This document shows positions 1-38,266 of a stretch of 38,266 nt of DNA, in pieces; within the stretch, counting starts at the first letter, position 1; every line of letters starts with the position of its first letter. The stretch comes from an uncultured bacterium (GTDB taxonomy: Bacteria > B130-G9), in the NCBI GenBank assembly GCA_965372715.1, contig CBDVDH010000037.1:1-38266 (forward strand), read 5' to 3'. The position numbers and the translations under genes were made by a program. Below the pieces are notes generated by a model. It was not told the origin of the DNA. It saw only the letters and a program-made list of their open reading frames with translations, and did no database searches.

Positions 1-99
1 ACATAGAGCCCAGCAAACTGCCCCATCAACTTCGAATATGCGTATAATTGTCAGGGTTTAAGTCTTTCGCAAAAGCTCTTCTCTTGGCGAACTGTCCTT

Positions 100-489
100 T
101 TATGCTATCCCGTTATCGATTAGCATCTTGTTCCAGCAATCTCTGAGGTCGCCCAAGATGCGCAGGACCTCGTCGAAGCCGCTCACATCCTGCTTCTCAA
201 TCTCGGTTTCACGCGCCAGCTTACTCATGTGGCTGTAAAGGAAGAAGAAGCTGTCAACCTCCTTGTGTCCGGAGTCGATGGCGAGCGAGCTCATCAGTCC
301 TGAGAGTATGCACAGCAGTTTGCCTCGATACTTGTAGCCTTCCCTGGTGTTTCCCTCCAGCATTCTTCTCCTGGCCAGGCCGGCGGCCTTAATCCCACCT
401 TCGTAAAGCATCAGTATCAAGCGGGGACCGCTGGCAGTTTTGACCTGGACCGAGTGATAGGCTTTCTCTGCGTGCAGCCTTTGGTCCAC
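100..489 (-). CDS. fliS: Flagellar export chaperone FliS (copy 1, divergent)
   Basis: 129 aa with FliS motifs 'AY..VQVKTASGPRLILMLYEG' and 'LYSHM...DEVLRILGDLRDCW'; directly downstream of a flagellin. Confidence 0.85.
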   Translation of the reverse strand: MDQRLHAEKAYHSVQVKTASGPRLILMLYEGGIKAAGLARRRMLEGNTREGYKYRGKLLCILSGLMSSLAIDSGHKEVDSFFFLYSHMSKLARETEIEKQDVSGFDEVLRILGDLRDCWNKMLIDNGIA

Positions 490-591
490 CTATTCACCTC
501 TCTTTGCTCATCGGGGCAACATAAAGGGCAGGGCGCACACGTGTCGTCGCACCCCGCCCGTTATTATCTTCGTTCTTTGGGTCGGTTTTGT

Positions 592-2079
592 TTACAGCTG
601 GAGGATCGATAGCGGCGTCTGCATCTGCATGGTCGCGTGCATGAACATCGTCAGCGCAGCCTGCTGCTGGATCATCTGCCTCGTGAGGTTGAGTTGCTCC
701 TCGACCATGTCGGCCCTCACTATGCGGTCCCTAGCTGCCGTGTTGTTCTCGATCATGGTCGCGAGCGAGCTCTCTCTTATTTGCAGTCTCTGAGATGTCG
801 AACCCAACAGTGTCTCGAACGTTTCCACAGTTGAAATCGCGATGTCGATATGCGCCAGACTCGTCGAGGAGGCGTTCGCAGTCCCAAGACTGATGCCTTC
901 CGCTCCGAGGACACCGGAAATATCAGGGCTCGTGACCCTAGCGGCCTCGGCTTTGATCGAGAAGCTGTCACCCTCTATGAAGTCATCTGTGTGCCCCATC
1001 TGGTCGTAGTCGCTGAACTGGACAGTGATCCCTGAATCCCAAGAGCCATTGCTGATCGTGGCCTTGCCCGTGGAGTCCAGTGATAGTGTGCCGGTTTCCT
1101 GCGTGCCATCAGCGCCGCTGAAAGTGAAAGCTGCGGTCATCTGGCTCTGGCTGGAGATGACTGTCGCGTTGCCGGACCCGGTGACGTTGATCTGGATCGT
1201 GCCATCGACCTCGCCTATGTATGAGCTAGCGGCCGTGGCGGCGGCAGTGCCTGTCGAGCCCTTGTTGCGAAACGACTCGAAGGCGTGAATAATGGAGGCG
1301 GTCGAGCTAAAGGTTGTCCTGTCTCCAACAGCGTAGTCAGTAGAGTTGCCGCTGGCCTCGAGTTGGAACTCAACACCTGCGTCGGAATATGCTGAGCCAA
1401 CGACGCCGGTCGCCTCAGGCGGCTCGCCGGTCGTCGTGCTCTTCACGTTGAACGTCCCAGAACTTGTGAACTCGATCGTCCACTCCGCCGTCTGGACAAG
1501 ACTGTAATCGGTTATATAGGTGTATCGGCCATCACTATCGGTCGTCCACCGAACCTCGGCTGCATCGCCGGTTGCGCCGACCCCGATCTCGCGAGCATAG
1601 AAGCTCTGGTCGATCTTGATCGCGGTGATGTCCCCTGGACTTGGCCCAGTCTGGAAATTGAATAGACCGGCGCCGTTAAGCAACTGTCTGCGGCCCCAGG
1701 TCGTCTGCTTGACCATGTCATCGACCTCTTTGATCTGTTCGGCGATGGTCCTCGCCAGAGCGGACCGCTCCGGGCCCGATTTGGTGGAGTCAGACGCGGT
1801 CAAAGCTGTAGCTCGCATCTCACTGAGAAGGTCCTTGATACCCTTCAGGCCGCCCTCTGCAACCGCGACGAGGTTGCTGGCGTTGCCGACGTTGACCTTC
1901 GCGGTGGTCAGGCCCGAGATGGTCTTGTTCATCATCTCCGAGATGACGTAGTCGGCAGGATTGTCTGATGCCCTTGAGACCTTAAGACCAGTGGCGATCC
2001 TTCGCTCTGTCTGCCCGATGTCCCTCGACAACAGCGCGAGCATGTGCTGAATACCAACTGCTTGTGTTTCTGCGTTCAC
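592..2079 (-). CDS. fliC: Flagellin (copy 1, sigma54-preceded)
   Basis: Flagellin N domain (RIATGLKVSRASDNPA...VAEGGL) and C domain (LGSTSQRL...AARDRIVRADMVEE...QQQAA); GTG start preceded by GGAGG. Confidence 0.9.
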   Translation of the reverse strand: MNAETQAVGIQHMLALLSRDIGQTERRIATGLKVSRASDNPADYVISEMMNKTISGLTTAKVNVGNASNLVAVAEGGLKGIKDLLSEMRATALTASDSTKSGPERSALARTIAEQIKEVDDMVKQTTWGRRQLLNGAGLFNFQTGPSPGDITAIKIDQSFYAREIGVGATGDAAEVRWTTDSDGRYTYITDYSLVQTAEWTIEFTSSGTFNVKSTTTGEPPEATGVVGSAYSDAGVEFQLEASGNSTDYAVGDRTTFSSTASIIHAFESFRNKGSTGTAAATAASSYIGEVDGTIQINVTGSGNATVISSQSQMTAAFTFSGADGTQETGTLSLDSTGKATISNGSWDSGITVQFSDYDQMGHTDDFIEGDSFSIKAEAARVTSPDISGVLGAEGISLGTANASSTSLAHIDIAISTVETFETLLGSTSQRLQIRESSLATMIENNTAARDRIVRADMVEEQLNLTRQMIQQQAALTMFMHATMQMQTPLSILQL

Positions 2080-2166
2080 AATGATTCCTCCGTGCTCATC
2101 TTTCTCTCATCCTATGAATGTTCACGTTGCCTGACAGCGAATAGTCCTCTGCCGCAAGTAGGCTTG

Positions 2167-2182
2167 AGCAAGAACCGTGCCA
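2167..2182 (-). promoter_or_regulatory. Sigma54 (-24/-12) promoter of flagellin copy 1
   Basis: Minus strand reads TGGCACG-GTTC-TTGCT, matching the TGGCACG-N4-TTGCW consensus, about 90 nt upstream of the GTG; about 350 bp of non-coding DNA upstream could hold enhancer sites. Confidence 0.8.
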
Positions 2183-2527
2183 TTCCATCACACTATTGTA
2201 GTTGTATGTTCCTAATCGCCGTTTGAGAAGCGGATTTAGGAAGGCTGTGTGGGCTGATCGCATTGCCATCGCACCAAAGCTCTCAGGCCAATGTACACAG
2301 GAAAGATGGCAGGTTTTTCCGATAGAGTAGGCTCATTCGGGTCCCAAGAGCTCCGCCCGAGAGCCGTCGTGGTGTCGGCGATTGGGCTTGCCTTCGCTTG
2401 TTTAGCGACAGACTCGTTCAGAGGGAAATAATCTCCACCCCTCGGATGGCATCGTTCAGGAACATGGCTCGAGGTGGGATTCTGCGCCGCGTCAGGGTAG
2501 ACTGATCGCGGACGTAAACGGGTGCCG

Positions 2528-2581
2528 AAAAACGGCGATAGGGGGGCCGCGGCGCCGAAGCGCCGATCAGCCCCCTTCGCC
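2528..2581 (-). terminator. Intrinsic terminator after flaG
   Basis: Long GC-rich hairpin with CGGCGC-TTCG-GCGCCG apex, closed by GGCGA..GGGGG/CCCCC..TCGCC and followed by GTTTTT on the minus strand. Confidence 0.6.
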
Positions 2582-2609
2582 TTGCAATGGGGATGGATGA
2601 GGGCTTAAT

Positions 2610-3104
2610 CTAAGCCGTCTGATCGAGAACTATCCCTAGCGTGTTGAGAACTTGGTCCATCGCGGCGAGAAGCTTGTCGGGTGGTATCTTTCGAACTATC
2701 TCACCGCTCTCCCTATCAACCACGCGGATTACTGATATCTCATCCTCGGGGTCGAACTCGAACTCGAGTCGGTTGTTGGACATCTGACTCAGCTCGTTGA
2801 GCATTGAGATGAACTCCTTGAGATCATCTTCTGTCCGTGCCAAGTCCTCCTCGGCAGTTGAGGAACGTGCATCGTCAGTTTCCTCAATAGGAGCTATGCT
2901 CTGAACGTGCGCAGCTGCGTTGTTAATGCTGCCAGTCTTATCCGAGGTTGGCCCGAGGCCCAAAGTGTTGTCTTTCGCTTCAGCGGCCCGGGCATCCGCG
3001 TTAGCTGATTGCTTCTCTTCACTTGGTCGCGCGGCAGCTGCGGCTCTCCTATCCCCATAGACTGAGCTTGTCTGAAAGTTTGAGGCGATTTCGATCCGCA
3101 TCAT
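2610..3104 (-). CDS. flaG: Flagellar protein FlaG
   Basis: C-terminal 'RLEFEFD...VIRVVDRESGEIVRKIPPDKLL...GIVLDQTA' is the FlaG signature. Confidence 0.9.
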   Translation of the reverse strand: MMRIEIASNFQTSSVYGDRRAAAAARPSEEKQSANADARAAEAKDNTLGLGPTSDKTGSINNAAAHVQSIAPIEETDDARSSTAEEDLARTEDDLKEFISMLNELSQMSNNRLEFEFDPEDEISVIRVVDRESGEIVRKIPPDKLLAAMDQVLNTLGIVLDQTA

Positions 3105-3109
3105 CTTAG

Positions 3110-3532
3110 CTACCTCCCGGCTAGCGCCAGATCAGTGGTGTTAGCCATCTTGTTACGGGCCAACATCTCCTCCCAGCTATTTCTGAGCTCGCCCATGATG
3201 TGCAAGACCTCGTCGAAGCCGCTCGCATCTTGCTGCTCGATTACGGTCTTTCGCACCATTCTGCTCATGTAGTCATAGAGGAAGAAGAAACTGTTGACCT
3301 CCTCGCGCCCTGAATCCAGGACCAACGAGCGCGTCAGTTCAGACAACACGTTCAGCAGTTTGCCTCGAGACTTGTAGGCTTCCCTCAAGTTCCCGTCGTT
3401 CGTATGTCTTTTAGCAAGTCCAGCGAACTTGAGCGCACCCTCGTAGAGCATGAGTACCATGCGCGGGCCGCTGGCTGTTGCGAACTGCACTGCTTGATAC
3501 GCCCTTCCGGCGGTCATCTGCTGATTCAACAT
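3110..3532 (-). CDS. fliS: Flagellar export chaperone FliS (copy 2)
   Basis: 'AYQAVQFATASGPRMVLMLYEGALKF...LYDYM...DEVLHIMGELRNSW'; paralog of 100..489. Confidence 0.88.
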   Translation of the reverse strand: MLNQQMTAGRAYQAVQFATASGPRMVLMLYEGALKFAGLAKRHTNDGNLREAYKSRGKLLNVLSELTRSLVLDSGREEVNSFFFLYDYMSRMVRKTVIEQQDASGFDEVLHIMGELRNSWEEMLARNKMANTTDLALAGR

Positions 3533-3574
3533 TCTAACTTGCCTTTCAACTTCTTCTCGAGGAAACGAAGCGAA

Positions 3575-3603
3575 GGTAGGGGGAGCAGAGGCTCCCCCTT
3601 ACC
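3575..3603 (-). terminator. Stem-loop between flagellin copy 2 and fliS (partial terminator or mRNA stabiliser)
   Basis: Plus strand AGGGGGAGC-AGAG-GCTCCCCCT, a 9-bp perfect stem; only a weak U-tract on the minus strand. Confidence 0.5.
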
Positions 3604-3635
3604 GTCGCGCTATCTGTTCTGACTTTCTACATTCC

Positions 3636-5123
3636 CTATATACTGAGGATTGACAGAGGTAGTTGCATCTGCATCGTCGCGTGCGCGAACATCGCAAGCG
3701 CAGCCTGCTGCTGCACCGTGTACCTAGTCAGGTTCAGCTGCTCCTCAACCAGGTCAGCTTTCACGATACGGTCCATGGCCGCCGTGTTGTTCTCGATCAT
3801 TGTCGAGAGTGAGCTCTCCCTGATCTGAAGCCTCCGGGATGTCGAACCAAGAATCGTCTCATACGTCTCCACCAACGAGATCGCCTTGTCGATGTGAGCG
3901 ATTGAGGTCGAGGCAGCGGCCGCAGACGTCAGGCTGATGCCGCTCTCCCCAAGGATACCCGTCGTGTCGGGTCCCGTTACGGATGCAGCGGTAACGTCAA
4001 ACGAGAAGCTGTCGCCAGCCACGAAGTCGTTCGTGCTTCCGATCTGGTCGTAGTCGCTGAGCTGAATCGTGATCCCAGAATCCCACGCACCATCGACCAG
4101 GCTGGCCTTGCCGTCCGCGTCGATCGACAACGTGCCGCTGTGTTCTGTCCCATCCGTGCCGCTGAACGTGAATGAAGCGGTCAGCTGGCCCTGACTGGAT
4201 ATGACCGTCGCGTTACCAGACCCAGTGACGTTGATCTGGAACGTCCCGTTCATCTCACCTGTGTACTGGCTTCCGGCGGTTGCGGCCGCGTTGCCTGTCG
4301 TGCCTTTGCTGCGAAACGTCTCAACCGCGTCAATGGCCGCCGCCTGGCTGCTGAAGGTGATCCTGTCGCCAACCGCGTAGTCAGTGGAGTTGGCGCTCGC
4401 CGCCAGCTGGAACGTGATGCCAGCGTCTGCATACGCCGAACCGACCGCGCCTGTTGAAGTTGGGGGCTCATGGATCGTCGTGCTAGTTACGTTGAACGTG
4501 CCAGCGCTCGTGAACTCGATTGTCCACTCCGCATCCTCAGCCGCGCTGTAGTCGGCAACGTAGATCTTCCGACCATCTGAGTCTTCCGTCCAGTCCGCCT
4601 GAGCGGCCGAACCAGTCAGGCCCACACCGATCTCTCGAGCGTAGAAACTCTGGTCGATCTTGATCGATGTTACGTCGCCCGGGTTTGCACCCGTCTGGAA
4701 GTTGAACAACCCTGCGCCATTGAGCAGCATATTGCCGCCCCACGTGGTCTGCTTGACCATGTCATCAACTTCCTTCATCATCTCGTCAACCGTCCGGCCC
4801 AACGCGGCGCGCTCTGCCCCGGATTTCGTAGCGTCAGCGGCCGTCAATGCGGTCGCTCGCATTTCGCTGAGAAGGCTCTTGATGCCGGTCATGCCGCCTT
4901 CCCCAACCGCCACTAGGTTGCTGGCGTTGCCGACGTTGGCCCTGGCCGTCTGAAGACCATTGATCGTTTTGCTCATCATCTGAGAGATGACGTAGTCGGC
5001 GGGGTTGTCAGACGCCTTGGACACCTTGTAGCCCGTCGAGATCCTGTTCTGGGTCGTGGCCACAAGCGTGCTGATTGAGGCAAGCATATTCTGTATGCCA
5101 ATAGCTTGCGTTTCTGCGTTCAT
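3636..5123 (-). CDS. fliC: Flagellin (copy 2, sigma28-preceded)
   Basis: Paralog of 592..2079. Start reassigned to the ATG at 5123 (MNAETQAIG) with GGAGG upstream, giving the same 495 aa length. Confidence 0.9.
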   Translation of the reverse strand: MNAETQAIGIQNMLASISTLVATTQNRISTGYKVSKASDNPADYVISQMMSKTINGLQTARANVGNASNLVAVGEGGMTGIKSLLSEMRATALTAADATKSGAERAALGRTVDEMMKEVDDMVKQTTWGGNMLLNGAGLFNFQTGANPGDVTSIKIDQSFYAREIGVGLTGSAAQADWTEDSDGRKIYVADYSAAEDAEWTIEFTSAGTFNVTSTTIHEPPTSTGAVGSAYADAGITFQLAASANSTDYAVGDRITFSSQAAAIDAVETFRSKGTTGNAAATAGSQYTGEMNGTFQINVTGSGNATVISSQGQLTASFTFSGTDGTEHSGTLSIDADGKASLVDGAWDSGITIQLSDYDQIGSTNDFVAGDSFSFDVTAASVTGPDTTGILGESGISLTSAAAASTSIAHIDKAISLVETYETILGSTSRRLQIRESSLSTMIENNTAAMDRIVKADLVEEQLNLTRYTVQQQAALAMFAHATMQMQLPLSILSI

Positions 5124-5129
5124 TTGTTT

Positions 5130-5190
5130 CCTCCGTGATTTCAGCCATGAACATGGCTGGTGTTCGGGCATCCTTGCCCTAGTTCCTAGC
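5130..5190 (-). promoter_or_regulatory. Putative CsrA/RsmA binding sites in flagellin leader
   Basis: Minus strand GGGCA-AGGA-TGCCC hairpin with AGGA loop (5166-5179), a second AGGA just upstream and ACGGA overlapping the SD. Confidence 0.55.
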
Positions 5191-5304
5191 CGCGCTGCTT
5201 TTCGCAGCCAGCTTCTGAATCCAAAAGAGTCTTGACCCTGGGCTTCACCTCCCTCTCTGATTCTCTTCTTACCTTCCAGGCATTCGCATCAACTGCTCCA
5301 GCAC

Positions 5305-5331
5305 TTATCGAAGGCAGCCGGGGAAACTTTA
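5305..5331 (-). promoter_or_regulatory. Sigma28 (FliA) promoter of flagellin copy 2
   Basis: Minus strand TAAAGTTT-N11-TTCGATAA versus consensus TAAAGTTT-N11-GCCGATAA. Confidence 0.75.
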
Positions 5332-5408
5332 GGGCTTTTTTGCAGGCCAATCGCGAGACCCTACGGGGGCGGGGCAAGGAGGCTGTCTCATAAGTCGATT
5401 GGGGTTGC

Positions 5409-5479
5409 GTAGGGGCGGACCCCCGCGTCCGCCCTCCGTGATTCAATTGGATCGGGCAGGCGCGGGGGCCTGCCCCTAC
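5409..5479. repeat. GTAG-type REP-like inverted pair
   Basis: GTAGGGGCGGACCCCCGCGTCCGCCC ... GGGCAGGCGCGGGGGCCTGCCCCTAC; the terminal CTAC contains the TAG stop of the radical SAM gene. Confidence 0.75.
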
Positions 5480-6489
5480 AACACGTGCTCGCCCTCGCGC
5501 GCGGACATGCGGCCGTCGAAGCGCCCGTCAACGTGCTCCGTCTCATACTCCGAGCAAAAGCTGCACAGCGAGCAGAAGCGCCCGTGGCCGTGATCCGCGC
5601 GCAGGCGAATCATTTCGCCCGAATTGAGGATGCTTGTTATATCTTGCTCGGTGGCATCTCCCACCTGAAGCGCCCCGTCATAGTCCACGCAACACGCAAC
5701 CACCCGGCCGTCCCAAAGAACCACAAGCGTTCCCTTCCATAGCTCCCGACACGGCCTGACGCGTCTCACCTCATCGTAGGTCAACATCGGCTGAAAACTT
5801 ATGTAGTCCACCTTGCCTGCCCAGACCGACTTGAACCGCTCCACCTGATGCTCCGTGTCCGCCGAGACCACGTAGTTGATCTCGACCCGGAGCCTCGGAT
5901 TATGCTTCTCCTTCATCTTCAGGAAGCCCAATAGATTCTGCTCCAATACGCGGTAATCAACCCCCCGAAGCGAGGTATAGACATCGTCGAGTCCGTCTAT
6001 TGAGAAGCATATAGTCGAAAGGCCGGCCCGAATGATCTCTTCAGACAGCGACGGCGTCAGCAAAGTACCGTTTGTAACCATGAACGTTCTATGGCCGAGG
6101 CGCGTTGCCATTTGAATGATACCTGCAAGCTCGGGATGCAGCAGCGGCTCGCCCCAGTCGTAAAGATATACGTATTGAAGATGCTTGCAGCCTCTCAGAG
6201 CCCTTTCTGCGAGAGCGGGGTCCATGAATCCCCTCTGTCGCGTCATCTTCTCGCTCGGACAAAAGCAACACTTCAGGTTGCAGCGATTCGTCACCTCAAG
6301 CATGACGCTTGTGAGATAGAACGTCTTGGGGAGCCTCAGAACGAACGCGAGATGATTCAGCGCGGACCTCGCGAGATCGGCCGGGGTTTTACACCTATCA
6401 AAGACTACATCCGCGACCTGCCTGTTCCTGGCAATCCTCCGCGCGGCGATCAAGGCAAGGGAGCGCGCAGCCGCCTCAAGCTTGCCCAT
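5476..6489 (-). CDS. Radical SAM protein with C-terminal SPASM/twitch domain
   Basis: CxxxCxxC (CNLKCCFC), WGEPLLHP, TNG, SIDG; C-terminal CRELW...GRVVACC...LCSFC; 5' end overlaps the gatE 3' end by 14 bp. Confidence 0.88.
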   Translation of the reverse strand: MGKLEAAARSLALIAARRIARNRQVADVVFDRCKTPADLARSALNHLAFVLRLPKTFYLTSVMLEVTNRCNLKCCFCPSEKMTRQRGFMDPALAERALRGCKHLQYVYLYDWGEPLLHPELAGIIQMATRLGHRTFMVTNGTLLTPSLSEEIIRAGLSTICFSIDGLDDVYTSLRGVDYRVLEQNLLGFLKMKEKHNPRLRVEINYVVSADTEHQVERFKSVWAGKVDYISFQPMLTYDEVRRVRPCRELWKGTLVVLWDGRVVACCVDYDGALQVGDATEQDITSILNSGEMIRLRADHGHGRFCSLCSFCSEYETEHVDGRFDGRMSAREGEHVL

Positions 6490-8419
6490 AAGCCTTACTC
6501 AAGGCCGTGCGGAGGGCCTTAGCAACCCCCCTGGGCTGAAGCTTCCAGGCAGATGAGCACATGATGTCGCCCATCAGCGCCTCAAACACCTTATCTTCCG
6601 GCAGCGCTTCAAGCAGCTCTCGCCGAACCTCAATTCGCGCTGAAATGAACGCATCAAGCGCTCTTTTATCTAGTAGGTCCAGCCGATAGCGCTCGACCGC
6701 AACCTCAAGGGCATCGTCTAAGACGAGAATATCCCGCATCACCCACGCGACGGCTTCCTTCGACAACCTGCCCTCCTTGTAGGTCCTGAAAAGCTCGAAC
6801 ATCTCGTCGTCCAGAAGCCCCGACACGTCGAAACCAGCCCGCTCAAACCTCCTCAATCGCTGCGTGAGGACCGACGCCGCAAAACGCGGCTCAACGTTCA
6901 GTTCAGCCACAATTCGGTCGAAGACCAGCCAGCGCCCGTTGCGCATCAACTGCTTGACCGTCTCATCCGAGAGGCCGAGCTTGCGGAAACGCTCGTAGGC
7001 CTCGAATGGGTTGGCCCGGATATGGCCCTTTGTGCGCTCGGCACACTCAATCGGAACCGCAAGCGGCGGCAGATCGGTATCAGGATACATCCGATCGGGC
7101 CCAGGCAGGATTCGTTCAAAGCCTGTCGTCCCATCATCATACGCCTGCCTCGTCTCATTCGGAACACCGTCAATTGCGTCCTCTATTCTCAGTCGCGCCT
7201 CTGAAACTGCCGTCTTGACGTCCGGCCTGTTGCCCCAGACCAGAATGACTGCATCGTCCTTCGAGGCGCCAAGCGCGGAGAATATCTCTGCCCAAGCCTC
7301 GTCGCTGAGGTCACCGGTCTGCGTCTTGCCATCACTCCAGAGTATGTTGGGCTCGCCGTCCAGGCACGCAATGACCTTGATCCGCTGCGAGACCTCGAAG
7401 CCGAAGGTCTTATCGGGCTGTAGCTCGAAGCCAAGAAGTCCGGCAAGCCTGCCGAGCCCAATTGCCTCAACGCAGTTGCCCGGTTCTGCACCGAGCCCTG
7501 CTCCTAGGATTTCGGAGCCATGTTCACCAATAATACCGGTGACGTCCTTGTCCCAGCACTTCAGGCTGTCCTTTGTGACGCCGCGATTCGCGAGCTCGTC
7601 CCTGAGCTCCAGCAGGTGCTTCTGCCGCAGCGCCTCGAAATGGACAAGCGGGCCAATACGGGCGATCTGCGGAACGCCCTTTATCTCGACTCGCGTTGAG
7701 CCTGCGATGCTGACGTTCACGTCCTGACGCACGCTGCCTAGACCGCGTTGCACGAGTCCCGTCGCCTTGAGGCTCGTGCCGATCTGCTCCGCGACGCCCT
7801 GAACCTCCTGAGGCGTAACCATGTCGCGCTCGGTAACGACCTCGATGAGCGGCGTGCCGAGGCGATCGGCCTTGAACGTAATGCGGTGGCCGACGTCCGA
7901 GACTTCCCGGCAGGCATCCTCCTCGAGGCCGAGCTGCCGGACGCGGATTTTTCTGCCTTTGCAGTGGATGGCGCCGTCTATCCCTATGATGCAGGTCCGC
8001 TGGAAGCCCGTCGGGATACTCCCGTCGAGATATTGTTTGCGAGTTATGAATATCTCGTCGATCAGCGTGCAGCCGAGAAGCGTCGCAATGACGAGCGCAA
8101 TATCTACGGCGTCCTGATTGATCATAAACGGCGGCGTGTCGTCCATCTCATACGTGCAAACACAGTCGTGATACAGCTGATAGACGACCTCTTTCTTGGT
8201 CTTGAACTCCATCAACGCCGTCCCGTCGTATTCGCCGAGCTCGGACAGCGTGGGACGCATGTGCCGCACCACAACGGCGTCGAAATCGTTGTCTTTGTGC
8301 ATGATTACCGGACAGCGGCAGAAGAGCTTCTTTGACGTTTTGATCTGCTGGTGTATCTCAATGCCGGACGTGAGGCCTAGCTCTTTGTATTCCTCGTCGC
8401 TCAGATAATCGACCTTCAA
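6476..8419 (-). CDS. gatE: Archaeal-type Glu-tRNA(Gln) amidotransferase subunit E
   Basis: 647 aa; GIEIHQQ..KKLFCRCP, RPTLSELGE, DGS..TGFQRT, LEEDA, DRLGTPLIEV, RGLGSVRQDVNVSI, RVEIKGV, an insertion domain and GVPNETR...RILPGPDRMYPDTD. Length and motifs fit GatE rather than GatB. TTG start with AGGAG SD. Confidence 0.9.
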   Translation of the reverse strand: MKVDYLSDEEYKELGLTSGIEIHQQIKTSKKLFCRCPVIMHKDNDFDAVVVRHMRPTLSELGEYDGTALMEFKTKKEVVYQLYHDCVCTYEMDDTPPFMINQDAVDIALVIATLLGCTLIDEIFITRKQYLDGSIPTGFQRTCIIGIDGAIHCKGRKIRVRQLGLEEDACREVSDVGHRITFKADRLGTPLIEVVTERDMVTPQEVQGVAEQIGTSLKATGLVQRGLGSVRQDVNVSIAGSTRVEIKGVPQIARIGPLVHFEALRQKHLLELRDELANRGVTKDSLKCWDKDVTGIIGEHGSEILGAGLGAEPGNCVEAIGLGRLAGLLGFELQPDKTFGFEVSQRIKVIACLDGEPNILWSDGKTQTGDLSDEAWAEIFSALGASKDDAVILVWGNRPDVKTAVSEARLRIEDAIDGVPNETRQAYDDGTTGFERILPGPDRMYPDTDLPPLAVPIECAERTKGHIRANPFEAYERFRKLGLSDETVKQLMRNGRWLVFDRIVAELNVEPRFAASVLTQRLRRFERAGFDVSGLLDDEMFELFRTYKEGRLSKEAVAWVMRDILVLDDALEVAVERYRLDLLDKRALDAFISARIEVRRELLEALPEDKVFEALMGDIMCSSAWKLQPRGVAKALRTALSKAYGQA

Positions 8420-8497
8420 CCCTGAACTCTCCTTCGCTCACCAGGCAACCAATTCGCCGTTTTCCCGGACGGCTAACCGCCAACCGCCAACCGATCA

Positions 8498-8572
8498 TGG
8501 TTGGGGCGGGAGGATTTGAACCTCCACCTCGAGGTATAAAGCCCCGCGTCGTCCCAGTTCGACCACGCCCCT
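8498..8572 (-). tRNA. Non-canonical tRNA, anticodon UUA (ochre-reading), CCA encoded
   Basis: 75-nt cloverleaf: AGGGGCG TG GTCG AACTGGGA CGAC G CGGGG CTTTATA CCTCG AGGT GGAGG TTCAAAT CCTCC CGCCCCA A CCA; U8, A14, G18G19, U33, T-loop and A15-U48 intact. Confidence 0.85.
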
Positions 8573-8597
8573 GTACTTGCTGTCAACAATGAGCACG

Positions 8598-8625
8598 AAG
8601 ATAACATAGTGAGTCAGTCGGTCAA
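8598..8625 (-). promoter_or_regulatory. Sigma70-type promoter for tRNA-gatE unit
   Basis: Minus strand TTGACC-N16-TATCTT with extended -10 TG, 25 nt upstream of the tRNA. Confidence 0.55.
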
Positions 8626-8672
8626 TGGGGCAGATAGGGGAAATGGGGAGAAAGGGAAAGAAGGAGAGCAGT

Positions 8673-8780
8673 GTGGGGCGGGCTTTCCAGCCTGCCTTCC
8701 AGGTCCATCACGCATTCCTCAGACGCAACACACCGTTGTATAACACAATTCATTCGGCAGGCTGGAAGAGGCTGTCCCAT
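8673..8780. repeat. GTGG-type REP-like inverted pair
   Basis: GTGGGGCGGGCTTTCCAGCCTGCC ... GGCAGGCTGGAAGAGGCTGTCCCA; the same family recurs at 33069-33176. Confidence 0.65.
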
Positions 8781-8927
8781 AAGTCGGGGCATGGAGGTTT
8801 TTTCGTCCACTTGCACAAAAATGATATAAGAAATGCTGCCAATTGTCAAGATCAAAGTGGCCGTGTTCTGCCGTGTTCTATTGGATCGAAACGCCTGGAG
8901 TATGGCTCCCAACGGGCAGTGAGGTCT

Positions 8928-9034
8928 GTAGGGGCGGCGCTTGCCCCGCCCTTCATATCCGCCTTTGGCGAGACTGCGCCTGCCGGCGAGCGTTCGGTCA
9001 CATCAGAGGAGGGCGGAGCAAGCACCGCCACTAC
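8928..9034. repeat. GTAG-type REP-like inverted pair
   Basis: GTAGGGGCGGCGCTTGCCCCGCCC ... GGGCGGAGCAAGCACCGCCACTAC; related copies end at 27811 and 32479. Confidence 0.7.
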
Positions 9035-9198
9035 GATGCCCGACACCGACTTAAGGGACAGCCGCTGAAGCATGGAGTTAATGAGATTGTCTCCGATAGC
9101 TCAACCGCGTTGAAACGCGGTCGAGAGGTGCGCGGAACCAAGATCCAATGAGATTGATCCTCAGTCTCGAGCTAAATGCCACCGCAGTTCCGCCACCT

Positions 9199-9227
9199 TT
9201 GACTCTTTGCGAGCTTTGGGCTACGTT
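9199..9227 (+). promoter_or_regulatory. Sigma70-type promoter of rnpB
   Basis: TTGACT-N17-TACGTT immediately upstream of the RNase P RNA. Confidence 0.6.
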
Positions 9228-9239
9228 TAACCTTGCGCT

Positions 9240-9614
9240 GGAGCAGGGGAGGCGGTCGCTGGCGCGTTTAGCGCTGGAGGAAAGTCCGGACTCCGCAGGG
9301 CAGGGTGCTGGGTAACTCCCAGGGGGGGTGACCCCATGGAAAGTGCAACAGAGAGCAGACCGCGAACTCGCCTTGTTTGGCGAACGCAAGGGTGAAACGG
9401 TGAGGTAAGAGCTCACCAGCGGCTCGGGTGACCGGGCCGGCTAGGTAAACCCCGCTCGGAGCAAGACCAAATATGGGGGCGTTTGAGCGTGGCCCGCGCG
9501 AGCCCCCGGGTGGGTCGCACGAGGCGCCGGGGAACCGGCGTCCCAGATAAATGGCCGCTGCCCGCTGTGCGAGCAATCGCCCGCGGGAACAGAATCCGGC
9601 TTACCCCCTGCTCT
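9240..9614 (+). ncRNA. rnpB: RNase P RNA, bacterial type A
   Basis: GAGGAAAGTCCGGACTCC, GGAAAGTGCAACAGA, GGTGAAACGG, GGTAAACCCC..GGAGCAAG, AACAGAATCCGGCTTA; P1 pairing GAGCAGGGG/CCCCTGCTC. Confidence 0.97.
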
Positions 9615-9622
9615 GGCGCCTT

Positions 9623-11176
9623 TTAACGGACAGCAGCTGGCCTTCTGGGTCTGGCCACGCCCCCTTTTCTCCTCAGGTGGAAACCCTCCAAGTAAAGGTC
9701 TCCCACATCAACTCGGTTGTCCGAACGGTAAGAGAAGATCCCCAGATCAACGAGGTAGTTCAAGAGATGGCCGGGGCGCGTTTCGGGCGGGAGATTACGC
9801 TCTCCGGACCACTTGATTCCCTGTAATACGCCGAGAAACCTTTTTTGATCGCCCGGAACGAGAAGACCTTTCCCCTTGAAGCTCTCCCTGACTGTTCTTA
9901 TCCAAGGAAACTCCTCCTCGGCTAGCTCGTTGACTCGGTACTCCGATACCTTATCTAGGGCACCGCGAAGTGCCGTGTAGTGTATCAGGTTATTGGTGTT
10001 TTGCGCCTTTCTGTCCCTTACCTCGAATTCAGCGGCCTCCTCGACAAGACGGAGTAAAGAGCGCGGATAGATCCGCCCAAAACCGTCCTTGAGATGATTC
10101 GGCATCCAGGTCAGGGTGCGGCCCCTTCTGGGGTCCTTCCCCATGAATTCACCAAACATACGATTGACTACGAGCTTGTATCCTTCTTCTTCGGAGACCT
10201 GAGGGATTCTGCCCAAGTCTGCGTGGGAAGAAAACACGAGCTCATCGCACTTGATAGTCCTAAGCGGCAGGTTCATTTGCTTTGAGGCGGCTGGCTTGAG
10301 GTACTCAAAGAACAGTCGATCGTTCAGCAACCGCTTGAAAAGTACTCCATAGAATTCAGGTATGCTCCAAATCAATTCGGCCCTATTTGCTGCGATCTTC
10401 GCGATGTCCGGGCCGGACTGAGTAACCTTCCTGTATAGGTCTCGCCGCAAGAATATCTTCGGCCGTATGTTCCTTAGACGCCTCATGTATGCCCAGAAGT
10501 GAACCAACCCCTCAAGAACAGTCTCCAAGGATTCCCACTCTCCAGAGGTCATCCGATCGAGATAGTCATAGGAGACAAATGCGAAGTCGCCCTTTGCTCG
10601 AAGTGTCTCATCCAAACTATCAAGGGCTGAGTAGAGAGGCGCTAGGTTCTCGTCAATCTGTTGAACCAGCTTATTGAGGTCCCATTCTTTGCATAAGACT
10701 GCAGCAACCAATGAATCCGGGATAGCTGGCTTACGAATCAATTCATTCTCAACAAGAACTCTGAGAAGTAACCCAAGCCAGAACATCCGGAGATCAGCCG
10801 GCGTTTTCCCATCTGCGAACTGTGTGACAATCTCACCAGGAGGGAACGTCTTTTCGGCATCATCATATCCGACCAGCCATTTGGTCTTACGAATGTCCAA
10901 TGCAGATTGGTTCCTCTCTTTTGCCAGTTGCACCATTGCAGACCGCCCTGCGTCGTACTGCAAAGCTCGGAAAAGATGTGTCTTGCCAGAGCCCCTGTCC
11001 CCGATGATGAGTCGCACGTCAGGGTCGAGGACCCTGAAATGAGCCCGAATCGGCAAGAAGTTCTTGAGGAAAGCACTGCTATCTTCGGACTCACTTTCGG
11101 CCTGTCCTCGGCCACAGAGATCGAACAGCTTATGGAGGAGAGCCTGTCGTCGCTGATCACCCAGCCATCTACTCAT
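9623..11176 (-). CDS. P-loop NTPase, partner of KGGVGR ATPase
   Basis: Walker A IIGDRGSGKT, Walker B-like FVSYDYLDR, KIFLRRD; likely start MSRWLG overlapping the upstream stop. Confidence 0.8.
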   Translation of the reverse strand: MSRWLGDQRRQALLHKLFDLCGRGQAESESEDSSAFLKNFLPIRAHFRVLDPDVRLIIGDRGSGKTHLFRALQYDAGRSAMVQLAKERNQSALDIRKTKWLVGYDDAEKTFPPGEIVTQFADGKTPADLRMFWLGLLLRVLVENELIRKPAIPDSLVAAVLCKEWDLNKLVQQIDENLAPLYSALDSLDETLRAKGDFAFVSYDYLDRMTSGEWESLETVLEGLVHFWAYMRRLRNIRPKIFLRRDLYRKVTQSGPDIAKIAANRAELIWSIPEFYGVLFKRLLNDRLFFEYLKPAASKQMNLPLRTIKCDELVFSSHADLGRIPQVSEEEGYKLVVNRMFGEFMGKDPRRGRTLTWMPNHLKDGFGRIYPRSLLRLVEEAAEFEVRDRKAQNTNNLIHYTALRGALDKVSEYRVNELAEEEFPWIRTVRESFKGKGLLVPGDQKRFLGVLQGIKWSGERNLPPETRPGHLLNYLVDLGIFSYRSDNRVDVGDLYLEGFHLRRKGGVARPRRPAAVR

Positions 11177-12512
11177 CAAGCGTCCTCCCGACGCGCTCCA
11201 GAATAAGCCTCGCGAAGTCCCTGAAGTCACCCTCTGAAAGACGGTCTGCTATGTCTCGAATATGGTCAGCTTCCTTAACGATGGGGTCGAAACCTAGTGT
11301 GATCGGGTAATGCGGCTTGTCTGATGTATCTATTGAAGGTACGGGACGCCTCGTCTCACCCGTAGCCTCCTCCTTGTCATAATAGTTCGTGCTGAACAAC
11401 TCGTAGGAACGGTCGAGGAAACGCTCAAGTTGGTCATTGCGTTTCTTTCCCGGGGCAGGCGCCATGGCGAATATAAGGGCGCAATCGAGCTGTTTCTTGC
11501 CTCTCTCGATTAGGTCACGACCCAAGAAACGGACTATCAGTTCCATACCTCGCCAGCTCTGCTCGCTGCTTAGGCCGAACAGAACATCCAGGTGTGACAT
11601 TCCTGATAGCGCCAAGCCTCCTAAGTCATGGAATCCCGCTCGTGAGTCAATGAGGATGTAATCGACATTCCTTTCTGATCTAATATGTTTGAGAAGCTCC
11701 TTTAGAGGCAAGACCCCTGGTCTTTCCCCGGGCATAGGGGCATAGAGCGCCTCGTAGTCAATGCGAGCGAGCTTTTCGAGGTAGTTGTGATCAAGCTTGC
11801 CCGCTGGGACAACCGTGATTGGGGGGCCGTCGGCAACCAGCATCGGGTCGTCAACTAGGTGATAGTAATCGGCGATGTCCATGCTCCCTTTCGAGCCAAG
11901 AATGCAGCATTCTAGAAGATAATCGACAACACCATATTCAGCGACCTGACCGTCCGCGCCCGGCAGCAACGATGAAAGACCAGGCGCCTCAAGATCAAGA
12001 TCAATGACCGCGACTTTCTTACCGCTGCGAGCGAGTTGGATTGCAAGAGAGACCAAGGCGGTAGTGCGCCCTACGCCACCTTTGAAGGAGTAAAAGGACA
12101 AAACTGGCGGGGTTTGCTTCTTGAGAGGCCATGGTTCGTCCAGGACGGGATTGAACCAGGATGCCTTCGAGATGTGGCGGTCAAGAACCTTGATCTCAGG
12201 CGGGCCGGAATCAACGGACTTCGCAGATTCCCATGCTCGCTCGTAAACGGCCTCTTCGGCCTTGGATGAGTCCTCAGACCATACCCATATCTCGTCCTTC
12301 CAGAAGGGGCCGGCGGCGTCTTGGAGAATCCCCTCGACTGTCGCTTTAGCGTTCTCAACATCGCCCTTCTCATCGACCTTCAGCAGAGCTCGCAGAATGC
12401 CCTTGATGTCCCATATAAGGCAGACACGCGATACGCCATTGCCAGTCAAATCGGACTTCTTCCGGAGAACCCCATTCTGAACATCCCGCCGGGCCTCACT
12501 GAAATGCTTCAT
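11169..12512 (-). CDS. ParA/MinD-like ATPase, KGGVGR variant
   Basis: SFYSFKGGVGRTT, VIDLDLEAPGL, ILIDSRAG; ATGA overlap with the upstream gene. Confidence 0.85.
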   Translation of the reverse strand: MKHFSEARRDVQNGVLRKKSDLTGNGVSRVCLIWDIKGILRALLKVDEKGDVENAKATVEGILQDAAGPFWKDEIWVWSEDSSKAEEAVYERAWESAKSVDSGPPEIKVLDRHISKASWFNPVLDEPWPLKKQTPPVLSFYSFKGGVGRTTALVSLAIQLARSGKKVAVIDLDLEAPGLSSLLPGADGQVAEYGVVDYLLECCILGSKGSMDIADYYHLVDDPMLVADGPPITVVPAGKLDHNYLEKLARIDYEALYAPMPGERPGVLPLKELLKHIRSERNVDYILIDSRAGFHDLGGLALSGMSHLDVLFGLSSEQSWRGMELIVRFLGRDLIERGKKQLDCALIFAMAPAPGKKRNDQLERFLDRSYELFSTNYYDKEEATGETRRPVPSIDTSDKPHYPITLGFDPIVKEADHIRDIADRLSEGDFRDFARLILERVGRTLDE

Positions 12513-12931
12513 TTTACTATCTCCACCCGGCCGTCCAAGATCATAGGGATCAAAAGCCGTTCGAATGACATTCTGGCCGCTCGGCCGAACTCCTTTGCCT
12601 TAGCATCCGACATATCACCAGTCTTAGTGTATCTCAAATCCGGCCCCCAGCCATGACAAGCCCCAAGCATCTCGTCCATCGTGTCGATATGATAACGTCG
12701 CATCGCGGGTGAAAGCAAGACTGCCAGGTCAAGAGCCTTGCCAGCCAGAGTAGGCAATTCGTGGCCGTATTCTCTTGGTTGTCCTCCCCCCCCGTAAAGC
12801 ACAAGCGCTTTCAAGCCGCATTCGACCGCATAACCAGCCAAGTAAGCAGCGTTGTCGAATCTCTGGTCGGCAAGCAATAGCTCTGCGTCACAATAGTGAC
12901 GAGCAGCCGCAGACCCGAAGTCTTCATTCAT
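12509..12931 (-). CDS. HEPN-like domain protein
   Basis: 'AARHYCDAELLL...AAYLAGYAVECGLKAL...GHEL...W...LRY' follows the HEPN helical pattern. Confidence 0.7.
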   Translation of the reverse strand: MNEDFGSAAARHYCDAELLLADQRFDNAAYLAGYAVECGLKALVLYGGGGQPREYGHELPTLAGKALDLAVLLSPAMRRYHIDTMDEMLGACHGWGPDLRYTKTGDMSDAKAKEFGRAARMSFERLLIPMILDGRVEIVK

Positions 12932-12963
12932 GGGAGCGAACTTCCTGCACTATGCCACTCTGC

Positions 12964-13536
12964 CTACGCCGGGCTTTGCGAGGTGATCCTAAGGCGAGTC
13001 TCGCCGGTTGTGTAGGCGTCCTCGCCGTTGCCGAACTTGCCCTCGAGGCGGATTTTGAGAACGCCCTCCACGGTGCCACCCTCGGCATCGACTATCGTCG
13101 CTATTTGCGGCTTCAGGACCGATGGTACTGCCACGACCGTGAGCGACGTTGCCGTGTCGGCCGTTGAGGCGGGTATCTCCTCATACATGCTTCTCTCGAA
13201 TGTGAACGGAGGGTAATCGGGCAGCGAAATCTCGACCAGATACCTCGTCACGATCACATTGTAGGACGGATCGATGTCGCCGTCCGTGCCGACATAGTAA
13301 TCGGGATATCTGTTGACCACATAGACTATCGCACTGTCGTCTGTGCCGAGATCGTTCGCGTTGACGCTTGACTCGACGTAGGGCGAACCTGTCATCGACT
13401 CGATGGCCGTTATTTGAAGCCCCCAGACCGTTGATTCGGAGTCATCTCCGCTGTCGCCGCCGCGCCTGGAGCAGCCAGGAACGACCAGCGCCCCGGCGAG
13501 AAGCAAGAGTGTTAGGATTAAGATAAGTCTTCGCAT
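12964..13536 (-). CDS. Lipoprotein of unknown function, last gene of T2SS cluster
   Basis: MRR + hydrophobic stretch + VVPGC lipobox; beta-rich body; starts 16 nt after the gspD stop. Confidence 0.7.
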   Translation of the reverse strand: MRRLILILTLLLLAGALVVPGCSRRGGDSGDDSESTVWGLQITAIESMTGSPYVESSVNANDLGTDDSAIVYVVNRYPDYYVGTDGDIDPSYNVIVTRYLVEISLPDYPPFTFERSMYEEIPASTADTATSLTVVAVPSVLKPQIATIVDAEGGTVEGVLKIRLEGKFGNGEDAYTTGETRLRITSQSPA

Positions 13537-13552
13537 TTATGCCTCCATCAGC

Positions 13553-16045
13553 CTATTCATCTGTCTCTGTCTTGTCTTTTGATTTGGATTCTCCCGAGGC
13601 GCCGGTGGCCGACTCAGTTTGGCCGCCCTCGGACTCCGTCGTCTCTTCTTCCTCAGTTCCTTGTTGCTCCCAGAAAGCGCCGTGGCGCTTGCGGATCTCC
13701 TTGAACAGCTCTCCCATGTTCGCCTCGAGATCATCGATCACTGCCTGGGCGTCTTCCGGAGTATCTATGATCGTGGGCGTGATCAGAATGAGAAGCTCCG
13801 TGTTGGTCTCGATGATCGAGGTGGATGAGAAGAGGTGCCCGACCCAGGGGATGTCCATCAAAAGCGGAATGCCTTCCTTAGCTGTGTTGATATTCTTCTT
13901 TATTAGGCCACCAATGAGAAGAGTCTCTCTATCACCCATGAAGACCGTTGTTTGGACTTCACGGCGATTAACAATCGGCGAATCGGAGCCGCCGATCTTG
14001 TTAGTCTGGGCGTCAGACACGGTCTGGTTTATCTCAAGTTTGATCCTTCTCTTCTCGTTGACGTGGGGCTTCACGTCCAAAATGATGCCGGTGTCCTTGT
14101 ATTGGATCGTTCGCCGGACGTCGAAGTTTGCCACGGTACTTGTGCCGCTCGAGGTCTCGCTGGTTACGATCGGCACATCCTTGCCAACGTAGATCTTTGC
14201 CTCATGATTGTTCGAGGCGATAATCCTGGGCGTCGAGAGCACGTTGAGCTTGGATTGGCTGGCATAAGCGTTCAAGAGGCCTCTGAACCTCTCGGCATCG
14301 ACGACGCTCAGCACGAACCCGCTGCCCGATGGCACACCGAGGGCCTGAGCGATATCTGAGAACACGTTGAACTCCTCGCCCGCGACGTTCGCACTGCCCT
14401 TGCCCTTAAGGGCCCACTCAAGGCCAAACTGCGTCGTCTTATCCAGCGTCAACTCGGCGATGAGAACCTCGATCAGGACCTGCTTCGGACGTATGTCGAG
14501 CGCCTCGATCGTTCGCTCGATCTCCGGGTAGTTGATGGGGTCCGTCATGATAATGAGCGCGTTGGTGTACTCGTCCGCCACAATGTTGACCTCACCGATT
14601 ACTGAGCCTGTGTCGAATGTCTTGCCCTTGCTTCCGCGTTCGCGGACTTTGCTACCGAAGGGCGTCTTCTGCTTAGAAGTTGCGCGCGAACCCGTGGATT
14701 TGCTCTTGCCCTTGGAATAGAGGCTGCTCAGAAGTGACGCCATCGACTTAGCCTCGGCGTTCTCGAGGTAATAGACGTAGGTTTTCTCGGCCCCATAGAC
14801 ATCGACGTCCACCATCTCAATGACCGTTTCTATCGCCTCAAGAGCGGCTTTTCTGCCCAGAACGATGAGCGAGTTGGAGCGCTTATCGGTTATGATGACC
14901 GGCTTCTCGCCCAATCCACCCAATGAGCCCGACGTGCTGAGAGAATCTGATTTCTTGCTTCTGGACGTCGTGCGCTTGCTTCGGGTCTTCGACCTCGCAG
15001 CTGCGCTTGTCTTCCGGCTCTTGGCGGAGAAGAGCTTATCGAGAATCGAGGCAATCTCTCCGGCATCCGCATACCGAACTGGATAGACCTTCAGCTCTTC
15101 GGTCGCCGTTGGGACGTCGAGCAGCTTTACGAAAGTCATCACACGCTTAATGTTCGAGGCGAGATCGGTGATGATGAGAAGCATCGTCTCGTCGTTTGCG
15201 AGCTCGAACGATACTCCCGATAGAAACGGCTTCACGAGCCTCAAGAGCCCCGAAGGCAGAATGTGTTCCGTCGGGATCACCTGCGTCACTAGAATGTCCT
15301 CGAGCTCCAGATGATCGCCCGCGCGACCCACGTAGGTGTCGATAGGGAGCTGCCTGGCGTTCGGAAGCGGGACGATCTTGTAAAAGTCGCGACCCGAATC
15401 CACCATCGTAAGGCCGTTCATCGTGAGTATCGACTGAAGAATGAACCACAAGTTGTCCGGCCTGACCGGGCGCCAGAAACGCGTGGTTATCTTCTTGGTC
15501 TTGACGGCCGGATCGACGATGTAGTTGAAGGTGCCGCGCTCGGGCATGATCTTGATGAACGTCTCGAGGACCGCCTCGATCGGGGCATCCTCGAGCGTCA
15601 AATATGGCCAGGTCTCCCTCTCCTCAATCTTCTCAGGCAGCAGACCGCTAGGAGGCCTGCTCTGCGTCGTGAACAGGAGCTTGTCGCCCGACGCTTCGTA
15701 CTCTTCGAGCTTGGCTCTTTCGTCCGCAACCTCGGCCTCAGCCGCCGCTTCTGTTGCTATAGTTGATGTTGAAGGCCCCGCATCGGATACCTCTCGCTCC
15801 TCATCCGGTGCTCCGGCCGAAACGTGCTCCTTGGCAGCCTCCTCTGCCATGAGATTGGCTGCCCTCGATGCCTCATCAGAATCCGACGTGGGCTGTTCCG
15901 ACTCAGGAGCAGCCGGACCGCCCGTGAACGCCTCTTGCCTGAAAACGGATGCACAACTGCTCAAGAAAACTGCGGACAAGAGCAAAACGAGACACAACCC
16001 GAGCCTTTCGAGGCGTCGGGACAATAAAGATTGCTTATTCCACAT
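13553..16045 (-). CDS. gspD: Type II secretion secretin GspD
   Basis: N-domain repeats (YADAGEIASIL, DKRSNSLIV, DEYTNALII), QVLIEVLIAE, LNVLSTPRI, IQYKDTGIILDVKP, GIPLLMDIPWVGHLF, TELLILITP; lipobox LSSC. Start uncertain: 16045, or 16207 via a TAATG overlap. Confidence 0.92.
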   Translation of the reverse strand: MWNKQSLLSRRLERLGLCLVLLLSAVFLSSCASVFRQEAFTGGPAAPESEQPTSDSDEASRAANLMAEEAAKEHVSAGAPDEEREVSDAGPSTSTIATEAAAEAEVADERAKLEEYEASGDKLLFTTQSRPPSGLLPEKIEERETWPYLTLEDAPIEAVLETFIKIMPERGTFNYIVDPAVKTKKITTRFWRPVRPDNLWFILQSILTMNGLTMVDSGRDFYKIVPLPNARQLPIDTYVGRAGDHLELEDILVTQVIPTEHILPSGLLRLVKPFLSGVSFELANDETMLLIITDLASNIKRVMTFVKLLDVPTATEELKVYPVRYADAGEIASILDKLFSAKSRKTSAAARSKTRSKRTTSRSKKSDSLSTSGSLGGLGEKPVIITDKRSNSLIVLGRKAALEAIETVIEMVDVDVYGAEKTYVYYLENAEAKSMASLLSSLYSKGKSKSTGSRATSKQKTPFGSKVRERGSKGKTFDTGSVIGEVNIVADEYTNALIIMTDPINYPEIERTIEALDIRPKQVLIEVLIAELTLDKTTQFGLEWALKGKGSANVAGEEFNVFSDIAQALGVPSGSGFVLSVVDAERFRGLLNAYASQSKLNVLSTPRIIASNNHEAKIYVGKDVPIVTSETSSGTSTVANFDVRRTIQYKDTGIILDVKPHVNEKRRIKLEINQTVSDAQTNKIGGSDSPIVNRREVQTTVFMGDRETLLIGGLIKKNINTAKEGIPLLMDIPWVGHLFSSTSIIETNTELLILITPTIIDTPEDAQAVIDDLEANMGELFKEIRKRHGAFWEQQGTEEEETTESEGGQTESATGASGESKSKDKTETDE

Positions 16046-16206
16046 ATTCACCCCCTGGGGTCCGTTTATTCGCACAACAAGATCGCAAGTGTCTTTGGTC
16101 CATATATCGACAGACGCTCGGGTCTGCCATTGTCTGTATCGTGCCATCTCCCGTGACTCGTGATGACGACGGGAGAAATCACATCTCCGATACGTTGAGG
16201 TGCTCA

Positions 16207-16959
16207 TTATTCCTTTTTGCCTGCCTTCTTCAGAGCATCGAGAAAGCGCTGCGTCGCCTCGTCTTTATCAGGCGGCGATGGCGGCAGCCTTTTTGAATCC
16301 AGCATCCTTGTCGGATGTTTCTCTCTTTTGTCCTTTCCTTCTTCCTCTTCGGTCTGCTCTGGGATCTCTGACTTCAATACAGCCACTTCAAAGGTTTCCT
16401 CGCCATTGGAGAAAACGACAAGTGTGTGCCGTATTTCGGCCACATACCATCCATCCTTGACCTCCTCGCCCTCTCGATAGGACCTTGCCTTAAGTAGGTC
16501 GCTTGGGGTGGGCGCGGGCGTGGGCGTCCTCTTCGTCCTGCGTCGAGATCGCCTCCGGGACAGCTTTTTAGGCCTTTTGGGCACGGCCTTCTTGACGGGC
16601 TTTTCGGCGATTATCGCATACTTGACTCTATCTGAGAGAATCATAATCCCGATTACGTCGAGATTGGGCCTGCCCTTATTGCTCGCCTCGTCCCCCGGCG
16701 TCTCGGTTGGCGAGGGTTCAGGCGGGAAGTAACGCTTCCTATCGGGCCTGAAGAGGTCGCGATCAACCATCAATTCGTAGCCCGATCCGGCCTCCATCTT
16801 CTCAAACGAGTATTCGTCCCGCGAGATGCGCTTCGGAGCAGCAGGATTGGCTTTGGCCTCCGTGCCGAGCGGGCCCTGCCATATCTCGGCCAGCCAAAGC
16901 GCTGCCAGAACAGCCGCAACGGAAAGAGAAAGATTTATTACGAAAAGCTTCCGAAACAT
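16207..16959 (-). CDS. T2SS GspC-like protein
   Basis: N-terminal TM, 'RDLFRPDR', 'LDVIGIMI...YAII', 'YREGEEV..GWYVAEI...VVF'; lies between gspM and gspD. Confidence 0.65.
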   Translation of the reverse strand: MFRKLFVINLSLSVAAVLAALWLAEIWQGPLGTEAKANPAAPKRISRDEYSFEKMEAGSGYELMVDRDLFRPDRKRYFPPEPSPTETPGDEASNKGRPNLDVIGIMILSDRVKYAIIAEKPVKKAVPKRPKKLSRRRSRRRTKRTPTPAPTPSDLLKARSYREGEEVKDGWYVAEIRHTLVVFSNGEETFEVAVLKSEIPEQTEEEEGKDKREKHPTRMLDSKRLPPSPPDKDEATQRFLDALKKAGKKE

Positions 16960-16972
16960 TTCCCCAATATCC

Positions 16973-17530
16973 CTAGGGCAGTCCCTTCAGAACGAAACCT
17001 GCGACCACTATTTCGATGAAGACCTTCTTTGGGTCGCGCTGGTTCTCAGGTCTGAGCTCCAGCTTGGTCACCAGAAGCAACATACGGTCGTTCATGACCT
17101 TGGAAAGGAAATCCTCAAACTCCGAAAGGGAACCCGTCGCACTCAACTCGACAGGAACGCAGAGGAATCCGCCTCGCTCCTCGCTCTTCAGTATCTTCTT
17201 GCTGCGTGTCTTGAGCTTCGATTGTTGAAGGAAACCGTCGAGCGTCTGCTGGAGCTTCGCGCCCGCAACGTTGGGATTCCTGGCGTGAATGAGGCTGGCT
17301 TCGAGGCCGGCGCCGATCCTCTTCAGCTCGTTCAACTCGTAATCCAGGGCCGCTCGCTGCGAGATAGCCCGCACACTTTTTTCATACCGGAATTGAAGGT
17401 CCTCGATCTTTTCTGTTAGCTCCTGGCTGTATGTAAAAAGGGGCCCGATAGCGAACTTGAGCAAAAGAAATAGCCCAACAGCCGCAGCCCCGATGATGAG
17501 TATTTTCCGGTCCCGGTCGCTCAGCTTCAT
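16973..17530 (-). CDS. gspM: T2SS GspM/PilO-like protein
   Basis: 'KLSDRDRKILIIG' + TM + coiled coil + ferredoxin-like C-terminus; ATGA overlap with gspL. Confidence 0.75.
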   Translation of the reverse strand: MKLSDRDRKILIIGAAAVGLFLLLKFAIGPLFTYSQELTEKIEDLQFRYEKSVRAISQRAALDYELNELKRIGAGLEASLIHARNPNVAGAKLQQTLDGFLQQSKLKTRSKKILKSEERGGFLCVPVELSATGSLSEFEDFLSKVMNDRMLLLVTKLELRPENQRDPKKVFIEIVVAGFVLKGLP

Positions 17531-19698
17531 TCTTCCGTTTCCGCTTCCGTTTCCGGCTGCGACTCATCCGGCTCGCCGTTTTCAAAGACGTCGTCGCCCT
17601 CGTCGTCTGGCTCGCCGTTTTCAAAGACGTCTTCACCCTCGTCCTCCGAGGCGCCCTCAGGAGGAAAACTGCCCGCCCCGGTCGCCGGGAATCGATGATC
17701 GAATATCTGGCCGGCCGGGCCGCGCATAAGCGGGTTCATAAGCGGCAAGTCCGGCCCCGGGGGCCGTTGCGTTCTATCGATGTCTGCGCCGGCCAACGGG
17801 TTGCGAAGCGGCAGTTCGGGCATCTCTTCGGGCTCCTCCTCCAGTTCTTCCTCATCAAAATCGATCGGGCCTATGACCATGCCCTCGGGAGGAGGTTCCG
17901 GCCCGATTGGTTCCTCGTAAGCCACGGGTTCCTCCTGAGGCTTCAGCAGCTGCCATTGGTTTTCGATGTCGATCTCGACCACAATGCCGAACCGTTCAGT
18001 GTCCTTTCCGGAGGTTATCCGTCCCTCAAAATTAACGTTCTTGAAGATAGGCGATTCCTCGAGCCTGGTGAGTATCTCCTCAGGCTTGTCAGAGCGGCCA
18101 TTGATCGACAAGTTCCTTCGCTTCAGCCGGAAGTTGGTCAGCCACACCTTCTCCGGACCATTACTTGGAAGCAATCTATCCAGTTCCTTCAACACCAGAA
18201 GAGGATTGAGCGTCTCTTCGGATATGCCCTTTAGCTCCTTCAACAGCGCACCCCACATCGCTGACTGGCGCCGAGTGGCCGACACCAGCTTGACCTCGTT
18301 GCTAAGCGATTGGACCTTCGCCTCAAGGAAGCCGACTTCCATCCGCCGCTTGGCGACGCTGCTCGCCAGAATGGCGACCAACAGTATGCACAAGGCAATG
18401 GATAAGCCGATCATAAACCGCTTCCCGTAAAGCCTGCGCGTCGCGCGAAGCCCCGCCGGCAACAGATTCGTGCCGGACATTTTCTCCTCAAAATCGCGCA
18501 TCCCGAGGCCTATCGCCGGACACAGCGAGCTGGCCTTTTCTGGCGGCAGGAGTGAACGTATCTTCTGGTGGGGCTGCATCATTTTGATTCGGCCTGAGAA
18601 TCCAAGCTCCATGAGGGTTCCCTGAAGCGCCAAGGCGCTGCGATACTCGCCAGACAGATATAATTCGTCTATGTAAGCGTTCTCGCCGTTTGTATCCACG
18701 TATGCTGATAGCTCGTTGAGGATGGCTCGAGCCTTCATCTTTGTGGTCTGATCCTGCATAGCGAGCGACCCCACACCTTGCTCAGCCGAAGTGGGCAAGT
18801 CCTCGTCGGGTATCCCGCCGTCGTCCGGCGCTGCCGACGAACGAGGCGCCTGACCGGAAAGAGCCTTAGCAAGGTCCTCCTCTGAGATGAAGCCGAGATC
18901 AAATAGAATCTGCCCTAGCAAACCCTCACCTGTTTTCTGCTGTTCGGTCAAGGCCAGCTCCAGCTGCTCGTCGGTTATCAGCCCATGCTCCTTCAGCCTC
19001 CGGCCGAGCATGGTCTTCTTTGCTGGCCGCTTTTGCCAGCCTATGCCAGACTCATCTCGCTCAAGGTCAATTGAGCGGCAGTGCATGAGCTCTTTGCCCC
19101 TCAGAATCACGACGTCGGCGCTGCCATTGTCGCAGTCAATGAGCGCGGTGGTGGCATCATCTGAGGGCTCACCGAACTGGAAGAAGAAATCGACCAGCCC
19201 CAAAACGGAGATCGTGATCGCTGATGCCGTGAGATCGATCTGCTCGACGATGTTGGCATACCGCTGTATGAGGTCCCGGTGGGCCGCTATTATCGCGACC
19301 TTGAGCATGCCGTCTTGCGCTTCATTTCCTCCGACCACCTGGGCGTCGAAGCAAATCGAGTCGGAAGGAAGAGGCACGTGGCGCTCTATCTCGTAATTGA
19401 GCAGGTCCTCAAGCCTCGCGCCCGGCACCTTGGGCAGCTCGGCAAACGTGAAGAAAACGTCCTCGCGCGGGATGCCGATCGATACGCTATCGGGCTTTAT
19501 GCGATGTTCCTCGAGAAAGTGGGAAATCCCGTTCTGAATGAGCATGTCGATGTGGTCTTCGGAGCGGTCCTCGACGCTCGATAGATCGATGACCTCAAAG
19601 TCCATCAGAGAGTATTTGCTGAAGCCCTTGCCCAGGTGCGTTAGAATGACCCTGTCCCTTTTGAATAGAATGCTCAGGCTGGATTGAAGTGATACCAT
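17527..19698 (-). CDS. gspL: T2SS GspL / PilM-PilN-like protein with inserted MshEN module and acidic tail
   Basis: Actin-like N-terminus (LPKV..LNYEIERHVP), 'TNLLP' + TM + PilN-like region (VWLTNFRL..INGRS..LEESPIFKNV); internal LG..L...GLIT.EQL..AL..Q tandem. Confidence 0.75.
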   Translation of the reverse strand: MVSLQSSLSILFKRDRVILTHLGKGFSKYSLMDFEVIDLSSVEDRSEDHIDMLIQNGISHFLEEHRIKPDSVSIGIPREDVFFTFAELPKVPGARLEDLLNYEIERHVPLPSDSICFDAQVVGGNEAQDGMLKVAIIAAHRDLIQRYANIVEQIDLTASAITISVLGLVDFFFQFGEPSDDATTALIDCDNGSADVVILRGKELMHCRSIDLERDESGIGWQKRPAKKTMLGRRLKEHGLITDEQLELALTEQQKTGEGLLGQILFDLGFISEEDLAKALSGQAPRSSAAPDDGGIPDEDLPTSAEQGVGSLAMQDQTTKMKARAILNELSAYVDTNGENAYIDELYLSGEYRSALALQGTLMELGFSGRIKMMQPHQKIRSLLPPEKASSLCPAIGLGMRDFEEKMSGTNLLPAGLRATRRLYGKRFMIGLSIALCILLVAILASSVAKRRMEVGFLEAKVQSLSNEVKLVSATRRQSAMWGALLKELKGISEETLNPLLVLKELDRLLPSNGPEKVWLTNFRLKRRNLSINGRSDKPEEILTRLEESPIFKNVNFEGRITSGKDTERFGIVVEIDIENQWQLLKPQEEPVAYEEPIGPEPPPEGMVIGPIDFDEEELEEEPEEMPELPLRNPLAGADIDRTQRPPGPDLPLMNPLMRGPAGQIFDHRFPATGAGSFPPEGASEDEGEDVFENGEPDDEGDDVFENGEPDESQPETEAETEE
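17566..17646 (-). repeat. 39-bp tandem duplication encoding DEG(E/D)DVFENGEP
   Basis: Two copies of GGCTCGCCGTTTTCAAAGACGTC..C.CCCTCGTC in the gspL tail. Confidence 0.8.
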
Positions 19699-19733
19699 TT
19701 AGGCCTTCCGGACCTCCATTCCGATGGGGACTG

Positions 19734-20858
19734 CTATAGCTCTGAACCAAAACCAAACTGCATGTAAGCGGAGCCGACGTAATTGTCGTGCCACTCCATG
19801 ATCTCGACTCTGGGACGCCTGAAACTGCCAACCTTCTTGACCACGGCGACGATCGTTCGGGTTACGTCCGAGACGCCAACGCGTCCGGTCGAGGTGACTG
19901 TGAACCTCGATGAGGTAACTCGATGCGTCGGAGCCTGGCGATTAGTCCAATCGCCGCTCTCTCTGCGGTCCATCTCCTGCTGCGCCCGTGAATCGCCCGT
20001 AAGTCCAGAGAGAAGGTCGTCCGACGCCGTGTCGTAGTAGAGGCCGCCGCCCCAAACCGTCAGCAGATCGAAGACGCCAAGATGCTCCTCGTCGGAATCG
20101 CCGTCCGCATCGTCATCCTTGCGGAATCCATACTTCTCCACGTTGGCCGAGCCAAAGAGTATCTCGGGCGTCACGCCCTGAACCAGCAGCAGCTCGCGAA
20201 CCGAATCGAAGTTGGCGTTCTTGCACAAGTATGGCTCATTCATCCCCTGCTCCTCGTAGTGCGCCTCGTAGTATTCGTCCTCGGCCCCGTTCAGCCGATG
20301 AAGATCGTCCGCGTCGCGCCAGTCCTTCACCGAGTCGATTATCGTATCCGCCGTCATCTCGTCAACACCGGAGTCTATCAAGAGGTCCTTGAGCCTCTCG
20401 TCGTTGCTCGAGAGTCTGATGTCCAGCTTTCGACGTTCATCGACGATCTCGTAGTCGAAGGAACCTCTACCGAGCCGAGCGCCTTGGCGCGAGGGCGCCG
20501 CCTCTTCCAGCTCGAGCTCGCCCGCCTCGTCCCATTTGACTTGCCGAGCGACGAAATAAAGCTGCCCTGAGCCGTCTGTCGAGCCTAAGTAATACTCCTT
20601 AGACAGAATCTCCGCGAGCGACATGTTGATCCCCGCAAGTGCCAGGTAATACGCCTGAACCTCATCCCGGAAGTTAGTCGCCACCGAGAGGTCAACCCTC
20701 TTTTCGAACGAAAACTCCAGCGCCATTACCGTTAATAGAACCATTATCCATATAGCCATCAAAAGCGCAACGCCACGCCTGTCCCTCAACTTGGCATTCG
20801 CCGTCCCTCGAATCTTCGACTTGGAACTTGGAACTTGAAACTTGAAACTTATCCTCAA
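19734..20858 (-). CDS. gspK: T2SS minor pseudopilin GspK
   Basis: RRG|VALLMAIWIMVLL, DERRKLDI, DWRDADD, GAEDEYY, ELLLVQGVT; start uncertain (TTG at 20858 or a TTG near 20790). Confidence 0.9.
   Translation of the reverse strand: MRISFKFQVPSSKSKIRGTANAKLRDRRGVALLMAIWIMVLLTVMALEFSFEKRVDLSVATNFRDEVQAYYLALAGINMSLAEILSKEYYLGSTDGSGQLYFVARQVKWDEAGELELEEAAPSRQGARLGRGSFDYEIVDERRKLDIRLSSNDERLKDLLIDSGVDEMTADTIIDSVKDWRDADDLHRLNGAEDEYYEAHYEEQGMNEPYLCKNANFDSVRELLLVQGVTPEILFGSANVEKYGFRKDDDADGDSDEEHLGVFDLLTVWGGGLYYDTASDDLLSGLTGDSRAQQEMDRRESGDWTNRQAPTHRVTSSRFTVTSTGRVGVSDVTRTIVAVVKKVGSFRRPRVEIMEWHDNYVGSAYMQFGFGSEL
20819..20850 (-). repeat. Heptamer tandem repeat (AAGTTYC)x4.5
   Basis: AAGTTTC AAGTTTC AAGTTCC AAGTTCC AAGT at the gspJ/gspK junction. 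Confidence 0.8.
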
Positions 20859-21637
20859 AACTCCTCCACCTCCGCCAGTCCACTCGCGAGCGACACCTGG
20901 CGATTCAAGATAGGTATTACGAACGGCCCGAGCGTCTCCTCTTCGTCTTCTCGCACCGCCGTCATCGTCACTTCGATGGCTTTCGGCATGTAGCGCTCAA
21001 TCTCCCTCGACTCTTCGACCGAAAACGCCATGTCAGAAGTGTCGCCAAACGAGTCCCAGCTATCGAGCCACTCGCCAGCCTCAAGCCCCGAATCGTTCTT
21101 TAGAATCCGGGAAAAGCGGAGGCGGATATTGGGATCGTAAAAATAGCGAAACGATATCGAGGTTACGTCGGGATCGAGCCGATACAGGATGCCCTCCTCG
21201 AACGGCTCCTCGACGAAGGGGTTGCCCTCCCTCATCACCAGACCGTTCTCGTCCTCCGTGCCCGAATCGTTCACGAAGTAGGTTACGGCGCGGAGCCCGT
21301 AGGAGTTCTCCTCGCCTGTAATACCGCCCTGTTTGGTCACGAAACTGACGCTGTTTTGCTGACCCGAGAAAAGCAAGACGTGTGTGGTCCTTTTCCTACC
21401 CGTCTGCATAAACATCCTAACCTTGAACGGATACGCCGACTTTATGTCCTCGATCATCCGAGAAATAGCGATCCGCGTCCGCTGTGTGCTATCCCCTCGC
21501 CGCTCGCCGGTAGCCCAGGCCTTTGAGGCAACCTGGAAGGCCGCGAGAATCAAAGTTACGATCACTACTGTAATAGTGCTGGCGATAAGAAGCTCGAGGA
21601 GCGTGAAACCCGCGCGGCGACGGCCCAACAATGTCAT
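20855..21637 (-). CDS. gspJ: T2SS minor pseudopilin GspJ-like
   Basis: Prepilin cleavage site RRAG|FTLLELL; position between gspI and gspK. Confidence 0.8.
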   Translation of the reverse strand: MTLLGRRRAGFTLLELLIASTITVVIVTLILAAFQVASKAWATGERRGDSTQRTRIAISRMIEDIKSAYPFKVRMFMQTGRKRTTHVLLFSGQQNSVSFVTKQGGITGEENSYGLRAVTYFVNDSGTEDENGLVMREGNPFVEEPFEEGILYRLDPDVTSISFRYFYDPNIRLRFSRILKNDSGLEAGEWLDSWDSFGDTSDMAFSVEESREIERYMPKAIEVTMTAVREDEEETLGPFVIPILNRQVSLASGLAEVEEF

Positions 21638-22143
21638 TGCTCGAGCTCCTCTCGAAACGCGAGCGACTTCAAAGTGTTGAGCTCATACACGCGCTCGTTT
21701 GTGCTATCGCCGAACCGCCACCTCACAGTTACGGTGAGCCTAAATACATTCACAGGCACGATGGCGTCCTCGCCGCCTATCTCTTCGATGAACTCGGCGG
21801 TTCGCATGTCCTTCTCGTTGGCCGGGTCCATCTCCTCGCCGACGAGCTTCTCCGCCAGGGCCGTCCACGAGTAGCCGTTCTCTTCCCCAGAGTCCTCGAA
21901 GCCGTCGTCGAGTTTGCCTCTCAGGACCAAATCGTCCATCACCTGCTGAGCGACGAACACGGCCTCAGTCAACCCCTTATCGACGCGAGAAAGCCTAAGC
22001 GCCCCCGCGAAGAGCTGCATCACGGTAACCAGCCCTATCGCAAGGATAGCGAGCGCCACCATCACCTCGAGGAGAGTGAAACCCCTCTGGTCGAGCGCCC
22101 GACCTCGTCTTCGTGTCATCTGCGTGCTCTCATAGGTAGTCAT
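21634..22143 (-). CDS. gspI: T2SS minor pseudopilin GspI-like
   Basis: QRG|FTLLEVMVALAILAIG. Confidence 0.8.
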   Translation of the reverse strand: MTTYESTQMTRRRGRALDQRGFTLLEVMVALAILAIGLVTVMQLFAGALRLSRVDKGLTEAVFVAQQVMDDLVLRGKLDDGFEDSGEENGYSWTALAEKLVGEEMDPANEKDMRTAEFIEEIGGEDAIVPVNVFRLTVTVRWRFGDSTNERVYELNTLKSLAFREELEQ

Positions 22144-22873
22144 CTGGCGACTTGATCTTCACCGAGCCTGTTACCGGCTCTATCTCTATAACAAACGACC
22201 GACCGGATTCGCTCGTTATCTCTATCAGACCGCCAGTTGATGTGCCCCGTGGGAAGAAGAAAACGTTGCAGACTCCGTCGTCGTATGTCTCGTCCCCGTA
22301 GGTGAAGCTCGCGATGCTGACGCCCTCCTTCAGCTTTCGCTTTTTCTTGATGGCCTGAGCAAGCGGGGACTCGCTCTTTTTGCCCTCAGACTCAAGCTCA
22401 TCCGAGGTTGTGCCAAAAGCAGAAGAGCCGCCAAAGCTGGAGGGCCCGTCAAAGGAACCGCCCGACCTGAGAGAGGCCGAGCCGAGTCTGCCACTGCCGA
22501 GACCGGTGGACCCGGAACCACCACCGAAGAGACCGAGGCCGTCCTCCAAGCCTGATTGGCTCTGACGCCTCTTTCTCTCCTTGACCGTGAGCTCATAAGT
22601 CCCGTTGTCAAGGTCTAGCTTGACGACCGCGAGCCCCTTGCTGCAGACGGACTGACTGCGTGCGAACCTCAGCGTCGCCGCCAGATGTTTCACCTCCCCT
22701 TTCAGCCGCATCCCCCTTAGTCCGCCGACAAACGAGGGCACTACGAAGGCGGCGATGACGCCAGCCACGAAAAGTACTATCAGCAGCTCAACGAGCGTGA
22801 ACCCGCTGGATTGAACTTGGAACTTGGAACCTGGAACTTGGAACTTGGAACTTGGAACTTGGACTTCGCCCAA
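22130..22873 (-). CDS. gspH: T2SS minor pseudopilin GspH-like
   Basis: SSG|FTLVELLIV, 'LRFARSQS', 'FFPRGTSTGG', 'EPVTGSV'; Gly/Ser-rich insert. Confidence 0.82.
   Translation of the reverse strand: MGEVQVPSSKFQVPGSKFQVQSSGFTLVELLIVLFVAGVIAAFVVPSFVGGLRGMRLKGEVKHLAATLRFARSQSVCSKGLAVVKLDLDNGTYELTVKERKRRQSQSGLEDGLGLFGGGSGSTGLGSGRLGSASLRSGGSFDGPSSFGGSSAFGTTSDELESEGKKSESPLAQAIKKKRKLKEGVSIASFTYGDETYDDGVCNVFFFPRGTSTGGLIEITSESGRSFVIEIEPVTGSVKIKSPDDYL
22813..22861 (-). repeat. Heptamer tandem repeat (CAAGTTC)x7
   Basis: Seven units, one variant (CAGGTTC), between the TTG start and the prepilin cleavage site of gspH. Confidence 0.9.
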
Positions 22874-22875
22874 AC

Positions 22876-23298
22876 CTATTCCCAGCTGTTGATTGCGCCG
22901 GACGACTCCGAGCCTTGTGAACTCAGCCGATATGAGCGGCCGTTATCGACCACATCGTAGGAGTAGTCGTTGCCCCAGGGGTCCTTTGGGATCTTGTTCT
23001 TCTTCAGGTAAGGACCGTCCCAGTTCTGAGCGCTTGAAGAGATGAGTTCCTCCAGCGAGCTTGGGTAGGCGCCGACGTCGGCGCTGTAGAGGTCAAGGGC
23101 CGTGCCGAGCATTTGTATCTGCGTCTTCGTCGATTGGACCCTGGCCTTCTCGGTCTTGCCCGTGAACTTCGGGACGACAATCGCGGCCAAAAGACCCAAT
23201 ATCACCAAGACGACCAGCAGCTCAATGAGCGTGAAGCCCCGGACGTTTCTCTTCTGCACTGCCGCCACCGACAGGATTCGCAACCTTGCTGACCGCAT
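22876..23298 (-). CDS. gspG: T2SS major pseudopilin GspG
   Basis: RG|FTLIELLVVLVILGLLAAIVVP, ALDLY..DVGAYP, WDGPYL, PKDPWG. Confidence 0.95.
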   Translation of the reverse strand: MRSARLRILSVAAVQKRNVRGFTLIELLVVLVILGLLAAIVVPKFTGKTEKARVQSTKTQIQMLGTALDLYSADVGAYPSSLEELISSSAQNWDGPYLKKNKIPKDPWGNDYSYDVVDNGRSYRLSSQGSESSGAINSWE

Positions 23299-23315
23299 GT
23301 TTAGTTCCTCCTACG

Positions 23316-24578
23316 TTACATGGCGATGTCGTTGATGCTGAAAACCGCCATCAGCATGGAGATGACGATGAACCCGACTACGAGGCCCATGACCAGAATC
23401 ATCATCGGCTCCAGAAGACTAATCAGGCGCTTGATGGTGTTTCTCACGTCCACCTCATAGATGTCGGCGACCTTCTCGAGCATATCCTCAAGCTGACCGC
23501 TCTCCTCGCCAATCGTTACCATGCTGACTGCAAGGGGCGGGAACACGCCGCTGTCCGCGAGTGGGCGCGAGATGCCCTTCCCCTTAGTTATAGAGGATAT
23601 GATGTCCCTGCTTTTCTTGCTCCCGCCATTGGCGCTTATGGCAGCGCGTGACATCGCCTCCGACATCACGCGATTTGTGATCACGTCCTTGACTATCTTC
23701 AGCGCCTGGATTATCGGCACCCCGTTTCTCACCAGCGTCCCAAGCGTCCGCGCGAAGCGGGCGACCTCAATCTTCTGCAAGAGCGAGCCCAAGAGCGGCA
23801 TCTTCAGCTTGAACTGGTCGAACGAAAGCGCGTTCCGCTCGTTCTTTAGGGCCTGCTTGGCCGACAAAATCGCCGCGACTAATACGGCGAGCATCGCCCA
23901 CCAGTATGAGCCGAAGGCCTCGGACAAGCCCATCAGAATCTGCGTCGGGAGGGGAAGAGCTTGACCCATGTCCTCGAAGATCTGGGCGAACTTCGGAATG
24001 ACAAACATCAGCAGAATAACAACCGCGGCGCCGCCCACAAAAACCAGGAGGAGCGGATAGATCATCGAGTTGATTATGTGTTCCCTCATCTGCTGAGTGC
24101 TTTCCAGAAACTGAACCAGGCGCTTCAGGACGGACTCCAGAACGCCGCCGCGCTCCCCGGCCCGAACCATGTTGACGTAGAGCTTGGAAAAGACCTTCGG
24201 GTATTTGCCAAGCGCGTCAGCGAACGAGTTCCCGCCCTGAACGCTCTTGCGGACGTTCTCCAGAACTCGCCGGAACTTGTCCCGCTCTGTCGTGTCGATC
24301 GTTATCGCGAGCGCCTTGTCCAAGGGAACGCCCGCCTCGAGCAGAGTCGCCAGCTGGTGTGTTGCCGCAAGGACATCCCGCTGACGTATCCGGGCCGTTA
24401 TCTGCTTGAGACTGAGCTCCACAGAGAGACCCTTCTTCGGCACGTATGCCTCAATCTTCACCGGGAAAAGGTCTCGCTGCTGGAGGGCCTGCGCGACGAG
24501 CGTCTGATCGCGCGCGTCCATCGTGCCCTCGGTTACATTCCCTCGCCTGTCTGATGCCTTATATACGAAAACTGGCAA
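23316..24578 (-). CDS. gspF: T2SS inner membrane platform GspF
   Basis: QLATLLEAGVPL, LYVNMVRAGERGG, RFARTLGTL, IGEESGQL. Confidence 0.95.
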   Translation of the reverse strand: MPVFVYKASDRRGNVTEGTMDARDQTLVAQALQQRDLFPVKIEAYVPKKGLSVELSLKQITARIRQRDVLAATHQLATLLEAGVPLDKALAITIDTTERDKFRRVLENVRKSVQGGNSFADALGKYPKVFSKLYVNMVRAGERGGVLESVLKRLVQFLESTQQMREHIINSMIYPLLLVFVGGAAVVILLMFVIPKFAQIFEDMGQALPLPTQILMGLSEAFGSYWWAMLAVLVAAILSAKQALKNERNALSFDQFKLKMPLLGSLLQKIEVARFARTLGTLVRNGVPIIQALKIVKDVITNRVMSEAMSRAAISANGGSKKSRDIISSITKGKGISRPLADSGVFPPLAVSMVTIGEESGQLEDMLEKVADIYEVDVRNTIKRLISLLEPMMILVMGLVVGFIVISMLMAVFSINDIAM

Positions 24579-24660
24579 CGCTCATCTCCGATTCATGCTG
24601 ATTTTCAAGGACAACACATTAAGAACACAGTGCGAAGCTGCACGGCGCAAACTCTGGCGG

Positions 24661-26379
24661 CTACATCTCGATAAGCTCTTCTTGGGTGACCCTCAGGACC
24701 TCGCTGATGCTGGTTATCCCGGCAGCCACCTTCAGCCAGCCATCATCTCGAAGCGTCCGAGAGCCTTCACGGAACGCCTCCTGCCGCAGCTTGTGCGCCG
24801 CAGCCTTCTCAAGAATCAAAGAGGTCATCTCGTCTGTCATGATTAAGAGCTCATAGATGCCAATTCTGCCTCTGTAACCAGTTTGATTGCACTCGTCACA
24901 GCCAACAGCCCGATACAACGTCTTTTCGAGCTCCTTAGAATGTTCGACGCCGATCTGCGAAAGCTCCAGCTTCGAGGGCTTGTAGCCCTCCTTGCACTGG
25001 GCGCACAAACGCCTCACTAGCCGCTGGGCGAGTATCCCCTCGATAGTTGAGGCAAGAAGGTAGTTCTCGACACCCATGTCCAGAAGCCGTGTGATCGTCG
25101 TAGGGGCGTCATTAGTATGAACCGTGCTGAAGACGAGATGGCCCGTAAGAGACGATTGGATAGCAATCTCGGCCGTCTCGAGGTCGCGAATCTCGCCGAT
25201 TAGGATGATGTCCGGGTCCTGCCGAACGATCGAACGCAATCCGCTGGCGAACGTCAGGCCGATCTTTGGCTTGACCTCGATCTGATTCACGCCCGCGAGC
25301 TCGTATTCCACCGGGTCCTCTACCGTGATGATTTTCTTGTCGGGCGAGTTGATCTTCTCCAGCGCCGCATACAGCGTGGTCGTCTTGCCGCTGCCGGTCG
25401 GGCCTGTAACGAGAACGATGCCGTGAGGTTTGCGGATGAGGAAGTCGAACTGTTCAAGCGTTTTCTCGCCAAAGCCCAAGCTGATGAGGCTGAAGCCCAT
25501 GCTCTCGCGGTCGAGCACCCTCATCACGACGCTCTCGCCGTGAAGCGTCGGAACAGTCGAGACACGCAGGTCGATTTTCTTGCCGCCCACCTTGAGGCCG
25601 ATTCTGCCGTCTTGCGGAAGCCGACGCTCCGCTATGTTGAGATCCGCCATGATCTTCACCCTGGACACGATGGCCGACTCGAGCGCACGAGGCGGCGATT
25701 CGACCTCGTGAAGCACGCCATCCGCCCTGTAGCGAATCTTCAGCTGGCCCTCAAAAGGCTCGATGTGGATGTCGCTCGCGCCTGCCTCGACTGCGCGAGA
25801 GATCAGAAGATTCACGAGCCTTATGACCGGCGCCTCAAACGCGCGGTCCCGAAGGTGATCGATGTCCTCATCCTCCTCCGAGCCGATCAGCTCAAGGTCC
25901 TCCTCGTCGAGGTCCTCAATGATCTCGTCCATCGTTGCGTCGCCAAACCGGTCCTCGAGGGCTCGCAGAATGTCCCGCCGAGAAGAGACCGTTATCTTCA
26001 CCCCCTTGCCGATGCTTAGCCGGACGTTGTCGAGTGTGTATTTGTCAAGCGGATCGGCCAACGCGACGACCAACTTGTTGTCCTCGAACCGAAGCGGAAG
26101 TATGAGATGCTCCTTCAGGAACTTCGCCGAAAGCGAGGGCACATCGACGAACTCCTCGGGGAAATCCGCATACTTCAGGAGGAGACAGCCCAGGTGCTCG
26201 GCGAGTGTCTCCGCAAGGCCGTCTTCGGTCAGCTTCTGAGCGGCCAAAAGCGCACCGATTGCGCCGTTATTCGATGGCCCTGTCTGGAGAAACGCCTGCT
26301 GGAGGTCTTCGCGCGACACAATGCTGGTTTGAACGAGCAGGCGCTCAAGCATGGCCGGCGTCTCGAAGGAAAGCCTCAT
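24661..26379 (-). CDS. gspE: T2SS ATPase GspE
   Basis: ASDIHIEP, RRLPQDGR, GPTGSGKTTT, EDPVE, RQDPD, tetracysteine motif CxxC...CxxC. Confidence 0.95.
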   Translation of the reverse strand: MRLSFETPAMLERLLVQTSIVSREDLQQAFLQTGPSNNGAIGALLAAQKLTEDGLAETLAEHLGCLLLKYADFPEEFVDVPSLSAKFLKEHLILPLRFEDNKLVVALADPLDKYTLDNVRLSIGKGVKITVSSRRDILRALEDRFGDATMDEIIEDLDEEDLELIGSEEDEDIDHLRDRAFEAPVIRLVNLLISRAVEAGASDIHIEPFEGQLKIRYRADGVLHEVESPPRALESAIVSRVKIMADLNIAERRLPQDGRIGLKVGGKKIDLRVSTVPTLHGESVVMRVLDRESMGFSLISLGFGEKTLEQFDFLIRKPHGIVLVTGPTGSGKTTTLYAALEKINSPDKKIITVEDPVEYELAGVNQIEVKPKIGLTFASGLRSIVRQDPDIILIGEIRDLETAEIAIQSSLTGHLVFSTVHTNDAPTTITRLLDMGVENYLLASTIEGILAQRLVRRLCAQCKEGYKPSKLELSQIGVEHSKELEKTLYRAVGCDECNQTGYRGRIGIYELLIMTDEMTSLILEKAAAHKLRQEAFREGSRTLRDDGWLKVAAGITSISEVLRVTQEELIEM

Positions 26380-27668
26380 TCCTGCACCGAGAGTGAGAGT
26401 GTCTCGTCGCTTTTTATCTCAAAGACGAGGCGCTTGACTGTTTTTGCCTTCGGCGTGGTCGAAGACGGACCCAACCCAGGGTCTCTCTCAACGAATCTGA
26501 CGCCTCCTGAGGCAACGCCTCGCTGGTTTCTAATGTCAAACGTGAGACGCTTGCAGTCCAGCACAAAATGCTTGTCGAACTGCATTCTTGTGCTCTTGCC
26601 GGACGCCCGCAGAATCTGGTCGGCGAGCTCGCACACGACGTGATCGGCAAAAACCCGCATCTTGCCCGCAGAGACCTTCACGTCTCCCTTGTAGATCGCG
26701 CGATGTTCGTCTGAGTAAGCCTCGTCCGAGATTATTTCGAGCGTTATCACCTGCGCAGGCGGAGGCAGGGCTTGGACCTTCTTAGGTGCGACAGGTTGAC
26801 GAGCCTGATTGATCATTTCCAGCAACTGCTCAAACGACTCGCGCCCCCGCAGGAACTGGTCTCGTTCGACTTGTGATAGGACAAGCATTGGCCTTGCTGC
26901 GGCCGCGCAGAAAGTCCCGCCATACCGCTCTATAACAATCTGAAAATAAGGCCTGGCGTGCTCCCATTTCTTCTGTTCCCGCAAGATATTGCCAATCGAG
27001 AAATAGGCCCAAGGCGCGTAGCCGCACTTGGCATCCTCCTCAAAAACAAGCCTAAACTCGTCTATCGCCCGTTCAAAGTCCCGCAACGGATTCCGGTCTT
27101 CAGAATAGAGCCTCCCGAGTGCGAAATGCGCCCGAGGCAAGAGGCCGCTTTCAGTGTGTTTGTCGAGGACCTCAGTCAGATTCTTTATCCCCTCGTCAAA
27201 CTCGTGCAAACGTGTGTTGCTCTCGCCCAAGAGGCAGAGCGATTCTGCGGTCAGAGGGGACGTGGGATAGAGGCCCTGAAGCTTGAGAAGGTATGACTTG
27301 GCGGCCCTCACATCCTCGAGGTCGGGAGACGTGAGAAGGTGGCTTGAAACACGCAGAAGCGCGTCATCCGCCCAGGGACTCCTCGGAAAGAGCTGCCAAA
27401 CGAGTCGGTAATTCTTGTCCGCCTCATCGAAGTCCCGCATCTGTTCAAAGCAGGTTGCGAGCATGAATCTGGCGTGGGCCACAACGTCGCTGCTCCCCTC
27501 GTGCAGCGACTTCTCATAGGCCTCGGCCGCCTCCGCGAGCAGCCCCTGAGCGAAAAGGCAATTGCCCAGATCGTAGCTGCTCTGAGCGTTCGCAAAACCA
27601 AGCCACATAATGGGCAGAAGCACCAACATGCCCCGCGCCAACATTCTTCTCAAACTAGACCTCCACAA
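26376..27668 (-). CDS. Exported TPR protein with C-terminal OstA/LptA-like beta domain
   Basis: Signal peptide (ANA|Q); several TPRs ending 'FPRSPWA', 'YPTSPL'; C-terminal 'YKGDVKV...FADHV...ASG...GGVRF'; ATGA overlap with gspE. Confidence 0.7.
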   Translation of the reverse strand: MWRSSLRRMLARGMLVLLPIMWLGFANAQSSYDLGNCLFAQGLLAEAAEAYEKSLHEGSSDVVAHARFMLATCFEQMRDFDEADKNYRLVWQLFPRSPWADDALLRVSSHLLTSPDLEDVRAAKSYLLKLQGLYPTSPLTAESLCLLGESNTRLHEFDEGIKNLTEVLDKHTESGLLPRAHFALGRLYSEDRNPLRDFERAIDEFRLVFEEDAKCGYAPWAYFSIGNILREQKKWEHARPYFQIVIERYGGTFCAAAARPMLVLSQVERDQFLRGRESFEQLLEMINQARQPVAPKKVQALPPPAQVITLEIISDEAYSDEHRAIYKGDVKVSAGKMRVFADHVVCELADQILRASGKSTRMQFDKHFVLDCKRLTFDIRNQRGVASGGVRFVERDPGLGPSSTTPKAKTVKRLVFEIKSDETLSLSVQE

Positions 27669-27743
27669 TTACGACGTTCGTAATGATTCCTGAGCCCCCA
27701 CACCCTCTAAAAGGTTGTCCCATAGGTCCGCGGACGGTCTTGC

Positions 27744-27811
27744 GTATGGGTGTTCGCCGCGCGGCGAACCGCACCCATCTGACTTTCGGGCGGAGCAAGC
27801 ACCGCCCCTAC
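27744..27811. repeat. REP-like palindromes
   Basis: GGGCGGAGCAAGCACCGCCCCTAC plus an adjacent GTTCGCCGCGCGGCGAAC palindrome. Confidence 0.65.
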
Positions 27812-27842
27812 GTGCTTCATCTTGCATTATGATAACGCCTGC

Positions 27843-28766
27843 TCAATTACCGTAACTCACGAATAAAACGCGAGACGAAACCGGAGCACGTCTGGCGGAG
27901 AAGTCACCAAAGCTAACGGAGTGAACTACTCGGCCGCGGGTATCGCCATGATAAGGGTCAAAGACCTTGAGAGAGCCTTCCGAGCGCTCTTCACTTGAGT
28001 AATCGCTATCTTCGCTCTCCTCAGAAGCCAACTCCGCAAGCAACCGAGCCTTACCCCTGTCGAGATCGCCGTCGGCCAAATCGATCACAACCGCCTCCGA
28101 GCCAACAGACGCGCCCGCGGCTGAGGGCTGCGGCTCCAAAGCGACGTCGGCAACGGGAGACCCCGGCCCGAATGGGGAGAACTTGAAAAGCAAAACCGTG
28201 AAGAACAGAACTGCAACCGCCGCGGCCGCAAGCGCGAAATGCGCGGGCCTAAGCCGCGGGAAACTGAAAACCGGCGCTAGCCGCTTCTGCTTGGGCACTT
28301 CGGCCGAGCGTATCTTCGCTTTGAGCCCCGCAATCACTTCCTCACGCGGCTTGAGCTGTGGTAAGAGCCTGAAACGTCCGCAGACGGCCCGGAGCTCTTC
28401 CAGATAGCCCGAGCAGTCACGGCAGCCAGCAAGATGTGACTCGACTTGCTCTCGGTCGAATGCCGATAGCTCATTGTCGAGGAACGCCGAAAGCCTAATT
28501 GGCATCGCTTGGCACACGTTCTCCTTTGCGTCGTCGGCAACCAGCCGAAGCCTCGCCTTGAGCTCCAGAATGGATTCCCGGCCGGGTGCAAGCGCCGGCA
28601 GCGATTTGACAAGGCCGGAAACACCTCGGAGCTTTTCCAGATAGCCCGAGCAGTCGGGACATACGGCGAGATGCGACTCGAGCTTCTGACGCTCAAGCGG
28701 CGATAGCTCGTCGTCAAGGAATGCCGAAATCCTAATTAAGCTTCTCTTGCAGGCCCTCTTCTTCAT
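27843..28766 (-). CDS. Zinc-binding anti-sigma factor with two tandem zf-HC2 domains
   Basis: Two HxxxCxxC motifs (HLAVCPDC, HLAGCRDC), each preceded by 'SAFLD.ELS'; then a TM helix; overlaps the sigma gene. Confidence 0.88.
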   Translation of the reverse strand: MKKRACKRSLIRISAFLDDELSPLERQKLESHLAVCPDCSGYLEKLRGVSGLVKSLPALAPGRESILELKARLRLVADDAKENVCQAMPIRLSAFLDNELSAFDREQVESHLAGCRDCSGYLEELRAVCGRFRLLPQLKPREEVIAGLKAKIRSAEVPKQKRLAPVFSFPRLRPAHFALAAAAVAVLFFTVLLFKFSPFGPGSPVADVALEPQPSAAGASVGSEAVVIDLADGDLDRGKARLLAELASEESEDSDYSSEERSEGSLKVFDPYHGDTRGRVVHSVSFGDFSARRAPVSSRVLFVSYGN

Positions 28767-29310
28767 AGCCCTTCAAATATCCTCTCAAAAGGTCCCTCGC
28801 CCTGAAGATGCGGGACTTAACCGTCCCCACCGAACAGTTCAGAACGTCGCTTATCTGCTTGTAGGAAAAGCCCTCAAACTCACTTAGAACTAGAGCCGCC
28901 CTATACTTGGGCGGAAGCTTCTCAATTGCTCTATGTACAACAATCGCTATCTCATTCTCCCTCAGCTGCGCGTCAGGCGTCCTGTCCGTAATGCTACTCT
29001 CGCGGTCCGATTGTGCGAGCGTGTCCAGTTTCATCTGAGAACGCTTCCTATAGTTGACCCTGTTCATCGACAGATTGTGCGCTATAGTGAACAAGTAACT
29101 TGAGAACTTGGACTGCTTCTTATACCGAGGTAGGTGTTGATAGACTTTCATGAACGCATCCTGGAGTATATCCTCCGCCTCGTCGCGGCTGCCCAGAATC
29201 CTATACACAAAGTTGAAAACCTGATTGCGGTAACGGTCGATGAGCTCCTCAAAGCTCCGTAGGTTTCCCGCACGAACTTGGTCAATCAGCTCATCGTCTG
29301 TTAGCGGCAT
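28732..29310 (-). CDS. ECF RNA polymerase sigma factor
   Basis: EAEDILQDAF, FSSYLFTIAHN, LPPKYR, SYKQIS..LNCSVGTVKSRIFRAR. Confidence 0.93.
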   Translation of the reverse strand: MPLTDDELIDQVRAGNLRSFEELIDRYRNQVFNFVYRILGSRDEAEDILQDAFMKVYQHLPRYKKQSKFSSYLFTIAHNLSMNRVNYRKRSQMKLDTLAQSDRESSITDRTPDAQLRENEIAIVVHRAIEKLPPKYRAALVLSEFEGFSYKQISDVLNCSVGTVKSRIFRARDLLRGYLKGYEEEGLQEKLN

Positions 29311-29338
29311 TACCTACTCGTTCAGTGCTTTTATGTAA

Positions 29339-29364
29339 AACATGCCCATAACCACGCTGGTTCC
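29339..29364 (-). promoter_or_regulatory. Possible ECF autoregulatory promoter
   Basis: Minus strand GGAAC-N18-GTT about 30 nt upstream of the sigma ATG; short motif, so weak evidence. Confidence 0.4.
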
Positions 29365-29370
29365 AATTCC

Positions 29371-29475
29371 GTAGGGGCAGGCCCCCGCGCCTGCCCTATC
29401 TTTATTGATCGTAAAGGGCAACCACGGGGGGATTGCCCCTACACTGAGCGGGCGGGTCAAAGACCACGCCACTAC
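29371..29475. repeat. GTAG-type REP-like cluster
   Basis: GTAGGGGCAGGCCCCCGCGCCTGCCC ... GGGCAACCACGGGGGGATTGCCCCTAC plus a third unit ending CACTAC. Confidence 0.75.
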
Positions 29476-29662
29476 ACATCCAATACCCCGGCCAAGAGCT
29501 CATCTAATTCCCAGACACACCTATTCTAGCAGCTCGCCCAAAAAACACTTGAAGTGAACCACGCGCCCAATTATATTCCATTCTAGTGAGTGTTGTATAG
29601 ATAAGCCATTTTTCGCCTCGGTCGCTATCTGAGGCGCACGCAATGAACTCGGAGGGGCGATT

Positions 29663-32350
29663 ATGTCCAGTCGCAGTGTAGGTTTTTCGGGTATAGTGTT
29701 GTTTTTCGCTGTCTTGCTGCTGGCGCCCCTCTTAACGCAGGGCCAGCCGGCCAAGGACTTTGTGCTTGAGGATATTAACCCCATCTCACTTAGTTATGGC
29801 GAGCAGGTCACGCTGTCGCACCACGAAGGCGCGATTTTAGTTCTTTTTTTCTTCACCCCGCAGCAGGATCAAGCACAGCAAAGGGAGATACTGACGAGTC
29901 TCACGAACGGTCTGTGGGCAACATACGAAAACGCTGGCTGTTTTAGGTTCTTCGCGATCGGCGGCTTGGCACGGGAATCTCAGGAAGAGATACTATCTAT
30001 GCGACCCAACTTGCCCAACGCCACGTTCCCAATCCTCTACGATCCCGACAAACAGGCCTGGGGCGCATCTACAGGCGACCTGTATCGGATGCTGGAGGAC
30101 AGCAATGTCCCGCTTGCCGTGGTAATCGATCACGATTTCAATATCTACAACTGGAAAGCAACCGTGGCCGACTATCAAAACTACAACCAATGGCTCGTGA
30201 CCTGGGTCTTGGAGCTTGACCCATACGACGACGAGGGACCCGAGATCACGAATTTCTCACCGCCAGACACCTCGACGGATGTAGCCCTCTGCACCGCGAT
30301 TGAATTCGACATACTCGACCAGTGTGGCGTTGAGATCAACACACTGGACATCACCCCAGTGAATTCCCCAACCGTTAGCTTTAAGGCTGAGAAGATACAA
30401 GGCGGATACCACATTACCTTTGGCCCTCCGAGCGGCCAGATCGGCACGTTTGGCTGTTGGGAGGGAAGACCTCCCTCCGAAGCTTACATTTACAGCATTA
30501 CGTGTTCAGATTACGCAGGCAACCAGGGGTCTAACAGCTATCTATTCAGCACGCCCGAGTTCACGACAGGGCCAATCATTGACAACATGATACCGGGGGA
30601 GGCCACCAATGTTGACCCCAACATTGTGATATCCTTCGACGCGTATGAGGACGTAACCTGCATTAACAGGGACACGATCGGGTTCCAGGTGAATGGTAGG
30701 GATGTGATGCCCTGGGCGGAGGTTACTCCCCTCGATGACCATGAGGGCTATCACGTGAGCTACCAGCCGCCCACACCGTTCACGGACGGCGATGAGGTCC
30801 CTGTGAGAATGGACATTAAGACGCTTTGCGGATCGCCGATGCTCACCTCTGAGCAGTACACCTTCACGGTCGGCGAAGGCGGCCCGAGCTTCACAAATAA
30901 AGAGCCCCGGGATGGCGCCACAGATGTGCCGCCGGGACTAAACACGATAAGCGTTGACGTTACCGATGCGCTCTATGGCGTTGATCGGAGCTCAATCCAG
31001 TTGTCGATCAACGGCGAGAGCAAGCTCGTCAGCACCAGCGTAATTGACAACGGCTATCACGTGTCGTTCGACCACGGCCTCGCTGACAGCCAGACATACA
31101 CCGTCAGGGGCAAGGCCTGGAATCTGGCGGGGATGCCAGGTGAAGACAGCTGGTCGTTCACGACGGTTGATAACACGCCACCCGTCCTGACCTCGAGAAG
31201 GCCAGCTAACAACGCATACAACGTCTCCGTCGATACCGATATATTCTTCAAGGTGGCCGACACTGGGGTCGGTGTAAGTCCAGATTCGATCCGCCTTTGG
31301 GTGAATAATGTCGAAGTGAGCCTCGACCCCAACTTCAGCAAAGAGCAGGAGACCGCCGGAAGTGACGCTGTCTATAATTGCACGTTCGTGCCGGCCAGCC
31401 CGTTCACCGAGGGGCAGGTGGTTACCCTTCAGGTGCAGGCCGCGGACAAGAACGGCAACATCATGGCCCCGGTCACGTGGTCGTTCACGTGCTCGGCCGT
31501 TCCCGCCGTAGCTATGGCGGGCTGGGGCAACACCGGTATCTACGTGTCAGACATCGGCGAGTTCGAGGCGTGGGCACTCGTCGAATACGGCGAGGGCATG
31601 GACATGATCAGGAACGTCCAGATGTATGTGATGAACGCCGCGACCAAGCGCCACCACCCGGTCGGGATTTTCCTCGACTTAATCGGCTATTTTGAGGGCC
31701 ACGGCGTCTTCTACTATCACGAATACATGGCAAGAGCCGGCCTGGTTGGGATGCTGCCCATCTACGAGATCGCGGCCGAAGACATCTACGGCAGCTTCAG
31801 CTCACTGTGGCCATATCTGACCATTGTAGATGGATCGAGAAGGAAGTCTCCGCCAATGCTCGACCAGGGATTCGATCCGACTGACGTGCCCTGGCGAATA
31901 CAGGCGCTGATGGACAAGTATGGCCCAACGCCGCCCGATGACCCGAGCGGCGTATTCCGCGCCTCGCTTGCAGGCGGCAGCGCCCCGCAAGGTTCCACGC
32001 CTATTCCGCTGGTCAACGCCCAGCCCGTCATCTTCGTCGGCGGCTTCTATCCACCAGCCGTGGATATCTCCCAGACGAGCGATGTCCTTTTGAAGGCGCT
32101 GGTCGTTGACCCCAACGGCCCGGAGGACATCGAGCGCGTCGAGATATACGTCGATGGCATGCCGACCGGCATCATGATGCTTGACGACGGCTCACAGACC
32201 GACGATGAGCCGGGCGATGGCTTCTACGTCCGGAGCTTCACGCTCGAGGCGAACTCGAGGCCCCCGGGACTCGTGATGCTTCAGATCATCGCGTTTGACT
32301 ACGCTGGCAACGTCAGCAACGTCTATCCCTACATAACGGTCGAGCCGTAG
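29663..32350 (+). CDS. Large secreted protein: redoxin-like N domain, Ig-like repeats, paired C-terminal domains
   Basis: Signal peptide; AhpC/TSA-like pattern (DFVLED...LVLFFF...FPILYD...VVID); repeats 'P.I....P...TDV' with GYHV; C-terminal 'LDDG...D..PGDG.Y'. Confidence 0.75.
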   Translation: MSSRSVGFSGIVLFFAVLLLAPLLTQGQPAKDFVLEDINPISLSYGEQVTLSHHEGAILVLFFFTPQQDQAQQREILTSLTNGLWATYENAGCFRFFAIGGLARESQEEILSMRPNLPNATFPILYDPDKQAWGASTGDLYRMLEDSNVPLAVVIDHDFNIYNWKATVADYQNYNQWLVTWVLELDPYDDEGPEITNFSPPDTSTDVALCTAIEFDILDQCGVEINTLDITPVNSPTVSFKAEKIQGGYHITFGPPSGQIGTFGCWEGRPPSEAYIYSITCSDYAGNQGSNSYLFSTPEFTTGPIIDNMIPGEATNVDPNIVISFDAYEDVTCINRDTIGFQVNGRDVMPWAEVTPLDDHEGYHVSYQPPTPFTDGDEVPVRMDIKTLCGSPMLTSEQYTFTVGEGGPSFTNKEPRDGATDVPPGLNTISVDVTDALYGVDRSSIQLSINGESKLVSTSVIDNGYHVSFDHGLADSQTYTVRGKAWNLAGMPGEDSWSFTTVDNTPPVLTSRRPANNAYNVSVDTDIFFKVADTGVGVSPDSIRLWVNNVEVSLDPNFSKEQETAGSDAVYNCTFVPASPFTEGQVVTLQVQAADKNGNIMAPVTWSFTCSAVPAVAMAGWGNTGIYVSDIGEFEAWALVEYGEGMDMIRNVQMYVMNAATKRHHPVGIFLDLIGYFEGHGVFYYHEYMARAGLVGMLPIYEIAAEDIYGSFSSLWPYLTIVDGSRRKSPPMLDQGFDPTDVPWRIQALMDKYGPTPPDDPSGVFRASLAGGSAPQGSTPIPLVNAQPVIFVGGFYPPAVDISQTSDVLLKALVVDPNGPEDIERVEIYVDGMPTGIMMLDDGSQTDDEPGDGFYVRSFTLEANSRPPGLVMLQIIAFDYAGNVSNVYPYITVEP

Positions 32351-32405
32351 TTTGCTCTAGACGGCGCGGCCACCGTTCGGAGGGAATCGCTGTGGACTGT
32401 CTTGC

Positions 32406-32479
32406 GTAGGGGTGCTGCTCGCCACACCCTTCTCTGATGCGACCGAACGTATGAAGGGCGGGGCAAGCACCGCCCCTAC
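32406..32479. repeat. GTAG-type REP-like inverted pair
   Basis: GTAGGGGTGCTGCTCGCCACACCC ... GGGCGGGGCAAGCACCGCCCCTAC. Confidence 0.7.
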
Positions 32480-32566
32480 AAGGCCTGAACAACCATTCCC
32501 ACGGCGGATACGCGTGTCACTAAGAAACCGTTAGACGCACAAACCTGACAGGGGTATCGTCTGCGA

Positions 32567-32959
32567 ATGTTCTTCAAACTACTGTTGCTGTTCACGCTGG
32601 TCCCGGTGCTCGAACTCTACCTGCTGATCGAGGTCGGCTCGCGAATCGGCGCCCTGCGGACCGTTGCGATCGTCATCCTCACCGGCGTCCTCGGTGCGCT
32701 TCTGGCCAAACAGCAAGGCTTCGCGACGCTCAACAACATCAAGCGAGACCTCAACGATGGGATCATCCCCGCGGAACAGCTCATCAGCGGCGCGTTTGTC
32801 CTCGCAGGAGGCCTTTTGCTCCTCACCCCTGGCCTTCTGACCGACTTCATCGGCCTGTGCTGCCTCGTCCCGCCGACACGGAATCTCATGAAGGTCCCCC
32901 TGAAAAAATGGCTCAAACGCCATTTCGAGCTTCACTTCGAGTCGCCCAACGGCTTCTGA
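32567..32959 (+). CDS. fxsA: FxsA family membrane protein
   Basis: VPVLELYLLIEVG..IG, LAKQQG, GGLLLLTPGLLTD. Confidence 0.92.
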   Translation: MFFKLLLLFTLVPVLELYLLIEVGSRIGALRTVAIVILTGVLGALLAKQQGFATLNNIKRDLNDGIIPAEQLISGAFVLAGGLLLLTPGLLTDFIGLCCLVPPTRNLMKVPLKKWLKRHFELHFESPNGF

Positions 32960-33068
32960 TCAACCTTACGCTCATCCCCTCAGATACAGTCGCACCCACC
33001 CAGGCATTCCGGTCATGGTCCCCCTTCTCTTATCCCGTATTATTCATAAACTCGCGATGCCATGAGGT

Positions 33069-33176
33069 GTGGGGCGGGCTTTCCAGCCCGCCTTTTGTAG
33101 CGATTGCCGCATTCCTCGGACGCGACACTCTGTCACGCGAGACCCTGTCTTTGGCAGGCTGGAAAGCCTGCCCCAC
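33069..33176. repeat. GTGG-type REP-like inverted pair
   Basis: GTGGGGCGGGCTTTCCAGCCCGCC ... GGCAGGCTGGAAAGCCTGCCCCAC. Confidence 0.75.
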
Positions 33177-33320
33177 ACCGACGAGAGTCATGCCCTTGAA
33201 TTATTCGGGTTATTCCTCTTTTCATTTCATTTGAGACGGGACGTCGGATCGGGCAGAATTGGCGCTGGAACGCCACGTTTTGTGTCTGGGTACTGATTGC
33301 GATTGCAGGGGGTTGATTGA

Positions 33321-35953
33321 ATGTTGAGAAGGAATTGGTCGGCGGTGTTGTTGGCTGCTGTGCTTGCTGGGCTGCTATTGTTGCCTCTCATCGCGCGAGG
33401 CGGCGAGGAGAAGGAGCATGATAAGCAGCTGCTGAAGGCGACAAAGCACCTTCGCAAGATAGTGAAGCAGGACGGCCCGGAGAGCATCGAGTTCCCCTGG
33501 GATGCGGACAAGCACAAGATCGATGACAAGAAAGAGCCACCCGACTTCACCTCATATTACGCCAGGACCGTCAAGATCGGAGAGGACCCGAAGATACGGA
33601 CCGACGGCGATTCGATAACGAGCACGATATTTGTCGGCACTAAGAAAGTGGGACAGCGATTCAAGGTCGAGAACTGGCGGGTCTTCTGGGAGAAAAAGGG
33701 CGATCACTATGTGGCGACCTCGAGGCAAGTTATCCAGTCCTTTGATGAGTTCTATGCCCCATTTCACAAAAAGGAAGTTCGCCAATCCAAGGCCTTCCTG
33801 AGGAGCGTCTTTGAGTTTGGGAACATGCAGTTCGAGCACGACCGCATGCGCTTCTCTGTCCCGAAAGGGCGATTGGTTCTGATTGAGGCTGACGGGAAGC
33901 CCTTTGCTGGCTACATCACGGGTAAGGGCGAACTCTCCTACGATCCGCCAACACAGCTTGCCTCGAATGCGGTCGATTCAGATAGAGAGACTCAGCAGTT
34001 TAAGCACCATCTGGAGACAGACAGATTGGACGGTTGTGGATTCAGCAACGCGGTCGTCTGGGGTCATCCTAATTGGATGAGAGCGTTTCTGGACAGGCTC
34101 GAATTGAGGCCTGTTGAGAGCCAGGATGAGCTTCAGAGGGAGGCCCGGGATGCATTTTTTGAGCGACTTCTGCCCATAATGAGAGGAAAGGACCTCGCAT
34201 TTGGCGGGTCGGAATATCCCATCTGTATCCTTCCCGACAGCCGGGATTTTCTTCGCTTCGAATTCGACACGCCTAAGCACGACCTGCTGTCATATACGTT
34301 CGATCCCTCATCCATTAGGGAAATCTCATTGTGCAAGCGCTCGAAGCAACAGATGTCAAAACGCAAATTCAAATGGTTCAAGACAGTCTGTGAATACGAT
34401 GAATCGGGCCAGCGCAAAGAGAAAACTCTGCATCAGCTTCAGCACGAGAGCAAGGACAGCGTCAAGACCGTGTCCTGGTCGGCAGATGTCAGATTCGAGA
34501 GGGGGATGCTTGATAAGGTCAAGAAGGGCAAGTTCGAGATTATCTTTGAATACGAGACGCTCAAGCCAAATGCCACAGTCGCCATGTTTGACTTCTCCGC
34601 GCTTAATCCGACCGCCCTGACCGACGCTGGCGGCAACGACATGCTGTTCTTCGACATGGGTTCAGAACTCCTAGTCCCCGTCGATCCGGTCGATTGCCCT
34701 GCGGGGAGGATGAACGTGCTTTTCGCGGAGGGTCGAGAGCCAGGCGATATCGACTGGACTCACGGTTACATGGATGGTTGGTTGCCTGGATCGGGCTATC
34801 TAGACTGCAAGGCGTTTGAGCTGAAGATAACCGTTCCGGAGAAATTCCAGGTGACTTCAGTGGGGAAGCTGCTCGAAGAGCAAGTCCACCACGGCTATCG
34901 AACGAAGCATTGGGTTGGAGAACACTGCACCAGATTCCCAGGATTTGTGATAGGAGAATTGTTCATTCTCGATGGTGAGGCAGGAGGTAAGCCGATCGTT
35001 ATCTATTCCAAGGACAACGCACAGGCTAGGAAATACGTCCTTCCAGAGATCGAGAGCAGTCTGACTTTCTACGCCAAATGCTTTGGAGAATACCCATATT
35101 CAAAGCTATCCGTCTGTCCGGTCAACTGGTCTCATGGCAGAGGATTCGCCTCCCTCGTGACTATTACGGGTCGTCATGGACTTCTTGGCGATGCACAGCC
35201 TGGCCTCTACTGCCATGAGGTGTCGCACCAGTGGTGGGGGAACATCGTCGGCTGGTTCTCGCCTGCTGACCAGTGGCTCTCCGAGGGCTTCGCCGAGATG
35301 TCCACTCTGATGTATCTCCAATCCGCACGGGACAACGACTCCGTCAAGGGACGATTGAAAGACTGGGCCTATAGCGCCAAGAAGCTCGACGAGAAGGGGC
35401 CTATATGCCTGGGGGCTACCCTCGATTGGGCCGGCGCGCTGGCTACCAACTCATGTATCACAAGGGCGCCTACGTGATGCACATGCTGCGGATGATGGTG
35501 GGCGACGAGGAGCTCATCCGGATACTGCGCACGTTCGTCGAGCAGTTCAAATGGAAGCAGGCGACGACGTCCGACTTTCAGGAGGTCTGCGAGCTGGCGC
35601 TTGGCCGAGAGCGGCTTATCGAGCTCGGCGGCGAGCCATCGCTTGGCTGGTTCTTCGACGAGTGGATATACAGCACCGGCTACCCTAAATACGAGTATTC
35701 CTGGAGCACGAAGAAGGCCACGGGCGGCGCCTGGGAAGTAACCTGCAAGATCAAGCAGGTCGGCGATAAGCTCTTCAAGATGCCGCTTCCGATATGGATA
35801 TTCACGAAAGGCGGAAAGCGCTACGTCTCGTCGAGGCTTGTGCACGAAAAGGAACACGAGTTCGTCCTGACCGTCCCGTCAAAGCCCAAGAAAGTCGAGC
35901 TCGACCCGTTCAACAGCGTCCTGTGCGACGTCAAACAGAAATCCATGGAGTGA
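33321..35953 (+). pseudogene. Secreted M1-family zinc metallopeptidase split by a frameshift (true lesion or sequencing error)
   Basis: HEVSHQWWG and WLSEGFAE in ORF 33321..35477; the catalytic-Tyr region 'YHKGAYVMHMLR' and the C-terminus are in another frame (35405..35953); junction near the G5 run at 35411-35415. Confidence 0.8.
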
Positions 35954-36001
35954 CGCCGTCTCGGAACCACCCGCCGTGGTTTGCGGTTCGCACGTTGGTG
36001 C

Positions 36002-36069
36002 AGGGCCATGGCGCGCGCCTGCCCTACCTGACTGATGGACATAGGGCAAACTCGGAGGTTCGCCCCTAC
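36002..36069. repeat. REP-like units between convergent genes
   Basis: Two units ending GCCCTAC and GCCCCTAC. Confidence 0.55.
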
Positions 36070-36104
36070 GCTGTCATCAATTCGTGTTAATGGCCGAGGG
36101 CCTG

Positions 36105-37217
36105 CTAGCGGCGCCGCCTCGCCATCGCCACAGTTTCGGTGGCTGCTGCCTCGGTCCCTGTCGCGATCATCTGCTGGAGCTCGTCGGGCCTCAATGAGGC
36201 AGACATCGCAGTCTGAAGAGAGATCGTTCTACTCTGATAAAGCCTGAACAGCGACTGGTTCAGCGTCTGCATCCCGTGCAGCTCCTGACCGGTCTGCATG
36301 ACGGAATAGATCTGGTGTATCTTGTCCTCACGGACGAGGTTGCGGATTGCGGGCGTTGGGATCATGACCTCGGTAGCAAGGCAGCGCCCCCGGCCGCTCA
36401 TATTCGGCAAAAGCGCCTGAACGATAACCCCCTGCAAGACAAAGGATAGCTGCGTCCGAACCTGCGGCTGCTGATGCGGCGGAAACACGTCTATGACGCG
36501 GTTGATTGTCTGGGCCGCGGAGTTGGTGTGCAGCGTCGCAAACGTAAGGTGACCCGTTTCTGAGATGATAAGGGCCGCAGCAATCGTCTCGATATCCCTC
36601 ATCTCACCGATCAGGATAACGTCGGGGTCCTGCCTGAGCACGTATTTGAGCGCGTTCGTAAAGCTCATCGTGTCCGCGCCGATTTCGCGCTGATTAACGA
36701 TGCAGTTCTTGTGTCTGTGCAAATACTCAATCGGGTCCTCGACTGTAACGATGTGCAGGTGCTTCTCCTCGTTGATCTTGTCGATGATCGAAGCCAGCGT
36801 CGTGCTCTTGCCGCTGCCAGTCGGCCCCGTGCACAGAATCAGCCCTTTAGGGATGTTCGGAAACTTCTCGACGACCTTCGGCAAGCCCAGCTCCGCAAAG
36901 CTGAGTATTTCCCAGGGGATCGTCCTGAATGCGGCCGCCACACCCCCTTTTTGAAGGAACACGTTGCCCCTGAACCTCGAAAGACCCTTTACGCCGAACG
37001 AAAGGTCAAGCTCCTTATCCTCCTCAAACCGGTGCTTCTGCGCATCGGTAAGCACCGAATAGGACAGCCGCTTGGTGTCCTTCGTCGTCATGACGGGGTA
37101 ATCCATTGGCTGAAGCAGACCATCAATGCGCATCTGAGGCGCAGTTCCACCGGTTAGATGGAGGTCCGTGGAACCCTTTTCGACCATTTGTGTCAAAAGC
37201 TGAGGAAGCGTAACCAA
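36105..37217 (-). CDS. pilT: Type IV pilus retraction ATPase PilT
   Basis: STDLHL, GPTGSGKSTT, EDPIE, RQDPD, ETGHL, AIRNLVRE, GMQT; TTG start with AGGAGG. Confidence 0.93.
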   Translation of the reverse strand: MVTLPQLLTQMVEKGSTDLHLTGGTAPQMRIDGLLQPMDYPVMTTKDTKRLSYSVLTDAQKHRFEEDKELDLSFGVKGLSRFRGNVFLQKGGVAAAFRTIPWEILSFAELGLPKVVEKFPNIPKGLILCTGPTGSGKSTTLASIIDKINEEKHLHIVTVEDPIEYLHRHKNCIVNQREIGADTMSFTNALKYVLRQDPDVILIGEMRDIETIAAALIISETGHLTFATLHTNSAAQTINRVIDVFPPHQQPQVRTQLSFVLQGVIVQALLPNMSGRGRCLATEVMIPTPAIRNLVREDKIHQIYSVMQTGQELHGMQTLNQSLFRLYQSRTISLQTAMSASLRPDELQQMIATGTEAAATETVAMARRRR

Positions 37218-37297
37218 GTCTTATCCTCCTTGCCTCAAGAGGCGATTAACCAAACCTTGCTCTCAATACAATACTACAGTTTGCAGTATAGCAATAC

Positions 37298-38218
37298 TCA
37301 GAAATCGAAGTCAAACGCAAAATCACACAAGCGCGAAAGCCCCTCCCGGCGGGAGTGCATCGCCCTCTTGTCCACCTGCAAAAGCCCATCAACCCCGAAC
37401 GCCTCGACCGTGAACGACGCCAAAACAGTCCCGAGCACCAGCGCGTCCTTGAGCGCCTCGTTCGCGCGCCAGTCTTTTTGCTTGTCGAGGTAGCCGAAGA
37501 AAGCCCCAGCGAACGAATCGCCCGCGCCGGTCGGGTCAACTACGTTGTGAGTCCCAAACGCTGGGAGCGCGAATGTCGCGTCCTTCGCGAAAAGGACCGA
37601 GCCATATTCTCCCCGCTTGCACACGACAATCGTGGGGCCCAACTCGAGGCACTTCGGCCCGGCGGCCCAGACGTTCGGCTCGTCGCAGAGCTGCCGCAGC
37701 TCGTCCTCGTTTATCGTCAGGATATCGACCTGCTTCAGCGCGTTCACGAGCGATTCCTTTTTGATGTTTATCCAGAGGTTCATCGTGTCCAGGCCGACGA
37801 GCCGTTTGCCGGGGCCCAAAGACATCAGCACGTCGCCCTGAAGGTCTGGGTCGATATTCGCCAAAAAAACTGTCTCGCACGCGCGGTATTTGTCCGGAAT
37901 CCTCGGCGAGAAATCGGCGAAGACGTTCAAATGCGTCGCAAGCGTCTCCCGATCGTTCATGTCGTCCGAATACTTGCCGGCCCAGCGGAACGTCTCCCCG
38001 AGCTCAACCACCAGACCCGACAGGTCGCTGTATTTGCCCAGGAAATCGATGTATTCCTGGCCAAAATCCTCGCCGACCACCGCGACGAGGTTGACATCCG
38101 TGAACTTCGACGCCGCTATCGAGAAATAGGTCGCCGACCCGCCAAGCTGCTCTTCACGCTTAGCCACGCGGGTCTCAACCGCGTCGAACGCAACTGAACC
38201 AACCACTGTTATCGCCAA
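37298..38218 (-). CDS. PfkB family carbohydrate/nucleoside kinase
   Basis: VVGSVAFD, LGGSA, NEDE, DPTGAGDSFAG; TTG start with GGAGG. Confidence 0.9.
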   Translation of the reverse strand: MAITVVGSVAFDAVETRVAKREEQLGGSATYFSIAASKFTDVNLVAVVGEDFGQEYIDFLGKYSDLSGLVVELGETFRWAGKYSDDMNDRETLATHLNVFADFSPRIPDKYRACETVFLANIDPDLQGDVLMSLGPGKRLVGLDTMNLWINIKKESLVNALKQVDILTINEDELRQLCDEPNVWAAGPKCLELGPTIVVCKRGEYGSVLFAKDATFALPAFGTHNVVDPTGAGDSFAGAFFGYLDKQKDWRANEALKDALVLGTVLASFTVEAFGVDGLLQVDKRAMHSRREGLSRLCDFAFDFDF

Positions 38219-38251
38219 GAGAATACCTCCCTAACAACGTTGTGTTGATGT

Positions 38252-38266
38252 GTAGGGGCGGCTCAC
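38252..38266. repeat. Start of a GTAG-type REP (truncated by window edge)
   Basis: GTAGGGGCGG as in the other copies. Confidence 0.45.

What the first reader, a model, noticed from the sequence alone, without database searches (positions are those of the whole stretch)
6476..8625. Stop-anticodon (UUA) tRNA heading an operon with archaeal-type gatE: candidate dedicated tRNA/amidotransferase system
Seen: a complete 75-nt cloverleaf with encoded CCA, its own sigma70-like promoter and anticodon loop CU-UUA-UA sits 78 nt upstream of gatE on the same strand. The stems pair (one G.U) and the tertiary bases U8-A14, A15-U48, G18G19 and the T-loop are intact, so it does not look decayed. Its oddities cluster at identity positions: A36 (anticodon reads UAA, and UAG by wobble), a pyrimidine U37 and an A1xA72 mismatch. 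Established: GatDE amidates Glu-tRNA(Gln) and reads the 1-72 pair (A1-U72 in archaea); U34, U35, U11-A24 and absence of nt 47, all present here, are GluRS identity elements, and non-discriminating GluRS is relaxed at position 36. Inference: this tRNA may be glutamylated and then modified by the adjacent GatE. It could serve as a conditional ochre/amber suppressor or, given U37 and the initiator-like 1-72 mismatch, as a non-ribosomal aminoacyl carrier.
Basis: partly seen in the sequence, partly recalled or inferred. Interest (0 to 1): 0.92.

Follow-up and report, generated by a model that had tools for sequence, protein, structure and literature searches.

The report
Stop-anticodon glutamine tRNA beside bacterial gatE
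A candidate bacterial phylum keeps an extra glutamine-type tRNA whose anticodon reads a stop codon, always directly in front of a tRNA-amidating enzyme gene once thought to be archaeal, yet its genomes still use stop codons normally, so the tRNA probably serves that enzyme rather than ordinary decoding.

Summary
ARAGORN and Rfam call a 75-nt tRNA with anticodon UUA at 8498-8572(-), 78 nt upstream of a true GatE gene. A radical SAM/SPASM gene overlaps the gatE stop.

The same tRNA-gatE-rSAM order occurs in all 7 sampled genomes of the lineage (Candidatus Coatesbacteria). The anticodon is UUA in 5, CUA in 1 and CUG in 1.

The tRNA is an extra paralogue of the host tRNAGln(UUG). Its acceptor stem, T arm and CCA are nearly frozen. 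Its anticodon loop varies at 6 of 7 positions, base 37 is always a pyrimidine, and 1x72 is mismatched in 6 of 7.

I found no sign of recoding:
- TAA ends 17% of long ORFs.
- The CUA genome still ends about 40% of long ORFs in TAG.
- RF1 and RF2 are present.
- No conserved in-frame TAA or TAG appeared.

GatE is a catalytically intact member of a GatDE clade that is widespread in bacteria, and GatD lies elsewhere in the genome.

Best reading (0.38): a tRNAGln paralogue insulated from translation and kept as a substrate or ligand for the gatE operon. Its main rival is a weak Gln-inserting suppressor. No expression data were found, and the rSAM's role is unknown.

The parts
8598..8625 (-). sigma-70-like promoter (TTGACC, 16 nt, TATCTT, TG before the -10), about 25 nt upstream of the tRNA
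   Evidence: 9 of 12 matches, with 2 sites found where 1.5 are expected, so weak on its own; comparable TTGAC..TATG/TATT hexamers lie at a similar distance upstream of the tRNA in the 6 orthologues with flank (G005 has only 15 nt of flank).
8498..8572 (-). 75-nt tRNA: a tRNAGln(UUG) paralogue with anticodon UUA, U37, A1xA72, discriminator A and an encoded CCA
   Evidence: Orthologues occur in 7 of 7 genomes. 93.9% of stem cells are paired. It is closest to the host tRNAGln(UUG) at 46-53 of 72 positions.
8475..8493 (-). 2.7 tandem copies of a heptamer (GGCGGTT on the coding strand), directly 3' of the tRNA in the tRNA-gatE spacer
   Evidence: Similar RGTTGGC repeats appear in the spacers of most orthologues (by eye). 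The spacer has no significant fold (z = 0.02). No terminator-like site lies between the tRNA and gatE.
6476..8419 (-). gatE: the kinase/amidotransferase subunit E of Glu-tRNA(Gln) amidotransferase GatDE, 647 aa
   Evidence: NCBIfam NF003107 scores 549.6 bits (cut-off 456) and TIGR00134 scores 467.9 bits (cut-off 319.55). It aligns full length to GatE of 1ZQ1 and 2D6F. H23, E166 and E193 align with His15, Glu157 and Glu184 of the M. thermautotrophicus enzyme and are invariant in 7 orthologues.
5476..6489 (-). radical SAM/SPASM protein of unknown function, 337 aa; its start overlaps the gatE stop by 14 nt
   Evidence: Pfam PF04055 and PF13186. No NCBIfam model reaches its cut-off; the best is TIGR04317 at 101 bits against 380. 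It lies downstream of gatE in 7 of 7 genomes. The CxxxCxxC motif and the SPASM cysteines are invariant.

Best explanation
The gene encodes a real, processed tRNA: an extra copy of the host tRNAGln(UUG) that has been uncoupled from normal decoding. It has nevertheless been kept, with its own promoter, as the first gene of a tRNA-gatE-rSAM operon throughout Candidatus Coatesbacteria.

Shown:
- The synteny is conserved.
- The tRNA descends from tRNAGln.
- The acceptor stem, T arm and CCA are nearly frozen.
- The anticodon loop drifts.
- Stop codons are used normally.

Inferred:
- The single non-discriminating GluRS still glutamylates the tRNA. Y34, U35, U11-A24 and the four-base variable loop are all kept.
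- An amidotransferase converts Glu to Gln on it. GatDE is the candidate by linkage, and GatCAB is not excluded. These enzymes read the acceptor stem, the T arm and the D loop, not the anticodon.
- Pyrimidine 37, the 1x72 mismatch and (in one genus) C33 keep it off the ribosome or make it a very poor decoder.
- Stop anticodons, or a Gln anticodon, are the harmless states for a charged tRNA that should not read sense codons.

On this reading its value lies in the charged acceptor end. It would act as a private substrate or activating ligand of GatE/GatDE, possibly feeding the co-translated radical SAM enzyme. Weak Gln read-through would be at most a by-product.
For: 1. Conservation. A tRNA lies upstream of gatE in 7 of 7 genomes of the lineage, whose GatE proteins are 68-93% identical. 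The rSAM gene lies downstream in 7 of 7. The flanks are barely alignable, yet the tRNA has 92% mean column identity.

2. It is an extra tRNA. Every genome searched also has canonical tRNAGln(CUG), 99-100% identical to G000's copy (complete in G001-G004, cut by a contig end in G006). Canonical tRNAGln(UUG) copies in G001-G004 differ from one another by at most about 2 bases.

3. Descent. Acceptor positions 2-7/66-71 and the T stem are identical to the host tRNAGln(UUG). Identity to it is 46-53 of 72, higher than to any other host tRNA compared and higher than to archaeal-type tRNAGln.

4. Pattern of constraint. Variable columns are:
- acceptor stem 1 of 14;
- T loop 1 of 7;
- CCA 0 of 3;
- anticodon stem 5 of 10;
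- anticodon loop 6 of 7.
The canonical tRNAGln loops do not vary. A review states that both amidotransferases ignore the anticodon, and that GatDE contacts the acceptor stem, the T stem-loop and the D loop (passages of PMC2330236).

5. Features that work against decoding are conserved. Pyrimidine 37 occurs in 7 of 7, A1xA72 in 6 of 7 and C33 in G004. All 45 other tRNAs of G000 have 7 of 7 acceptor pairs.

6. The codon read is not conserved. The anticodons are UUA x5, CUA and CUG, and CUA is nested within a UUA-bearing genus.

7. It is treated as a tRNA gene. Complementarity between -1 and 73 is kept through changes on both sides in 6 of 7 orthologues. The same habit holds in 38 of 46 tRNAs of the genome.

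8. The enzymes are present and intact: one GluRS and no GlnRS, GatD, and the GatE Mg-site residues.
Against: - No RNA data exist, so expression, processing and charging are all unshown (one search lists no RNA holder).
- No non-ribosomal acceptor was identified, and the rSAM has no assignable function.
- GatE shows no special divergence that would mark a new specificity. The GatE/GatD identity ratio is 0.74 for G000 against 0.78 among other bacteria.
- GatCAB and AsnRS are also present. GatDE may therefore simply be a housekeeping Glu-AdT, with the linkage a tufB-like co-transcription of a tRNA with a translation gene.
- The observed anticodons (UUA, CUA, CUG) all lie within the set 'stop or Gln'. 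That is also what a Gln-carrying decoder would show. With about 4 changes, all transitions, the two readings cannot be told apart.
- TAA-ended ORFs have slightly more in-frame stops within 3 codons (13.1% against 9.1% and 9.7%), which could hint at some read-through.
Confidence: 0.38

Rival explanations
1. A working natural nonsense suppressor of the kind known from E. coli supB/supE. It would be charged via GluRS plus an amidotransferase and would insert Gln at UAA/UAG at a low or regulated level, so that chosen genes are read through.
For: - The anticodon complements a stop in 6 of 7 orthologues.
- The tRNA descends from tRNAGln, and all three observed anticodons read either stop or Gln codons.
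- It has an encoded CCA and its own promoter.
- One conserved secreted protein on contig C24 carries an in-frame TAA, where orthologues are open.
- There is a mild excess of nearby back-up stops after TAA.
Against: - There is no excess of coding read-through after TAA: 4.4% against 5.3% for TAG and 4.3% for TGA.
- Only 1 in-frame TAA candidate was found, against 3 TAG and 4 TGA. It sits at a non-conserved site where the sister genome has Ser, so it looks like an ordinary nonsense mutation.
- TAA ends 17% of long ORFs in G000. TAG ends 38-42% in the CUA-bearing G002 sample.
- RF1 and RF2 are present.
- No convincing in-frame TAA or TAG was found in 106+47 and 113+50 orthologue comparisons.
- A switch from UUA to CUA or CUG changes the codon read. 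Pyrimidine 37, C33 and the 1x72 mismatch all predict poor decoding (established knowledge, recalled).
Confidence: 0.22
2. A cis-acting expression element. The tRNA-like fold is kept only because the promoter and the RNase P/Z cuts at the tRNA produce the gatE-rSAM mRNA. The tRNA product itself would have no job.
For: - The position is fixed at the head of the operon in 7 of 7 genomes, with no terminator between the tRNA and gatE.
- The anticodon loop is unconstrained.
- The -1:73 complementarity is a processing-level feature.
- tRNA genes that head operons of translation genes are classical, as in the tufB operon (recalled).
Against: - Processing needs the shape, not the sequence. Yet the acceptor stem is invariant at 13 of 14 columns, while the other stems vary at 11 of 28 columns, mostly through wobble-compatible changes.
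- The frozen sequence is that of the host tRNAGln.
- The anticodon stem keeps its pairing, including one double change, although RNase P does not need it (recalled).
- The CCA is invariant.
Confidence: 0.15
3. A redundant tRNAGln copy in slow decay, with no selected function.
For: - It evolves faster than the canonical tRNAGln genes, which differ by at most about 2 bases across the same genera.
- Its Rfam scores of 44-52 bits are low, and the G004 copy is not reported at gathering score.
- Several bases are non-standard.
Against: - It is retained in 4 genera with 93.9% of stem cells paired, an intact T loop, G18G19 and CCA.
- A promoter-like site is conserved.
- Neighbouring non-coding DNA is no longer alignable.
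- No orthologue has lost it: 7 of 7 keep it.
Confidence: 0.08
4. A Sec/Pyl-like system. GatE and the radical SAM enzyme would build a non-standard residue on this tRNA, which would then be inserted at UAA.
For: A stop-anticodon tRNA lies next to an enzyme that modifies an amino acid on tRNA and a translationally coupled radical SAM gene. This arrangement is conserved in 7 of 7 genomes and is found only in this lineage (3 of 160 gatE loci, all Coatesbacteria).
Against: - No target genes with conserved in-frame stops were found.
- The anticodon is not conserved.
- Pyrimidine 37 is present in all orthologues.
- No dedicated elongation factor or aaRS was looked for or seen in the window.
- The rSAM has no assignable chemistry.
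Confidence: 0.03

Closest known systems
E. coli supB (ochre) and supE (amber) suppressors, i.e. tRNAGln with anticodon UUA or CUA (recalled, not from a call)
   Same: A tRNAGln body whose anticodon has changed by one transition, UUG to UUA or CUG to CUA. The expected amino acid is Gln.
   Different: The E. coli cases are laboratory or strain-level mutants of canonical genes charged by GlnRS, and they keep purine 37 and U1-A72. This one is a separate paralogue conserved across a phylum-level lineage. It has pyrimidine 37 and A1xA72, would be charged indirectly, is tied to gatE, and has no shown suppression.
Archaeal GatDE / tRNAGln transamidation pathway (passages of PMC2330236 and PMC9499178)
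   Same: GatE is full length with the Mg-site residues, GatD is in the genome, GluRS is non-discriminating and there is no GlnRS. The enzyme reads the acceptor stem, the T arm and the D loop, not the anticodon.
   Different: The host is a bacterium that also has GatCAB and AsnRS. gatD is unlinked. The linked tRNA is bacterial in type, with A1xA72 instead of A1-U72. Both reviews describe GatDE as archaeal only.
tRNA genes co-transcribed with translation genes, e.g. the E. coli thrU-tyrU-glyT-thrT-tufB operon (recalled)
   Same: A tRNA with its own promoter heads an operon that encodes a protein of the aminoacyl-tRNA pathway.
   Different: The tRNAs of the tufB operon are ordinary decoders. This one has a stop anticodon and a drifting anticodon loop.
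Non-proteinogenic tRNAGly isoacceptors of Staphylococcus, used for peptidoglycan bridges (recalled)
   Same: Extra tRNA paralogues are charged by the normal synthetase but carry changes that keep them away from EF-Tu and the ribosome, so that they serve a non-ribosomal enzyme.
   Different: Those tRNAs keep a sense (Gly) anticodon and have a known acceptor enzyme (Fem transferases). Here no acceptor is known, and the insulating features differ (1x72 mismatch, pyrimidine 37).
Selenocysteine and pyrrolysine systems
   Same: A stop-anticodon tRNA is clustered with enzymes that act on, or make, the amino acid.
   Different: Those systems have conserved in-frame stop codons in target genes and a fixed anticodon. 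Neither is seen here.

Membership tests
tRNA (Rfam RF00005) | Cloverleaf scoring above the gathering score, with conserved tertiary bases | tested here: met
   51.2 bits against 29. ARAGORN calls it. Orthologues score 43.8-52.5 bits in 5 of the 6 other loci; the G004 copy was found only by ARAGORN. U8, A14, G18G19 and the T loop are visible in the sequence.
Bacterial tRNAGln | Anticodon YUG | tested here: not met
   UUA in 5, CUA in 1 and CUG in 1 of 7 orthologues.
Bacterial tRNAGln | U1-A72 pair, read by bacterial GatCAB (PMC2330236) | tested here: not met
   A1xA72 in 6 of 7; U1-A72 only in G003. The 7 tRNAGln of 5 other GatE-bearing bacteria all have U1-A72.
Bacterial tRNAGln | Body sequence related to the host's own tRNAGln | tested here: met
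   Positions 2-7/66-71 and the T stem are identical to the host tRNAGln(UUG). Identity is 46-53 of 72, the best among the host tRNAs compared.
Elongator (decoding) tRNA | U33 and purine 37 flanking the anticodon (established knowledge, recalled) | tested here: not met
   Base 37 is U in 6 and C in 1 of 7. Base 33 is C in G004.
Nonsense suppressor tRNA | Anticodon complementary to a stop codon | tested here: met
   6 of 7 orthologues.
Nonsense suppressor tRNA | Measurable read-through of the stop codon | not testable with these tools
   Only indirect tests were possible, and none was positive.
Reassigned stop codon (variant genetic code) | In-frame stops inside conserved genes, depletion of that stop at gene ends, and loss or change of a release factor | tested here: not met
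   TAA ends 17% of ORFs of 300 aa or more. One in-frame TAA was found, against 3 TAG and 4 TGA. RF1 scores 488.8 bits, and a second release-factor gene is present.
GatE (NCBIfam NF003107 / TIGR00134) | Score above the equivalog cut-off, full domain set, and Mg-site His/Glu/Glu | tested here: met
   549.6 bits against 456 and 467.9 against 319.55. Aligned over residues 10-642 to 1ZQ1. H23, E166 and E193 are present.
GatDE heterodimer | A GatD partner encoded in the genome | tested here: met
   TIGR02153 scores 498.9 bits against 324 on contig C16, with GatD_N and both asparaginase domains. It is not adjacent to gatE, unlike in 130 of 160 other loci.
Radical SAM / SPASM | CxxxCxxC motif plus the SPASM cysteine cluster | tested here: met
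   PF04055 and PF13186. C70, C74, C77 and the C-terminal cysteines are invariant in 18 sequences. No named subfamily reaches its cut-off.
Sec/Pyl-type expanded code | Target genes with a conserved in-frame stop decoded by the dedicated tRNA | tested here: not met
   The anticodon is also not fixed.

The most novel reading that the evidence does not exclude
GatE, with or without GatD, and the translationally coupled radical SAM/SPASM enzyme use this private, translation-insulated tRNA as a scaffold. On it they would make a Glu/Gln-derived product, for example from the gamma-phosphoryl-Glu-tRNA intermediate. The product would go to a non-ribosomal acceptor or, rarely, into protein at stop codons. 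This would be a new tRNA-dependent biosynthetic pathway in bacteria.
Probability: 0.08. Interest if true: 0.95.

Novelty: new variant of a known kind. Interest (0 to 1): 0.7.

Why it matters
Reviews from 2008 and 2022 describe GatDE as confined to archaea. Here it sits on a clearly bacterial contig, together with bacterial RNase P RNA, flagellin and type II secretion genes. It belongs to a clade found in many bacterial phyla.

Within one candidate phylum, gatE is permanently tied to a tRNAGln paralogue that carries a stop anticodon and several features that work against decoding.

If that tRNA is charged but kept off the ribosome, it would be a natural example of a tRNA retained for an amidotransferase-linked role outside decoding. 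It would also be a naturally 'orthogonal-looking' tRNA/enzyme set of possible use for genetic code engineering. If instead it suppresses, it would be a rare phylum-wide natural ochre/amber suppressor.

Either outcome can be tested directly with recombinant GluRS, GatDE, GatCAB and EF-Tu.

Tried and rejected
- Genome-wide recoding of TAA: rejected.
- Depletion of TAG in the CUA-bearing genome: not seen. TAG ends 38-42% of long ORFs in a 247-kb sample of 20 contigs. The G004 sample (138 kb) has more TAA (26-30%, n = 76 and 47). It is too small, and of lower GC, to interpret.
- In-frame TAA gene on C24 (P0121): its orthologues are open, with Ser, Arg, Thr or Pro at that site. I judged it an ordinary nonsense change or an assembly error. 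I could not check it in reads.
- Archaeal origin of the tRNA: rejected. Identity to archaeal-type tRNAGln is 29-40 of 73, against 46-53 of 72 to the host tRNAGln(UUG).
- A special 8-bp acceptor stem (-1:73): the covariation is real but is a genome-wide habit, seen in 38 of 46 tRNAs. It is not a special architecture.
- Accelerated evolution of GatE: not seen.
- rSAM function: no answer from NCBIfam, a homologue search, the protein atlas, or the neighbours of a distant homologue.
- gatE-rSAM linkage outside the lineage: none, 3 of 160 loci and all Coatesbacteria.
- GatE + rSAM complex prediction: no answer.
- RNA evidence: no RNA holder listed.
- Earlier notes of this scan: nothing relevant.
- Literature: searches for bacterial GatDE, for natural ochre suppressors, and for GatE with radical SAM found no description of this arrangement. 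Only search listings and abstracts were seen for those hits, and supplements were not consulted.
- (all tRNAs of 5 genomes by RF00005) did not single out tRNAGln. It was replaced by the model search.

Full report
**1. The observation**

ARAGORN finds exactly one tRNA in the 38-kb window, at 8498-8572 on the minus strand, with anticodon UUA. Rfam's tRNA model scores it 51.2 bits, against a gathering score of 29.

- a 7-bp acceptor stem whose first pair is an A1xA72 mismatch;
- U8, A14, A15 and G18G19;
- a D stem with U11-A24;
- an anticodon stem with one G.U;
- the loop C-U-UUA-U-A, so base 37 is a pyrimidine;
- a four-base variable loop;
- T loop UUCAAAU;
- discriminator A and an encoded CCA.

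The gatE start (TTG, 8419) lies 78 nt downstream on the same strand. A TTGACC-16-TATCTT promoter-like site lies at 8625-8598. That scan is weak on its own (2 sites found, 1.5 expected). However, similar hexamers sit at a similar distance upstream of the tRNA in the 6 orthologous loci with enough flank. No terminator-like site lies between the tRNA and gatE.

**2. The neighbours**

- ORF 6476-8419(-) is a genuine GatE. NCBIfam NF003107 scores 549.6 bits (cut-off 456) and TIGR00134 scores 467.9 (cut-off 319.55). It aligns over its whole length to the two solved archaeal GatE structures.
- The three Mg-binding residues that a review reports as essential in the M. thermautotrophicus enzyme are His15, Glu157 and Glu184 (passages of PMC2330236). 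They align with H23, E166 and E193 here, and these are invariant in the seven orthologues.
- The next gene, 5476-6489(-), overlaps the gatE stop by 14 nt. It is a radical SAM/SPASM protein that reaches no named NCBIfam subfamily (best 101 bits against a cut-off of 380).
- Downstream lie an 86-aa ORF, two flagellin genes and flaG.
- Upstream, on the other strand, lies bacterial RNase P RNA.
- The rest of the window holds type II secretion/type IV pilus genes, an ECF sigma/anti-sigma pair and P-loop ATPases.

The contig is therefore plainly bacterial.

**3. Conservation**

The genome (3.56 Mb, 112 contigs, 56.7% GC) belongs to a lineage with only six other species-level genomes in the collection. 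A record title names one of them Candidatus Coatesbacteria.

- All six have a GatE orthologue, 68-93% identical.
- All six have a tRNA directly upstream of gatE on the same strand.
- All six have the radical SAM gene directly downstream.
- Flagellin follows in G000, G001, G002 and G006 only (the G005 contig ends just past the rSAM gene). In G003 the operon ends at a convergent gene. The core is thus tRNA-gatE-rSAM.

The seven tRNAs have 92% mean column identity, while the flanking DNA is barely alignable. Overall, 93.9% of stem cells are paired, and most changes are wobble-compatible.

The anticodon is UUA in five genomes (G000, G001, G003, G005, G006), CUA in G002 and CUG in G004. Base 37 is U in six and C in one. 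A1xA72 occurs in six, and G003 has U1-A72. G004 also has C33.

Contigs of a near relative from three of four independent salt-marsh runs cover the tRNA. They differ from the window at three places in or next to it, but not in the anticodon loop or at 1/72.

**4. What the tRNA is**

G000 has a full set of 45 other tRNAs. These include tRNAGln(CUG), tRNAGln(UUG), two tRNAGlu and tRNASec, and there is no other stop anticodon.

The linked tRNA shares acceptor positions 2-7/66-71 and the T stem with the host tRNAGln(UUG). It is closest to that tRNA (46-53 of 72 positions), and closer than to tRNAPro, tRNAGlu, tRNALys or archaeal-type tRNAGln.

The canonical tRNAGln genes are present as well in the other genomes searched. 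tRNAGln(CUG) is 99-100% identical across G001-G004 (only its 3' part is on a contig in G006), and tRNAGln(UUG) differs by at most about 2 bases across G001-G004. This includes G004, where the linked tRNA also reads CUG. The linked tRNA is therefore an extra tRNAGln paralogue everywhere.

A GatE tree gives the lineage as one clade (100/100). CUA is nested inside a UUA-bearing genus. G003 and G004 are basal but unresolved. UUA is therefore old, and the anticodon has changed at least twice.

**5. Pattern of constraint**

Variable alignment columns by region:

| Region | Variable columns |
|---|---|
| Acceptor stem | 1 of 14 (position 1 only) |
| T loop | 1 of 7 |
| CCA | 0 of 3 |
| D stem | 3 of 8 |
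| T stem | 3 of 10 |
| Anticodon stem | 5 of 10 |
| Anticodon loop | 6 of 7 (all but U35) |

In the canonical tRNAGln genes of the same genomes the anticodon loops do not vary at all. This is the reverse of what a decoder shows.

It does match the footprint of the enzymes that would handle the tRNA. The review states that both amidotransferases ignore the anticodon. It also states that GatDE contacts the acceptor stem, the T stem-loop and the D loop.

The base at -1 is complementary to the discriminator in 6 of 7 orthologues, through four pair types. This is not a special architecture, because the same holds for 38 of 46 tRNAs of the genome. It does indicate that the gene is kept under the same processing constraints as working tRNA genes.

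**6. Is a stop codon read as sense?**

I found no sign of it.
- Among ORFs of at least 300 aa, TGA ends 46%, TAG 37% and TAA 17%.
- Coding-like sequence continues in frame after 4.4% of TAA, 5.3% of TAG and 4.3% of TGA stops. Nearly all of these are adjacent genes with their own start.
- A stricter screen leaves 1 TAA, 3 TAG and 4 TGA candidates.
- The TAA case is a secreted Ig-like protein on contig C24. Its orthologues are uninterrupted, with Ser, Arg, Thr or Pro at that position. It looks like an ordinary nonsense change.
- In samples of G002 (247 kb, CUA tRNA) and G004 (138 kb), TAG still ends 38-42% of long ORFs in G002.
- Comparing 106+47 and 113+50 orthologous segments gave no convincing in-frame TAA or TAG.
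- RF1 and a second release-factor gene are present.
- TAA-ended ORFs have slightly more in-frame stops within three codons (13.1% against 9.1% and 9.7%). This is weak and confounded by base composition.

**7. The aminoacylation machinery**

- No GlnRS, and a single bacterial GluRS, which must therefore be non-discriminating.
- GatA and GatB.
- GatD above its cut-off, but on another contig and without notable neighbours.
- AsnRS and AspRS.

The organism thus has two Glu-tRNAGln amidotransferases. Which one serves which tRNA cannot be told from sequence.

**8. GatDE in bacteria**

The searches here found at least 589 GatE-encoding stretches in the genome collection and 587 in metagenomes. The best 80 genomic hits all carry bacterial titles, and they include contigs or chromosomes of 1.3-4.2 Mb. 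gatD lies next to gatE in 130 of the 160 loci fetched.

G000's GatE is 52% and its GatD 70% identical to those proteins on average. The E/D identity ratio is 0.74, against 0.78 among the others, so GatE is not specially diverged.

In five other GatE-bearing bacteria, three of which gave no GatB match with this query, the seven tRNAGln genes recovered are canonical: U1-A72, G37, G73. No stop-anticodon tRNA appeared among the 31 tRNAs in the 20 best-scoring loci.

Among the 160 loci, only the three Coatesbacteria copies carry the stop-anticodon tRNA and the radical SAM gene.

Four low-GC contigs, probably archaeal because one encodes NMD3, stand out. Two of them have a tRNAGln(CUG) just after gatE, and one of those tRNAs also has a 1x72 mismatch and U37.

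**9. Interpretation**

The tRNA is real, old and under selection. That selection acts on its upper half and 3' end, not on its anticodon loop. The codon it would read differs between genera, and three features predict poor decoding: pyrimidine 37, the 1x72 mismatch and C33 in one genus. The effect of those features rests on established knowledge, recalled here.

I therefore favour a tRNAGln paralogue that is still charged (GluRS, then an amidotransferase) but is insulated from translation. It would be kept for a role at the acceptor end, tied to the gatE-rSAM operon. Stop or Gln anticodons would be the harmless states for such a tRNA.

Charging, amidation and the downstream use are all inferred. 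No RNA data were available, and the radical SAM protein's function is open.

The main rival is a weak Gln-inserting suppressor, which the 'stop or Gln' set of anticodons also fits. A purely cis-acting processing element and a decaying copy are less likely, given the frozen, tRNAGln-specific acceptor stem and the retention in 7 of 7 genomes. A Sec/Pyl-like new amino acid is not excluded, but it lacks target genes.

**10. Verdict**

The arrangement is a new variant of known kinds (suppressor-type tRNAGln; tRNA-dependent amidation). It sits within a bacterial GatDE clade that the reviews I could read do not acknowledge.

Noticed in passing
window 6476-8419; loci L024-L183: GatDE, which reviews describe as archaeal only, is widespread in bacterial genomes. 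At least 589 stretches occur in the genome collection. The best 80 all have bacterial titles (Ignavibacteria, Aminicenantes, Phycisphaerae, Bacteroidota, KSB1, WOR-3 and others), including contigs or chromosomes of 1.3-4.2 Mb. gatD is adjacent in 130 of 160 loci. In three of five such genomes no GatB was found with this query.
   Followed up: partly
genome contig C24, locus L189:2320-4590 (-): A conserved secreted protein with a Big_5 Ig-like domain carries one in-frame TAA. Its orthologues in G001, G003 and G006 are uninterrupted, and the sister genome has Ser at that site. This is probably a nonsense mutation or an assembly error. It is the only candidate for UAA read-through that was found.
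   Followed up: partly
whole genome G000 (46 tRNA genes): The base just before the tRNA (-1) can pair with the discriminator base 73 in 38 of 46 tRNA genes. The pairs include C:G and A:U as well as U:A. About 17 would be expected from random bases. This may reflect how RNase P selects its cut site in this lineage.
   Followed up: no
genome contig C54:21779-21855: The initiator-like tRNAMet, which has three G-C pairs at the foot of the anticodon stem, appears to have U1-A72 rather than the usual bacterial C1xA72 mismatch. I read this from one script and did not check it further.
   Followed up: no
window 8475-8493: A heptamer (GGCGGTT on the coding strand) is repeated 2.7 times directly after the tRNA. 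Similar RGTTGGC repeats stand in the same spacer in most orthologues. A near relative has a 56-nt insertion there. This may be a protein-binding or processing signal.
   Followed up: partly
L111:2614-2687 and L115:2474-2548: Low-GC metagenome contigs, probably archaeal because a related contig encodes NMD3, carry a tRNAGln(CUG) directly downstream of gatE. The L115 copy has an A1xA72 mismatch and U37, the same two oddities as the Coatesbacteria tRNA.
   Followed up: partly
window 9240-9618 (+): Bacterial class A RNase P RNA (294 bits) lies about 670 nt upstream of the tRNA on the opposite strand. It is not adjacent within the fetched orthologous loci.
   Followed up: partly
window 9623-12512 (-): A pair of overlapping P-loop ATPase genes lies here: the Sll1717 family (97.8 bits, cut-off 75) and a KGGVGR-motif AAA ATPase (173.8 bits, cut-off 90). 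Their function was not examined.
   Followed up: no
window 5186-5446 (-): An 86-aa ORF lies between the radical SAM gene and the first flagellin gene. It is conserved at 40-70% identity in G001, G002, G005 and G006 and has no family match.
   Followed up: no

Follow-up and report, generated by a model that had tools for sequence, protein, structure and literature searches.

What does a tRNA-dependent amidotransferase with archaeal signatures do in a flagellated bacterium, and on which tRNA does it act? The question is raised by a 38,266-nt contig of an uncultured bacterium, the whole of which is referred to below as the window. A preliminary description of its sequence had noticed a gatE gene with no gatD alongside and had proposed a separate bacterial clade that may use another ammonia or amine donor, or another tRNA. 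In two reviews, GatDE is treated as archaea-only and as having co-evolved with the archaeal A1–U72 tRNA-Gln (PMC2811023, PMC9499178).

The gatE gene and the amidation routes of its genome

Two features of the window are needed at this point:
6476..8419, minus strand: gatE, 647 aa, TTG start; subunit E of GatDE (tRNA-dependent kinase/amidotransferase)
9240–9618: class A RNase P RNA, 294 bits

The ORF at 6476..8419 most likely encodes a functional GatE, to judge by its similarity to characterised proteins. Its product passes both GatE equivalog models of NCBIfam (NF003107, 549.6 bits versus a cut-off of 456; TIGR00134, 467.9 bits versus 319.55), and the GatB models all stay far under their cut-offs (the best has 163 versus 338). 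The protein was described earlier as full-length, and it does align end to end with the solved archaeal GatE structures: residues 10–642 with Pyrococcus abyssi GatE (1zq1_C, 346.6 bits) and residues 11–635 with Methanothermobacter thermautotrophicus GatE (2d6f_C, 339.4 bits). Pfam matches to GatB_N and GatB_Yqey were obtained, the latter (35.1 bits, cut-off 27, residues 499–640) covering a YqeY-like C-terminal tail, and a ribosome-binding site of AAGGAG type is situated a few bases 5′ of the TTG start. All the motifs quoted in the preliminary description, GIEIHQQ, LGLEEDA, PLIEVV, CTYEMDDTPPF, RKQYLDGSIPTG and IKGVPQI, were found.

In M. thermautotrophicus GatE the Mg ligands H15, E157 and E184 are required for both kinase and transamidase activity (PMC2330236). 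All three are kept here (as H23, E166 and E193) and are invariant across 73 bacterial and 46 archaeal GatE rows. They belong to the 78 of 96 core columns (those with ≥90% conservation among 37 archaeal GatE proteins) in which at least 80% of the 73 bacterial proteins keep the same residue. As for the GatE-specific insertion domain, which resembles the GAD domain of AspRS and lies within the cradle domain, both solved structures align here with an insert of similar length; Pfam GAD (PF02938) has no match in it at E ≤0.01, and the conserved archaeal motif is replaced. The dN/dS ratio against the copy in a genome of the same genus is 0.19 for gatE and 0.21 for the tail alone, values indicative of purifying selection on the whole gene, tail included.

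We considered archaeal contamination of the contig and rejected it. The bacterial context described earlier was confirmed on the same 38-kb contig (the class A RNase P RNA, two flagellin genes, type II secretion genes and genes for an ECF sigma and an anti-sigma factor), and six related genomes carry the gene unit around gatE that is described below.

The statement that no gatD stands alongside holds within the 38-kb window but not at the level of the genome, where an intact gatD (498.9 bits, cut-off 324; 465 aa, no internal stops) is located on a separate contig, C16. The encoded protein aligns with P. abyssi GatD (1zq1_A, 401 bits), including the stretches GTGGTIAS, HGTDT and RVRKMH. Since GatD is present and has asparaginase-type motifs, nothing suggests a different amide donor. 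Six of the seven genomes of the phylum have gatD, never on the contig of gatE.

The same genome encodes GatA, GatB and GatC, all above cut-offs, and GatCAB is complete in all four high-quality genomes of the phylum. One GluRS was found in the genome and no GlnRS; Glu-tRNA-Gln must therefore form in the cell. Ordinary Gln-tRNA in this Coatesbacteria-like phylum could, as far as gene content tells, come from GatCAB. Both canonical tRNA-Gln genes of the genome have the bacterial U1–A72 pair and not the A1–U72 pair that archaeal GatDE reads (PMC2330236). By its sequence, neither the tRNA-Gln of this genome nor the tRNA linked to gatE would fit the archaeal substrate rule, Glu on an A1–U72 tRNA-Gln.

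These data bear on a redundant or back-up housekeeping role, in which GatDE and GatCAB would both amidate canonical tRNA-Gln and the tRNA upstream of gatE would be a co-transcribed spare, or decaying, copy of tRNA-Gln. The intact catalytic core of GatE, the intact GatD and the need to form Glu-tRNA-Gln without GlnRS speak for such a role, as does the fact that gatED in other phyla stands without any tRNA. The complete GatCAB and the lack of the A1–U72 pair in canonical tRNA-Gln speak against it. The preliminary description had held that gatD and an A1–U72 tRNA-Gln elsewhere in the genome would account for gatE as a housekeeping transamidase; gatD was found, but the canonical tRNA-Gln is of the U1–A72 type. 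Together with the complete GatCAB, this half-agreement means that plain housekeeping is not a full explanation of gatE.

The bacterial GatDE clade

A relative is present in no fewer than 589 species genomes, usually in a gatE–gatD operon. The split between GatE and GatB has support of 100 in three trees, with the protein studied here on the GatE side and not grouping with GatB. This protein and all named bacterial GatE proteins form one clade (SH-aLRT 100), and the separate bacterial clade proposed earlier is thus real; it is a large one, and databases already carry its members under the name GatE. A group of Heimdall/Asgard proteins is the nearest archaeal GatE, with support of 96 and 94 in the two likelihood trees. 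The bacterial clade is possibly sister to this group, as these trees suggest; a basal position was not rejected (AU p 0.17; the AU test was made with 42 rows under LG+G4, and a further tree with 81 rows under a mixture model). The Coatesbacteria branch is long (0.5–0.66). The motifs said to deviate from the archaeal pattern are present, but two of the three are not bacterial inventions and are common to Asgard-type GatE: both RKQYLDGS(I/V)P.GFQRT and C.YE.D.TPPF are common to bacterial and Asgard-type proteins.

A gatD match was obtained in 67 of 80 bacterial gatE loci, and beyond gatD nothing is conserved in the gene neighbourhoods of these 80 loci, the next cluster being present in 11. As many as 40 of 50 bacterial GatDE holders of other phyla also have GlnRS, which makes a housekeeping role of bacterial GatDE doubtful. 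We considered a second GluRS as the source of Glu-tRNA-Gln in GlnRS-positive holders and rejected this candidate; a second match was seen in 10 of the 50 genomes, and seven of these second matches pass the cut-off and are complete, or nearly so, in length. In the literature outside most subscription journals, neither bacterial GatDE nor the tRNA linked to gatE was the subject of any paper we found.

The enzyme could, in principle, be an Asp-tRNA-Asn amidotransferase serving tRNA-dependent asparagine synthesis. Among the 27 GatB-less GatDE holders of other phyla, seven have neither AsnB nor AsnA, and asnA adjoins gatE or gatD in two loci. However, the other 20 have AsnB (AsnA adds none), and the genome studied here has AsnRS and AsnB besides GatCAB. 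Moreover, the tRNA linked to gatE is Glx-like, with U35, in this genome and in the phylum, and archaeal GatDE rejects Asp-tRNA-Asn (PMC2811023, PMC2330236). We regard this route as highly improbable.

The tRNA and radical SAM genes that flank gatE

Three more features of the window surround gatE:
8498..8572, minus strand: non-canonical tRNA (ARAGORN) with anticodon UUA, A1–A72 mismatch, U37, 4-nt variable loop and encoded CCA
8598..8625, minus strand: promoter-like site from a consensus scan only, TTGACC and TATCTT separated by 16 nt (TG precedes the latter), 26 nt 5′ of the tRNA
5476..6489, minus strand: radical SAM/SPASM gene, 337 aa, sharing 14 nt with the end of gatE; Pfam Radical_SAM and SPASM matches

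New here is a phylum-wide unit, tRNA–gatE–radical SAM/SPASM, which is present in all seven genomes of the phylum (four genera), while the flanking genes vary between genera. The tRNA gene, overlooked in the preliminary description, is the sole one of the window and lies 78 bases 5′ of the gatE start (Rfam RF00005, 51.2 bits with a gathering score of 29, E 1e-9). Homologous tRNAs are found 5′ of gatE in 7/7 genomes of the phylum, and a tRNA adjoins gatE in none of the 78 gatE loci of other phyla. When a covariance model of the tRNA was run against 48 other GatDE-bearing genomes, the best 30 loci, among at least 150 matches listed, were all ordinary tRNAs; a pattern scan gave three matches in metagenomes, all in genomes already compared, and none in a viral collection. 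The promoter-like stretch is conserved in the genome of the same genus, and no terminator-like site was found by the scan between the tRNA and gatE. We infer from these signals that the two are probably co-transcribed. Among the sequencing runs on record, we found no RNA run that contains this stretch.

In the alignment of the seven homologues the cloverleaf pairing is satisfied in 93.9% of cells. Invariant columns number 50 of 75 overall and one of seven in the anticodon loop (U35); a body that is conserved while the anticodon loop varies is the pattern expected of a non-decoding tRNA (carrier or pseudo-tRNA). The thermodynamic fold of the upstream tRNA alone is uninformative (z −1.26). The anticodon is UUA in five copies, CUA in one and CUG (Gln) in one, the CUG belonging to a single genus; position 37 is a pyrimidine in all seven, and one copy has C33. 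Acceptor positions 2–7 and the T stem are those of the genome's tRNA-Gln(UUG), and the U11–A24 pair and the 4-nt variable loop are as in Glu and Gln tRNAs. This architecture, together with the CUG variant, suggests that the upstream tRNA is glutamine-like. Its overall identity is 73% to tRNA-Gln(UUG) and 75% to tRNA-Pro(GGG), no closer to the former than to the latter, so the amino-acid identity of the tRNA is an indirect assignment. In six copies A1 is opposite A72 and in one (genome G056) the pair is U1–A72; thus, no single first-pair rule fits.

Two parts of GatE face the tRNA, a loop placed beside the first base pair and a tail at the D-loop (PMC2811023). The loop reads GLV(Q/H/N)RG in the phylum (GLAHRG in genome G055) versus GKVKRG in archaea; the tail reads LMG..M....(K/R)LEPR.VA.ALR versus LMG..M...RGK.DGK.V. 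The altered forms of both are present in 7/7 genomes of the phylum, unlike the other bacteria compared. The tRNA-facing parts have undergone lineage-specific changes and have then been conserved, which is a further argument against the housekeeping role. Nor would a decaying tRNA-Gln copy hold its acceptor, D and T arms near-invariant over four genera, with drift only in the anticodon loop. In view of both sides we consider redundant housekeeping rather unlikely.

The reading we prefer is that GatDE amidates Glu on the dedicated upstream tRNA; from the sequence comparisons we give it an about even chance (probability roughly 0.5). The single GluRS would charge the upstream tRNA with Glu. GatE would then phosphorylate the side-chain carboxyl of the tRNA-bound Glu, and ammonia released by the unlinked GatD would replace the phosphate, so that Glu on this tRNA would become Gln with the GatDE chemistry retained. 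The tRNA would be glutamine-like, with an anticodon loop freed from any one codon. Here we infer the charging enzyme, the action of GatDE on the tRNA and the use of the product. The earlier suggestion of ‘another tRNA’ stands insofar as a non-canonical tRNA is situated directly 5′ of gatE in every genome of the phylum; its use as a substrate is presumptive. A caveat on the dedicated-tRNA reading is that the six copies with A1 opposite A72 are unlike the archaeal A1–U72, and the adjacency of tRNA and gatE may reflect mere co-transcription. Also, the idea leaves the GatDE of other phyla unexplained, given GlnRS in 40 of the 50 holders and only ordinary tRNAs in the best 30 loci.

Carrying Gln, a tRNA with a UUA or CUA anticodon might act as a natural suppressor that inserts Gln at UAA or UAG, at a low level or in few genes or conditions. 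Such a role would suit the stop-matching anticodon of six of the seven copies and the canonical CCA end and T arm; the one-base changes in these anticodons are those of the classical glutamine suppressors of E. coli. ORFs ending in TAA are also more often backed by a second in-frame stop within three codons (14.2% of 374, versus 8.0% of 746 for TAG and 10.1% of 989 for TGA). Still, the anticodon differs between close genera, with a sense CUG in one, and is not fixed among relatives as would be expected of a recoded stop codon. Pyrimidine 37 and C33 are poor for decoding, and the A1–A72 mismatch resembles a feature of initiator tRNA, in which the mismatched first pair weakens EF-Tu binding. The genome encodes RF1, and a second gene resembles those of release factors. 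TAA ends 490 of the 2880 long frames of the genome, and no excess of TAA was observed genome-wide either in frame pairs one stop apart (TAA 96, TAG 231, TGA 278) or in coding-like continuation past the stop (TAA 30/292, TAG 48/602, TGA 59/766). By these counts the genome as a whole gives no sign of recoded genes, although a handful of them would be compatible with the data; natural suppression seems improbable.

The radical SAM gene is located directly 3′ of gatE in 7/7 genomes, overlapping it by 14–23 nt. It is 68–96% identical among them, with 82% mean column identity and a dN/dS of 0.16 against the same-genus copy. Of the 67 other loci in which gatD was matched, 63 have gatD in the slot that this gene occupies here. 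No NCBIfam model reaches its cut-off for the protein, and neither a characterised family nor a close solved structure was found for it. In 48 other GatDE-bearing genomes no close orthologue was detected, the best matches (27–36% identical) being in eight of the 48. Structure prediction for a complex of GatE with the radical SAM protein returned a score of 0.00, which is no answer, neither for nor against binding.

The position of this gene in gatD's slot, its overlap with gatE and its strong conservation, along with the missing close orthologue in the 48 genomes, would be explained if GatE activated Glu on the dedicated tRNA and the radical SAM/SPASM enzyme modified the aminoacyl group or the tRNA, the product entering a non-ribosomal pathway; a drifting anticodon would fit a tRNA unread by mRNA. 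Such carrier-tRNA chemistry is quite improbable, in our view: the radical SAM protein has no match among characterised families, GatD is kept in six of seven genomes, which argues for persisting ordinary amidation, and gene coupling is by itself no proof of shared chemistry. More broadly, the three genes could make up a self-contained route for synthesis of an amino acid on its own tRNA, with a logic like that of selenocysteine or pyrrolysine. The tRNA would be glutamylated and activated by GatE, and amidation or some other conversion, in which the radical SAM enzyme takes part, would follow; the product would either be inserted as a residue at UAA or UAG in a few genes or serve as an aminoacyl donor in the making of a non-ribosomal compound. 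This reading, drawn by analogy, is distinctly unlikely. If it were true, an ‘archaeal’ enzyme would have acquired a new job in bacteria.

Both the bacterial clade and the tRNA linked to gatE bear on the archaea-only view of GatDE. A large bacterial clade, possibly Asgard-related, also bears on which amidotransferases the last common ancestor had, and the presence of GlnRS and AsnRS in most bacterial holders makes the role of GatDE in bacteria a testable question. If GatDE were specific for the upstream tRNA, the two would constitute a naturally occurring orthogonal tRNA/enzyme pair in a bacterium, relevant to genetic-code biology and engineering.

Comparison with known systems

Archaeal GatDE (M. 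thermautotrophicus, 2D6F; P. abyssi, 1ZQ1) and the system described here have in common the full-length domain order, the Mg ligands, most invariant core residues and an asparaginase-type GatD partner. They differ in the bacterial host and the unlinked gatD found here, in the positively charged KVKRG loop, which here is GLVQRG, in the insertion motif HTDELP.YG and the tail motif RGK.DGK, both replaced here, in the U1–A72 pair of canonical tRNA-Gln, and in the absence of a Pfam GAD match in the insertion. With the rest of the bacterial GatDE clade (Ignavibacteriota, Bacteroidota, Aminicenantes, Phycisphaerae, Zixibacteria and others) our protein has in common DDTPPF, EEDACREVSD and the VIACLD..PN insert. 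In that clade gatD follows gatE on the 3′ side (67 of 80 loci have a gatD match) and no tRNA is adjacent (0/78), whereas here gatD is elsewhere and gatE is flanked by the tRNA and the radical SAM gene. GatE of the Heimdall-type Asgard group (relatives of P0153; Heimdallarchaeota, Asgard group and Thorarchaeota in NCBI) has RKQYLDGSIP.GFQRT and C.YE.D.TPPF as well, but it keeps the KVKRG loop, the HTDE motif, the RGK.DGK tail and the Pfam GAD match.

Bacterial GatCAB, whose GatB reads U1–A72 with a 3-10 turn (PMC2811023), carries out the same type of reaction with a homologous kinase subunit and is present in this genome. Unlike GatE, GatB has no insertion domain, and GatC links it to its partner, the amidase GatA.

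Among tRNAs, Bacillus cereus tRNAOther is a pseudo-tRNA not functioning in translation, and the excerpted text of its report describes no link to an amidotransferase (PMC3399842). The two are alike as tRNA-shaped chromosomal RNAs for which a non-decoding role is plausible. E. coli supE (amber) and supB (ochre) are laboratory mutants of decoding tRNA-Gln in which the anticodon YUG became YUA, with a purine at position 37. The tRNA linked to gatE has the same type of tRNA-Gln body with a YUA anticodon; it is, however, a conserved natural paralogue with pyrimidine 37, a mismatched first pair and a genus-variable anticodon. Finally, amino acids are synthesized on dedicated tRNAs in the selenocysteine system, via PSTK and SepSecS, and the pylT operon includes the radical SAM gene pylB. 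These systems differ from ours in that the anticodon here is not fixed and no sign of recoded genes was seen, but the likeness, by analogy only, is that the gene of a stop-anticodon tRNA accompanies genes for a radical SAM protein and a tRNA-dependent enzyme of kinase type.

Identity and ancestry of the bacterial GatE

The gatE open reading frame is real and of full length, in agreement with the preliminary description.

6476..8419, − strand: gatE, 647 aa, TTG start with an AAGGAG-type ribosome-binding site ahead

Its product passed both GatE equivalog models (NCBIfam NF003107, 549.6 bits with a cut-off of 456; TIGR00134, 467.9 bits with a cut-off of 319.55), failed all GatB models in the curated-model search, contains the Pfam domains GatB_N and GatB_Yqey, and matched the solved GatE chains end to end (1zq1_C, 346.6 bits; 2d6f_C, 339.4 bits). 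The available part of PMC2330236 describes inactivation of the Methanothermobacter thermautotrophicus enzyme by mutation of H15, E157 or E184; the alignment counterparts H23, E166 and E193 are all kept. The bacterial context was also borne out: the window carries a class A RNase P RNA (294 bits), genes for two flagellins, a set of type II secretion genes, and an ECF sigma factor paired with its anti-sigma. The closest GatE records among the matches listed are labelled Coatesbacteria (74–75% identity), and the host is an uncultured Coatesbacteria-like bacterium.

Two other features of the window were observed:

9623..11230, − strand: a P-loop ATPase assigned to the Sll1717 family (97.8 bits against a cut-off of 75), next after the RNase P RNA gene and without a match in the stretches compared from related genomes
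33321..35477 and 35405..35953, + strand: overlapping ORFs matching Peptidase_M1 profile positions 72–120 and 157–208; apparently one gene interrupted by a frameshift or a sequencing error

A FastTree phylogeny of 163 rows (128 of 150 representatives, the query, 25 named bacterial loci and nine GatB outgroup sequences; the 22 representatives left out had lengths outside 560–720 aa) placed the query with GatE, split from GatB with support 100. The named bacterial sequences and the query form a single 62-row clade, also with support 100, so the separate bacterial clade proposed earlier is supported, and the gene in the window encodes a true GatE within this large clade. Profiles built from the remaining groups retrieved archaeal names only (among them Heimdallarchaeota, Asgard group, Thor-, Loki-, Promethe- and Helarchaeota, Odinarchaeota, Bathyarchaeia, Thermoprotei, Verstraetearchaeota, Methanocaldococcus, Methanotorris and Hadarchaeum). 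An IQ-TREE analysis under LG+C20 (PMSF) with 81 rows united the 26 bacterial ones in one clade (SH-aLRT 100), sister (96) to a nine-row Heimdall-type Asgard clade (100); the same sister relation was recovered from 42 rows under LG+G4 (94). Transfer of gatE from an Asgard-like donor would thus be the best-fitting reading of these trees, though not a proven one, since the AU test on the 42 rows did not reject a tree with all archaea together (lnL difference 11.1, p 0.17).

We aligned 73 bacterial, nine Heimdall-type and 37 other archaeal GatE sequences. Of the 96 columns that define the archaeal core (conservation of 90% or more in the 37), 78 carry an unchanged residue in 80% or more of the bacterial rows. 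What truly marks the bacterial sequences is DDTPPF, EEDACREVSD, an insert of three residues (VIACLD..PN) and, frequently, a Q250P change. The motifs RKQYLDGSIPTG and C.YE.D.TPPF, previously regarded as departures from the archaeal pattern, are not such: Asgard-type GatE has the same state.

A one-genome-per-species scan gave at least 599 pattern matches, at least 589 of them encoding a GatE relative. None of the best 80 matches names an archaeon in its record title; the names at 36–52% identity include Aminicenantes, Phycisphaerae, Ignavibacteria, Bacteroidota, Zixibacteria, WOR-3, KSB1, Cloacimonetes, Calditrichota and others. A search of 1.84 billion representatives yielded 626 matches at E ≤1e-30, with ∼40 clusters at 41–55% identity and then a drop to 31–39%. 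GatDE is described as archaeal only in the available parts of PMC2811023 and PMC9499178, and our literature search found no paper on bacterial GatDE. The clade is thus annotated in databases, yet not discussed in the literature found; given that annotation, the presence of GatE alone is not new.

Amidation routes in the host and in other bacteria

The preliminary description had reported no gatD alongside gatE. That is correct for the window, and a profile search of the genome (112 contigs, 95.9% complete) located the gene elsewhere.

Contig C16 of the same genome: gatD, intact, 465 aa (498.9 bits, cut-off 324; 401 bits to 1zq1_A)

The asparaginase-type stretches GTGGTIAS, HGTDT and RVRKMH of this GatD align with 1zq1_A. 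Against the same-genus copy, gatE has a dN/dS ratio of 0.19 as a whole (N-terminal cradle 0.075, tail 0.21); both proteins, GatE and GatD, are intact and evolve under selection. In other bacteria the two genes are mostly neighbours: this GatD was matched in 67 of the 80 loci at 54–73% identity (62–73% where the match is uncut by a contig end), and in 63 of the 67 gatD follows the gatE match on the same strand at a distance of no more than ∼620 bases. Two Zixibacteria loci have gatD upstream of gatE, two loci have it 1.7 to 3.5 kb away, and some of the 13 loci with no gatD match may simply end at a contig border. Beyond gatD there is no conserved neighbour, the next cluster occurring in 11 of the 80 loci. 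The asparagine synthesis gene asnA (aspartate–ammonia ligase) was seen directly upstream of gatE in a Phycisphaerae locus (L013, 4332..5372) and directly upstream of gatD–gatE in a Zixibacteria locus (L070, 3358..4488); these are two of the four asnA genes found in the 50 genomes described below.

The complete GatCAB coexists with GatE and GatD in the host genome, its subunits being encoded on three separate contigs and scoring over their cut-offs (GatA 624.8, GatB 590.2, GatC 84.3 bits). A profile search of the contigs for GlnRS found only the GluRS as a match. The genome encodes a single GluRS and a single AspRS, both of bacterial type, with no AspRS of archaeal type; AsnRS and AsnB are both present. 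The standard A1–U72 tRNA-Gln considered earlier was not found among the 49 tRNA genes: both canonical tRNA-Gln (CUG, UUG), as well as tRNA-Asn, carry the bacterial pair U1–A72. Since GatCAB alone could cover Gln-tRNA formation, GatDE is surplus by textbook logic.

We then counted genes in the genomes of 50 of the 80 loci, chosen before counting with longer contigs favoured; these are metagenome bins, which makes gene absences soft. Proteins over cut-off were GatB in 23 genomes, GlnRS in 40 (plus one fragment just under cut-off), AsnRS in 48, AsnB in 33, AsnA in four and GluRS in 46, with a second GluRS match in 10 (seven of them over cut-off at full or near-full length). Counting the fragment, GatB is present in 17 and absent in 24 of the 41 genomes with GlnRS, and present in six and absent in three of the nine without. 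The pattern shows that in bacteria GatDE is usually not the sole route to Gln-tRNA. Transfer-RNA-dependent asparagine synthesis does not account for GatDE in these genomes either, AsnA and AsnB being both missing in only seven of the 27 that lack GatB.

In many of the genomes with GatDE (G011, G015, G016, G020, G023, G024, G030, G033, G040, G045 and others), gltX (GluRS) and glnS (GlnRS) share a contig and lie ∼0.1 to 2.5 kb apart. In an Ignavibacteria bin (L131, 206..281, − strand) a tRNA called Lys(CUU) has the acceptor and D arm of the initiator tRNA-Met ∼1.2 kb off, and may be an initiator-derived paralogue.

A tRNA gene coupled to gatE

The host phylum differs in what accompanies gatE.

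8498..8572, − strand: tRNA, anticodon UUA by ARAGORN (Rfam tRNA, 51.2 bits, gathering score 29), the sole tRNA gene in the window, 78 bases upstream of gatE
5476..6489, − strand: radical SAM/SPASM gene overlapping the gatE end
592..2079 and 3636..5171, − strand: two flagellin genes

A scan found a promoter-like site 26 nt upstream of the tRNA and no terminator-like site between it and gatE. In each of the seven genomes that represent the phylum in the collection (four genera, the host included), the order is the tRNA (82–100% identity), gatE (68–93%) and the radical SAM/SPASM gene (68–96%), the last overlapping gatE by 14–23 nt, while the genes flanking the trio vary from genus to genus. A tRNA adjoins gatE in none of 78 loci from other phyla. 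The radical SAM enzyme matched no characterised family, and a search of 48 other genomes with GatDE turned up no close orthologue. The separation of gatE from gatD, with fixed coupling of gatE to a non-canonical, mostly stop-anticodon, apparently glutamine-like tRNA and to a radical SAM gene, is the new element here and is peculiar to this phylum.

The tRNA–gatE spacer (8420..8497, − strand) holds about three copies of a short GGTTGGC-type tandem motif, with a longer version in a same-genus genome. Behind the trio, the flagellin gene at 3636..5171 comes next on that strand; in genera g1 and g2 fliC has this position (accompanied by fliS and flaG wherever the sequence extends far enough), and in g3 and g4 it does not.

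Among the seven tRNA copies the acceptor, D and T arms hardly vary, and cloverleaf pairing holds in 93.9% of cells versus 47–57% for slid controls. Acceptor positions 2–7 and the T stem are identical to the host tRNA-Gln(UUG), and the D stem (U11–A24) and 4-nt variable loop are of Glu/Gln type. These features suggest a glutamine-like tRNA; we infer the family from them, as overall identity to tRNA-Gln(UUG), 73%, is not above that to tRNA-Pro(GGG), 75%. The 7-nt anticodon loop is far less constant: U35 is its sole invariant position, position 37 is a pyrimidine in all seven copies and one copy has C33. The anticodon is UUA in five genomes, CUA in one (G052) and CUG, a glutamine anticodon, in one (G055). 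At the first pair, six genomes have A facing A and one has U–A.

The GatE of this phylum has changed where it would meet a tRNA. Differences between bacterial and archaeal GatE cluster in the tRNA-facing parts: the short positive KVKRG loop, the insertion-domain motif HTDELP.YG and the YqeY-like tail. The available part of PMC2811023 places the loop beside the first base pair and the tail at the D-loop. The seven Coatesbacteria sequences have GLV(Q/H/N)RG in the loop (GLAHRG in G055), NI.W.DG...GD in the insertion and LMG..M....(K/R)LEPR.VA.ALR in the tail, versions kept within the phylum, unlike the other sequences compared. These elements were re-shaped and afterwards conserved.

Possible roles of the upstream tRNA

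We propose that GluRS would charge the upstream tRNA and GatDE would amidate it, with GatCAB serving the canonical tRNA-Gln. The tRNA may also be a weak or conditional suppressor. Genome-wide counts gave no sign of stop codon reassignment. Among frames of at least 200 codons TAA terminates 490 of 2880, and long same-frame pairs split by a single stop (TAA 96, TAG 231, TGA 278) are proportional to stop usage. Coding-like continuation past the stop was seen in 30 of 292 cases for TAA, 48 of 602 for TAG and 59 of 766 for TGA, and the genome has RF1 along with another gene resembling a release factor. A back-up stop in frame within three codons follows TAA in 14.2% of 374 cases, TAG in 8.0% of 746 and TGA in 10.1% of 989; such a TAA excess also occurs in ordinary genomes and is weak evidence. 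Chemistry involving the radical SAM enzyme is also possible.

Three features of the upstream tRNA speak against routine decoding and in favour of a role as carrier or regulator: the pyrimidine at position 37, the first-pair mismatch and an anticodon that varies among genomes. A dedicated tRNA leaves GatDE in other phyla unexplained. A covariance-model search for the upstream tRNA in other phyla returned ordinary tRNAs only among the best 30 loci. The carrier or regulatory role suggested here would be comparable in kind to that of Bacillus cereus tRNAOther, presented as non-translational in the available part of PMC3399842.
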